NCBI GenBank assembly: GCA_047495785.1
Contig: JBLDXI010000002.1
Coordinates: 1,426,001 to 1,490,000 of the forward strand
Source of the DNA: Lepidodermella squamata
Taxonomy: Eukaryota; Animalia; Gastrotricha
Length of the DNA: 64,000 bases
Direction of reading: 5' to 3'
The first letter of the stretch is position 1. Each line of letters opens with the position of its first letter. Of the stretch, positions 1 to 64,000 are shown one piece after another. A program made the translations under genes and the position numbers. The notes under the pieces are model-generated. The model was not told where the DNA came from. It worked only from the letters and a program-made list of their open reading frames with translations, and did not search any database.

Positions 1-157
1 GCCTTTCTTATTCGTAGGAAGACAGGAACAGATAAAGTCGGCGTGATATCTCGACTGATAATATCATTCATTTTACAAATCTGTTAAAATGCGAATTTCC
101 TCTTTATCTGATATCACTCAAATCCCACTTTTTGAAACATCAAGCAAGCGAAGGCAG

Positions 158-201
158 TGTTTTATCTATTACGGTTGATTAGTGCCGTAATAGATAAAAC
201 A
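158..201. repeat. Perfect 17-bp inverted repeat with 10-nt spacer
   Basis: tgttttatctattacgg (158-174) and ccgtaatagataaaaca (185-201). Confidence 0.9.
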
Positions 202-1060
202 GCCAGTTCGTTTTTGAAAGAATATAGGGTTTTGAGCTGTTTGGCGGCGATAGCTGTGAATTTTATCTATTGAGGGGAAGCCGAGGAAGGGAGACCAGAC
301 ACAGCCGAGGCGACAACCCGAGTGTGCAAACACCAGGGTGTTTTAAGGGTGTTTGTTCCAACAAGTGTGCTCATTCTTCGAACAGCTGATGTCATCGCCC
401 GACGAGCGAAAATCTGACGAAAAAGAACTGAAGCTACGCTTTCAAAATGCCCTCGCGGAAATTTGCGACCCGTATAAGCACAACTGTTTCAGAGAGCTTA
501 ATTCAAAATTTGAAAACAAGTATCATTTCTCGACATTTTCTTTAGCTTGATGAAACTTGGAATATCTTTTTGGCTCCAGTAATTTGTATCACTGATTCCC
601 TCGCTGCGGTAGTCAGAAATTTAGCTGCGAATTCATGAAAGAAAGATGTTTGAAAAATGAATTAAGGCGCAACAAACGCAGATCAAAAATTGCAAAATAT
701 AGATCCCGAGCTGAAAATCTCACTGAAATTACCCGATAGCAGATAACGGCCGACTACAATTTTTATCATTTGAAACTGAACCTATACCACTGCAGAATTT
801 GTCTCAAAAACAACGTATAGGAGCCTGCGTTTTCAATGACATTCAGAAATTCTCAGACTCGGATGGGACATATATAGCTTGTTCATCACCGGTTTCGGTG
901 CGCTTTCAGACACAGGTAGGATCACGTATTGTGTCGTTACCGCAGCACGTTCAAAACACCATCGTCCAGACGATGTATACATCACATAAATACACAATGT
1001 AGGTAACACACAATGCGCTTATTGTGCTAAACTTTTATACATTTTCACATAAATAGAGAT

Positions 1061-2832
1061 ATGCTGCTCAACTCGGTAGTAGTTTTAGCCACAACTTTGC
1101 TCGCTGTTACCTGCTCTAGCTCATCAGAACTGAGCAGCCTTCTCGAGCAGGGTATGCGATTGATGGCAGCCGAGGAATGGGACGAGGCGCGGGAGACCTT
1201 CTTACGACTGCTTCAAATTTTCAGCAAACTGCCGTCCATAGAGCAAGATAACTCGATTCTTATGACAATCCTAGACTACCTGCAATACACAGCGTATAAA
1301 TCAAACAAATTCTCACAGGCGTACCAAGTTTGCGAGAAAATTTTAACCGGCGGATTTCATTTAAGCGATGATGACCGCGAAAAGTACAAGTCAAGCCTGG
1401 AAATTTACCGGCAATTCCTCGCGATCGATCGGCAGAAAGAGGCCTTCGAGAAAGACGGCGGGTCTGAACGCGAATTCTGGGAGAAAGGCTACGAGTTATA
1501 CCGGGCGGATAATCTGACAGAGGCGCTAGCAATGTTCAGAGAATCGCATAGAATCTACAACAAAGCAACCGAGCTCGACATCCCGCATATTGTTCAAGAA
1601 ATCGATATTTTAGACTACATTCAATATTTGGCGTTCCGAGTTGGAGATGAGGAAGAAGGCTACGCGGCTTGTGATAGGATTGTTCACGAGCTCGAGATGA
1701 CAGACGAGCAAAAAGCGACTTATGCCGAGACTTTTGCCGACTGCAAAACGAGAATGGGCCAATTCGCAACTCATGCAGTCTCAAAGTTGAACGGGAAACC
1801 CGAGGAGAGGCAAATTCGAACAGCTAAGGTGCTTCTGACTGAAAACGATCACTACAACTTTTGCAGGGACGATGTCGCGAATGAGGCGGCGAGAATTCTG
1901 TCAGCAAATTCGAAACTTTTTTGTAGATTAGACAACCGGCAATTCCACCCTCTCCTTGTCCTAGCTCCTGTTAAGGAAGAATTCCTAAGCCTCGATCCAG
2001 TTATTTCGCTGATGCATGACGTCATGACTGCCTCGGATGTTAAAAAGTTGAAAAACGCGGCTCAGGATAAATTGGCCCATGCTTATGTTATCAACACGAA
2101 AACAGGCAAAAAGGAGTACAATTTCAACGATCGCTGGCAGATGAGCACATGGATTGATAATCACTTGGTCCCTGAACTTACCTATCGAATCGAAGCTTAT
2201 AGTGGACTTGATGCTAGGGAAGGAGGTAAACATTTGAAGAAATCGTTAAAAAAAATGTTCTATTTCGCTTTGATAGCTTGCGAAGATTATCAAGTCGGTC
2301 ATTACACCATTGGAGGCCGTGAGTTTTTATTGAATTTTTTGTTAATTTTAAATTGACCTCGATTTCGCAGACTATCTACCTCATTACGACAGCTTCCATT
2401 TCGAGGACGATCTGACTTTAGGAAATCGAATCGCTACAATGCTGCTGTATTTGAATGATGTCGAAGAGGGCGGAGGGACTGTTTTTCATCAGTTAGGATT
2501 TCGAGTCAATGCCACCTCACTTGCCGGACTTTTTTGGTACAATCATCACAAGAACGAAACTAGGGATTTGCGAACTCTTCACGCTGCTTGTCCTGTCATT
2601 CGAGGCGAAAAATGGGTTCGATTAAACGCTTTTTTTAATTAGTCGAATAATTTTTCGATTTATTTTCAAGGTATCAAACAAGTGGTTCAGATGGCGGGGC
2701 CAACTTTTACACAAGCCTCAAGGGAAGGATGAGCATGAAAGTTTTACAGCTGATGACTACGTCATATCGCCGGCAGTTAGACACGCTCGCCATGGAATAT
2801 TTTCGCCTCGACAGAGCAACAATTTAAAATAA
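1061..2832 (+). CDS. P4HA: Prolyl 4-hydroxylase alpha-subunit-like, copy 1 (4 exons; introns 2226-2276, 2319-2370, 2616-2670)
   Basis: Hydrophobic signal peptide, two ILDY(L/I)QY TPR-like units, HPLLVLAPVKEE, spliced PHYD, GNRIATMLLYLNDVEEGGGTVF, LHAACPV..GEKWVSNKW; GT-AG joins keep frame to TAA at 2830-2832. Confidence 0.93.
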
Positions 2833-3012
2833 AAATTGAAATAAAATCTGAGACGCCCTCGTAATAAATAAGGTTATAAATTTCAGTGCAAATGCGTGTT
2901 TCTAGCGCATACAAGAGCGAGAAAGCAAATAATGAGGAATTCAAAAATATTTCAGGCGAAAACAAACCATGCAGTGCAATTTTTTCTCAATTATAAATTA
3001 TTTTCCAAAAAT

Positions 3013-4550
3013 ATGTTAACTCGTAGTCAATTTTTCTTCATATTAGTAGCAATTTTTCCGATATTTAGCTCGCAACAAACAGCTGATAAATTGTTAGGCC
3101 TAATCAGCGATTTGAAGTTGGAACTTTTGAAGCTACGCGATCAAATTGAAGGCGACGTTTTGCAACAGCAACATGCAATTCAAAAACTCGAAAATATTCG
3201 CGGATCAAAATCGGCTGAAAAAATTCAAAACGCTATGCCGCCGAATGAATACGCTGCCGTTCAGTTTCAACTGGCCTTGACTCATTATAAAAACGAGCAG
3301 TGGAACGAATCTTACCATCGGTTAATTTCTAGTTGGGAGGCATTCAACGAATCACGTCTTCTTGGTCTAGCTAAGCCGTTAGATTCTGACGGCTTGGCTA
3401 TTGAAGAGTTGGATATCATTGACTACGCTCAATATACCGCTTATAGAGCGGGAAATATAGAGGGAGCGTTGATCCTATGTCGATACGCTCTGGAATTTAT
3501 CAAAATGCCGGCGAAACCCGAGCGGGAAACGTTTGAAAATCTTGCGAAATTTTACAAAAATCAGCTGCCGAAAAATGCAACCGCCGAGGCGATAGAACTA
3601 GTTTCTAGCACTGAGCATTATCAAAATTGCACTGATGGTAATTATAATTCAATTTTTTCCATCTTAAATATTTTTTATTTTAGATAAAGTGGACCTTTCC
3701 CTTAGAAATTTGGCATCAAAACGAGAGGCAAAATGTCGCTATTCGACTAGATCTAAACATCCGTTATTCGTAATTTCGCCTATTAAGGAGGAAATTTTAA
3801 GCCGCCGGCCTTTTGTTGTCCTTTTTCATGACATCGCAACGAAAAAAGAAATCGAAATTATCAGACAGCTTGCGGCTAATAAATTTCGCCAATCGAACGT
3901 TATTAGCTTATCGCCCGAAGACGATGTAGGTTTTTGAATTGCTGAATTTTCATCTTTCATCTTTCAGCCTGTTTCAGCCTAAAAAGCAGTGTGTCGATGA
4001 TTACCGTAAAGCTCAAACGTCGTGGGTTTTCGACAACGATCTCCTTCGAAGCCTTACTCGTCGCATTGAAGCCGCAACTGGGCTCGATGCTAACGCTCGA
4101 GATGGAGCTGAACAGTACCAGGTGACTAAATATTCGATCGGCGGGCATAATGCCCCGCATTACGACGTCATCCTAGGCGCTGGCTCTGAAACCATGGGCG
4201 ATCGAATCGCAACTTTGTAAAAATCTTAAAATTTGATTTCCATCGTTATTTCATGAAATTTCTATTTTAGGCTGATTTATTTGTCAAACGTGGTTAGTCA
4301 AGGTGGGACATTTTTTCATAAGCTCGGTATTGCTGTCAAGCCCGAGGCTGGTGCAGGGTTATTCTGGCATAATTGCCATCAAAACGAAACGTACGACGAG
4401 CGAACTCTTCACTCGGCCTGCCCTGTTCTAGCCGGCGAAAAGCTGGTCACAAATCGCTGGTTCCGATTTCGTGGCCAGTTCAGAACACGGCCGTGTGGCT
4501 TACGACCGAATTCATCATTCAGCGAACACAGCTTGACATTTAGAGTTTGA
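3013..4550 (+). CDS. P4HA: Prolyl 4-hydroxylase alpha-subunit-like, copy 2 (introns 3638-3683, 3926-3977, 4217-4270)
   Basis: Signal peptide MLTRSQFFFILVAIF, DIIDYAQY unit, HPLFVISPIKEE, GGHNAPHYD, GDRIATL|LIYLSNV, LHSACPVLAGEK. Confidence 0.92.
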
Positions 4551-4736
4551 AATAAAAATTGAGAAATCACCCTAATTTTTTGTTGTTTGTTTTTGGTGTG
4601 TAGATATTTTATTTGCTTTAAAATAGCGTGTGACCCAAACGCGAAAAAACATGTTTATTCCCTGCACCACCTAAAAATAACAACCAACTGGATATATTTG
4701 ACGCACATTTCGCCGCTAAATCTTTTGCAGAAAAAA

Positions 4737-6421
4737 ATGATTTTATTCCTAGTCTTTTTGTGCAATATTGGCCTGAATTTCGCTGAGGATGACATCGCTA
4801 AGCAATCCAATAAGAAATTCGCGGCGGCTAGGCTGCAAATTGCGACGGAAATCGAGTCACATAAGAAGGTTATTAGCCACCTTGAAGCTATGAGTGACTT
4901 CCTCAAGTCGGATGAGCCACTCCAATCGCAAACGGTGGGACAAGCGGTTCTGGATTTGGCATCGCAAAATCTATCAACAGCTGCAATCAAACTAGACGAG
5001 GAAATGCAAGACACTTATTTCTTTTTAAAAGAAATATTTCAAGGTAAAATAATTCAAGTATTTGAGATCATATTTCAACCCATTTTTTAGATATTCGTAA
5101 TGCTATGGGAACTTCAAAGTTACTGGAGCAGCAGCTTTACGATCAGGCGATGGCTAAGCAGGCTGAATCGAAGTGGTCCGAAGCGTATGATTTGCTGAAT
5201 CAATCTTGGGCGGCTTATAATGAGACGGAAAAATCAGGCGGGCAACACTCCGTCGACCTCATTTTCATCTTTGAATGGATGGAGTATGTCGCTTTTAAGC
5301 TCGAAAAAATCGCCGAAGCACTTGCGATCTGTAAACAAGCTTTAACCCTGGGCAACATGAACGACTTCCACCGGGAGCGGTTTAAAACCTCTGTGACTTT
5401 TTACGAGGGTTTGCTGTTGAATAAAACGCTGGAAAATGAGACTCCAGCTGCGATGGCGAAGCGGTTGGCTGATTCGGCGAAGTACGACCTGTGCCAGCCT
5501 GATAAAGCGCTGGAGCTTCACCAGAACTTATCGTCTAAACCGTTTGCGATTTGCCGCTTGACAAACCGGAATAACAACCCACTGCTGGTTTACGCACCTT
5601 TGAAGGAGGAAATTCTGAGTCTCGCGCCTCCTGTCGTATTTTTTCACGACATCGTCACTCGTTCGGAGAATGAGCTATTAAAGCGGCTTTCCCTGGAAAA
5701 ATTTAGCTCGGCTCAAATCTTGAGCCATCAGACGCAAAAAACGGCAGTTCAAGAAGAAACACGCCGGGCGAAAGTTGCTTGGTTGGATAAATCGAATTTT
5801 CCGGGTAATATTTAGAAAAAAAACCCTCCTTAAAATTTTCGAATTTCAAATTTTTCAAATTTTTTAAATTCAATTCATAATTTAATTTATAATTTGTAAT
5901 TTTTCTTAAAAGTTTTGAATTTGATCATTAATAAAAATTTATAATTTTAATAGAAATTTTAGGATTTTAGGATTTTTTCAATTTTTTCTTGTTTTCTAGG
6001 GCTGACTCAGCGCCTCGAGGCGATAACCCAACTTAACCCATTCTCAGATGCAGCCGAGACGTATCAGGTGAGCAAGTACGAAACAGGCGGGCATTACATC
6101 CCGCATTTTGACATGCTATTCGACGTGGCAAACGGCACCGGACTTGGCGATCGAATCGCAACGCTGCTCGTCTATCTTAACGACGTCGAAGAGGGCGGAG
6201 CGACTGTTTTCCCAAATTTAGGCGTGCATCAACAGCCGGAAAATAACGGCGCGCTGTTTTGGTACAATTTATTCGGCGATGAATCTTACAATATGCAGAC
6301 GCTTCACGCTGCATGTCCTGTTTTGAAGGGACACAAATTTGTTACTAATATGTGGTTCAGATACCTAGGTCAAATGCGACACAAACCGTGCGGTCCAAGT
6401 CGTGATTTTATGATTGAATAA
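4737..6421 (+). CDS. P4HA: Prolyl 4-hydroxylase alpha-subunit-like, copy 3 (introns 5044-5090, 5805-5999)
   Basis: Signal peptide MILFLVFLCNIG, NPLLVYAPLKEE, GGHYIPHFD, GDRIATLLVYLNDVEEGGATVFP, LHAACPVLKGHK. Confidence 0.93.
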
Positions 6422-6867
6422 AATTGTCAGATGAATACTGTATAAATTCGTTGTTTCGTGATCGAAAAGCCCACGAGACGTTTTCGCACCTGTTTCCAGC
6501 TTTTAATTTGCGTGATGCCCCGTTTTTTTTACATTCCGATAATTCAAAATCCATATAAAAGCGCCGTTAAAAATTGAAATTTTATTTATGCTTTCCTGTT
6601 TATCGGCCGTATTATTTTTAAAGCAAGACTCACCTTATAACAACAATATAAGGCGAAGAGAGCCGCCCTTATAGAAAAATAGCGCTTTTCATTAATGAAG
6701 AGCGCCATTCATCGTAATAATGCGAAATTTTCTTACAGGCCTAAAGCGGCGGGGACGTTGAATAGGTAATAATATTTTCAATACAGTATGAATGATGCAG
6801 AATTTTTGTTTTCTACCCTTTCAAAAATTTGTTTTTTTCTTATATTTTAGCCGAATAAATTATAAAA

Positions 6868-9090
6868 ATGAGGCTAAAATTCGTTATTTTTGTCCTAATT
6901 ATCGGATTGATCACTCATGCCGAAGCTCAATCATTCGGCGGCCGGTCGCCATTTACCCTGGCGATTCAAGGCTTTTACGAGCTCATCGATTTCATCAACT
7001 TCATTTTCACATTTGACCACGAAAATTTACGGCCGAAATTCAACTCAATGGGCTGTCCGATCGACGAATTAGGCCGGTCTGAACAGGATCATTGGAATTT
7101 AGGCAACCAATTGATTGCGGACGGAAAATTCAAGGAGGCGTTTGAAATTTTGAAAAATCTCTGGTCGGTGATTATTCAAATTGAAAAGAATAAGCTTCGC
7201 CACTGCATTTTCCTCGACGACCCGATCGATTTGCTGTACAAAGTTTACGAGGCGGCGTATAAAATGCGAGATTTCAACACGTCGCGGGACATTCTTCAGG
7301 CAATTTTCCAATACCCTCAATTGACTAAAGATAGGCACGAGCGGGCGATCAAGCTGATGAGTGACCTTCAAAAGGAAGTTCAAGACGACGCGATGAAGGA
7401 AATTATCGAGGATTTTGCCAGCGGCGATTCCGAAAGAATGGCGGCTGGGACGAAAAAAATCGAAGCTTTACCGGCGTATAGTTTGTGCTCAGATGCCGCC
7501 AGTGAGGAAGCTCTGAGAAAATTGGCGACAAAACGGCACGCATTTTGCCGGTACAGCAATCGAAACCGGCATCCGTTACTCATCTTAAAACCGGTTAAGG
7601 AGGAAATTTTCAGCTTAAAACCGATTGTGGTGTTCTTTCATGATGTGATTACGAAAAGCGATGTTGAGTCTATCAAAGGATTAGGCCGCGAGCGGCTCTC
7701 TTTCTCGACAGTTTTCGGCCATGAAAATGAGGTATTTTTAATTAAATTAAATAATTACCTATAATTTATTTGTAACCTTTTTCAGACCTTGGAACATACT
7801 CGTAAATCAAAAATAGCATGGCTGGAATCAAAGCTTTTCTCCCAATTAACCGCTCGCCTGGAAGCAGTGATCGGTATGAACGGCGATGATTCTGGATCCG
7901 AAGCTTACCAGCTGGCCTACTACACCCAAGCCGGTCATTATGTTAGTTGAAAAAATATCTATTTTCCTGATCATTATCGATTGATTTTCATTCAAAGTTG
8001 CCACATTATGACAATTGGGGCGCGCAAAATGTCCCGGAGAGTCAAGCAGCGCTTGGTGATCGGCTGGCAACTCTGTAAGTTTACTGTGAAACTGATTGAA
8101 AATTGCGGGGAATAAAAAATCCGGAAAAATTAGGTTAAAACCGGTAAAATACCGAAAATTACCGAACCAGTCACCATCGGGTTTTTCCGGGTTTCTCCGA
8201 AAAAATCTAAATTCCATTGGTGACAGCGCAGATAAAGAACGGGTTATGTTCGTTGTAGGTTTAATTTTTAGGAATTTGATAAATTACAGCATGTCCCATA
8301 AGTAAACAAACGCAAACAAAGGAAATGCACGGAAAAGGGATCAGAACCTCTGAAATAGGAGGGGAAGTCATATCTCATGCCATGGCATCCCATGGCATCC
8401 CAAAAATTTAAGAAAAATCCAAAATGTCACGCGAATAGTAATCAAGTATGTCTCTTGTGAATGGGATACAAAATTCCGAAGAAATTTGATCAAACCAGGT
8501 AAAAACCGAAAATTACCAAATCAGTTACCATCGGGTTTTTCAGGGTTTTCCCCGGTAAAAATTCTTAACTCCACCGTTGAAAGCGCAGATAAAGAACGGT
8601 TTATGTTCTTTGTAGGTTTAATTTTCGGGAATTTGAAAAATTATTATCTTAAATTGGAACATTATACACAACTTATCAGGTTTTCATAATAAAGTTTATT
8701 CCCGATGTTTTCGCGGCTAGGCTGATTTATTTATCCGATATCTCAATGGGTGGCCGAACGATCTTCTCGAAGTTAAACATATCAGTGGCACCCCAGGCTC
8801 GAGGAGCCGTGTTTTGGTACAACAACCACCGAAACGATTCAAATGACGAGCGAAGCCTGCACGCTGCTTGCCCCGTATTACAGGGCGAGAAGTGGGCTGT
8901 CAACAAGTGGTACCGGTCGAAGGGCCAGTTACTCCACAAACCCTGCGCGACTAAGCCGGATATCACCTTTACCCTGGCTGATTTTTCGCTCCCGAAATCG
9001 CTGCAAATTGCGCTGATTAAAGAGAAAATTAGAAGTAGCTATTACGAAATTTCTCAGCTGCCACAGCCGCAGGTTCAGCCACCACAGTGA
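6868..9090 (+). CDS. P4HA: Prolyl 4-hydroxylase alpha-subunit-like, copy 4 (introns 7732-7785, 7942-7997, 8075-8720)
   Basis: Signal peptide, HPLLILKPVKEE, spliced GHY|LPHYD, GDRLATL|LIYLSD, LHAACPVLQGEKWAVNKW. Confidence 0.92.
8111..8646. repeat. Diverged direct repeat (about 8111-8290 and 8466-8646) inside the long intron of P4HA copy 4
   Basis: The two ~180-bp blocks align by eye, e.g. ccgaaaattacc, ccatcgggtttttc, agcgcagataaagaacgg, gtaggtttaatttt. Confidence 0.88.
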
Positions 9091-9346
9091 TATTATTTCT
9101 CATCCTTGCTTCAATCAAACGTAGCTTCTAAACAATTTTATTTTATGTGATTATAAATTTACGAAATTTGCCAAAAAACAACAAATTTTTTGGTGTATCG
9201 CACGTAATTAAAGTATAATAAAAGACGGTTATAGCAGAATATATAATGTCGGTATGAAAAAAAAATGATGTTGAGTTTTGCCTCAGTGTAGCTATAATAG
9301 TCTATTTAAAACTTGACTTTTTCCAAAGATTAAATCTTCATAACTT

Positions 9347-11501
9347 TTAGCAGAATTGAGGTACATTTTGAGCCTCTGGGTTCACCATCCAGCAATAATT
9401 ACCGCAGGTTGAAGTGTAGTGACCGGTGTTGCCGTCGACAATACCGCATAACGTCGTCGCGCTCCATTGGCCAAGGTAGGTTACTGAACCCTGGCTAGCG
9501 GCTGAGTTCATCGGAACAGCTTGGCCGTAAGAAAACGTTTGCGTAACGATTGGAGAGCCGTATGAAAACTGAAATCAGTCGAACAATGGCTGAATGCTGA
9601 AAACTGATTTTCGGAAGAAAAACTCACCGACATCTTCCAATTAGGATCCAGGGTTCCAGAAATCGCTGGGAGCGAAAACGTGACCTTCTGCATCGGACCG
9701 CCAGCATAGCTCCACCCTGCAAGTACCACGTCAGTACCAGGTCGGCAAACCTTGGCGCAGTCACTTTCGAACGGCACGCAAACCGGCTGAACAGTGAAAT
9801 TCGAGAAAGTAAGGTTCGCTAAAGAAAAATCGAGATTAATGGAATAATTAAAGGTAAATAATTACAGGGCAATTTAATCATTGCGAACGTTCTGCTTGGG
9901 TCGTAGTAGATCGAACTAGCCGGGACAGTGACGTTGAATTCGTTGCGAGCCAATACAGGTTGGGTGCGGTTGATCCCGCTGATTCTCGGCGCCTCCTGAG
10001 CCCCGAATCGGACAACAATGCTCGAAACATCGGGCAGAATATCTGACAGCAGCGTGTGGGTGATGTCGCCTGTTGTGCCCGAGAAGCATGTTCGTGACGT
10101 CAGAACCCAACCGTTGTTGAGAATTACGCCGGAGCAAGTTGCGCACAGGCTGTTGTCAGGGTGCGAGTTGCAGATAACGTTGAGTCCGACCTGCCACGGG
10201 AATTCGTTGATGAGCGTCGGCTGGACAATGTTGGTCGCACGGGATTGGAAGTTGACGGCCATCGCCATTGGCACGTGCGCTGAGGCGGCTTGGTAGCCGT
10301 TGATACCGCATTTCGGCATGCCGCTGGTGACGACAGGAGGCGGCACGGTGGGGGTCAAACGTTGGCGGGCGACTATCCACTCGATCGAATCGCAAACTGA
10401 TACGTAGGTGTTGTCGAATCCAGTGAATCCGCATAGAGAGTAACGGCCGAACTGGACAGTCGAAATTAAGGACCCGATTTGGAACTGTTGAAAAAATTAA
10501 TTTTCAAGAGGCTACACATGTAAAATTGCAGCTCACTGAGGTGTTCAAGAATCGATTTGACGGAATTTCCAGGGTCGCTTTTTGCAAGAAGTTTGACAAG
10601 TCTGTATAATCGAAAAATTGTACTCATCGATTTCAAACGGGGCAAGTATCGATTGACCTGGGAAAAACATCGACCAGCCGCTTTGCATGGCTCGAGATGC
10701 GGTTACGCATTGGCTGGAACAAGATGCCGATGTTGCTGGGATGCAGATAGACTGAACGTTCCAGTTTTGGAAGCCGAGAGGAGCTTGAAATCGGAAAGGA
10801 TAATCATGAAAACACCGTTATTTCTCAATTCATGATTTGATAAAATTTTATAAATTTCATTAAATTAAAAAAAAAATTAAAAATTTACTTGGAAGACGAA
10901 GCAGAGCAAGGGAATTCTTCGGATCAGGGAAGTAGTTCGTAACAGGAATTCGCATGTAGAACTGTCCTTGGTTATCAGTGACATTTCCGAGAACTCGGTA
11001 ATGAGCGAAATAAGCTGTGATCGCTCTGGGAAATGAAAAGTTATTGACTGTATTCTCACGCCATGAAACTTACGTCAAACGTTCTATGTTGATAATCGGA
11101 TCATTCGCGACTGTCAACAACCAGTTTGAGTTGATTATAGCCGCTGAGCGAAGGGTCATGAACGTTCCGTATTCATAGACAACAAAGGCCTGTTAATACA
11201 GCCTTGAAAAATCAAATTACTCCGAAAATTTGATCCTAATTACCATCCAGGGAAATTCCATAGGACGGCTGTTTTGTTGGAGGACATTAGCGCCAATTGT
11301 AGCCGATTCTCCAGTGTTCATAAACATGTTAACGCCACACCCGGCCAGGTAGGGCGGGCGAGTTTCAGCCCTGGTTTCGGGCGTGGTACTCTGATCGCGA
11401 ATCGGGTTATTACCCCAGCCAGGCTGGCACGTGACGTAACACTGCCCAGCTGCATCGCCGATCAAAGCTGACAGAATCAAACCAACGACTGGTATAATCA
11501 T
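9347..11501 (-). CDS. Secreted serine-protease homologue with two tandem non-catalytic trypsin-like domains (about 8 exons)
   Basis: Signal peptide; domain 1 CGVN..EFPWM..NWLLTVAND..SLALLRLP..VQSICIP..SGW; Pro/Thr linker; domain 2 CGING..EFPWQV..CSGVILNNGWVLTSRTC..FAMIKLP..VQPVCVP..LAGW..SYGSPI; stop at 9349-9347. Confidence 0.8.
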
Positions 11502-12259
11502 TTTAGCCTAGCAAAAAAATAGCGCGGTAAGTTTTCTGCAAAAAACTGGGAATAAGATTATCACGCTTGAGGATTATATTTCTGAGTCGCATGGTTATAA
11601 AACGGTTCATATTATACGTTAATGGGCTGTTTTATTTTCTAATGACGCGACAGATGAAGAAGAAGAAGAGATAGACCCGCCCTTGAAGTCTCGCGAGCTG
11701 CTGGCCTACGCACCGAGCATGGTAGCGATAATAGCCGTTAATAGGCAGTTGATCCGCAGGTATTATCCTCATCTATCTGTTTATTTAATATTTTTCTCTT
11801 TCTATCACCCGTGCTACCTGTTTTTATGACACCACGCACCAGTGAACGCGCGAAAAAACACTCGCGATTTTATTACTCGCGCGCGCGTGCACTTTTTATC
11901 GTCATCGGCACCTTGTCGACTTGCCGCGTTAATGCGCTGGCGCGTTAATCCGTCTGTCCTGGCGGCACGCCGAGCGCATCACTTGGCACGACATGACCCT
12001 CCGAGGCGCTTCGCGAGACACGCGACTGAGTGAATCAGCCACCTCTTATATTCTCCCTCGAATGCACTGACCCGAAAGTGATGAAGGTCCTGAAGCACAT
12101 GTTGGCCTCACTGACTTGAGACAAAGAGGATAAACAGGATTTAGTTGTTCGAGGTCGCCTCCATCTAGATTACACTCTCAGCTTCATATACTACCTCCAT
12201 TTTCAATTATTAGGCCGGCCTCTGGAACCGCAAGTATTACCCAAAGAAATGATTCAACT

Positions 12260-12790
12260 TCGAAAAGAGCGGGATATGCACTTCATGCTTTCTGTAATAT
12301 AGAGAGCATAAGAACCTGCATCGGTAAAAAATCTCGTCGAATCATCGATCAGAAGGCCCGCAGTGGAATTATCCTTGACCCAACAATCAGAATCGAAAAA
12401 AATCCAACAAACGGACAACACCAGTTCTATTCGGTAGACGCCGAAAAGAAAGCAATCTACGAAAGCTGCATTGAAGATATCAACAAAACAAGGAAGCTGA
12501 AAAAGATAACCGTCCTGGGGTTATATTTCGGATCTCGCGCCTCGATTTGCAAGCCGGCAGTGGAAGCATTGCGCAATTTAGGAATCGGCAAACCGACCAT
12601 CCATCGAATCCTTTCGGAAATAGCCTATCGCAGCAGCTAGATGATTAATTCTTTCCTCTACGAACCTGTTAAATAAAATAATCCTAAACCTTAAAACACA
12701 TATCCAAAGAAATTCTAGTTACTCCAGTGTCGTTATGGCAACTGTTATTTATAAATAACAGCGGGCTTTTGTTGTTCATAACAATAAAAT
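12260..12790 (+). mobile_element. Decayed 3' fragment of a non-LTR retrotransposon with a restriction-like endonuclease (RLE) domain
   Basis: Frame from 12341 reads IIDQKARSGIILDPTIRIE..VDAEKKAIYE..VLGLYFGSRA, resembling the D-P-T-x-R-x-E / EKKxIY / GLxxGxR motifs of RLE domains; internal TAG at 12638, no RT domain, 20-bp palindrome 12742-12761 then AATAAA. Confidence 0.68.
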
Positions 12791-13979
12791 ATATATAACG
12801 CCTTTTAACGGAGCCAATACTTGCCGTTGAGAGTTTCGGTCCCACTTCTATCCGTGATTTTAAATTCGTAAAAATGCGGGTTTCCGAAGTAAAAATGAAG
12901 CCATGCCAGAAAATTGTTTAACAGTTTGAACTTTCCATCAAAAATGTGCCAAAATTGGTAGTGAGCCATGATTGAGCTCTTGTAGTATTCCAAAATTCAA
13001 TAATATCCAAGTTTCCAACTAATATTATTTTAAAATATTTCAAAAATAAGACCATTTTAAAATACTTTTTTCACTCAACTTTCTGTAACTTCATTAAACC
13101 AAGCAAATTTGTGAACTTCTGAAATTGAGCGAAAAATCGGAAATAAACTTGCCACTCACCAATACGAAAATATTGAATTTCTCTCCCATTTTTGGCTCAA
13201 CAAACTTCAAGTCAATTATTGATATTTTCTAATTATTTCAGGGTATATTCCTACTTCATATCCTCTCTTTCCCTAGAAATCTGATCCTTTTTCATCGCGT
13301 CTTGCTTTGCCGTTATCAATCCTAGGATTGGTTCTCAGCTTTCGGAAAAAAAGAGGCCCAGCTTCAACAAATGACGAGAAGCATTTATTCGAACTTGCAA
13401 GTTTAGAACAACGAACAACATTAAATGGAGAAAAATTCAAGGAATGCATAACACCATTGGCAAATTGACAGACAAGAAAAAATTATAATGGCAGCGATAT
13501 GCTATTTGAGTCCAAAGGTAAATTTTTGTATAATGAAGTAGAGAGATCGCAGCCAACATCTCAGAAATGTTATTATTTCCAGTAATTTAACGACTAATTT
13601 ACGCACCAATATAATGTGTATTATATACTGTAGATTTTACGCTATGCGCTCGAAAAAAATAAGACTGACAAGAAATAAATGCGATGATTATGTTTCTCCA
13701 ATAAATCAAGCATGCACTGCCAAGTTCGAGTAAACACCTTTTCAAGGTTTTAATAGTCTAGGTGAGATAAACTATATAATTATCGAATCACATTTTCAGT
13801 ACAACGCCACAGAAAAAAATCATACAATATAACAATAGTACAGAGTCACACCGAAATAATTTGTTTCAATCACTCATTTTATTTATTTATTTATTAGTAG
13901 TAAAAACGATAATTTCAGTCTTTTATTTGATCACACTGTGTATTAAGTATAGGCGATGTACCTAATGGCAATTGTTCGA

Positions 13980-16031
13980 TCAACTGCGTTTCAGACCAAA
14001 CTTTTCCGGCTGCAGGAATTCGTCGATTATCGCGTGTACGACGCTGCTCAACAACTTCTCAACCTCGCCGGCTTTTTGTCCCGGCTTTCCGGGCAACTCC
14101 GTGTAGTATTTAATCTTCGGCTCAGTTCCGCTAGTGCGCAGCGTCGCCGACGTCCCATTCGCAAATGTAAACGTAATCATCTGAGTTGACGAACTAACAG
14201 GCAATAGCGGCGTTTTGTTCGGCATAAAACTATCGTAGCCGATCGTTAAATCACGAACTCCAACAATTTCATAAGAACCGCATTTTTCAGGGTAGCTCGG
14301 CTCCGGATTCGGCGACTTGTCCCCCTTAAAATTCCTCAAGCGGTCGAAAACCGCGCGAATCGTGTCCGGGTCGTAGCAGAGAAAATACGAGTTGATGCTA
14401 TGGTGATAGCCGTATTTCTCGAAAAGAGACTCCAGCATCCCAGATAACGACCCGTATTTAGCGTAGGCGTATGTAATCATCTGCCCGCCGACGGCTAAGG
14501 CAGAAATACCGTCCTTATCCAAGACCTTACTGCCACACATGAAACCGATGGCCTCTTCAAACGCGAAAATAATCGTGTTATCTTTCGACTGTTTCATCAA
14601 CTCATCGGCGCGGTTTCCCATCCACTTGAACCCGGTCAGCGTTTCCTCCACCTTAAAACCTTCAACCTTGCCAATCGACTGCAGCATTTTCGATGAAACA
14701 GTCGAGTGAAGCATGTAAGCATTTGCTGGGTTGAAGTTGGGATTGCGGGTTTTGAAGGTAAACCAGCACCAATAGCCGAGAAGCGTGCCCAGCTGGTTGC
14801 CGGTGAAGATACGCCACTTCCCAGTATCGGCTTGCTTTTCGGCAACAGCGAAACGATCGGCATCGGGATCGTTCGCGACAACTATAGTTGCACCATGTTC
14901 ATCCGCGGTTTTAAACGATAGTTGCTATACAAAATTTGAGTTAAAAGTGTTTAGATCAGAAAATTCAGAATTATTACCAGGGTATCAGGGCCCTCTTCCG
15001 GATTCGGATATTTGACGGTCGGAAAATCGCCGTCCGGTTGGGCCTGCTCTGGAACCGCGATGAAAGGCGGCAATCCGAACGCTTTGAATGAGGCCTCAGC
15101 GTAGGGCAAACCGACTCCGTGAACAGGGGTGTAAACGAATTTCGGAGCTTTATCAGCTGGCAATCCATTCATCAGTCTAATTAATAAAAAAATCATACAA
15201 TTTCGAGTTGGAATGTTGAAAAACGTACTCTCCAGCATTCAAACATTGCATATCTTCGTAGTAGGTCCTCATAACTTCGGGCAAGGGGTCGTGCAACAGC
15301 GGGGAATCATCCAGCTGCGACAAATCCCATGACCCTTCCCATGGCTCGAGATTTTGTTCAATTGCATCCGCAATTCCACGATCAACCGGCGACTTGATCT
15401 GAGCACCATTCGACCAATAGACCTTATAACCGTTGTCCCACTTTGGATTGTGAGAAGCTAAGAAACAATAGTAATTATAAAATTATACATAAATTATGAG
15501 AAATTAATTACCGGTCACCATGATGCCACAAACACAGCCCTTCTTCAGCAACGTATATGGCTGAAAAATCAACAATTTTATCGATTTTTTAATTCAAATT
15601 TAATTTTGTTCACTCACAACAAACGGCGTCGGGTTGACTCGCGTAAATAAGTAAACAGGAATGTTTTGGCGAATCAAAATGTTAGCAACAATGCGAGCCC
15701 ATTTGGCACTGTTGTGTCGGCCGTCGAATCCGACAACAACGCCCTTTGATGTCGCCTCCGGGTGGCATTTTAGCAGATGCTTGACGAGCCCTTGCGTTGT
15801 TTGGATGATCACCAAGTCGTTCATGTAGCCGAAGCCGGCTTTCATTGCCCCGCGAAGACCAGCAGTGCCGAACTCCATGCGGCAACAAAGGCGATGGTGT
15901 AATTCTTCGAGATTTTTAGCTCGCGACAACTCTTCGATTTCCTCCTTTGTAGCGGTGTTTTGGTCCCATTTTTGCCATTGGGAGACAGACGACGAGCACT
16001 CGCTACCTCCTGCAGCGTGTTTTTTCGACAT
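13980..16031 (-). CDS. PGM2: Phosphoglucomutase-2 / phosphopentomutase (5 exons)
   Basis: RMEFGTAGLRG, GFDGRHNS, spliced GIMVT|ASHNP, YTPVHGVG, PNPEEG, ANDPDADR, TLTGFKWMGN, FAFEEAIG, RTSGTEPKIKYY. Confidence 0.96.
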
Positions 16032-16311
16032 GTTTCAAAATATTTCACGACAAAAATAATCACTAAATAATAATAAAATTCAATTATGTCAGTGATTTTT
16101 ACTAATGCACTTCAACAAAAATTGCACATTCATTTCACGACCAGCAGGCAACGCAAGAGCATGCATAATTGAGGTGAGATCAAATAATGGCTAGCGAGAT
16201 TCTGTCGGAATGGCTTCACGGTTACTGCATATCACAGAGAGAAGTAAAATAACACACAGAAAATATGATAAAAGCCTTAAACATCACAGATATATCACCA
16301 TATTATCGCGT

Positions 16312-17637
16312 TCAACTTTGCGCCAGGAAAGCATCGAAGTAAGAGTTTATTGCCTCCATATTGCAGACAATGTCTTGTTCCAGGGTCTCAGATTTTGATG
16401 TTTGCACTTGTTTGATTTGAGATTTAATCGCATCTTTCATTTCACGCTTTTGACTATCGCTCAACAACGAACAGTTAGCCACCAACACAGATACATGGCC
16501 AAGAAAATGAGCAAAAGTTGCTTGTAAATTCGGAGTTTTTGTTCCGGTGGGAATAAAAATTCTAGCAACTTCTGCGTCAGCGGAGTTGATAGAAGCTGAC
16601 TTCTGGTAAGCCGTGATTTCTAGCATTATTTGCTTGCGAGCCCCCACAGTGAGAAAGGGTAGTTGACGTAAATCTTCTTCCGTAGATCGCATTAAGACTT
16701 CGTAGGTAATTTGACCAGATGCAAAATCTTTCCCGTAGTGTTCCAAGTTCAACTTCGTTAACAATTTGGCCAACTCGGCATCAACAATGTTTGCTAGACC
16801 GTTAGATGGTGTTGGCTTTTGGCCGGCCGCCGAATTAGGAGAAGCAGGAACATGTAACTGAGGTGGAGGTCTCATAGTTTTTGATTGTGCACGGTGAAGC
16901 AAATTAACAACTTGAGCGTGACCACGAAACGAAGCAACATCGATGGGCAGAGCGCCATCGCGAGTCTTCAAAGTAATATCAGCTCCATGTCTCAACAGAA
17001 TTCGAACGATATCGTCATGACCACACTCTGCAGCTAGTATTAATGGTGTAGCGAGCCTACTTTTCTCCGCTATATTAGGATCTGCCCCATTTTTCAACAG
17101 CAACTCTGCGGTAGAAGGATGACCGTAATTTATGGCGTAAAATAGTGCTGTCCAGCCGCGGCTGTCAACAGAGTTTGCACGGCAATCTGGTAACGCTAAC
17201 AAAGCAGATACGCATTCATCATGGCCATTCGCCGCTGCAAGCATAAGAGCTGTCTGCTGTCGACCAGAATTATTTGGTGCAGCTTTTTCAGCATAAAAAG
17301 AGCACGAAACTCGACGACGCCCTAAATATTGGACGGTTGAAGTGTGTCCAAGGCAGGCAGCATACATTAGAGGGGTCCATGCTGACCGGTTCGGCGAGTC
17401 CAAGTCTCCCGCAGTAAACCTTGTCAAATGCTCGATATGACCCAGGCTGGCAGCTGTAAAATAATATGATTTGTTATGAAACAAACGAATAAGCTGCAAA
17501 ACAAATCACTTACCAGTGCAAGCATCTAGCGGAACAAACTCGACTTCATCATGGGCCAGCAACTCAGAGAAGAATTTATCTTCTTCCTGCTGAGGGTTCA
17601 AAATCGGCGTTACTTTTGGTGAAACTGAAGTCGCCAT
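16312..17637 (-). CDS. ANKS3: Ankyrin repeat and SAM domain protein, copy 1 (exons 17637-17514 and 17453-16312)
   Basis: Spliced VPLDACT|AASLG, WTPLMYAA, QTALMLAA, GWTALFYA, TPLILAA ankyrin repeats followed by a SAM domain (LNLEHY..TEEDLRQL..VGARKQI); order and motifs match ANKS3. Confidence 0.85.
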
Positions 17638-18103
17638 TTCCTGCAATATCGCAATATGCAATTGAACAGCTGCTGAAACCGACGTGGATTACAACGAAAA
17701 ACTAGCAGTCCACGTAAAACTTCCAAGTTCCAAGCTTGGAAAAACAGCTGGAGAAGGAACAAAAAACTCTGCCGAACATTTCGGATTTTGCAAAAATTAT
17801 GTGAAGGATTTTTTAAAAAACATGATAATATGTATACTGAATAAAAATGTAATATAACTCACTATTGATCGGCGATATCAAATGTTTGCAAATAAAATAA
17901 AAATGTTGTGTAATCTTTGGCGCCTTTTGGCGCGGTAAACGTTACACCGTAAGCAAGCCAGCCGCACTCTCACGACCTCTTGGCGGTGGGGCTGGATGTG
18001 GTCTGCTGTTATTGTCCCCGTGAGCTGGTGATAATGGGGCCATATAAACACGGACTGATGCAACATGCTTTTTAAGCTTAGGTGATTATGAGAAATTAAT
18101 TAC

Positions 18104-18623
18104 CGGTCACCATGATGCCACAAACACAGCCCTTCTTCAGCAACGTATATGGCTGAAAAATCAACAATTTTATCGATTTTTTAATTCAAATTTAATTTTG
18201 TTCACTCACAACAAACGGCGTCGGGTTGACTCGCGTAAATAAGTAAACAGGAATGTTTTGGCGAATCAAAATGTTAGCAACAATGCGAGCCCATTTGGCA
18301 CTGTTGTGTCGGCCGTCGAATCCGACAACAACGCCCTTTGATGTCGCCTCCGGGTGGCATTTTAGCAGATGCTTGACGAGCCCTTGCGTTGTTTGGATGA
18401 TCACCAAGTCGTTCATGTAGCCGAAGCCGGCTTTCATTGCCCCGCGAAGACCAGCAGTGCCGAACTCCATGCGGCAACAAAGGCGATGGTGTAATTCTTC
18501 GAGATTTTTAGCTCGCGACAACTCTTCGATTTCCTCCTTTGTAGCGGTGTTTTGGTCCCATTTTTGCCATTGGGAGACAGACGACGAGCACTCGCTACCT
18601 CCTGCAGCGTGTTTTTTCGACAT
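18104..18623 (-). pseudogene. PGM2: Truncated duplicate of PGM2 (exons 1-2 only)
   Basis: Identical to 15512-16031 but the copy ends in intron 2 at the duplication junction, before the catalytic SHNP exon. Confidence 0.85.
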
Positions 18624-18903
18624 GTTTCAAAATATTTCACGACAAAAATAATCACTAAATAATAATAAAATTCAATTATGTCAGTGATTTTTACTAATGC
18701 ACTTCAACAAAAATTGCACATTCATTTCACGACCAGCAGGCAACGCAAGAGCATGCATAATTGAGGTGAGATCAAATAATGGCTAGCGAGATTCTGTCGG
18801 AATGGCTTCACGGTTACTGCATATCACAGAGAGAAGTAAAATAACACACAGAAAATATGATAAAAGCCTTAAACATCACAGATATATCACCATATTATCG
18901 CGT

Positions 18904-20229
18904 TCAACTTTGCGCCAGGAAAGCATCGAAGTAAGAGTTTATTGCCTCCATATTGCAGACAATGTCTTGTTCCAGGGTCTCAGATTTTGATGTTTGCACT
19001 TGTTTGATTTGAGATTTAATCGCATCTTTCATTTCACGCTTTTGACTATCGCTCAACAACGAACAGTTAGCCACCAACACAGATACATGGCCAAGAAAAT
19101 GAGCAAAAGTTGCTTGTAAATTCGGAGTTTTTGTTCCGGTGGGAATAAAAATTCTAGCAACTTCTGCGTCAGCGGAGTTGGTAGAAGCTGACTTCTGGTA
19201 AGCCGTGATTTCTAGCATTATTTGCTTGCGAGCCCCCACAGTGAGAAAGGGTAGTTGACGTAAATCTTCTTCCGTAGATCGCATTAAGACTTCGTAGGTA
19301 ATTTGACCAGATGCAAAATCTTTCCCGTAGTGTTCCAAGTTCAACTTCGTTAACAATTTGGCCAACTCGGCATCAACAATGTTTGCTAGACCGTTAGATG
19401 GTGTTGGCTTTTGGCCGGCCGCCGAATTAGGAGAAGCAGGAACATGTAACTGAGGTGGAGGTCTCATAGTTTTTGATTGTGCACGGTGAAGCAAATTAAC
19501 AACTTGAGCGTGACCACGAAACGAAGCAACATCGATGGGCAGAGCGCCATCGCGAGTCTTCAAAGTAATATCAGCTCCATGTCTCAACAGAATTCGAACG
19601 ATATCGTCATGACCACACTCTGCAGCTAGTATTAATGGTGTAGCGAGCCTACTTTTCTCCGCTATATTAGGATCTGCCCCATTTTTCAACAGCAACTCTG
19701 CGGTAGAAGGATGACCGTAATTTATGGCGTAAAATAGTGCTGTCCAGCCGCGGCTGTCAACAGAGTTTGCACGGCAATCTGGTAACGCTAACAAAGCAGA
19801 TACGCATTCATCATGGCCATTCGCCGCTGCAAGCATAAGAGCTGTCTGCTGTCGACCAGAATTATTTGGTGCAGCTTTTTCAGCATAAAAAGAGCACGAA
19901 ACTCGACGACGCCCTAAATATTGGACGGTTGAAGTGTGTCCAAGGCAGGCAGCATACATTAGAGGGGTCCATGCTGACCGGTTCGGCGAGTCCAAGTCTC
20001 CCGCAGTAAACCTTGTCAAATGCTCGATATGACCCAGGCTGGCAGCTGTAAAATAATATGATTTGTTATGAAACAAACGAATAAGCTGCAAAACAAATCA
20101 CTTACCAGTGCAAGCATCTAGCGGAACAAACTCGACTTCATCATGGGCCAGCAACTCAGAGAAGAATTTATCTTCTTCCTGCTGAGGGTTCAAAATCGGC
20201 GTTACTTTTGGTGAAACTGAAGTCGCCAT
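18904..20229 (-). CDS. ANKS3: Ankyrin repeat and SAM domain protein, copy 2
   Basis: Same translation as copy 1 except SASINS to SASTNS. Confidence 0.83.
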
Positions 20230-20634
20230 TTCCTGCAATATCGCAATATGCAATTGAACAGCTGCTGAAACCGACGTGGATTACAACGAAAAACTAGCAG
20301 TCCACGTAAAACTTCCAAGTTCCAAGCTTGGAAAAACAGCTGGAGAAGGAACAAAAAACTCTGCCGAACATTTCGGATTTTGCAAAAATTATGTGAAGGA
20401 TTTTTTAAAAAACATGATAATATGTATACTGAATAAAAATGTAATATAACTCACTATTGATCGGCGATATCAAATGTTTGCAAATAAAATAAAAATGTTG
20501 TGTAATCTTTGGCGCCTTTTGGCGCGGTAAACGTTACACCGTAAGCAAGCCAGCCGCACTCTCACGACCTCTTGGCGGTGGGGCTGGATGTGGTCTGCTG
20601 TTATTGTCCCCGTGAGCTGGTGATAATGGGGCCA

Positions 20635-20640
20635 TATAAA
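20635..20640 (+). promoter_or_regulatory. Candidate TATA box of FAXDC2a in the divergent ANKS3/FAXDC2 interval (duplicated at 18043-18048)
   Basis: TATAAA after a GC-richer stretch, about 220 bp upstream of the FAXDC2a ATG with a plausible 5' UTR intron (20716-20842) between. Confidence 0.4.
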
Positions 20641-20859
20641 CACGGACTGATGCAACATGCTTTTTAAGCTTAGGTGACCGCATAGTTTTGGGGTATTTTG
20701 TTATCTTGATCTGTACGTGATGCGTGGTAGCACTCTACTGAATCATTTCAGTCCTGAGAACTAATAGCGACTGTGAGAACGCTCTGCCTTGACCATAGTC
20801 TATCATTGTCAGATTTTTATAAAATATATTTATTAATCATAGGGATTGAAGCGCCCATC

Positions 20860-22154
20860 ATGTTCAACTTGAAACTGCCGTTTTTCGGTGGATCAAGGAC
20901 GTACCTTGACACCATAAAAACGACGCTGTTCGTTGGTATTACCGCCCTCGTCATGATTGCAGCTGCTCGCAACACATTGACATGGTGAGCTAAATTGAAT
21001 AGCATTGGTGCAATATTATTTCGTCTTTTTAGGCATCTGCAGCAATTTTGGGGCGCGTCTGCTGATTTTTGGGAGGCACTGTGGGGGAAGTTTTGTGACT
21101 TCTTCGGAAATGACGAACAGACCATTGCAGTCGTGGGAACTGTAGTTGTTACAACAGTATTTTTCTGGACAATCAACGCCTTCTTTATTGCGGTTGACTT
21201 GCTAAAATGGCCGGCTTTTGTTTTGCGTTACAAAATTCAGCCAAACGAAACGGTGAGGTCACGTTTAATTAAGCTGCAGAAGTATCAATATCGTTATTTT
21301 TCGCAGTTTACCATGGCTGAATTTTGGAAAGCTGTCCGAGTCGCCTTGTTTAATCAAATAATTATGGCCGCCCCGCTGATGTATGTCGTCTATCCTATCA
21401 TGAAATGGCGGGGTTGTCCGTTTGGCGCCGAGCTGCCAACCTTCCACTATGTTTTGGGTGAATTCATCATTTTCGCTTTGGTGGAAGAAATCGGATTCTA
21501 TTACACACATAGGTAAGTTGTGAACTATTGACTGACATTACTAAAAACGTGGACTTTCAACTATTAGGCTGGCCCATACCAAGTACTTCTACAAGTACAT
21601 CCACAAGAAGCATCACGAATGGACGGCTCCTATCGGAATTGTTTGCATCTACGCTCATCCTATTGAGCATTTGATCAGCAACACCGCTCCTATTGTTGCA
21701 GGCCCTCTGCTAACGGGCGCTCATTTGGGTTAGTCGATAATGCAAAATTGGTTTTTTTTTCATAAATATTTATTTTTCAACCAGGAACCATGTGGCTGTG
21801 GTTTGCGATTGCCCTTGCCTCAACGACAATCTCTCATAGTGGATATCATCTGCCGTTCCTCCCTTCTCCCGAAGCCCATGATTTCCATCATCTGAAGTTT
21901 GTTTTAATTGGTTGCGTTGTTAATTATGTAATTTACGCGTTGTTAATAGATTCATCAATTGCTTCGGTGTCCTTGGAATTTTGGACAGACTCCACAACAC
22001 CGACCATATTTTCCGCATCTCGAAGCAGTATCAGAGGCATTTCCTCTTCTTCTCGTTGACCCCTCCCCGAGTCATGATCCCCGACGAGACAAAAACCAAA
22101 GTGGCAGTTGCTGCAAGTGAAAACGAAGAAGCTGAAGCTAAAAAAGTTGAATAA
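20860..22154 (+). CDS. FAXDC2: Fatty acid hydroxylase domain-containing protein 2, paralogue a (6 exons)
   Basis: AARNTLTW|[25 protein letters not shown]|[34 protein letters not shown]; three His boxes intact. Confidence 0.93.
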
Positions 22155-22708
22155 CCGGTGACTCATCATAAGATAAATTGACGTGATTTGAAATCATAAT
22201 ATATCCACGTTGTATCTTCGAAAATTCATGACTATTCCTTTATTACTGTAGACAAACATTTTTCTATCTCCTGACACCCGGTCATTAAGCTAAACAAATC
22301 GACTTTATTTTTGTTTTACGTTGTATCAACTGAACATCGTCGTTAAATATTCTTTAGTTTTTATGGTACTACTCACTCTTGGGTGCGGTCGAAGCTAACA
22401 ATCTTCGTACAGATATTCGATCTTTAAAAGTCCGGACACCTCGTTACATGTTTGTTCTGGTGATGCAAATTGTAGTAGGAAACGCTTTGGTAGTGATAAA
22501 TGACGGTGTCAAGCCAAGTAAAGTGTGTTTGATGGTGATATTCGTGTTGCTAACCCCAGAAAAACCCACACGAACGCATTGAAAACCCACATACACGCAC
22601 ACCAGCAGCGATTATGAGTGCTTGACTCGGCTTATCACGTGCATTTTTTCATGCTATTCGCTAACACGAAACACACCCTTTACATAAATTAGGCGTGTTA
22701 AATAAAAA

Positions 22709-23928
22709 ATGATTCGCATCAAGATACCGTTTCTCGAGCGATCGAGCGGATCAAGGACGTACTTCGATGTTGCCAAACAGTTCGTTCTCATCGGTGGTAC
22801 AGTTTTATTTCTTATCGCAGCTGCCCGTAATACGTTGACATGGTAAAAAAAATAGAAAAATTAGCCAGCAAGACATATAAATTCATCGTTTTAGGCACTT
22901 GCAAGCATTCTGGGGAGCTTCAGGAGACTTCTGGGAAGCTCTTTGGGGTAAAATATGCGACTTGTGCGGAAACGACCCATTCATTCTAGCAGTTGTGGGT
23001 ATGTTATCAAACAAGTTTTCCAGTTGATTTTTAATTAAATTTTCATTAGCGACTTTGACCTTCTTCACTTCAATTTTCTGGATTTTGAATTTGGCTTTCA
23101 TCTTCGTGGATTTTTTCGAAAAGCCAAATTTCATCTATCGCTACAAAATTCAACCAAGTCAATCTTTCACGTGGGACGAGTTCAAACACGCGTCAAAGGT
23201 TGTGCTATTCAACCAAGTTGTTGTTGGCTTTCCGTTGTTTTGCCTCAATCACGCGGTTATGACATGGCTCGGTTGCAGTTACGACCGCAAAGATTTGCCC
23301 ACCTTTCAATATGTGCTCATGGAAATTGCAGTTTTCGGCATCATTGAAGAAATCGGTTTCTACTACACCCATCGCCTTGTCCACACGCCGCTGCTGTACA
23401 AACACATTCATAAACAGCACCACGAATGGACGGCACCCATCGGAATTGTCTCGCTGTATTGTCACCCGGTTGAATACGCCGTTTCAAATCTGCTGCCCGT
23501 GGCTATTGGCCCCTGGCTGATGCGATCGCATCTCGCCACGTTTTGGCTCTGGACTTCATTGGCCTTATTTGCCACTACGATTTCGCATTGCGGCTACCAT
23601 TTGCCGTTCCTGCCCTCCCCTGAGATGCACGATTTTCACCATCTCAAGTGAGCTTTTTCACAATTCAATCGATTTTTCTATAAGTATTGCATTTTCCGTC
23701 TCAGATTCACCAACTGCTTTGGGGTACTGGGAATACTCGATCGTCTGCATGGTGAATATTGCCTTTTTAATTATTTTCGCAGACTTATTGTATCATATTT
23801 TTCTAGGAACTGACAATAATTTTGTCAAGTCAAAGCAGTACGAGCGTCATTTCATCTATTTCGGCTTGGAGCCGCCGCGTCAACTCGTCCCAGACGAGAC
23901 AAAACCTGCTGCTAAAAAGGCGAATTAA
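22709..23928 (+). CDS. FAXDC2: Fatty acid hydroxylase domain-containing protein 2, paralogue b (5 exons)
   Basis: AARNTLTW|[53 protein letters not shown]. Confidence 0.93.
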
Positions 23929-25663
23929 AGCAACTTTTCCGCTAAAACTGAAACCTTATTATTATTAAGCTGTTGACGGTCTTCTGAAGCTTGCTCCGAT
24001 ATTGAACGTGTATTCCAACTTTTTATATCTCGTTTTGTTTAACCGGTTTTTCCTATTACACCGCACTTTTTCTGTTGAATTGCACCTGCGGCGTGAAATT
24101 GCTAATATTATTCTGGATGACGACAGTATGATTCCCGACATTTTGCGATTTGACCACACAAGCCGTATTTTTCTTACGAAATTTTGAAACTATCTATTTC
24201 TTAATTTCAATAAAAAATGCAATACTTAACTTATGTTCGTTAATTTGTGCAGCTGCGACCCTGGAAAACCACTGAATCAATAGGCGTAAGCTCATGAGTA
24301 AACTGACTCCCGTCTGCATCATCAAATATCAAGTGTCAAATCGATCGAAAAAGACCGCGGAATTGTTTTTTCGTTCAGCGAAATGCTTTTATTATCATTT
24401 CTTTGATCTCCACTTAAATTTCAGTTAATTTTTCTATGAAGATATCATATCCAAGATTTTGGTAATCCATCCATCCACCATAATAATAAGAATAATTAAT
24501 AATTATTACGGAGAAATATATAGAGATGATGATAGAGACAGAAAACATGAGAGTATGGCGCCAAAAACGCGAAAGCAAACACTAAACTGCTGACGAATAA
24601 CGATAATTTTAATGCATCATTTAAAGATAGAATTTATTTTACATGAGGGTTGTGACGTGAAGATTGGAAATAAAAAGAAAGGAAAGCTGATGGCGCTCGG
24701 AATTGTCACATTTTATCGGTATAATAATATAATCATAAATTCGGATAATATAATTCAAAAAATTTACGTACAGAAGAAAGGTGGAAGTCGTGAATAGGAC
24801 TATCGAATCTTATTTTCAAGTATGATAATTGTCTTTTTTTATTACCGAAATAACGAAGAAGCAAAATTTCGTCAAAGTCATCGCGTAGGTAATCATCAAA
24901 TTTCATCGTCGTCTTAAATTACAAAAAATTCAGCATATAACAGCTAAAATAATCAATCGCATTCAGCCGTTCCAGTTGTTCAAGCGGCTAAAAATTCAAC
25001 AAGCTCTACTAATAAAATTTGCGAAATATAATGAAAAATATCACGCCTAAGCTTGCCCTCCTCAAGAACCCTATAAATATCCTCACTTTTTAGTAATAAT
25101 GATATTAATAGCATATAAGATTCATGAGTAATAACAATAGCAACTATTTTGTTGAATATAAACAGGACATAAAGACAGGAAACTGAAAGAATGTGTGTGG
25201 TTTCGTGTTCAAAAAAGTCACATTTCAATAAACGTAGACTATACTGTACAATTCAAACGAACAAGCGTAATAGAAAAGGTATTGAATAGTGTGATGTGAC
25301 GTACATGGCGAATTTTTCCAACTAGAAATCAAATCATTTGAATTCATTTTTATTAAACAGCCGTTTTATTAAATAGTGATATTATTGTGATTAATGATAC
25401 CTCGCAAACTGAAGAAAGAAGTCGGAAGCGAAAAAAATCGCGCGTTTTTGTGAACTTCAAACCACCTTAATAATATTTACAGCCACCACCTTCAACGGCG
25501 CGCGTGAGCCATGTGAAATGCAGGCTTTCAACGAAAAACAGAAAGAAGATTATTGACAGCGAGAGAGAGATGGGAGAAAAAATGAATAATACAAAACAAA
25601 TTATAATGGATCAAATAATTATTGTTCTATCTAGCGATACGTAATTTTGCTGGTCATCTCATC

Positions 25664-28600
25664 TCACAGCGTCACCAAGTCAGAGTCCGAATCGTGAGCC
25701 GCCTGCTGGTGAGCTTCGTTGTGCGACTGGTCCGGGCCTCGCCTCGGCTGCTGCGGAGTCTCGGTGACTGGAGCCGCAACGCCGGTCATCGGGTCGTCGG
25801 CGTCGTCGAACGCCACGCCCACCGCATCGTCATCCTCGTCAGCCCCGCCGGCTAGCGCATCCTCATAACTGGCATCCGGGGCGTCGTGCATAGCTGAACT
25901 TGACGCTCTTTCCATTTCATCTTCGAAATCTGCAAAAATATGCAAATACATTTAGATACAATCCATCTTAAAAATCCGATGTACATTCAAAAAATTGAAA
26001 AAATAATTGGCAGCATTCGTAAGAGTTCGATCTAATTGTTAAGATTGAGGAAATTTTAAGGCTACGGATACAAAATTTTGGATTTTAAGACAAATCTAGT
26101 GAACAACCGCACCTTTTACGGTGGATCTTTTTAGACGATCCAACTTAACTGGAACCACTTGAAAATATTGGTCAGGCTATTAGTCGGTCTAATCAGATCC
26201 ATCCTAAAAAGTGCGATTTTCTGACTTTTATTTACTTTTGACTTTCACATTTCCTTCACTTGAATTCTCGTTTGGAATCTTCAAACTCATTTTCATCAAG
26301 CTGAAAACTACGGCCACGGAGTTGCCCCAGAATTAAAGCTACCCCAATTTCCCGTTATTTCACCGAACAAAATCCGAAAAATGGTAAATGGCTCGGTAAT
26401 TTCGGCTTTTTACCTGATTTCTTCCGAATTTCTCCGCATTTTTTATTACAGAAAATGCATAGCTGATTAGCATTTTTATGACCGTTAACACTCATCCTGG
26501 ACCTCATTTTGGACCTTTTTTATCTTTTTTTTCCGTGTTAACTTTACTTGGGCTACAGATAAGACCCTGAAATTAGATTAGCATGAATAACTCACTGTCG
26601 TCATCTTCGTTGCTGTTGTACATGTCCTCATCGGACGGCTGCTGGTCGTCATCCTCGTCCTCCTCATCGTCGCCGTCATGCATGAGATCGCGAACATCCG
26701 ACGTGGCATCGGCCGAGCCGGGCAGCCCGCCGCCGAACGCCGCCGATAGGAAGCTATCAGAACCGCCCAACGTACCGCCACCGCCCGCGCCGTCATTGAC
26801 GCCCATCGTCACGGTGAAAGACTCGCCAGGCAGCGCCATGGCGGCGACGAGCGACGACGTCGGCGCCGAGAACCGGTGGCCGATCGAGCTGAAGTCGAAG
26901 CTGTCCGAACTAGACCCGCCCGTTAGCAACACGCCGCCAGCCGAGCCGGGTATACTAGAATTAAGGTGGCCACCCGCGGCCGAGTCACCTATCGCAGCCG
27001 ACGGTGGCACTGAGGAAGAACCGGAAGCTTGGAGAGGGACCGGCGGTGGGGCTGTATGGCAAACCAGCTCTCGAACTTGAACCGCCATCGCCGAGCCAGC
27101 AGTCAATTGTGACGCCCAGATGAAACTGAGCTGGGCCTGGGCGGTATCACCCAGTGCCTCGTAGACCTTACCCTGCAACATGTAGGCCATCGCCTCACGC
27201 GGGGCGACCGACTTCAACTCAGCCAGGACCCGCAACGCGTCTCGATGTTGCCGCATGCAGTAGAAAATGCGAGCCCGGTTGAACAGGGCCGACGGGTCTT
27301 TCGGCTTGAGGACCAGCGCCCGGTCGATGGCGAGCAGGGCCGAGTGGTCATGATGCAACGCGTGAAGGACGAGAGCGAGTTGAGTGTAGATTGTCACGTT
27401 ACCCGGGTTGATTTGAACGGCCCGGTCGAGGCTGACAACAGCGTCGTGAAATTGCTTGCGCTTATACTGCAGCTGGCCTAAACCGACCAGGGCCGCGTAA
27501 TTCCTCGGATCGGCGGCGAACGCCTTCCTGAAGCGGACTTCAGCCCGGTCGAGGTCGTCGCCTAACAAATGTTCATACCCGGCTAGAATGTGAGCGTAGG
27601 AAGAGCAGGACCGTTTTTCATCGTCCAACTGGACAGCCCGGTCAAAAGACCGAATCGCCCTAGCCCGTTCTTTTTCGAGGCTCATCGCGTTACCAATCGC
27701 GATCCAAGTTTGAGGACGTAACGGCTGGACACGTTCGAGATCGAGGGCGAGGTGAACGAGGTCATTAACGCGTTGAAGCCGCCAAAGCGCTGAGGAATAC
27801 CGGTCCATTCCGATCAGCCAGGCCGGGTCGATTCGGTGCAGCTCGGCGTAGACCTCAACTGCGTTTTCAAAGTGACCAGCCTCGTAATGAGCCCTCGCGA
27901 CCATAGAGGCGATTAAGGGGGTTTTCGCGTGTTTCGGCGGTACTAAATCCAACTCGCCGATAGCCCGGTGACACGCGTATGACGTCAAAGCTGCGTAGGC
28001 TGAACCAAGTCGCGCGATAACTGGGATAATTGCTGACAAAGTTTTCCATTGAACTTGGACAGATAAGGTGGATGAGTCGCGATTTGAGTCTTCGGACGCG
28101 ACCGACGGGGATTGCTGCGAGGCGGTTGACGGCGTTTTTGAGCTGTTCGAGGTGAGCGCAGAGCTCTCCGACGCCTTTATCGCCTGTTGGAAGCTAAGAA
28201 TTTCGGCGGGCGACGACTCTTTCGAGGCGTCGTTGATCGCCTCGATACGCTGGTGGATCGAGCCAAGCGGGTCGCGGGTGCTCTTAGTGCCGCCGCTCTG
28301 CGTAGTCGCTTGCTGGCGCGTTTTCAAATTCTCGTTGTCGGTCATTCGCAGCTGCCGCGCGCGCGATGAAGAGGTCGAGGAAGTGGTCGAGGAGACCGAG
28401 CTAGTCGTTGTATTTGCGACGTTCGAGGTTGACCCGGTTGAGCCGGTAGATGGGCGCATCCGGGTTGCAGCCCGGCCGGCGCCGCTTGTGGGGGCTGAGG
28501 TCGAAGGTTGGCTGGTAGGAGGTCCACTTGATTCAGTCTGACCGCGGTTATTCTCCTTAACCGCTGCCTGAAGGCGCTGTGAACGACGCACCGGGCCACC

Positions 28601-30951
28601 TAAAATGGAATAAAAAACAATGTAAAAAATAACGAAAATGACTTGGCTACACCGTGTTAGACTTTTTTGACACTTAAAGCTTTGATTTTCAAAATTTTCA
28701 ATACTGAAATTTTAAGAACCCATCTGTCAATTTTAAAAGGATTTATCATTGAATTAGGAAATTAGCCAAAAATTCATCATTTTCAAGCTGTTGTTCGCTT
28801 TGATGAAAAATAGCATTCAGTTTCCATCATTATCTTTTTTTTATCAGCTGTGATGTTTTGACTGCCTGAGAAAATTTCGAAAATTAATACTGGAATCGAT
28901 TTATAGGCTCCATGCAAAAATTATGCTTAACGGTAAAATTAACGGAGAAATCTAAAGATCAGACTCAAAATTCACAATTGTTTAGGTCAGCTAGAGAAAA
29001 ATTGATCCTCATGGAACTTTGAACGCTCAAATCAGAAATAATTCCAGAAAAAATCAGAAATTTACCTGAGTTTGATGAACCTTGGTCTGACATAGGATTG
29101 ACGGAGGCTAGAATGTGGCGATTGGTGTTGACAGTCGACGAGCCACTGCCAACCGAAGAAATACTCGAGGTTGAGCCACTGGCCAGCGTCGCCAGGTTCG
29201 AGTCGCCCGGCCTGCCGCCACGACCCGCCGGCGCTGTGAGCCGCGACCGGAACGGCACGCGTTTCGCCGGCGCAGGCGGCGGGTGTTGCTGCAAGCTCGA
29301 CCGCTTCGTCGCCGGCTGCACGACGTTACCGGACGTCGACGCCGGGGTGGTTGAGCACGAGTCGACCTCCATCTGGCCCGGGGTCGACGAGGTAGTGTTA
29401 TTGGCCGGCAACTTCGGCGACGGTTGAGCGGACGACGGTGGCGCGATTATGTGACTGGTCGCCGTGGCTGGCGGCAGTTTTTGGCACTGGAGCTGAAGAA
29501 GACTGAACTCGGAGAGCGAGGTTGGCGAGGCTAGATTGATTGCCGAGGCAATCGCGTTCTGGTTGTTCAGTTGGCGCAGGACGGTATTGGCCTGACCGGG
29601 TTTGACAGCGCCCATGTCGCACAGTTGAGCATAGGCGTTCCACAGCAACGGGTTCACAGCTACCGCCCGCTCTAGAAAACGTTTCGCCCGCTCCGGCCTG
29701 CCCGTTCGCATGCAAATATTCGCCAGTAATTCGTAGGCGAACGACTCGATTTCGCCGAAACCGGCTAGTAACTCCGGGTTATTAGCGGCGTCGAGTATTG
29801 CGGGATTGTTGGCTGTTACGTTGGCACCTGGGGTCGATAGGACACCACCGGGTGTTTGCGACGATGTGCTGTTGAGGTTCGAGTTGGTTGAGGCGATCGA
29901 CGGTGTGCGGCCGATGAGCGCGTCCTCGGCCTCGGCGAATTTCTCCAGGTGGAAGCAGCATTTCGCGAGGAGGAATTTGGCGCGGGGCGTGTTGAGCCGG
30001 AACTGCGACGCGCCAATGCATTTCGAGAGCAACACATAGGCGTGGGAAATGTCGCCCGATCTGAAGTAGCACGTTGCCAGCAGACTCAACGAGTTTTCAT
30101 TTCCAACTGCAAAAACCAAAACTCATTTAAAAAATTGATCGCAAAAATAGGTAAGCACGGCGAAAGGTGGAACTTTAATTTGACTAATTTGAAGTGGAAG
30201 GTGGAGTTTGGCAACAATTTTGAATTAGCGAGATTCCGCAAGATCAAGATCGATAAAATTTTAGAAAATACGCTCAAATTTAATTTTGCACATATTTCAA
30301 TGATCCACCTTATTTTAAATTATATTAATATTCTTAAACACTCATTCGATCTATTTTCAAGGTATTTTAAGGTGAGAAATATTGATAGTGCCTCCACCTC
30401 AACCTTTAACGCTGTGAATTTTCAGCAATAATGTGGCGTTTTCGCCTTTTAAGGAGGGGAGCATCCCAGGTTTCGAATTTAGAAATTTCCAATCAATGAA
30501 CTTGTTCAAGGCAAGACGACAGCTAACAATTCGGAAAGCCCTACTTTTTACTTTTAGCGATCACTTCTCTCTTCTCACAAGTACATACCTAATAACATTA
30601 TCAGAATACATGGCCTTATTCCTGTTAGAGTACATATTATGCCTCGTTGGTTCTACAGGATGGAGATGCAAATATTGACTTATGAAAGATTCTTAAGGAG
30701 GAATATTCGAAAAACATGTTTGCTTAGGAAATACATGGCAACATGAGTAAAATTTTAATTTCGTAAATTCAACAAAATTAGATCATCGATTTCGACAAAA
30801 TCAGGTCTAAAAACTGGAATCAATTGTTGAGAAAATTCTGCTTACCTTCAGCATGCAATCTTTCAGCCAAAAATGAGGCATTCTCATAGGCGAAGTTGTT
30901 CAGAGAATGCCAAACCGCCTGCTCGGCGGCATCGAGAGTTTGGCAAACCAT
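25664..30951 (-). CDS. CDC27: Anaphase-promoting complex subunit Cdc27/APC3 (exons 30951-30846, 30107-29066, 28599-26596, 25931-25664)
   Basis: Exon 1 QAVWHSLNNFAYENASFLAERLHAE; LLATCYFRSG, FLLAKCC, NPLLWNAYAQLCDMG; C-terminal TPRs GMDRYSSALW, PQTWIAIGN, YAHILAGYE, PRNYAALVGLG. Confidence 0.92.
26108..26215. repeat. Imperfect foldback (MITE-like) in the last CDC27 intron
   Basis: cgcaccttttacggtggatctttttagac pairs with the reverse complement of gtctaatcagatccatcctaaaaagtgcg at 24 of 29 positions. Confidence 0.7.
26361..26450 (-). repeat. Inverted copy of the dispersed repeat seen at 8111 and 8466
   Basis: Reverse complement aataaaaaatgcggagaaatt..ggtaaaaagccgaaattaccgagcca..accat aligns with 8111-8180. 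Confidence 0.7.
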
Positions 30952-31292
30952 AACGCACAGCGAAAAGTTACGTTTGACGACTCAGCCTTCCAGTTTTCAA
31001 TTAATAAACTATAAAAATAAAACAGAAAACTTAATTTCATCAAAAACCTTGTCATATTTTCTTCTTATTTCTCATCAAACTTCAATTTTTTCTAGTTACT
31101 TGGTAAAGGAAAAACAAAGCCGATTTCTTTATACAGCGAGTCAAACGCACAAAAGAGCACAGGAAATTGCAAGTATTTTTTTTACATATTTTCCAAAATC
31201 GAAAAAAGTGTCAGGTTTTGGTTATTTTTTTCTTGCTAAAAAACAGCAGTGTTTCAACACGTGTTGCGCACACAACAAGAAACGATGGATCA

Positions 31293-34200
31293 TCACCGGT
31301 TGCCAGCCGTTGGCTTCGAGCGGGTTCGCGTCGACCGGCGCGTGGTCGAAGCCGACGAAATCGTAGAGCTAGCCGGCGAGGCCGGGCCAGTTTGCTGGTT
31401 CGTTGTCGTCGTCTCCGAGTCGCCCTGAATCGACGAGGCGCGAGACGAAATCGACGGCGCGTTATGTCGCCGCGTGTGGTACGCCGGCGAGTCGATGCTG
31501 GACAAAGCCGCCGCTAACAATTCGTCCGTTTTCACCGAACGACGCGTCGAGCGGCGTCCAGGCGACGACGGCGCTGAGCTATGCGTGACTGAATCGTCCT
31601 CCCTAATTTTTTCAGGTTCGATTTTCGACGTGGAGCTACTTGCTGCCACGGCGTTCCTCGCCCGTTTCTTCGGCGATGAAGACGGGGTAATCATACCAGG
31701 GAACTCGCCGCTATTCGACGACATAGATTGAGTGCGTTTCCTAGTCGAACGGGGTACTTCAAGCGTTTTCTCAGGCTCTGTCACAAGGATATCAGGCGGT
31801 GGGTGAGTCGGTGTTTTTCGGAGATGGCGACGTGGTGAAACCTTCGCCTGAACTTCTTCAACCGTTTCTGAGACCGACTGAGTCCGTTTGCGGGTCGGCC
31901 GGCTCTTCTCGCTAGCCTCAGACATTGAAACTGACATCGAAGTCGCGCCACTCTCCGAAGATCCAGACAACCGGCGAGACCGGTTACGCGTCGTAATACC
32001 GGCAGTGAAACTTTCCGAGGCGGCGATCGAAGACTGCGGGGATAATCGCTCCACCTCAGTTTGACGGGTCCGCCTTCGAGTCGTGACGCTGGTGGTCGAA
32101 GTCATGGAAATATCAAGATTTCTCTCGCCCGATGTAGACGGCGTGGCTGAGGCGGCCGAACGCGACCTGGTTAGCCGAGCGGGACCTGGTAGGTCCAATC
32201 TCGTCGAAACGATCGAAACAACAGATTCGGATAAAATCGTTGTTTCACTCGTCTCGAGAACGAGCGGTGGGGTGACAGCTTGAGTGTCCTCATGAACCAC
32301 ACGTGGTGGCGAGGCCAGTTTTTCAACAATTACAACAGGTACCATCATCGGCACTTTTTCAACAGGTGAGTCGCTGGTGGAGGGCGGGGCAGTTTTCTCT
32401 AACGGTTCGTTATTTTCTTCCAACGAGCTCGAGGCCGCTTTCTTCTCGTCTTGAACTTCTTGCTTTTTCTTGCTAACTGCGATACGACGAGAGCGACGTA
32501 GTGCCATTTGAGCGGCGAGTCGATTCGGTGAGATGTTACCAACGCTTTTGATTAGTCGGGAGGCCTCACGCCGAGCAACGCTCTCCTCGACTTCCACCCT
32601 AATCTCCGTCTCGCAGGGGATGGGCGATGGGTCTTTCGGGGGAGGTGACGGTGGCTGTTGTTGAGGCTTTTCCTCCTCTTCTGGCTGCACTTCTTGCTGA
32701 TGCGACGATGAGGAGGGTCGAGCCACCTCAGCCATTGGTGACATGTAAACATCCGTCTCCATTTTTTCAGACTCATCTTCGTCACTGGTCAGAACTGAGT
32801 TCTGCAGATTTTGCTGCGGTTCTTCTTCACCTGCGAAAATATATAAAATTTTTACGAATTAGCCACCTTAATGGTCTTTACCTTCATCATTTTCCTCCTC
32901 CATGAATAGATTGGCAGCCTCCTCTTCCTCCTCGGCATCTTCGCCGTAATTCTCAGCCCATTCGTCGTTTTCCAGGTCTTGTACCTCGTCTTCTTCCTCA
33001 TTTTCGCCGATTTCTTCCTCTTCCTCGAACAAATACGACTGCCCAGGGGTCTCATTGACCTCATCACTATCACCGCTGCTGATTTCAACAACATCATCGT
33101 CATCTGAGTCCTCCTCAACCGGCGGGGCTGGCTTGACTGGTTCGGCAATCTTCGGCAATTCGACTGGTTTAGGCGCAACTTTCGCTTCGAATTCCACTTT
33201 GGGTGAGCAAGAGAAGCGAACACTTCGTCGAACAATGCGACGGGCTGCCTTTTGAGCCGGTGACGGTTCTTTGACCGAACTCGGCGCGAACCTTCGTCGC
33301 GTGTTTTGCTGCGGCGTTTCAGGCTGGGCGGAAGTGCTTGGCTCCGCCGAAAACTCCTGCTTTTTCGCCGGCGGCTCGAAATCCGACTCACTTTCGCTCT
33401 CAGTTTCGCCAATTACGATACAGCTTTCGCTTGATTGAACAGCGACTGGTTCGATATTCGCAACCGGGTATGATTTGACAACAGGTGTAATTGGAATGCT
33501 TTCCTCGGAAACAGGTAACTTTTCAGTCTCTGGCTGCGAATCACCCACGAAAAATGAAACTGCCGCAGTATTGGGTGTCGGAGATGGCGAATCGACAAAA
33601 CGGCACTTTTTCGCAGTCGACAGTCTCGGCTTATTCGAAAAGCTAAGAGATGAAGACCGGCGATTTCCAGTGAAGGAACTGGAGCTCGCAATTTTTGACA
33701 AAAGCGGCAGTGGGGCACTACCTCCTGCAAATGGACTGGTTTTCGAGACAATCAGCAGTTTTTCAACCTCTTGCGAGTCGAATTTGTATACAATTTTCTG
33801 ATTTTCATCTTGTTTCTCGAACAAAGACACGGGTAGGATGGAAATAGGGCTGGGTAGGAACATCCACCCGGCTTGCTCCGACCGACTTTTGTCAATAACG
33901 CGTTGGCGAACATATTCTGGCATTTTAGCCAGCTGTTCTTCAACTATAGCGCGTCGTTTGTTTACCAACCGATCGATTTGCGCATTTTGCTCAAGTGATA
34001 CATAGCGCAAATCGTTCGATCGATTCGCAATCGCAAGAGCCTCGGCCAGAAACGGAGCACCGCGTTCAGCGTAGAACGTACACGCCCTTTCAAGCAACAG
34101 CCGTTCTTTCGAAGCGCACATGAACTTGATACATTCCCGTAGAGGATCTACGTCATCAGTTGACCCGATAATGAACGTCGAAATGGCTCGAATGAATGCT

Positions 34201-36686
34201 GAATAAGTCGCGTCGTCGCTTGAGCAAACTTGTTTAAACAGAATATGCAACGCGCTTCGTTTATCTGATTCACTCGGCATGAGAAGACACAACTCAATCG
34301 GCGCTTCAAAGCACCGCTTTCGGGTGAAAATGTGCAGAAACAACGTCAACAATTCAAAATTAGCACCATATGTCCACGTTGTTTTGTCACCTTGTTTGAA
34401 CAGAACTACCAATTGTAGACTGATTTCAAACGCGTTTTCGAGGTCATTCTCCGCCATGTGTCTCAGTAATTGCACTTGATCCTCGGGCGAGTAATTCAAC
34501 GACGAAGGATGAAATTTCAGACATTGACGAATGTGTTGGCCAGGAAATTTTCGGTCCACGAAATTTCCAGCGGCAACAAATCTGACGAAACCAGATGGTA
34601 ATGCGAGAACTTGTTGCAATTCATCTTCCAACTTTGTAATGAACAGTTCGGTAGACAATTCAGTTTGCACAGGAAAAGCAGTCAGAAAAACATAGAGAAG
34701 CATGAAAAAACTATCGTGACTCGAATTTGAAAATGTATTGGATGTGAGCATGTTTATGAAATTTTCCCTCGAACTGACAATGTCGCAAAAAGCGACTTTA
34801 AGGCGACGGTAGAAAAACGGCCTTTCTAGACCACTATCTTGAGGTATCGATTGGAACGCTTCGTTCAGGACAGCGCGGAAGCAAGGTTTGAGCAAAACGA
34901 AAACGGTAGAAATCAAATCCAGAAAAATGCTGAGAATCCGATTCAAATCTCTACTCAGCGAGGCTGAAGATGAAGGCAGACATAAACATAGCCGACTGAT
35001 CAAGCGCATGTCGCTCTCAACCGCCTTTAAATGTTCAGCCGCGTCACATTTTTGAAAAACTAGATCCAAACTAACATCAAGGTCTTTCCTAGCTGCCGTA
35101 GTCCTGTTGAAGAGCCAGTTTCGGAACACAGCTTCGTAATTTTCGTTCAGCAGAACTTTTTTCGCAAAGCGAACAGCCTCTCCTTCGCTTGCGAACTTGA
35201 AGAAGGCATTCAATACAGACTCTTGATGTGAGCAGCCAATCGAATTTCCATCGAACATGTCTATGAGCCCAAGAGTTGTGAGCCTTTCGACGAAATTGAT
35301 CAAATGGGTATCTGATATCCGCGTAAAATCAACATTTGTAGCACAGTTTTTCAGCAGTATTTCCTGTAGAGATTTGTAGCGAACTCGCGTAATTACGTCG
35401 GCACAAATGCACAAGACTTCAAACGATAGAGAGCATGGATAAAGCAAAGGTGAAGTTAGTGGTACCAGCGAAACCCTTGGGCGAAACGCCGCGAGAGAGC
35501 TGGATATTGCGAAAGCGCCCAGCAGTCGATTATCGCCAGCCACGCTTCTCGGAAGCTTGAAGACAGCTAAAAACTTGCTGCCACCAAATACAGGCTCCTT
35601 CAAGTGAAGATTTGCTTGTGATTGCCACGAAAACCATGCGTTTATGTCGAATAGCGCAAAATAGTAATCTGTAGATCGGCCAGTGATGCCTATCTCCCAG
35701 AGAAACGATACAAGATTTGAATTTCCCGGTACTGAATCAGTACTTCCAGATGAGCTATGAACGATTTGTTTTGATGAAGATATGTCGACTAGATAAGCCC
35801 AGGCGTTTTCAGTATCTCCATCAGGAATGTTAGCAGCCAGGTCGTGCACACCCATACATATTACATTGTCGTTTTCTCCTTCCACTCTGAAAACAATAGC
35901 AGCTGAAGATCTGCGTCCATTGGCAGCAGAAACCCAAACAAAGCAAGTTAGTCGAGGATCGTTCTCTGGCTCCGTAGAAACAATAGAGCTAATAGGAAGA
36001 CCTTCGATAGCGTGGCCGAATACTACTTGTTTTGAGGGCACCCGAATTATTGAAAGATAGCCTGATTCGAATCCACAAACCAGGAGTTGCCTTGTCTTGA
36101 TCCAAGATAGTTTTGTAACAGGACATTGACATTGTGGTTCACTATCGAGAGTCTCAATCATCAACAAGTCGAAAGCCGCTTCGTTAAAAAGAACAATTCC
36201 AATGGCTCCAGAGTCTAACCCGAACGCCAAAGCCCACGACTCTGGACGTATTGATGGTTCTACTGGAGTGATGGAGGTGACGCGACCAGGAAATGCCGAT
36301 ATTTTTTCGTAAACATCGCTCATCGATGACAGGTCTATTATCCGTAGAGTTGATTCTGCAGATTGACGATCGAAAATGCACAGAGCGACGCAATTCTCAC
36401 TCCCGGCTCCAGATGGAAGAAAGCACATCGCTGATACCTCACAGTGCTCTTCGAGTGTCAGAAGTAGACGCGCCGATTTAGGATAAGTCGCCCATACTTC
36501 GTTTTCATTGGTAACAATGACAAAGTTCAGTCGGTCTGAAATATGAAGAGGGGAGTGAATCCAAAATAATTATGAAGTAAAATATGTACCACTATCTGAA
36601 ATGAAACGCGTCTGCTTATGGAGAATGTCGAACGAGGATGAATCAGTTACGACACCATGGGCGAGTGAAAACTTCTTGACATCCAT
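31293..36686 (-). CDS. AHCTF1: Nucleoporin ELYS/MEL-28-like (exons 36686-36590, 36536-32882, 32830-31293)
   Basis: Beta-propeller region with EPENDPRLTCFVWV and FDINAW motifs typical of ELYS, helical middle domain, RSVRF PP1-docking motif, acidic tract and long Ser/Arg-rich tail. Confidence 0.85.
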
Positions 36687-37750
36687 GCCCTCAGTTTAAC
36701 ACCCTATATCAGAAACAAGCCATTCAAACTGAGAAGAAGTCCAGCATTAGATATGATGGGCGGTGGGCAGTGGGTGGTAATGCAATGCAAGGTGTTGGCA
36801 GCAGGCAAGATTTAAGAGGTGTAAGACTGTCTTCTCTGCTGTGTGAGGTCAGAGCGATGATGATGTCCTCTCGAAGCAGCGCTCTTTTTCGGTGCTAAAA
36901 ATATCATTTCATTTTTCTCGATGTTTTCCCGTTAATTTTGGAGAAAATTTTATTTTTATTAATGTTTTAGGTTACTAAGGTTGTTAAATGCCAAAATAAT
37001 TTATTTCAGCGACTTTGAAAATATTTTTACAAAAAATGATCTTCACAAATGATTCCGTTCGCCAGCCAACATTTTTTGTTTTCTGTGTTTCAGAGAAACG
37101 TCATCAGCATAGCGCACTTACGTCGCGTTATCGACTCCGTCTTGTAATGAAAAGCCGCTTGGCGTGATCAACCGTCAAGATTTAACGCAAGGCCAGTTCT
37201 TAAAATCAACTGGGTCCACGTTCCACATCAAAATGAGCAGCTCTTTTCTTCATCTTGCCGTGTCTAAGCAGGCCTCCCATACCATAAAAGTGCCTCGGAA
37301 CTCGGAATATTTACCTTTACAGAGTTTCTCGCCCACTTGATGCGCAGTAGAGCTACCTGTTAGCTGTTCAAGATTATTTTCAAGGTTATGTTCAAATCGA
37401 GATACAGGCTTTGCATTTATAGCTGCTGCATTCAAGTATCAAATGCTACCAAAAATAAGATATTTCATCACTATTCTTTTCTAAATCAATATCTTTATTT
37501 ATACAGCTTTCAAACTTTCTTGCAAAGAATGCTTCTATTCTTTAGGTCTCTAGACCTCTGCGCCTTGGTAACTGTAATAATTCTTTGTTCCATAGGCCAT
37601 AGGCCAGCATTTAGCGGTACGTACTTATTGCGAATCTCTTGCTACTTTAAACTTGTTACCTTATGTGTTGTTTGTACCTATGATTTAGGCGCCGTTTTAT
37701 CTTGCCGTATTCGTTGCATCGTCAAACGCAGATATTTTCGATCACTGGAC

Positions 37751-38842
37751 ATGGAAAAGTACCTCAATCGTTTACGGGGATTCATCGGCGCCCTTGCTTT
37801 ACTGTCCAGTTCATTTTTCGGCTCACTGAATTTTCTCACTCCGGCGTTGCCTCTGGCATTTATTCCGAGTTTACATCATGTATTTCGAATCTATACCGAC
37901 TTCTGGGTTTCAGCGTGGTTAACCTATGCGATAGCCGTCATGCGGATATTCCACCGTGTTAACATAGTTACACACGGCGATCACTTCTTGAATTTCGAAA
38001 AAGCATTGATTGTGATGAATCACCGAACACGCCTCGACTGGTTTTACTTTTGGTCGCCCATCCTTTCTGACGACTGTTTGTTCGATCTCAAGATTGCGCT
38101 GAAGCGAACCCTTGCTCGCATTCCTGGAGCAGGCTGGGCGCAGCAATTGAGCGCTTTTCTTTTCTTGAATCGCCGAGCTGAAGTTGATTTGCCGAGAATT
38201 TCTGACTACCTCACCTATTTGAGCAATTTCCGCGACAGATCATTCAAACTACTTGTTTTTCCGGAAGGCACAGACTACTGTGACATTTCGAAAGCTCGCA
38301 GTGACGCTTTCGCTGACAAATCGTGTCTACCTCGCTACGAATATGTGTTGCATCCGAGAACAACGGGAGCGGACTTTGCTTTCAATGTGCTCACTGAGAA
38401 AGATTCTCTTGACGCCATCTACGATGTAACCATAGCGTACGATGGCCCTTTTCCATGTAGCGAACTTGCTGTAGTAACAGGAGATCTGCCTCAAACTGTG
38501 AGATTCTTTGTTAAACGTTATCCCGCGGACGCCGTGAAGGAAGTTGGACCAACAAAGTTTTGGCAAAATTTATGGGCTGAGAAGGAGGAGTTTTTACGGG
38601 CTTACTACAACGGTGAAAAGACTGACATCGGGAAGGGCCGCTCTGAAGGATTGATGGCCAATTTTATCGAATGGACAGCGCTCATCCTTTGGACTGCCTA
38701 TCTGGCGTTGCTATATTTCGTTATTTTGCCTCGTTTTTGGCACTTCTATCTCGTTGCTGCAATCGCCTATTTCATTTGGAGCGAATTCACGCCCAACAGT
38801 ATCGATGGTACTATCATTAAAGCCGGCTTGAACAGAAAATAG
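37751..38842 (+). CDS. LCLAT1: Lysocardiolipin acyltransferase (no intron in CDS)
   Basis: MNHRTRLDW, IPGAGWAQQ, FPEGTD, YVLHPRTTG, LDAIYDVTIAY acyltransferase motifs; likely start MEKYLNRLRG at 37751. Confidence 0.92.
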   Translation: MEKYLNRLRGFIGALALLSSSFFGSLNFLTPALPLAFIPSLHHVFRIYTDFWVSAWLTYAIAVMRIFHRVNIVTHGDHFLNFEKALIVMNHRTRLDWFYFWSPILSDDCLFDLKIALKRTLARIPGAGWAQQLSAFLFLNRRAEVDLPRISDYLTYLSNFRDRSFKLLVFPEGTDYCDISKARSDAFADKSCLPRYEYVLHPRTTGADFAFNVLTEKDSLDAIYDVTIAYDGPFPCSELAVVTGDLPQTVRFFVKRYPADAVKEVGPTKFWQNLWAEKEEFLRAYYNGEKTDIGKGRSEGLMANFIEWTALILWTAYLALLYFVILPRFWHFYLVAAIAYFIWSEFTPNSIDGTIIKAGLNRK

Positions 38843-39116
38843 CTATTTTTGCTGTCGGGAATTCAAGCTTTACATTGCAACAAATGCTATACACATGCTC
38901 GGTCTCTTCTATGAAATGACAATATTACTTATGTGTGTTTGATATTATGAAAAATTAGAACTTATTTATACACAATTGTGCCGTCCCCAGTTGTTTCAAT
39001 CAGTCTATTTCGAAAATTGCTATTTTTTGTTGTTTTCCCAGCTATTTCTTGGTAAAGGTTCTGCATCTTTTAATGCTATATTTGTTCAATTTTTTAGAAT
39101 TTGACTAACTAATTTC

Positions 39117-40013
39117 ATGGCATCGGACCCAGACAACTTGCAGTTCGAAAGCGTCACCGACTCTTCTTTCGTGAAATTAGAGGGACGTATCGGCTCATCT
39201 ACTGAAAATGCATCCGGTGGTGTTGTGACGGCTAGTCCAAGTTTAGGATCGATGACTTCGACCCTCGACGAACCAGTTTCCGTGACAGTTGTATGTTTAA
39301 AATCACGCAGATCTCATCGATTATATTTAACAATGTTTACTTTCCAAAGCTCAGAGATCTGAAAGCAGTCGTGCAAAAACTAAAACACGTTTTCATTCCA
39401 ACTAAAAGCAGATTACTCTTGAAAGAATGTAAGCTTATTTTTGTGGTTTGTCCTGTTCATTTTAAAGACAATTTTTGTTAATCAGGGGACTTGTGGGGTC
39501 CACTTGTGTTGTGCACTGTCCTCTCGATCCTCCTACACGACTCAACTGCTGATAGTAAAACTGAATCGGGTCCCGAGTTTGCCGAAGTTTTTCTCGTCTA
39601 TTGGCTCGGAGCTGCAATGTGTACCCTAAATTTTAAACTGGTCGGCGCTCCTGTTTCTTACTTTCAATCTCTTTGTGTTCTCGGCTACTGCACCCTACCT
39701 CACCTCGGCGCGGCCATTATTTGCAAAGTTATCCTTATGACGACCAACAACGCCGTTCCAATGCTGATTGTGCGGCTTTTATCTGCTCTTCTTGCGTCAG
39801 CCTGGGCTGCGTATGGTAAATAAATTATTTAATTTCGATTAATTTGTCACACTTTAAATTATTTCAGCTTCAACGGCTTTCCTAAGTTCTTACATGCCAA
39901 GTGATCGTCGACTGTTGTGCGTATACCCGTTATTTTTGTTCTACGCTGTTCTCGGTTGGCTAATCATGAGCCACAATCCGTATTCCGGAGCTCACGGAGT
40001 TCCTCCATCCTAG
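39117..40013 (+). CDS. YIPF6: Yip1 domain family member 6 (4 exons)
   Basis: STLDEPV..RDLKAV..K.KHVF..LLKE|WDLWGPL, GPEFAEVF, SYFQSLCVLGYC, RRLLCVYPLFLFY. Confidence 0.92.
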
Positions 40014-40198
40014 TGATGTAAAAATACCGCTTTATTTAAAGAAAAAAGGTGACATTTGTTTCGGTTATTTCATGCCTTTGCTGTGTCTTGACTTCAACTA
40101 AAAAATCTATTCGCAATTCCGCTATTTTGCGTAGTAATTTAATGAAAAAACTGAGGGTTGGAATTTTTCAATTTTTTCTAGACATTTTATTGATTAAA

Positions 40199-41137
<939 letters not shown>

Positions 41138-41535
41138 AAGAAAAATTAATTCCGGATGAAAAATTCGCGCTGAATGTGAAGAAATATTAATTATTAATTA
41201 AAATATTGGTATTTAACGACGCAATAACAATACTACAGTCCATATTGTCAAGACCACACTTATTTAACTGAACAACCTTGGTTGGTTGAAAATTTGTTTA
41301 TTGTGACTGCTGATGCGATATCTCGGTTTTTTGATGAGTTTAAGCTGACCATGGGTATCATCACTTGCGGCGCGTATTCTGGTTATGTCGGGCTTAACTT
41401 GGTATTGCATGATTCCCGTGCATTAATGTTTTCACAAAACAATACGAAAAATTACAAAAAATGTAAAAATAATTTGCTCGCCTTGTGTTATTTAGGTTTT
41501 GTGTTTTTCATTATAATTGTTTGTCTACCCCGGAG

Positions 41536-42392
41536 ATGGATGAAAATCGAAACCAATCGGCACAGCCTAGCGGCGTTATGGGTTTTCTTGTCGCGAAAAA
41601 ACTCGACTCAGTTCTATGGATAACTCGTCTGCTCACCATCAGCTTCGCCATTTCTTACTTCATCAATTTCTCCGGGTAAGGCGGCAAAATATTTGTGCCA
41701 GCTTGTTTACAGTTTAATTTTTCTAGAACGTCGATGCAAGGTTACCAACGGGCGATATTATGCAGCGCAGCGACTAGTACATTGCGTCTTCATCAGCGAA
41801 TGCCGCCCTTCCAATTTAGCCGGGTCTACTTTTCGCAGTTGATGCTCGAAGACTCTTTCCACTATCTCATGTACTCATTCATTTTCTTCAACAATCCTCC
41901 TCTCTCGGTCATTCTCATTCCGGTCGTGGCGTTCGCGATTCTCCACGCCACGGCTTTCACCAAGGGAGTTCTCGACCAGGTCGGCCCGGGTGCTGTTCAG
42001 CCCGTTCGCAATCTTATCGCCCGCATCGAGTCAAACAACGTTCAAATTCTTCGTTTCATTGCTCTGCTTGAAATCGTGATCATGCCCACGCTGATTTTGC
42101 TCATTTTTCTGTAAGTTTTCATATTTTTAAGGAGGCTTTTTTAATTTGCTATTTTCACAGGGGAGGAGTTTTCATCATGACGCCATTCCTGTACTACCAA
42201 TTCGTTGTTTTGCGGTATATCTCGCGCCGCAATCCCTACTCGAGGCAGACTTTCACCGAGCTGCGAATTGCTGTTGAAGGATTCACTCAAGACCCGCGCT
42301 GCCCGGCGATCGCTCAACGAATTCTGCTCGGCGGCGTGAGCCTCATATCGAAAATCGCCCCCAACCCAGCTATGGTGCCGCAACAGCAATAA
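41536..42392 (+). CDS. TMEM33: Transmembrane protein 33 (Pom33 family; 3 exons)
   Basis: LWITRL, YQRA..AATSTLRLHQRMP, LEDSFHYLMYS, LRYISRRNPYSR..F.ELR. Confidence 0.94.
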
Positions 42393-43340
42393 AGGCGTGC
42401 TATTTCTCTCATTCAATGAAAAATGATTATAGAAAAATGAATTCTCAATGCATTTTTTTGGAATTTATCCGTTAAATATTGCGAAAAATATGATGAGGAA
42501 AATTTATATATATACGTATATCTTAGCTAGCGATGCACTTCCGTATGCTACATGTGTCTCATTGTCGGCTGATGATAATAATTTTATAAAAACAATCGCA
42601 TGTATTACATTATCTTCTGTCTTACGGCATCAGATCATCATCATCAACATGAAATTACTCTTGCTCAGCGAATGCTTGTTCATTTCATTTCATTTGTGAC
42701 CGAAATTTCGTAGACCTAGATGTCCTATATATATATTGCGCTTTTGTTTGCCATGCCTTCTCACCTTGTTCAGGGTAGATAGCATCAGTTTATATCTACA
42801 TAGCGACTGCGAGTACACCTCTTGTTTTTCGTCCTGACCATGTTGTAGTTGTGATACGTAGCTATTTTCGTCTGTTTATTTTACTCGAAAAAATCAACAC
42901 ATTTCGTTCAATGACTTTGTTTTAAATTTTGAGGAACATAGGAATTGCTATTAAGTTGTTAAATCCAAGGTTTAGGGCGAATATTTTAGTTCACTCCGGT
43001 GAGTTGTGTCGAAACTGCAGACACATTATCGGGCGCACTACATGCTCCTTTCGATCCCTTTCACCTTCTTCGCCACACGAGGAAAACAAACAAAAAATGG
43101 TACACGCTAGTCAATTCTATTGATTCTCGTCCTCCTTGTATTTCTTCACAGTTTATCACGTCGTTTGTTGTTCATTTCGATAAATCTGTCTTAAATGTTG
43201 AATACTATATATTGCGCGAAATTACGATATAAAAATTAATTAATAATAAAAATTTGTCTAATAATTTTATTTTTATTTAGAGAATTGTAACTACTGACTG
43301 AAGTTAGCAGTAATACTGCTTGAGGAAGTCTTCCATTTCA

Positions 43341-45758
43341 AGTAAGTTATTGAAAATTTAGAAATTTATTTTTGAACTTTTCATTTCTAGTGGTGGTCCA
43401 TGTTCGAATACCGACCTCGTCGAAGATCGTTGATGCAAATGGAACATCCACCGTGTATCACATATACCTCAATGGCACGTTTCACTGCTCGGCGCGGTAT
43501 AGCCGGCTAGCCGAACTCGATTCGCTGCTGCGAAAAAATATCAACTCTTCGCCATCTTCGTCGCTTCGCAGTGCGAAATCAACGTTCAATGGCTCGCACT
43601 GCACGTCGAACATGTTGTTTGTACCACCCCACATAGCCGCCGCCTTCCCTCAGTTCCCGCCTCGAAAATTTCCGTTGCTGCAAATGAGCGATAGTGAAAT
43701 TGACGAAAGACGGCGGCAGCTTGAGGCCTACCTTCAATTTGTATGCAGTGTTGACGAAATTGTTAGTTCTACGCTGTTTTCTCGGTATTTGATCTCGCTT
43801 CAGTTGGAGACGCATCAAATCGCCGCGGAATCGGTGGATATCGAAATTAATTTCGTCAACGATAGCCGCCTTAAAATTAGCACGACAACCGACTGCTCGC
43901 CTCTCGACGTTATGATCCGCGTTTGCTCAGAAATTCACCTGCCGCTTGAATTAGCGTCGTATTTCGGATTATTCGTCGTATTAGACGGCACTCTTTCGCG
44001 ACGGCTACTCGATTGCGAGTCGACGTACGTCGCTAGCAGTAATCGCCAGTCGAAGTTGATATTTCGCCGCGATTACTACCACGCTAAACTCGACGAAATT
44101 TTAGTCAGCGATCAAACCGCGGTAAATTTGCTATTCATCGAGGCGGTGATTTCGTGGCGAAACGGCATTGCCGAGCCGTCGGAAACGCAAACTCGTGAGT
44201 TGGAAAGTTTGAAACAGGCCAATTTACGGGCGGATTTTCTTCACACAATTCGATCTGTACCGCATTACGGCGCGGCGTTGTTTCGCGATTGTAAGATGTC
44301 GTTTAAGAAAAATCAGCTGGAAAAGTGTTCCGTCCGGGTTGGCAACGGGTTCGTCGCAGTTTCAGCCCTTGCGAATTCTTCAACGCCGACTTATGTTTTC
44401 GAATTGAAGCGAATTTCGTGTTGGCAGGTGCGTTACGCTTCGTTGGATTCGCTTGGTAACCAGCAAAATGGCAACCATCATCATCATCAAAATGGGAACG
44501 GCGTGACGTCGAATGGGAATTCGAATGGCCATCACCATCATAGGGCGTATCAAAATGGCAATGGTCACGCGCCAGCGATTCAAGAAATGGATGAGCTGGC
44601 CTTTCAATACCGTGATTCATCTTCAGCTGCTGATTGGGTCAAAATTAACAGCTATCAGGTTAGTAATTGTTGCCGCATTTTCGTTATTAATCAAATTATT
44701 ATATCAACCCATGATTTGATGGAATTTTTTTCGAGTGATCACTTGAAAATACTTCGAGTAGCAGCTGATTATGCATTAAGAGCATATTTTTTCACTTTTT
44801 TCGAATTATTAAGAAAAATGGGGTTTCATTCAAGATCGATTGAGAATATTACAACTGATATCAACTGCCAAAATTCTAATCATTGAAAATTCTTGAAATT
44901 ACCTGAATTGTTTTGAATCTTGAAGATTTCGAATTACTCTGCTGGCTTGATATACTGAGCCTATTTTTGAGCTAAAAATTCCGAAAGGATCTGACTCTGA
45001 TAGTTTTTTCAATTTGAAAATTCTCGATGAATTTCTGCTTCCGATTTGGCCAAGTGCATTAAGGATGCAGTTCCCTCGTTATGCCTTGAAAACATTCGAA
45101 TTTTTCTATCGAGAACTGACATTTCTGGTCTTTGGTATTCTAATTTTCGTTATTGTCCCATTTTATTTTCGAAATTAAGATCAGAAAATTTTTAGCCTTT
45201 TTAAAGATTTTTATAGAAAATCAATTCGAATTTTTTGTATCTGATATCTTCTCCCCCGCAACTAAATTTTAAATATTAATAATACTGTAAATTATACGAA
45301 CAAAAATTACCATTTTTCAGGCATCGTTGATTGGTCACTGTCTCGGTCGCTTGATGGAAGACTGTGTCCGTCTACGGTCGTTGTATGCATCGAACGGCTC
45401 ATCCTACTCGCTATCGATATCGAACGGCAGCTCGAACGGGGACCATCACCACCCGGCGCCGATCACGAGTCGATCGAACAGCGCCTCGAGCTCAAATTCA
45501 TCAACCTTCATGCCGGCGAATGGCTTCGACACGTCGACGTCATCATTCGCAGCGTTGAAAAACGGCATCAACAACGACGGCAATCACGTTGTTTCTTCAC
45601 TGTCGAACTCACTCAATTTATCACGAGGGTCAGCAACGAACGGCTCGTCGAGCTACCCGTCTATTCGACTATCAACCGTTGCAGCCGCGTTGATCGGCAA
45701 TGCATCGGATAAAAACTCGCCATTGGCGCATGACACAATAGGCGATGATGACCTGTAA
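43341..45758 (+). CDS. SNX17: Sorting nexin 17-like PX-FERM protein (A at 43341; exons 43391-44658 and 45321-45758)
   Basis: VYHIYLNGTFHCSARYS.L PX start, FPPRK, ERRRQLEAYLQ, AVNLLFIEA, RISCWQV, C-terminal IGDDDL matching the SNX17 IGDEDL tail. Confidence 0.88.
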
Positions 45759-47109
45759 CGTAGGATATTAACTATGGGTTTTTTGTTTTGAATTTTTCGC
45801 ATGCCAATTCATCGAGGCCAATCGATCACTTTTCTCTGTTTTACTGCGCTGAGTTTCACTTTCTCGCTGACATAATCTGACGATGCATGGCTATTTCTTA
45901 TAATATCTCTAAAGTGTGAGTCTCTATTCAATACTATTCATTTTTGTGAATCTAATGTTTTCGCAAAGGGTACTAACTATTCAAAAAAGTTAAGGTGGAT
46001 TTTGTACGTGTTGTAGACTTGCTTTCCCTGTATTCTAGCCGCAAGCCTCGGTTTGTGTTTTGCCTTTCTTAATCACTTTCACTAAAACTCCGACGGGAAA
46101 TTGAAAAAACCGTCGTTAAGTCTGATGCGCTTTGAATGTTTTACTGTCGAAACCACGTGAATGATCTCGATCGGAAGAAAAAACCTGATTTTTTTGTTTT
46201 TCTTTGTTCATCCGTTTAGTTCTACTAAATTTTTCCTGTTAAAAAATTAATTTTTATGAGCAATATATTGATTATTATTATTGGGCACTTGAAATTAACT
46301 AAAAATCACTCACACCTGTGCGCGTGTTTTACTACAATAAAATATCACTTGAATACCAATTTGGATTAATCATGCTCGATATTGAAAATATTTAAACTTT
46401 GTTGTCTGGATTGCTATATAATACAGATCTTCAGATCCCGTTCGATCGTAAAAGTCTCACCGATGAACGAAAAAGTCTTATTATTATGACGATGATAATC
46501 AACAATCTTGAAAGAATCAGTCGTGAAAAAATAATAAAAAAGCTTTTTGGAAAATGTTCTAATTTTTCTCTCGATATTTCTATATAGGGCAGGGCGAAAA
46601 GCTTAGCGCTTATACGATGCGTGACCGGTTGCTGATTTACACCTGGCTAGACTCACGCCACGGAATTATTTATGCGAAGAATTGCTGGATATCATATATT
46701 AGGGCGCTGATTTCTCGATCTCCTTAGAGCTGTTCTTGACACGGTTTCCGATACCCAGGAGTAATAACGATTATTCTAGTGCAGCTTTTGTTGTTCAATC
46801 CGAAGAGAGCCGATGGATTCGCAATGTTTCGAAGATAAGATGTTCGGTTCAAGATAGCGTCGAGATAAGGTTGCGTGCAAAATTTGTTCACCCGAAATTG
46901 CGTGTCTCCTTTTATTGCCGTTATTATTATTTAGGCGGATCCGCCCATCTGCCATTCGATTTTTATTATTCATGACTACTAGCCGTCTAGGTAGACGAGA
47001 TGAATTAGCTATACACATGTTCGAATATTTGTACGCAGTGATAATGATCCTAATCATTAAATCTGCCGAGATCGTAAAATTTTTGATCGAGATTTATTGG
47101 TATATAGCT

Positions 47110-50100
47110 ATGGCCTACAATAAATCGAGAGCAGATAACCTCTCGCAGCTAAACAAAGCCGCGTTTCGCTGGTGATGGGGGCGAACTGTTCGATCGATGT
47201 TTTGTTTTCTGACCTATTACCGCTTTCATTTGTTATTAGAGTGCTGCGATTATTATTGCTCCCAACACTCGTGAAGTGCGCGCAGTCAGTATACAATTTT
47301 TGCGCGCATTGTTTTGCGCACGGCTGCAGATGACCTGTCCGATATGCGCGTAGTAAACACCTGCAGCCCAACCCATGACTTCGCAATATCTGGAGTAGTG
47401 TATAAGTAGTCAATGAAAAGAAAAGTTTTCCGCCCGCTGTCTCGGAAGAACTCAACCACCGTATATTTGCGCGGAAAAAATAACGCGCAACACTTGTTAG
47501 CCTCACTAAATTATATAATAATGCACCCTATATGCGCCACTTGATGTTACGCGAGTTGAATGGCCCGAATTCGAGCTAAATCAGGTTATACTGGATTTTT
47601 CACGTCGCATTTTTATTCGATTATTTGTTTATTTCTGCCTTCCTTCCGCCGCTAAAATTTAGGTCATTATTTACAAGATAATTTCTCATAATTCGATGAT
47701 AATTGTTCGACCTACTTGAGGTAAATAGCCGCGTGCTACATGCTCGCAATCTGTGTCGTGTTTGGTCGTTTATTAAATTGTAAAACAACGTAAATACAAA
47801 GTCTTGTTGTTGTTCTACCTCTACAATGGACGTACAGCGATTGATGCAGCGACGAATGGCTATATCGGCCAACCCGGCTGATTGTCTGCCCGGCTCGCAG
47901 GCCAAAACATCAATGCTAGAGTAAATTAATCATTTCAATAATTTGTTTTTATTATGACATTTTTGTTATTTATTCTAAACACAAATTATTGTGGCTTTCC
48001 TATGTCGATTTTTCGAGCATTATTTTGACTCGTCGTCGTCTCTCACTATAAATTATGCCGCCATGCTAAAAACAACAACATTACACGTGCTATAATGATT
48101 TTAAAATTCCGATGATTTTACTTTGCGGTAATTTTTGTTCGCAGTTTTAATTGCTGTTATTCACAAGATACTGCCTTGTCCCAAGAACACAATAATGTCT
48201 TTCGTAAAATTTCCTACCACATTTGAGTTTCTTTTTATTTTGGTGCGTAATTCCATACTCTCGCCGTGCAATTCTCGAAGGATTCGTCATTTATTTATGA
48301 AAACATGGAGTTTTCGGCTTAGAGATGTGTGGGAAATTAGAGCGTCGCCGCGGGGTGTCTACATGAGACATTCGATATCTGGCGGGGCAAGAAGCTGAAT
48401 TCATGTTTTAGATGAAAATCCTGGGAAAAAATGGAGAATTTTAGTCTTATTTGAAATATCGCTATTGCACCTCGATGGTAACCATCGACGACAGCCATGC
48501 TGACACATCGCCGCCGAAGGAAGTCGGCCGATTTTCGATCCACCACCATGAAGGCCATGGATCAACTAAGTACTGAACCGATAAGCTATATTATTATATT
48601 ATTTTCGCAAAAAATGGAAAAAATTTGATTTTTAGGGGTAAAACAGAAATAATTTGCTGTTGTTTACTATTTATTGGATCAAGTCCTTCTCATGATTACC
48701 GAGTGACATTTATAGCAGGGTCATTTGTTTCTCGTTATTTTTATTTATTCGCGTCGCCTAATCTGTTAGGAATATTTTGAATCAATTGAGTAAACATATT
48801 GGGCCTTCGCCGAGGCCATAATCAAAATTATTAGCCAGTGCCATTTTTACTGATCCTTAGATTGATGGATGAGTTAAAATTGCCTTCAATTCAGATTTAT
48901 TCGGGTGATTCATCATTTTTACCCTTATATTATTCGTTAAATTTCGTCGTAGCTTTTACCTCTAATTCAAAATAAACGATTCGGCGTATATCGCTAATCT
49001 TGAGATGTATATTCCTTCTGGGTAGAGCTCTGGTCAATGTTGAGCGAATTTTTCTCCAGTTTAAAAATTTTTCCGTTTCAAGTGCATTTCTGACGATTTT
49101 CTGAGGCAATCCAACTCGGACACGCTTATCGATATTTTCGCGTAATATCGAATTGCGTCAACTTGGTAGTCGGGAGTTGTCGATATTCGTCATTCGAAAT
49201 CCGCAAAAGTAGTATCAGAAGGAATTAAAAATCTCGGCGTGGTAAACATGAGACTATAAAATCGCCTGCTAAATTTTTTCTGATTACTCAATTTTGGAAG
49301 GGCTTATGGCAAATCCGAAAGCTAACGATTTCCCTATATGTTTTTGTTTGAAATCAGTGTATAATTTAGAGTAACTCTGATTGTTGGGCTTTTTCTGTGG
49401 TCATAAATTATTTCTGATGAGTATCGGAATGTTAACCAAATTTTCTTCTCTATACGAGAATGACGATCAAGAGGCGTCAAAGTATGTTCTATTATTATCG
49501 TTTTATTTCTATTAAAGCATTATTAGGACACCATTATCTCTTCCGGGGTGGCTCGGCTATACAAAGCACAGAGTAGTCAGAAGCCCCGTGCTCAATGTTA
49601 GCGTGCTGGCTTTTTAAATTATTCAAATCCCATCGGACGTAGCGATAAACGATTTTACAATCATTGTCTCACGGCCAGAAAATGTAGCAGTAGCCGCGCC
49701 TCATGTTGTGGCGACTTGAACGATCGCACTCATCGTGTGTATAATATTGTTATTGGGCTATTGGCAAATATAATAATTCGGGAAAAATCGGCCTGAAAAA
49801 ACTCATCAGCGCCGTTAATTTTTTAACCGCAACAAATTTGTTGTACGTTTTTTACACGGCGATAATTTCGATATAACATTTCAACCCCAGTCGTATCTAC
49901 TCGACATTGCGCAAGTTGAATCGCTCGCCAGAACCCCAACAATACATGTAAGTACTATATATTTGTTATAAATTCAATGAACACCAAACCAAAAAAAAAC
50001 GTGAATTTATTTTTTCACTCAATTATACCACGGGTGCCCACAATTTTTATTGCATTGTACCGATCTTCAAATTGATCACTTGAATTTTGTGAACTATTTT

Positions 50101-51992
50101 TCTCACACTCTGATCAATGGCAAGACGTCCGAGTTTGATCACATTCGCGTTGCAAAGCAATCCTCAGCCGACGGACTCATCGCTCGCTGAGATGAATGAG
50201 CGTCGGCGGTTCTCGAAACCGGGCGGCGGCGGTAAAAGGCAGATATACTCCATTAAAGAACCAACGACGACGTTAGCCGACTCAAATTCCAATTCGGTAT
50301 CTATGCTGCCACTGATTGTGGCGCCGAAATTGGACGGCCGACACGTTGACATGATGATGAACATGTTAGATGATGTCAACGTATTTGCGGCACGTCGTTC
50401 AGCTGCATTCGCTAGTGATTCGAGAGCCTCCCGCCCTCAGTTAGTTACATACGAAAAAATTAGTTTCTTTAATAAAAAAATTCGACCCTCTAGAGGTTCC
50501 CCATCAGCGGTGTCATGTGCGATTTTTTTGAAGTTTTTCCGAATTTTTTTAAAATTAGCCTAGATATTTATTTTAAATCAGGTTAATTTCTGAAAATTTC
50601 TAGAAAAATTCCTCCTTAAATTTTAATTCTCATTGTTAAATTGTAGAATTATAGATTAATTATACGTATTAAGTCGCCGGTTTGTAGTCCCAAACCACTA
50701 CCTCGTGTCGGTAATTATTACAACTTTTGCCTATATTAATTATAGGCTGCCTTGTCTTATCATCGCGCGCGCGCTCTCTCTTATTGTGTTGCGGCGACGC
50801 GTATATTTGAGGGCCGAAAAATCTTTGATTTTTATGGCGTGATTTGCTGCGCGTGTCACGCAAAGGCGCGGTTGCGGGCGGAAATGACTTGTTGTAAGTC
50901 TCGAGACATGAAAATAATACGAAATGGCGACTAATTATGATACGCATTATGATACGCCGACAAAAAGTCGTCGACGACGACTTCCGACCTTATTGGCTGC
51001 TGCTGCTGCTGGCATTCGTTGCGTTTTATTGCCGCCGCTGTTGCCGAGTATCGATGGCGATTGTTTGAGCTATAAGGTGTAGTAAATAAATTATGTTATA
51101 CACGCCATCAGACATCAGGTACGATAAAGTTGTCGACCGCACTGCTGCGCCTTGCATTCATCAGCATCAAGCAGCGACAACGCAAAATTCAGTAGTAGGA
51201 GCCAATAATAACGCCAACAATCTCGGGTGAGTACCTTTCCGCTCTCGTGGCCCATTCGCGAATAAAAATATGTTTTCGTGCTGCTCGTTCTATAGTAGTG
51301 GTAATATTAATAATAATAATATCGTCGCGTGTTTGTAAAATTTACAAACATTAATGTGTATCGAATCGCAGAAGTCATAAAAACCCTTGTTATGTAATAT
51401 CGGCACATATTATTACCATACACATCGGCGACGACTCAAGAAATCATCCTCGTTTTACGCGCTTTCTAACGAGCACGCATTAAAATTGAATATATATCGC
51501 AACAAGCAGTGGTCGAGGCCAAAACGGCGTAAGTCAAGCGACCAGTTTTTTTTTATGAATATATCAATAAATCATCATCATCACACGCTATATATCGCTA
51601 TCACTCTTTGACTTCTTCTTGTTTTATCACTGCCGTTTTAAGGCGACTTTGAAATCGCTATGGATGAGTTAACACGCCGGCTTGCTGCAAATTTCCCGCA
51701 ACCTAATAATCATAACAATAATCTAAAACAGTTAGTTACGCTTTATTACATCTCTATAATATTATTGGTATCGTTGTATCTTCGCTACATATTCTTATTG
51801 CCGCGATTTTTGAAACAAAAAAATGAATTTTGTGAGATCACGTGATAGAAAGCGTAAATCTTTTTTCTTACCGGCCGAGTTTAAACGCTCGACCCGTGGC
51901 GTTCCGAACAGCAGTCAAGCGGCGCCGCTCCTTGGAGGCGGCCTCAAGAACGCTGGCATGGGTGACCTCAATGACCAGCCGGTTAACAACGA
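47110..51992 (+). CDS. Array of candidate alternative first coding exons of the IP3R-like gene
   Basis: ATG-initiated mini-frames ending in phase-2 GT donors at 47110-47171, 47826-47920, 48475-48569, 49417-49481, 50117-50439, 51093-51226, 51660-51730, 51823-51992, plus AT|gtaagt at 49946-49947; all join in frame to the acceptor at 52257/52258. Confidence 0.65.
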
Positions 51993-52257
51993 GTTAGTAC
52001 CGCCATCGAAGCATTGTAGCATTGCTGTTTTCTAGCGCGTGGCGTTTGTGTTTTTTCGATTTTAGACAGTTGTTTTTTTGCAAAATTTGACTGTGTCAAC
52101 TCACTTGTTGTTGCCTTTTAAACAATCTTGGTGTGCGTGCTTTTTTGAGGAGTTTTGTCTATGATAGATATACACTTTGCCTTTAGCTGTTTGTTTTGTG
52201 TTTTTGATGCCGAAATTTTGAGCGAAAATTAAATGATCTTTTTTTATCTTTCAACAG

Positions 52258-55200
52258 GCCGACGGTTGGGTCTGGCCGAGATCGCGATGGTAGCGATTTC
52301 CTATGTATCGGCGATGTGATTGCTCTTTATTGCGAAGAAACGGGCGGTTACATCTTCAGCTTTCAATCCAGGTAAAAAAATGAAGGCTTCAATAATTTTA
52401 CCGAATTTTTTTTATATTTTAGCTCCGCCTACAACGGCTTGTACATTTATTATGGACAAGATCGCAAAAAACCGCAAAATATTCAGGACCCAAAGGGAAT
52501 TACATTTCAAGTTTGCATACAAAATCGCTACAAGCTGAACAAGCAACTTCGAAAATTGCAAGATGCAATACGAGACGACCCTAATAACTTGGAATTACGG
52601 GCTTTGCTACCTCAAGCTGAAGTAAAATTGTTTTAAATATTTTTTCTAAATTTAATTGAATTTTTTAAGGCGGCTTCCAATGCTGAGCATTCGGACAACG
52701 TGGCTGAACAGCGGCGCCTGCAGGGTAAAAAAGTGCGGTACGGCGATACGGTTCAGTTGCGTCACATGTACACGCACAAATTTGTACATGTCTCGACGAC
52801 GTCGACGTCAACTCGCGATAAGAACAACATGAAAATTGAACTGCAGTTGTACAACGCTAAACATGCGCAATTTCGCATTCAGCCGCGTTACAAAGTCAAG
52901 TCCGAGGGCGAATACGTTCAAGTCTACGACCAAGTCGTTTTCGAGAGCGTCAAATCGCCTGGTCATTACTTTCACGCTAGTTTTCCCTATTTCATCACCG
53001 ATATTCTATATGGGTAAGTTTCTAATATTAAGGTGAAAAATGTATAAATCCCTCATTTTTCAGAGCTGAACTGAATTCCAGTGTCGAAGTGACCGGATTC
53101 AGCGTTGCCAAATATCACCGACCTCAAACTAGAGATGAAACTCTTGTTAAGGTGAATCATTGAAAATTTTCGCGATTTATATGACTAATTTGTCCTTATT
53201 TCAGTCTGGCTCAGTTTTCATGCTATTCCATAAAGAAATGGAGGCTTATTTGACCGCTGAGGGTTTACTTGATTACAATATCACTGAAGGGGGTGAGTTT
53301 TTTTAATGAAAATTTTTGAAAAAAATTGATTATTTCTCGTTTTTACAGTTCACTTGAAGCTAATCGCTGTGGATAATTTCAGCGAAAAAGCTATCCTAGG
53401 CCCGCAAAATGTGTCGTATTGCTGGCAAATCGAACCCGAGGAGAGTATTATTCGCGGCGGTCCGATTCGTTGGGATCAGCAGATTCGCCTACGACACGTC
53501 ACTACATCTCACTACTTATGCATCGATAACGATTTGAAAGTTTCACTGTCACGTGACGCGGATCCTAGCACTGTTTTCCAGCTGCACTCTGTGTTGAAAG
53601 AAAGCGGCGAAATTGCGTTTGAAAGCTATGCGCGTATTCAACACGTACTCACCGGCTACTGGCTGCATGCGACCAAGGACGAGATGCATATTGTACAGTA
53701 CCAGGGCGGCCCAAATGAAGACCGATCTTTCCTCTACATCGATCGTGATACTTCGAAATTGAGGAAGATCCTAGCGACGGAAGATAGCCAGTATCAAAAC
53801 GCATTCACCATACGAGTTGTAGACGAATCGCTAATAACGGGAGCTAATTTTGTCCTCGGCATGGCTCCTTTCCTCATGCGACTCATTAAAAATGTTTGAA
53901 TTTTCAAAAAAATTTGGATTTTTTATTTAATTTTTTTTATTTTAGCGAAAAGATGGAAAGTCGATGAAAATGTACAACACTCACAAAGTTGTCAGCGTAA
54001 GTTATTTTCTTGATTGAATTTTTTTTTACGAATAATGAAAAATCGGCATTTTAAGCCAGATTAATAAATTCTTTTTTTCCGCTTTTTTTGGAAAATTGAA
54101 ATTGAAATAAATTTTTGTAAATTTTACAGGCGCTGCGCGAACTTCGCGACTTCATGGTTCATAACGGAGAATCGGTCAAGGTACGCCAGCGGATGCTGAG
54201 CAGCGCTAAAATCGTCGATTTGCTCGTCGAATTGCTGGCATGCCCCGTCGATGGCGTGCCGGACGAAGCTAATCTAACGCCGATTTTTCTCGGGGCTTAC
54301 GATGTCATCCATCAGTACATGCGTGGCTGCAAGAAGAACTGCCTGTATTTCGCGAAGAACATCACATTTCTGCAGCAACAACTGACGTTGAAGCCTGAAA
54401 TTTCGCTGAGCGTTGTCAGGCTTGTTGTTGAGTTGATTCGTGACAATCGCAAGGTCGTCGATCGAATATCATCGGACCAAATCGACTGGTTTGTCGGGTT
54501 GTTGCGGAAGACGAAAAACTACCGATTTCTCGAGTTGCTAAACGTACTCTGCGTATGTGACGGCGTCGGAATTCCTGCGAATCAAAACTGTATTGTTCAA
54601 AAATGGCTGAACAAGGACAAGGAGGACGTGTATTTGATCCAGCGCGGCCAATTTATCAGCTTGGAAAGTAATCTCAACTACGTCAGTGTTAACGGCGGCC
54701 GGTCTTGGACGTCACTGCACACGTTTTTGAACCCGATCAGCCCTGATTATTCCGAGAGCAAATGCCAATTTTTGCACGCTCAGTTGGATTTATTCGCCAA
54801 TCTGTGCTATGGCCATAACAGTTTTGCGATGAGGCAAATCACGCATGAATATGAAATTCTCACCTGGGACCAGGCGATGTTTTGCCTTCGAAGTGAGATT
54901 TTACCAGCCGATTTACGCGCGAAATATTGCCGTTTAATCACCGATCTTTTCGTTGATATGGGCAATAATTATTCGGTCCTAGATCACGTGGTGACTTCGT
55001 TCAATTACGAGGAAATTGAGGTGAATCTCGCGTCGGCTAAGCGGCATTTCAAATACGCCGAGCAGGAACTTCACACCGTTACTCCGATTTTGAAGGAATG
55101 GATTTCGGATTTTGTCAAGAAAAATCCAATCATGTATACGAACGAAGTTGGCCAGAACAAGCTGATCGAGGAGGTTATGAAGTTGCTGCAGTGTTTGATT

Positions 55201-58200
55201 AAATTCGGCTGTTATGTCAACGATAACGACATTGTCACGATTTTGAACCCACTCTTGGCGATGCTGGACGGCCGGTCTGATATGCCTTTCACGGGTGATC
55301 GGACTTCGAAACATGCCAAAGCGATTCTAAAGCAGTATCAGGTCAAGGACAGGTTTCAACCCAGCCAGGAAACCAAAGCCCTCGTCAACGCTAAATGCCA
55401 GTAAGCATCCCTAACTCTTTTGAAAAAATTGGAAAAAATGAATTTTTAAGGAGGAATTTTCAAATTTTATGCTTTAGTGCCAAATTGTCCCAAAATAAAG
55501 TTTTTCAATTTTAAGGCCCATATTAAGGAGATTTTTTAATATGATTCATGAACGATAGCTGTTATTAATGGGCTAATAGCGGTCAGTTTACGACCTACAA
55601 AGCCAATATCGATTCCAAATATCGATTTTACAAATCAGTGATTTTTCCGATTTCAGAAGATTTTAAATCTTATAATAAAAATGTTAAGGGTAACAGGTCA
55701 CTGAAATACAAAATCCTAGGGTTATAGAAAGGAAAAAACACTAAAACTCTAATAAATCGAAAAATTAAATGCTTAAAAAATGCTGAATTTTATTGCTGCA
55801 ACCTTAATATTTTGCCAATTTTTTTAATTTTTCTTATTATTTTCTCAGAATAATTCTTGCGCTCGATCTAGTCTTGCAAATTCAGAGCAACAAGCGGCTT
55901 GAATATTTCATCGGAAAATTCAAACTCGTCGACACTCGCCCACCGGCGACTCGCGGTAAAAAAGGCTCCGACGTCATGAAATCAAACCTGGACAGCATGC
56001 TGATCGACGAAATGGGCAACAAGTTGACGCATACAGATGCGCGGAACCAACGCACTTTACGCGCGCGAATGATCAAAGAACTCGACGATATGTTCTACAA
56101 GTCTGACTTTTTCACGGGCGAACAGCTGACGGAGATTATGCTCGATCTTGCCGAGTACAAATACGACACAATTCTCGTGCTATCGCTGCACATTCTCAAC
56201 AAATATTTCAGCTCGCGATCGCACACCTTCGAACTGGCTGAGCATTGTCAAATTCTCATAACAGCCGAGTCGAATAAAGTTTACACGCAAGTTCAGAAGA
56301 AAATCTCAATTCTTGGATTTGTTGGCATCGCGAAACCGACCGAAGAACAAGCGGCGATTGTTTGCGAGGTTTTGCAGCTATTTCGAAGCTTTTGCCATCT
56401 TCGCTACGATAATTCTCAACCGCATCGCATCAATCAAGACATTCTTCTCAACTTTGGCATCTTGGACCTGTTATTCCAGATTCTCGAGCAGTTTTTCGAT
56501 GCCTCGCTCATTGTAAGATTTTTCGGGAATTTTATGAATTTTTCGTAAAATTTAAAATTTTTCAGGAACAATACTCGAATATGCAAACGATTTTACGATC
56601 TGCCCTGCAACTTTTGGCGTCGCTATCCCATCGCCACCCATCAGTTCAGTTCCGCGTGTACGAACACGTCGACGCCATGCTTCGACTGAAATACGTCGAG
56701 GCCGAAGTTGCAATGGCCCTGCGAGAGACGTTTTCAAACAATTTAGAGCTGTGTTTGAAAGTCACGCCGAAACAAATCGACGAAATGGTTCACATTCTCG
56801 GCCAGCGGCAAACCGCTGCGTTGGAAATTTTCGACCTGCTCAAAGAACTGGCGAAGCTAGACGAACACGATTTGCCGCTGAAACGCAACCAACAAGTCAT
56901 TATGGACGCGTTGATGGAAGACTTCAACAAAGTCGCTGCGGTGTTCAACATCCCGAAGGAGGAACGTTTAGCTATGATTAGCCAGGCCGATGAGGACGAC
57001 CTGAATTTGATTTACCTGACGAAATTAGTCGATTTACTGGCCACGTGTGCTGAGGGCGAAAATCGGCACATTGAATCGCTGTGTCAAACAATCTTGCCTT
57101 TGGATGAATTACTGCGGATTTTGAACCAAGCCGCAGTTCCGCCTCGTTTGAAGCGGTCATTCACGAACTACCTGGTCTGGGTTTACATGCGAACCGCGGG
57201 TACTATGGTGGAATCTGGCGCCAGTGAGTTGCCTCATGATCGTGATATTTGGGCCTTTCTCATGACTTTGGCTGACGAAATGAACCGGTTGACGGTTTAC
57301 ATTTCGCAAAATGGCGACTGCATTCGCGAATTTTTGAAGCCATGGTCTTCCGCTCGAGGGCTGACCGAGGATCGCAAGTTGGAGGTCGGGCGACAACTGA
57401 AAGATGCCGAGTTTTTCGCGACTACGGCATCGCTGTTCTTGCAAACCTTCATTTTGCGGTTCTATTCGCCTGAAACTGATGCCTACCCCGAGGAAGGTGT
57501 GATTTTGGACAATCTAGCGAAAGCTGCTATCGTGAGTTTTGAGAAAAAACTAAATTTCAAAATTAATTCAATTTTTGGATCTGAAACAGGACTTTTCACT
57601 AAAAGCCAAGCAGTTCTTGATTAATGATCGATTTTCTCGAAATCTGCTCAATTGCACCACGGTTCTATTGAAAGCATCAACTACCAGCATTTCAGTAATT
57701 GATTTTGAATTCAAAATTTCGGAAGCATGCAATTTTTCTTATTGAATTCAGGATCGCGAGGATTTCATTCAAATGTTCCGAAGTTCCAGCATCGAAGCGA
57801 AGAATGAAGTTGTTCAGGTAGGGAGACTTTTATCAGTTATCGCGAAAGAAAATGTTGAATAGGAATTTGAATCATCCCAGGACTATGGCTTACCACTCAA
57901 GGTGCCTTATATATAAGTTGTAGGACCCCAAATGAACTGCAAAATTTTCTGAAACTATAATTTGAAAACTCAATTTTCTCTCATATTTCCTAACTTGCGT
58001 GATCCCCAATTATTTGTCTATTTTCTATCGAAAAAATATTCACAAAATTTCCCAGGCTTGCGGAGGAATCAGTTTAAATTCATCCTAATGATATTTATAA
58101 ATTTTTCAGAATTATCAAACCTACTTCGCGGAGGAGGAAGCGCTCAACAGGCGAATGTTGATTTTCGCCAAAAATTGTCGAATCGTTTATAGTGGCGAAA

Positions 58201-61200
58201 ATACGGTCGAAACTCAACTTGGTTATAAAGGAAACTTAAGACGTGAGTTGATTTTCCACTTCAAAATAATGTTAATTAACACTTTTTTATAGCATACACC
58301 TCGCTATCGGACGACGAAGCGCTACCACTTGGGCGTGAATTTCAAGCCCTAGTCCGATGTTTTGTAAAAACAGGCGAGAAAGAGAATAACAAACGCTTCG
58401 TCCAAGCCGAAAAATTGGTCAATTTTCTGCGAATTCTCGCGCATTACAGCAATTTATCAAGCACCCTATCCGGCGCCCTTGCCGGACTGCCGCCTTGCAT
58501 TGAGCTGGAACAGCTCTGTATGCGATGCCTACAGCTGTTGCGGGCGATTATTCACAATGAAGAGCGTCGATTGCCGGCCAATTGGGGCCAGTTGCTCGCC
58601 GATCGGCAGACAATCAAGCAGTTGCGCGTGTTGAAAGAAGTTCAAGATACTTTGAACGCCTACGGGGCGATGAAGCAGGTGATACCGCTGTGCGGTCAGC
58701 GATCTCGCGCCCTTGTCCAGGAAGCGTTGCTGCTCATCAGCATGATGCTGTTCAACGCGAACCGGAATGCTCAAAAGGCGATTCTAGACTTCTTCTTGCA
58801 CACGCGGCTCGAGACGTTTTTCGCGACAATTCGCACGCGTATGCAAATGTCGACGGTTGCGATTAAGGAGAGCCGGGCTTTGCTCATGTTTCACAAATCA
58901 AAAACTGCCGAGTTTTCAATTGTGCCTGAAATCGCGCCGGAGACGAGCGGGAACAACGGGAATCTGATACCATCAGGCACGAGTGGCATCATGAAGCGAG
59001 GAACTATGGCGGCGATTGAGCCACCACCGCAGTTTTCAGACCTCGATCGGCCGCATGGCGATTCGATGCGGCATGCGCTGGTGCCGAAGAGTGGCAAGCG
59101 GGCGAGGCTGGAAAGTCAGGGCAAATGCGGGTCTTGCTGCATTCCGAGGGGAGCGGATGAAAAGCGAAGACCATCGACGACTGCCTACAACGGCGAGATG
59201 GACGAAATGCTTGGATACAAGGGCGATACATCAGTTGTACCGGTAAATTTTCGCCGAACCTAAGAATTTATTTTGAAAATCGATTAATTGAAAGGCTGCT
59301 AGGAAATATACCACGAAAACGAAATTTTTATAATTTTAAAAAAAATCCTCCTTAATTTTTTTGAAATTTTTTAATTTGTCTACAATTTTTCCTAACTAAA
59401 GTTCAGCGGTTTCGGGTATGATTGCAAAATATTGCGTCACTTCAAGGTCAATAATAGTTTTTTGCTTGCGTGTTTTTACAATTTCATTTTTTCTAATTTT
59501 TTCAATTTTTTTCGCGATTTTTGTAATATTTCAAATTTAACTGATTTTTTTAAATATTTCCAGCTGACTCACTCAAAGGCTGACATGAAAGACGCGACCA
59601 CAGTTGTTCAAAGCCGAGAAGGTGGTGACATAGAGCAGGGCGAGGGTCGGTCTAAAGGCCACGGTCACGGCGGCCGGTCGCTGCCCGCCTACGAGTACAA
59701 AGACGACGGCTGTATCAACCTAGTCCTTCGCGTGCTCGCCGCAATGTGCGACGGTCAGATGAACAAAATGCAAAATTACCTGCGCGAACAGCCGGATAAC
59801 ATCAAATCAGTCAACATCATCGCAGATACAGCGAGATTCCTCGAGGTGATCTACTCCAACATCAGCGCGTCGACCATCGACCTAGCTATTCAAGTTTTCA
59901 TGACGTTGAACACGTTCACCGTAGCGAATCAATCGAATCGAATGGTTATGATTGACAACAAAGTGATTGATTACATCAATTTCATCCTTCGAGCTGGAAA
60001 ATTGCGAGATTGCGCCGCGAATAAACAACTGGAAATTCGCCGTGAAATCGGAAATCTCCTCCTTTCGATGATCGAAGAAAACGGCCCTCTCGAGCTGCTA
60101 GTCGGCCGTGAAGTTCTGGAAACCCTGGATAAAGATGCGATTTACAAATGCATGGTCGAGTGTTGTAACATCTATCGAGCGTTATCGCTCAAAGGCCTGC
60201 GGGTTCGGAAAGCTAGGCGTGAATTGATCGATCGACTTCGCCAGTCGAAAAATTGCTTGAAAGATTTGTTGAGTGACCCGAAGGCGATGCATGACCGCGA
60301 TTTGGCGGCGAAATTGTTCGATACAGGCTTTTTGTACTTCCAAATCCTGCAACGGTTGTACGATATTGAACCTGGCTGGGAGGAGCGGCAGGAAATTGTG
60401 ATCAACAGCGAGCAGCGGGATGTTTACGACTTTTTCAAGAAAAATTCAATGTCTGTCGAAGTGGTGAAGGGCGAGAGTCTGCAGAAGATAAACTTCCTTG
60501 TTCGCAATAAGGACGCAATTCGGGAGGAGGTGAAGGAAAAACTGAAATGGAGCGTCGATCGATCGAGCCCGCGTAATAAGGTTCAGGACTTGGTTATGTG
60601 GTCGAAGGACATTCTACGGGATGCGCATTATCAGAAGAAAATTTTGAGTAAGCCGATCGCGATGATGTTTACGCGATTTTGGCTGTTCTGGAATCAGCTC
60701 TCCATTTTGCTATCGCTGCTGATTAATTTCATCATGATTTACACGTGGCATTCGGTTGTCCAGCCGGATGAAGTTAGCTTCCATAATGAAGAGAAAAACT
60801 CAACGGAGGAAGAAGACGATTTCGACATTGATTCATTCGTCGCAGGATTGTGAGTTAAAAATTTTAAACAAAAATTAATTTTAATATCGAATTTTTACCA
60901 GGTATAAACCGCCTGATAGAAGAACGTTGCTGAACCGGGAGTATCCACCGTTTGGCTATGTGAATAACCTGGACCCAGATATACGCGGCCTTTCAAAGCG
61001 GACCTACAACATGTCGATGTACCTGCTCGGCGGGCTTCACAACGCGTCCGCTGTTTTTGTGTTCATCGCCTACTTCCTCAGCAATCATCCTACGCTGCCC
61101 AAATTTAGAGGGTTCGTTTTTTTCAATCATGACCTATTTAATAATTATTTTTGCATTAATAGTGTGGTAACCTGGTTTCAAAAGCTGTGTCGGCGCAAAG

Positions 61201-64000
61201 TTGTTGATTTTGATGGCGCTTCCCCTGCCCATACTAAGCAATCAAAGCTGGAAGTGAAGCTAGCGTCTGTAAAATCGTTCTACTATGTGGTAAGCTTTTC
61301 TGAAATCTCCATTTTTTTTTATAAAACTTGTAAAATTGTATTTAAAATTTAAAATTTTAAAAATGATATTTTGAAAATTGGAAAATTTCAATTTCGAAAT
61401 TTTGAATGCCACAGTATTACTGTATGGAAATTAAAAATTAGGGAGTTTGAATTTGAATTTGAATTTGAAGTAGGAAAAATATTACTAATTAAAATTAAAG
61501 TTGAAGTAGTTTATTGTTAAAACAATGATCCGACTGATACTAAGTAACAGTTTGCCTATAGACGCGGGTATTTACATTTAACTAATTCTTTCTGTGCAGA
61601 TGATTATTTATGATTTTGCATGAGTCTTTTATCGTTGAAATGACGATGTCGCACATGAGTGACTGCGGTTTTAGAATTAGAATTAATTTAATTTAATTTT
61701 AATTTTAATTTTAATGTATTGAAATTTTTTAGGGTGCATAAATATGTATGAAAGTGCACTTCGAATTTTTTAATTGAAAATGAAATTTTTGATTAAAATG
61801 TGTATTTTTCTTGAATTTTCAGCTATTCGTGACGTTTTCATTGCTTGGAAGTATTGTGTCACCCTACTTCTTTGCCTTCCACCTACTCAACATCGTCAAC
61901 AACAACCAGCTGCTACAAGGTGTCATACAGGCCATCACCCAGAACGGCAGATCACTGCTGTGGGTCGCCATTCTAGGCCTTGTTTTCATATACATCTACG
62001 CTTTGATAGCCTTTGCGTTCCTCCGCGACATGTTCGACCCGCACGCCGGCACATTCTGCTCCTCCTTAATGCAGTGTTGCCTCACCGTTCTACGCTACGG
62101 TGTTGTAGGCGACCTATTCGAGCGTATCGGCGCCGCTTCCCGCCGTCTCATACACATCTACGGCTACGACCAAACGTTCAATCGATTTGCAGTTGCCGTT
62201 GCGTTTTCGATTTCCTTCTTCATCATCTTCACTACAATTGGCCTGAACGTCATTTTCGGCATCATTGTCGATACGTTCTCGGAGTTGCGAAACAAAAAGT
62301 GGACGGCCGAGGCGGATATGCGCGATACTTGCTTCATCTGCAGCCAACAGAGCCATGAATTTGAGCATCACGCCAACGTAAGACAAATTTAAATTGTCAG
62401 AAATCAGGCAAAAAATAGACAAATTCTCAAAAATTTATAAGAGGAAGTAAACACCTTGCCCATTTCCAGTTCACAATTTTTAGCGCGAAAGCTGATTTTC
62501 TAACCTTCCATGATTTGTTTTGTCCAAAGTTGCGGTACCTTGAAATTTGGTATTAATTTTTTTCGTTATCTTTTCCGCTTAATTATGCGGCGACAAGCTT
62601 TTCAAATTAATTGAACGTTGTCAGTGTTTTTTGCGTAGTGTGCGGGGCCTATAATTAATTGGGGAAATATTTCGGCGAAATCAAGTATACGCGTTGGTGT
62701 CTAATTCCTGGGTTGTTGATTTTGCGAGTTGATTATGCTGTCAAAAATGCCCTATTTTGTTAGTTGTAATGATTGTCGCACCTGTCAATCTTGCGACTCG
62801 TATCCTACGTGTCTTTTTTGACTACTACGGCGAAAATTTTTAAATGCTGTCAAAACGAACGTGGGAAATGGACATTCGCGGAAAATCCCGTCAAAATCGT
62901 CACTGTCATTCATAACTTGATGTCTTTTTGTTGATTGTCGGAATTCTGTGCTTGTCATTCAAAACCTAGTGTACGGGGTGTTCCATTTTTCAAAATTTGC
63001 CACAATTTTAAGCAAATTTTAAGACATGATTGAAAATTGAAATGACGAAAAACGTGAATAATTTGAAGTAAATTGTGTGTAATTTATTTTTCAGGGCTTT
63101 CAAACTCATGTACGGCACGAGCACAATATGTGGGCTTACGTGTTTTGTAAGTTCGAAATTTTCGAAGCTCCATCATTTGATAATAATTGCCGCTTTAGAT
63201 ATAATACACCTTCACGAGATGAAAATCAACGAGTACACAGCGCTTGACTTTTACGTCAAAAAATTGGTTAGTTTCGAGAGAAATGACCTGGAAATTTATT
63301 GAAATTATTTTCTTTAAGTTGGACCAAGGAAAGTTTGACTTCTTCCCGATGAATATGGCCCTGTCGCTGCGCGTTAATAAAGAGGCGGATGCGGCGGACG
63401 TTAAGCTGGAGCAAGTCCTCGGAAGTGTCACGTGGCTTGTCGATAAGTTGCAAGAAGAGGAAGCGCGTAAACAACGCGATGCCGAACGCGCGCGGCAGCT
63501 CGAATGGGCGCGCAAGTACGGCCGGCAGAAAACCGAGGCCGGGCGTGAGGAGATCAACAACGAACTCCCGTTCTACCCCCTGCCCAAGCCGTTGGCTGGG
63601 TCGGCGCTGTCGCTAGAGAGCAGCCGATCAAGCCAGTCGGAGGACGGCAGCCTGGATCTGCCCCATGATACGGGCGATTTGCCGGAGTTGTCGTCGATTC
63701 ATCACCTGAGCGGGCCAACCGCGCATTCCTCGATATCGAGAATGCCATCAGGCGGCGCGTTGATGCCGCCGTCGAGTGGGATCCCAGGCGGGTCGCGCAC
63801 CCCGAGTGGCGCCAGGACCCCGCGGCCCATCCTAGGCAGCACCAGTGACCACCCTCCACTCCAAGAAACGGCCTCAGCTCGACTAGCAGCCCTGCAGCAG
63901 AGCCAGCTGAGGGCCATGCCATCCGGGCGCCCGGCCTCCACCGTCCCGTCGCCCAGGGCGTCGATTTCGGGCCGCACCTCGCCGATCCCAGCGGCGACCC
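52258..64000 (+). CDS. ITPR: Divergent inositol 1,4,5-trisphosphate receptor-like Ca2+ release channel, constant exons; 3' end outside window
   Basis: DFLCIGDVIALY, EQRRLQGKKVRYGDTVQLRH, MIR region, RIH domains (FLELLNVLCVCDG; LLATCAEGENRHIESLCQ), MCDGQ..MQNYLREQPDNIKSVN, six-TM channel with LNVIFGIIVDTFSELR, CFIC..H..H zinc finger; last exon open from 63319 to the edge. Confidence 0.93.

Follow-up and report, generated by a model that had tools for sequence, protein, structure and literature searches.

The window analysed in this study, a 64,000-nucleotide stretch of the Lepidodermella squamata genome, contains an IP3 receptor gene whose first constant exon cannot be translated from a start of its own, raising the question of where translation of this channel begins and how many different N-termini it can acquire. 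The explanation judged most probable, and held with moderate confidence, is that the receptor is served by mutually exclusive phase-2 leader exons, two or more in number and most probably four to five, lying in the 2.3 kb upstream of the constant exon at 52258.

The constant exon of the IP3 receptor

Matches to IP3R1-3 structures in the PDB (E=6e-12 for one exon) identify the exons following 52258-52371 as those of an IP3 receptor, a family characterized by N-terminal suppressor, IP3-binding (MIR, Ins145_P3_rec), RIH and channel domains. The exons of a related species (the relative), which are 80-95% identical to those of the window, match PF08709, PF02815, PF01365 and PF08454. The suppressor domain begins (..GSDFLCIGD..) in the following exon:

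52258..52371, plus strand, first constant IP3R exon; ATG-less, first base at codon position 3, phase-2 donor required

This exon translates as PTVGSGRDRDGSDFLCIGD... in the +1 frame with an ATG count of zero, and the frame 5' of 52258 is shut by a stop and has no ATG in either the window or the relative, confirming the original prediction that the exon needs a phase-2 donor. In both species a common second exon is without a start codon and requires a phase-compatible donor, supporting the conclusion that the constant exon is unable to initiate translation and must be supplied with an ATG-bearing phase-2 first exon. The annelid homologue begins M-SDFLCFGD, which suggests that an ancestral initiator Met has been swapped for Gly in the present receptor, with an intron sitting 12 codons 5' of the replaced position. 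Translation could therefore start only in an upstream leader exon, which splicing would join, in phase 2, to the 52258 acceptor.

Candidate leader exons near the acceptor

Eight ATG-started mini-frames and an AT|GTAAGT site had been predicted upstream of the constant exon, and all were correctly placed: each mini-frame begins with ATG, runs without a stop and leaves two extra bases before GT, and none of the eight junction codons formed with the G at 52258 is a stop. The proximal features are as follows:

49704..49947, plus strand, candidate first exon, non-coding, last two bases AT; donor GTAAGT; 240 nt upstream ATG-free
50117..50439, plus strand, longest leader exon (fifth predicted frame); ATG + 107 codons + CA; donor GTTAGTTAC
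50894..50899, plus strand, GTAAGT donor without a usable open reading frame
51093..51226, plus strand, leader exon (sixth predicted frame); ATG + 44 codons + GG; donor GTGAGT
51529..51534, plus strand, GTAAGT donor without an open reading frame
51660..51730, plus strand, leader exon (seventh predicted frame); ATG + 23 codons + CA; donor GTTAGTTAC
51823..51992, plus strand, proximal leader exon (eighth predicted frame); ATG + 56 codons + GA; donor GTTAGT

The signals in front of these exons, read from the sequence only, hint at two modes of supply. Upstream of 50117 and 51823 lie TATA-like motifs and leaders that lack AG: for the former, AG is absent from the 170 nt of 49953-50122, which reach into the first codons, and for the latter it is absent from the 99 nt 5' of the exon, where the TATA-like sequence TATAAT stands some 65 nt ahead of the ATG. 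AG acceptors precede the other two, with a TAG 10 nt before the ATG of 51093 and, at 51660, a strong pyrimidine tract whose AG ends at 51642, leaving 17 nt to the ATG. In such an arrangement 50117 and 51823 would have promoters of their own, and 51093 and 51660 would be joined either to a spliced leader or to a short non-coding exon. The donor at 50894 may end a non-coding exon joined to the TAG acceptor before 51093, and that at 51529 may end one joined to the acceptor at 51642.

The AT at 49947 would form a start codon with the G at 52258, giving M-P-T-V-G-S.., and a split start codon (A|TG) has a precedent in an SNX17-like gene of the same window. The ATG-free run before 49947 is not significant, such runs also being common on the minus strand, and a leader ending at this site is plausible as one more beyond the four solid exons.

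No direct repeats and no pairwise similarity were detected among the candidate exons. The 107-codon leader at 50117 matched no Pfam domain, and searches of 5.8 billion clusters and 1.84 billion representatives gave no homologue; two weak matches were dismissed as repeat proteins.

Frequency of leader-like frames relative to chance

Strong donors were defined as GT[AGT]AGT and were scored in the upstream interval, with shuffles as the null. Four of the eight strong donors on the plus strand are ATG-open in phase 2 over at least 23 codons, against a shuffle mean of 0.28, an outcome reached in about 1 of 2000 shuffles (P about 0.0005). These are the donors of 50117-50439, 51093-51226, 51660-51730 and 51823-51992, with 23-107 open codons, all in phase 2. 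A set of three strong-donor frames with 40 or more codons each occurred in 0 of 2000 shuffles, and the summed open codons at strong donors amount to 239 where 14.7 are expected. Strong-donor ATG-open frames number zero in phase 0, one in phase 1 and zero on the minus strand. The results support an excess over chance of upstream ATG exons with compatible phase-2 donors for the proximal four only.

The three GTTAGT donors are all in phase 2, as had been noted, and they are the only three GTTAGT sites on the plus strand of 46000-52257. The significance of the excess hinges on admitting T at donor position +3, a base found in 0 of the 11 IP3R donors placed with fair confidence. GTTAGT is a minority donor among the putative short introns of the window as called by a crude intron finder, which was dropped as a donor-table source for being too noisy. 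Codon usage was rejected as a discriminator: each of the eight candidates has its top score in its own frame, yet half of the null frames do as well, and the candidates' scores fall between coding and null with phase 2 inseparable from phases 0 and 1.

Comparison with a related species

The constant N-terminus of the relative is 92-94% identical to that of the window, with neutral sites saturated (four-fold sites 61% different). Its contigs reach 1150 nt upstream of the acceptor, so the comparison covers the two proximal exons, 51660-51730 and 51823-51992. The same ATG-less acceptor was found in the same phase at L001:1151, preceded by two to three ATG frames (65, 20 and 12 codons), whose phase-2 donors read GTTAGC, GTTCGT and GTAAGA. 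The counterpart of 51823-51992 is L001:739-935 (65 codons, CC|GTTAGC), and that of 51660-51730 is L001:594-655 (20 codons, GA|GTTCGT), with tgtatag 14 nt before its ATG. The two exons measure 197 and 62 nt in the relative vs. 170 and 71 nt in the window, and their spacing is 83 vs. 92 nt. The leader layout recurs in the related species for the two proximal exons. At 61% four-fold divergence, an open frame of 56-65 codons in both species therefore does not represent inherited noise.

The expected conservation in a sister species holds for acceptor, phase and proximal layout, but the leader peptides are unalignable: none of the Smith-Waterman comparisons between window and relative was significant against shuffles, and tblastn and blastn of the upstream regions returned no match. 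The suggestion that the leader peptides tune gating is not supported, given a constant N-terminus that is so nearly identical. Two [RK][RK]x[ST] motifs lie in the 51823-51992 leader (P=0.01), and enrichment of this motif is shared by the proximal leaders of window and relative.

Longer upstream sequence of the relative was sought by exact matching of neighbouring ORFs, which led back to the same contigs, and by two JGI metagenome scans, which gave no match. The relative's locus occurs in the ENA metagenomes ERZ23486764, ERZ27333047 and ERZ27332993. Among transcript-derived proteins, the relative's intron-less N-terminal exon and a MIR exon as queries retrieved only the relative and two distant animals.

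In an unlikely alternative, the proximal exon 51823-51992 is the single real leader, and upstream ORFs, regulatory DNA or chance account for the remaining frames. One ATG exon would strictly be enough, and the best comparative support belongs to this one. Exon 51660-51730, located 92 nt upstream, might alternatively serve the proximal transcript as an upstream ORF, since if unspliced it would overlap the 51823 ATG, and its counterpart in the relative has the weaker donor GTTCGT. A single leader leaves the shuffle result for the four strong-donor frames to coincidence, however, and the 107-codon frame of exon 50117, ending at its strong donor, is hard to obtain by chance.

The distal interval

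Four of the predicted frames lie farther upstream:

47110..47171, plus strand, distal candidate (first predicted frame); poor donor GTGATG
47826..47920, plus strand, distal candidate (second predicted frame); 31 codons; donor GTAAAT; sharp GC island
48475..48569, plus strand, distal candidate (third predicted frame); 31 codons; poor donor GTACTG
49417..49481, plus strand, distal candidate (fourth predicted frame); 21 codons; donor GTATGT; no GC island

The donors at 47110 and 48475 had been described as weaker, and both are indeed poor. The 47110 frame holds earlier in-frame ATGs, back to 46972, and is probably chance, as is probably 49417..49481. As leader exons, 47826..47920 and 48475..48569 are unproven; the GTAAAT hexamer of the former also occurs at a probable IP3R donor at 59243. 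With any GT admitted as donor and at least 18 codons required, 22 distinct phase-2 frames were counted vs. 15 in phase 0 and 19 in phase 1, and the four distal frames therefore do not rise above background. They amount to a selection out of some 22 equivalent frames in phase 2 and are inseparable from chance. The predicted surplus of phase-2 frames over shuffles and other phases consequently stands at strong donors and disappears when any GT is counted, and of the nine N-termini envisaged, four are solid, the AT|GTAAGT site is plausible and the distal four are indistinguishable from chance.

Two broader readings depend on this interval. It is very unlikely that the whole 5.9-kb region is a bank of at least eight promoters or leaders, including the split AT|G start, in which unusual GTTAG donors would mark regulated exons, phosphorylatable basic-x-Ser motifs would render some leaders regulatory and the N-terminal extensions would provide the animal's single IP3 receptor with a cell-type code. 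The array as first envisaged, in which cell-type-specific N-termini come from eight or nine promoters with their first exons between 47110 and 51992, we regard as highly improbable. The plus strand of 46351-50116 carries more T than A (skew -0.084, z -4.1) and is AG-depleted, resembling the sense strand of an intron and hinting at a far-upstream transcription start; 47826 and 48475 coincide with sharp GC islands and have the best codon scores, and medium-strength donors yield 10 phase-2 frames, the other phases 2 and 5. Without the four strong exons, however, six frames remain vs. 3.3 expected, which is not significant; the any-GT counts point the same way, three of the four distal donors (GTGATG, GTACTG, GTATGT) are poor, and the exons are without paralogy.

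Proposed organization of the leaders

In the favoured explanation, the leaders would be 51823-51992, 51660-51730, 51093-51226 and 50117-50439, perhaps with the non-coding exon ending in AT at 49947, and their donors would be in use. The same channel would thereby gain varied, probably disordered, N-terminal extensions of 0 to 108 residues. Their purpose would be mainly promoter or tissue choice, as in C. elegans itr-1; peptide-specific gating is disfavoured because the peptides are unconserved, save for the basic-x-Ser/Thr motifs in both proximal leaders.

Trans-splicing straight at 52258, with the start coming from a spliced leader ending in AU or from a non-AUG codon and the upstream frames irrelevant, would suit the strong acceptor at 52258 and its first base, G in both window and relative. 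It is nevertheless most improbable: other genes have their own ATG after the acceptor, and it would leave unexplained why strong donors carry so many phase-2 frames. Just as improbable is the proposal that separate small genes, or non-coding transcripts with no relation to the receptor, account for the 50117 frame (148 codons up to its stop) and perhaps for others. Although the interval occupies 5.9 kb within a compact genome and fragments of a thin 2015 read run at 47.7-48.4 kb continue through the proposed donor 47921, no Pfam, Rfam, tRNA or homologue match was found, and the translation beyond 50439 resembles AT-rich junk with an AATAAA inside the extended frame. The reads of that run (library type unstated) consist of concatenated-mate fragments and DNA-like contigs with no spliced joints; the other available run is DNA, and neither yielded informative reads on splicing. 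The upstream interval as a whole contains no Rfam family, tRNA or repeat, and its other ORFs have no Pfam match.

Should RNA confirm the leader exons, this gene would be the second animal IP3 receptor, after C. elegans itr-1, to have its expression split among promoters with different N-terminal leaders, and its phylum is one for which hardly any molecular data exist. In annotation, any gene finder seeking an ATG in the first conserved exon misses the true start in a gene of this kind, and the start codon may itself be created by splicing. No new mechanism is opened by this gene layout.

Comparison with known systems

The variable exons of protocadherins and UGT1A are large tandem paralogues encoding whole domains. 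The present locus resembles them in its predicted plan of many first exons each spliced to the same constant exons, but its leaders are short, mutually unrelated and domain-less with unconserved peptides; no tandem paralogues were found, and the analogy drawn in the original prediction does not hold. Plectin acquires N-terminal variants via alternative first exons. In DPP6 and KChIP, alternative mRNA initiation places short variable N-terminal peptides on a constant protein (PMC3366920, PMC3973911). The variant peptides of those proteins are conserved and alter channel behaviour, whereas the candidate leaders described here are unconserved.

The C. elegans itr-1 gene reportedly has three promoters giving three alternative N-termini, as Gower and co-workers are said to have found in 2001. 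As cited in PMC1564418 and PMC2729924, itr-1 has multiple promoters (pA to pC) and cell-specific isoforms (Gower et al. 2001, J Mol Biol 306:145), and its pC promoter is located in introns of the gene (PMC1564418). The prediction that the present cassette is larger than known for this channel family is accordingly borne out only marginally: four or five candidate leaders lie within 2.3 kb upstream where itr-1 has three, and the leader sequences are unrelated. In both genes, which belong to the same family, several promoters or alternative 5' exons, here predicted, feed a common body. The closest known case is C. elegans itr-1, the nematode version of this gene, where such a layout was already known.

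The receptor gene and its missing start

The IP3 receptor (IP3R) is encoded on the + strand from 52258 onward, with one window exon matching IP3R1-3 structures (E=6e-12). ENA metagenome contigs L001 to L003 of a related species (hereafter the relative) carry the domains Ins145_P3_rec, MIR, RYDR_ITPR and RIH_assoc, at an exon-by-exon identity of 80-95% to the window.

Features and candidate leader exons at the 5' end of the receptor gene
Ends at 45758: SNX17-like gene, the upstream neighbour, AATAAA near 46337
47110, +: distal candidate, donor GTGATG
47826, +: distal candidate, donor GTAAAT
48475, +: distal candidate, donor GTACTG
49417, +: distal candidate, donor GTATGT
50117-50439, +: proximal candidate
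51093-51226, +: proximal candidate
51660-51730, +: proximal candidate
51823-51992, +: proximal candidate
52258-52371, +: first constant exon; opens with codon position 3, reads PTVGSGRDRDGSDFLCIGD..., no ATG

The acceptor ahead of the constant exon is good (ttttttatctttcaacag), and in our reading of the exon translations the two following exons likewise lack an in-frame ATG, the earliest in-frame methionine of the constant part lying ~135 residues in. Upstream of the acceptor, the frame ends in a stop without any ATG, in the window and in the relative. The annelid homologue begins M-SDFLCFGD where the window protein has G-SDFLCIGD at the same place. The ancestral start has thus been lost, and the gene must take its ATG from a leader exon upstream that ends at a phase-2 donor. 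About 5.9 kb lies between the SNX17-like neighbour and the receptor.

Leader frames compared with chance

The eight ATG-started mini-frames of the original prediction are all present at their coordinates, and each of the three GTTAGT sites on the + strand of the interval falls at one of its donors. Strong donors were defined as GT[AGT]AGT within 45800-52257, with dinucleotide shuffles (2000), the minus strand and the other phases as controls. The + strand holds eight strong donors vs. 3.2 in shuffles (P=0.018), and the minus strand holds four. Half of the eight close an open phase-2 frame with its own ATG, the lengths being 107, 44, 23 and 56 codons for 50440, 51227, 51731 and 51993, respectively. 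The mean in shuffles is 0.28 strong-donor phase-2 frames that reach 20 codons (P about 0.0005), and three strong-donor frames of at least 40 codons occurred in 0 of 2000 shuffles. Strong-donor ATG-open frames number none in phase 0, one in phase 1 and none on the minus strand. Medium donors give ten distinct frames in phase 2, compared with two and five for the remaining two phases and 3.3 for shuffles, the six that are left without the four strong ones not being significant. When any GT is admitted as donor, frames of at least 18 codons number 15, 19 and 22 in phases 0, 1 and 2; the four distal candidates are thus a selection from many such frames. Thus, of the proposed array of up to nine first exons, the four proximal members exceed chance but the distal four do not, and the phase-2 excess over phases 0 and 1, named as a check in the original prediction, holds for strong donors but not for any GT.

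Codon usage was rejected as a discriminator: candidate scores fall between null and coding, each is best in its own frame as are half of the null frames, and phase-2 frames do not differ from other phases. Protocadherin and UGT1A, to which the original prediction likened the layout, have arrays of paralogous exons; the receptor's upstream interval is not such an array, the leader candidates having no repeats in common, no domain and no homologue. The interval contains no Rfam family and no tRNA.

The significance of the strong-donor results presupposes that T is acceptable at donor +3. None of the eleven IP3R body donors placed with fair confidence has T at +3, all being GTA or GTG. Outside the interval, GTTAGT does occur at 21729, 44659 and 63267, each a probable short intron, and over the whole window it is three times commoner on the + strand (12 vs. 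4). Leader donors with T at +3 comprise GTTAGT three times in the window, and GTTAGC (L001:934-941) and GTTCGT in the relative. Two leader donors (50435-50448, 51726-51739) have the 11-mer CAGTTAGTTAC in common.

Comparison with the relative

Window and relative differ at 61% of four-fold degenerate sites (Jukes-Cantor distance 1.27), so neutral DNA is scrambled between the two species; blastn of the upstream regions gave no match. Over the N-terminal 218 residues of the constant part, identity is 92-94%. The window gene's first two introns (52258-53014) are absent from the relative (L001:1151-1805), which in turn has one at about L001:3674-3743 that the window does not; intron turnover has thus taken place at a protein identity of 80-95%. 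The relative's acceptor (L001:1151; ttttcag/G ACT GTT.., TVGSGRDRDASDFLCIGD) is also ATG-less and in the same phase, and the 1150 nt before it, a range ending short of counterparts of 50117 and 51093, hold three ATG-open phase-2 frames.

ATG-open phase-2 frames of the relative
L001:739-935: 65 codons, donor CC/GTTAGC
L001:594-655: 20 codons, donor GA/GTTCGT
L001:344-381: 12 codons, donor GA/GTAAGA

The two proximal frames mirror the layout of the window's two proximal exons.

Layout of the two proximal exons
Proximal exon: relative 197 nt, window 170 nt
Second exon: relative 62 nt, window 71 nt
Gap between them: relative 83 nt, window 92 nt
5' of proximal ATG: AG-free and A-rich in both
AG acceptor 5' of second ATG: relative 14 nt upstream, window 17 nt upstream

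Acceptor, phase and two-exon layout thus recur in the relative, but the leader peptides are not alignable; all they have in common is F-x-R-S-R, close to the N-terminal end of both proximal leaders. Basic-basic-x-Ser/Thr is the consensus of basophilic kinases. The motif [RK][RK]x[ST], picked post hoc after sight of the sequences and so a lead rather than a test, exceeds composition expectation in the proximal leaders of the window (51823-51992; two, P=0.01) and the relative (L001:739-935; three, P=0.003), and also in the long leader 50117-50439 (P=0.045).

Anatomy of the upstream interval

AG-free stretches of 170 nt and 99 nt, with TATA-like motifs, lie upstream of 50117 and 51823, respectively, compatible with each exon having its own transcription start. 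The 51093 exon has TAG 10 nt 5' of its ATG, and the 51660 exon a strong pyrimidine tract with AG 17 nt 5' of its ATG; this acceptor-before-ATG arrangement is also seen at the window's YIPF-like gene (40182-40201, +; ttttttctag 17 nt 5' of the ATG). GTAAGT donors without an ORF at 50894 and 51529, upstream of the 51093 and 51660 acceptors, could close short non-coding exons. A 21-nt motif including the exact, TATA-like 10-mer CGTATATTTG is common to 47460-47480 and 50800-50820, both within GC-rich islands about 300-370 nt upstream of candidate leader ATGs (47826 and 51093).

In 46351-50116, T exceeds A on the + strand (skew -0.084, z=-4.1); the introns of the receptor itself show a skew no stronger than this (-0.059). 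Across 45800-52400, AG occurs 264 times on the + strand vs. 342 on the other, and AG-free runs of at least 70 nt number 16 vs. 6. Both trends resemble the sense strand of an intron, hinting that receptor transcription could start several kb upstream.

The AT/GTAAGT at 49947, a perfect donor preceded by 240 ATG-free bases (such runs being common on both strands), would create a start codon through splicing. A possible precedent is the SNX17-like neighbour (43341-43392, +), whose start codon appears to be split by a 49-nt intron: an exon ends ..TTCAA at 43341 (..CATTTCAA) before GTAAGT, the next opens TG GTG GTC at 43391, and the first exon has no other ATG. The conserved N-terminus MVVHVRIPTSS, which lines up with the human SNX17 start, is obtainable only by A/TG joining; the gene has a Pfam PX match.

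Run X2, the DNA source, contains two haplotypes, each at roughly half depth, whose SNPs and indels lie in clusters (49140-49223, 50521-50626, 50748-50801, 52330-52415, 52600-52658). By our count, four differences fall within constant exons, all at third codon positions, and none inside candidate leader exons. Run X1 is a thin library from 2015, of unknown type and with mates stored end to end, and no conclusion is drawn from it; its fragments lie at 47.7-48.4, 49.1, 49.6, 51.0-51.2 and 52.3-52.5 kb, some read through the proposed donor 47921, and none contains a spliced joint. Separately, two copies of a segment of ~2.6 kb seem to lie at about 15.5-20.6 kb, based on identical putative introns at 15643 and 18235 (+) and at 17513 and 20105 (minus).

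Conclusions

The leader-exon arrangement is a real gene feature, and several alternative leader exons very probably exist. At least two are likely; four or five is a tentative figure, slightly short of an even chance, and all nine is highly improbable.

Variable exons of protocadherin and UGT1A are paralogous, whereas the window's leader candidates are not. In the same gene family, C. elegans itr-1 reportedly has three promoters and three alternative N-termini; several alternative starts are likewise proposed here. Several itr-1 promoters yield IP3R isoforms that are cell-specific (Gower et al. 2001, as cited in PMC2729924 and PMC1564418), the pC promoter being intronic (PMC1564418). Short N-terminal variants also arise through alternative first exons in DPP6 and KChIP (PMC3366920, PMC3973911). 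Alternative leader exons are an already known kind of arrangement, of which the window IP3R is probably a further example.
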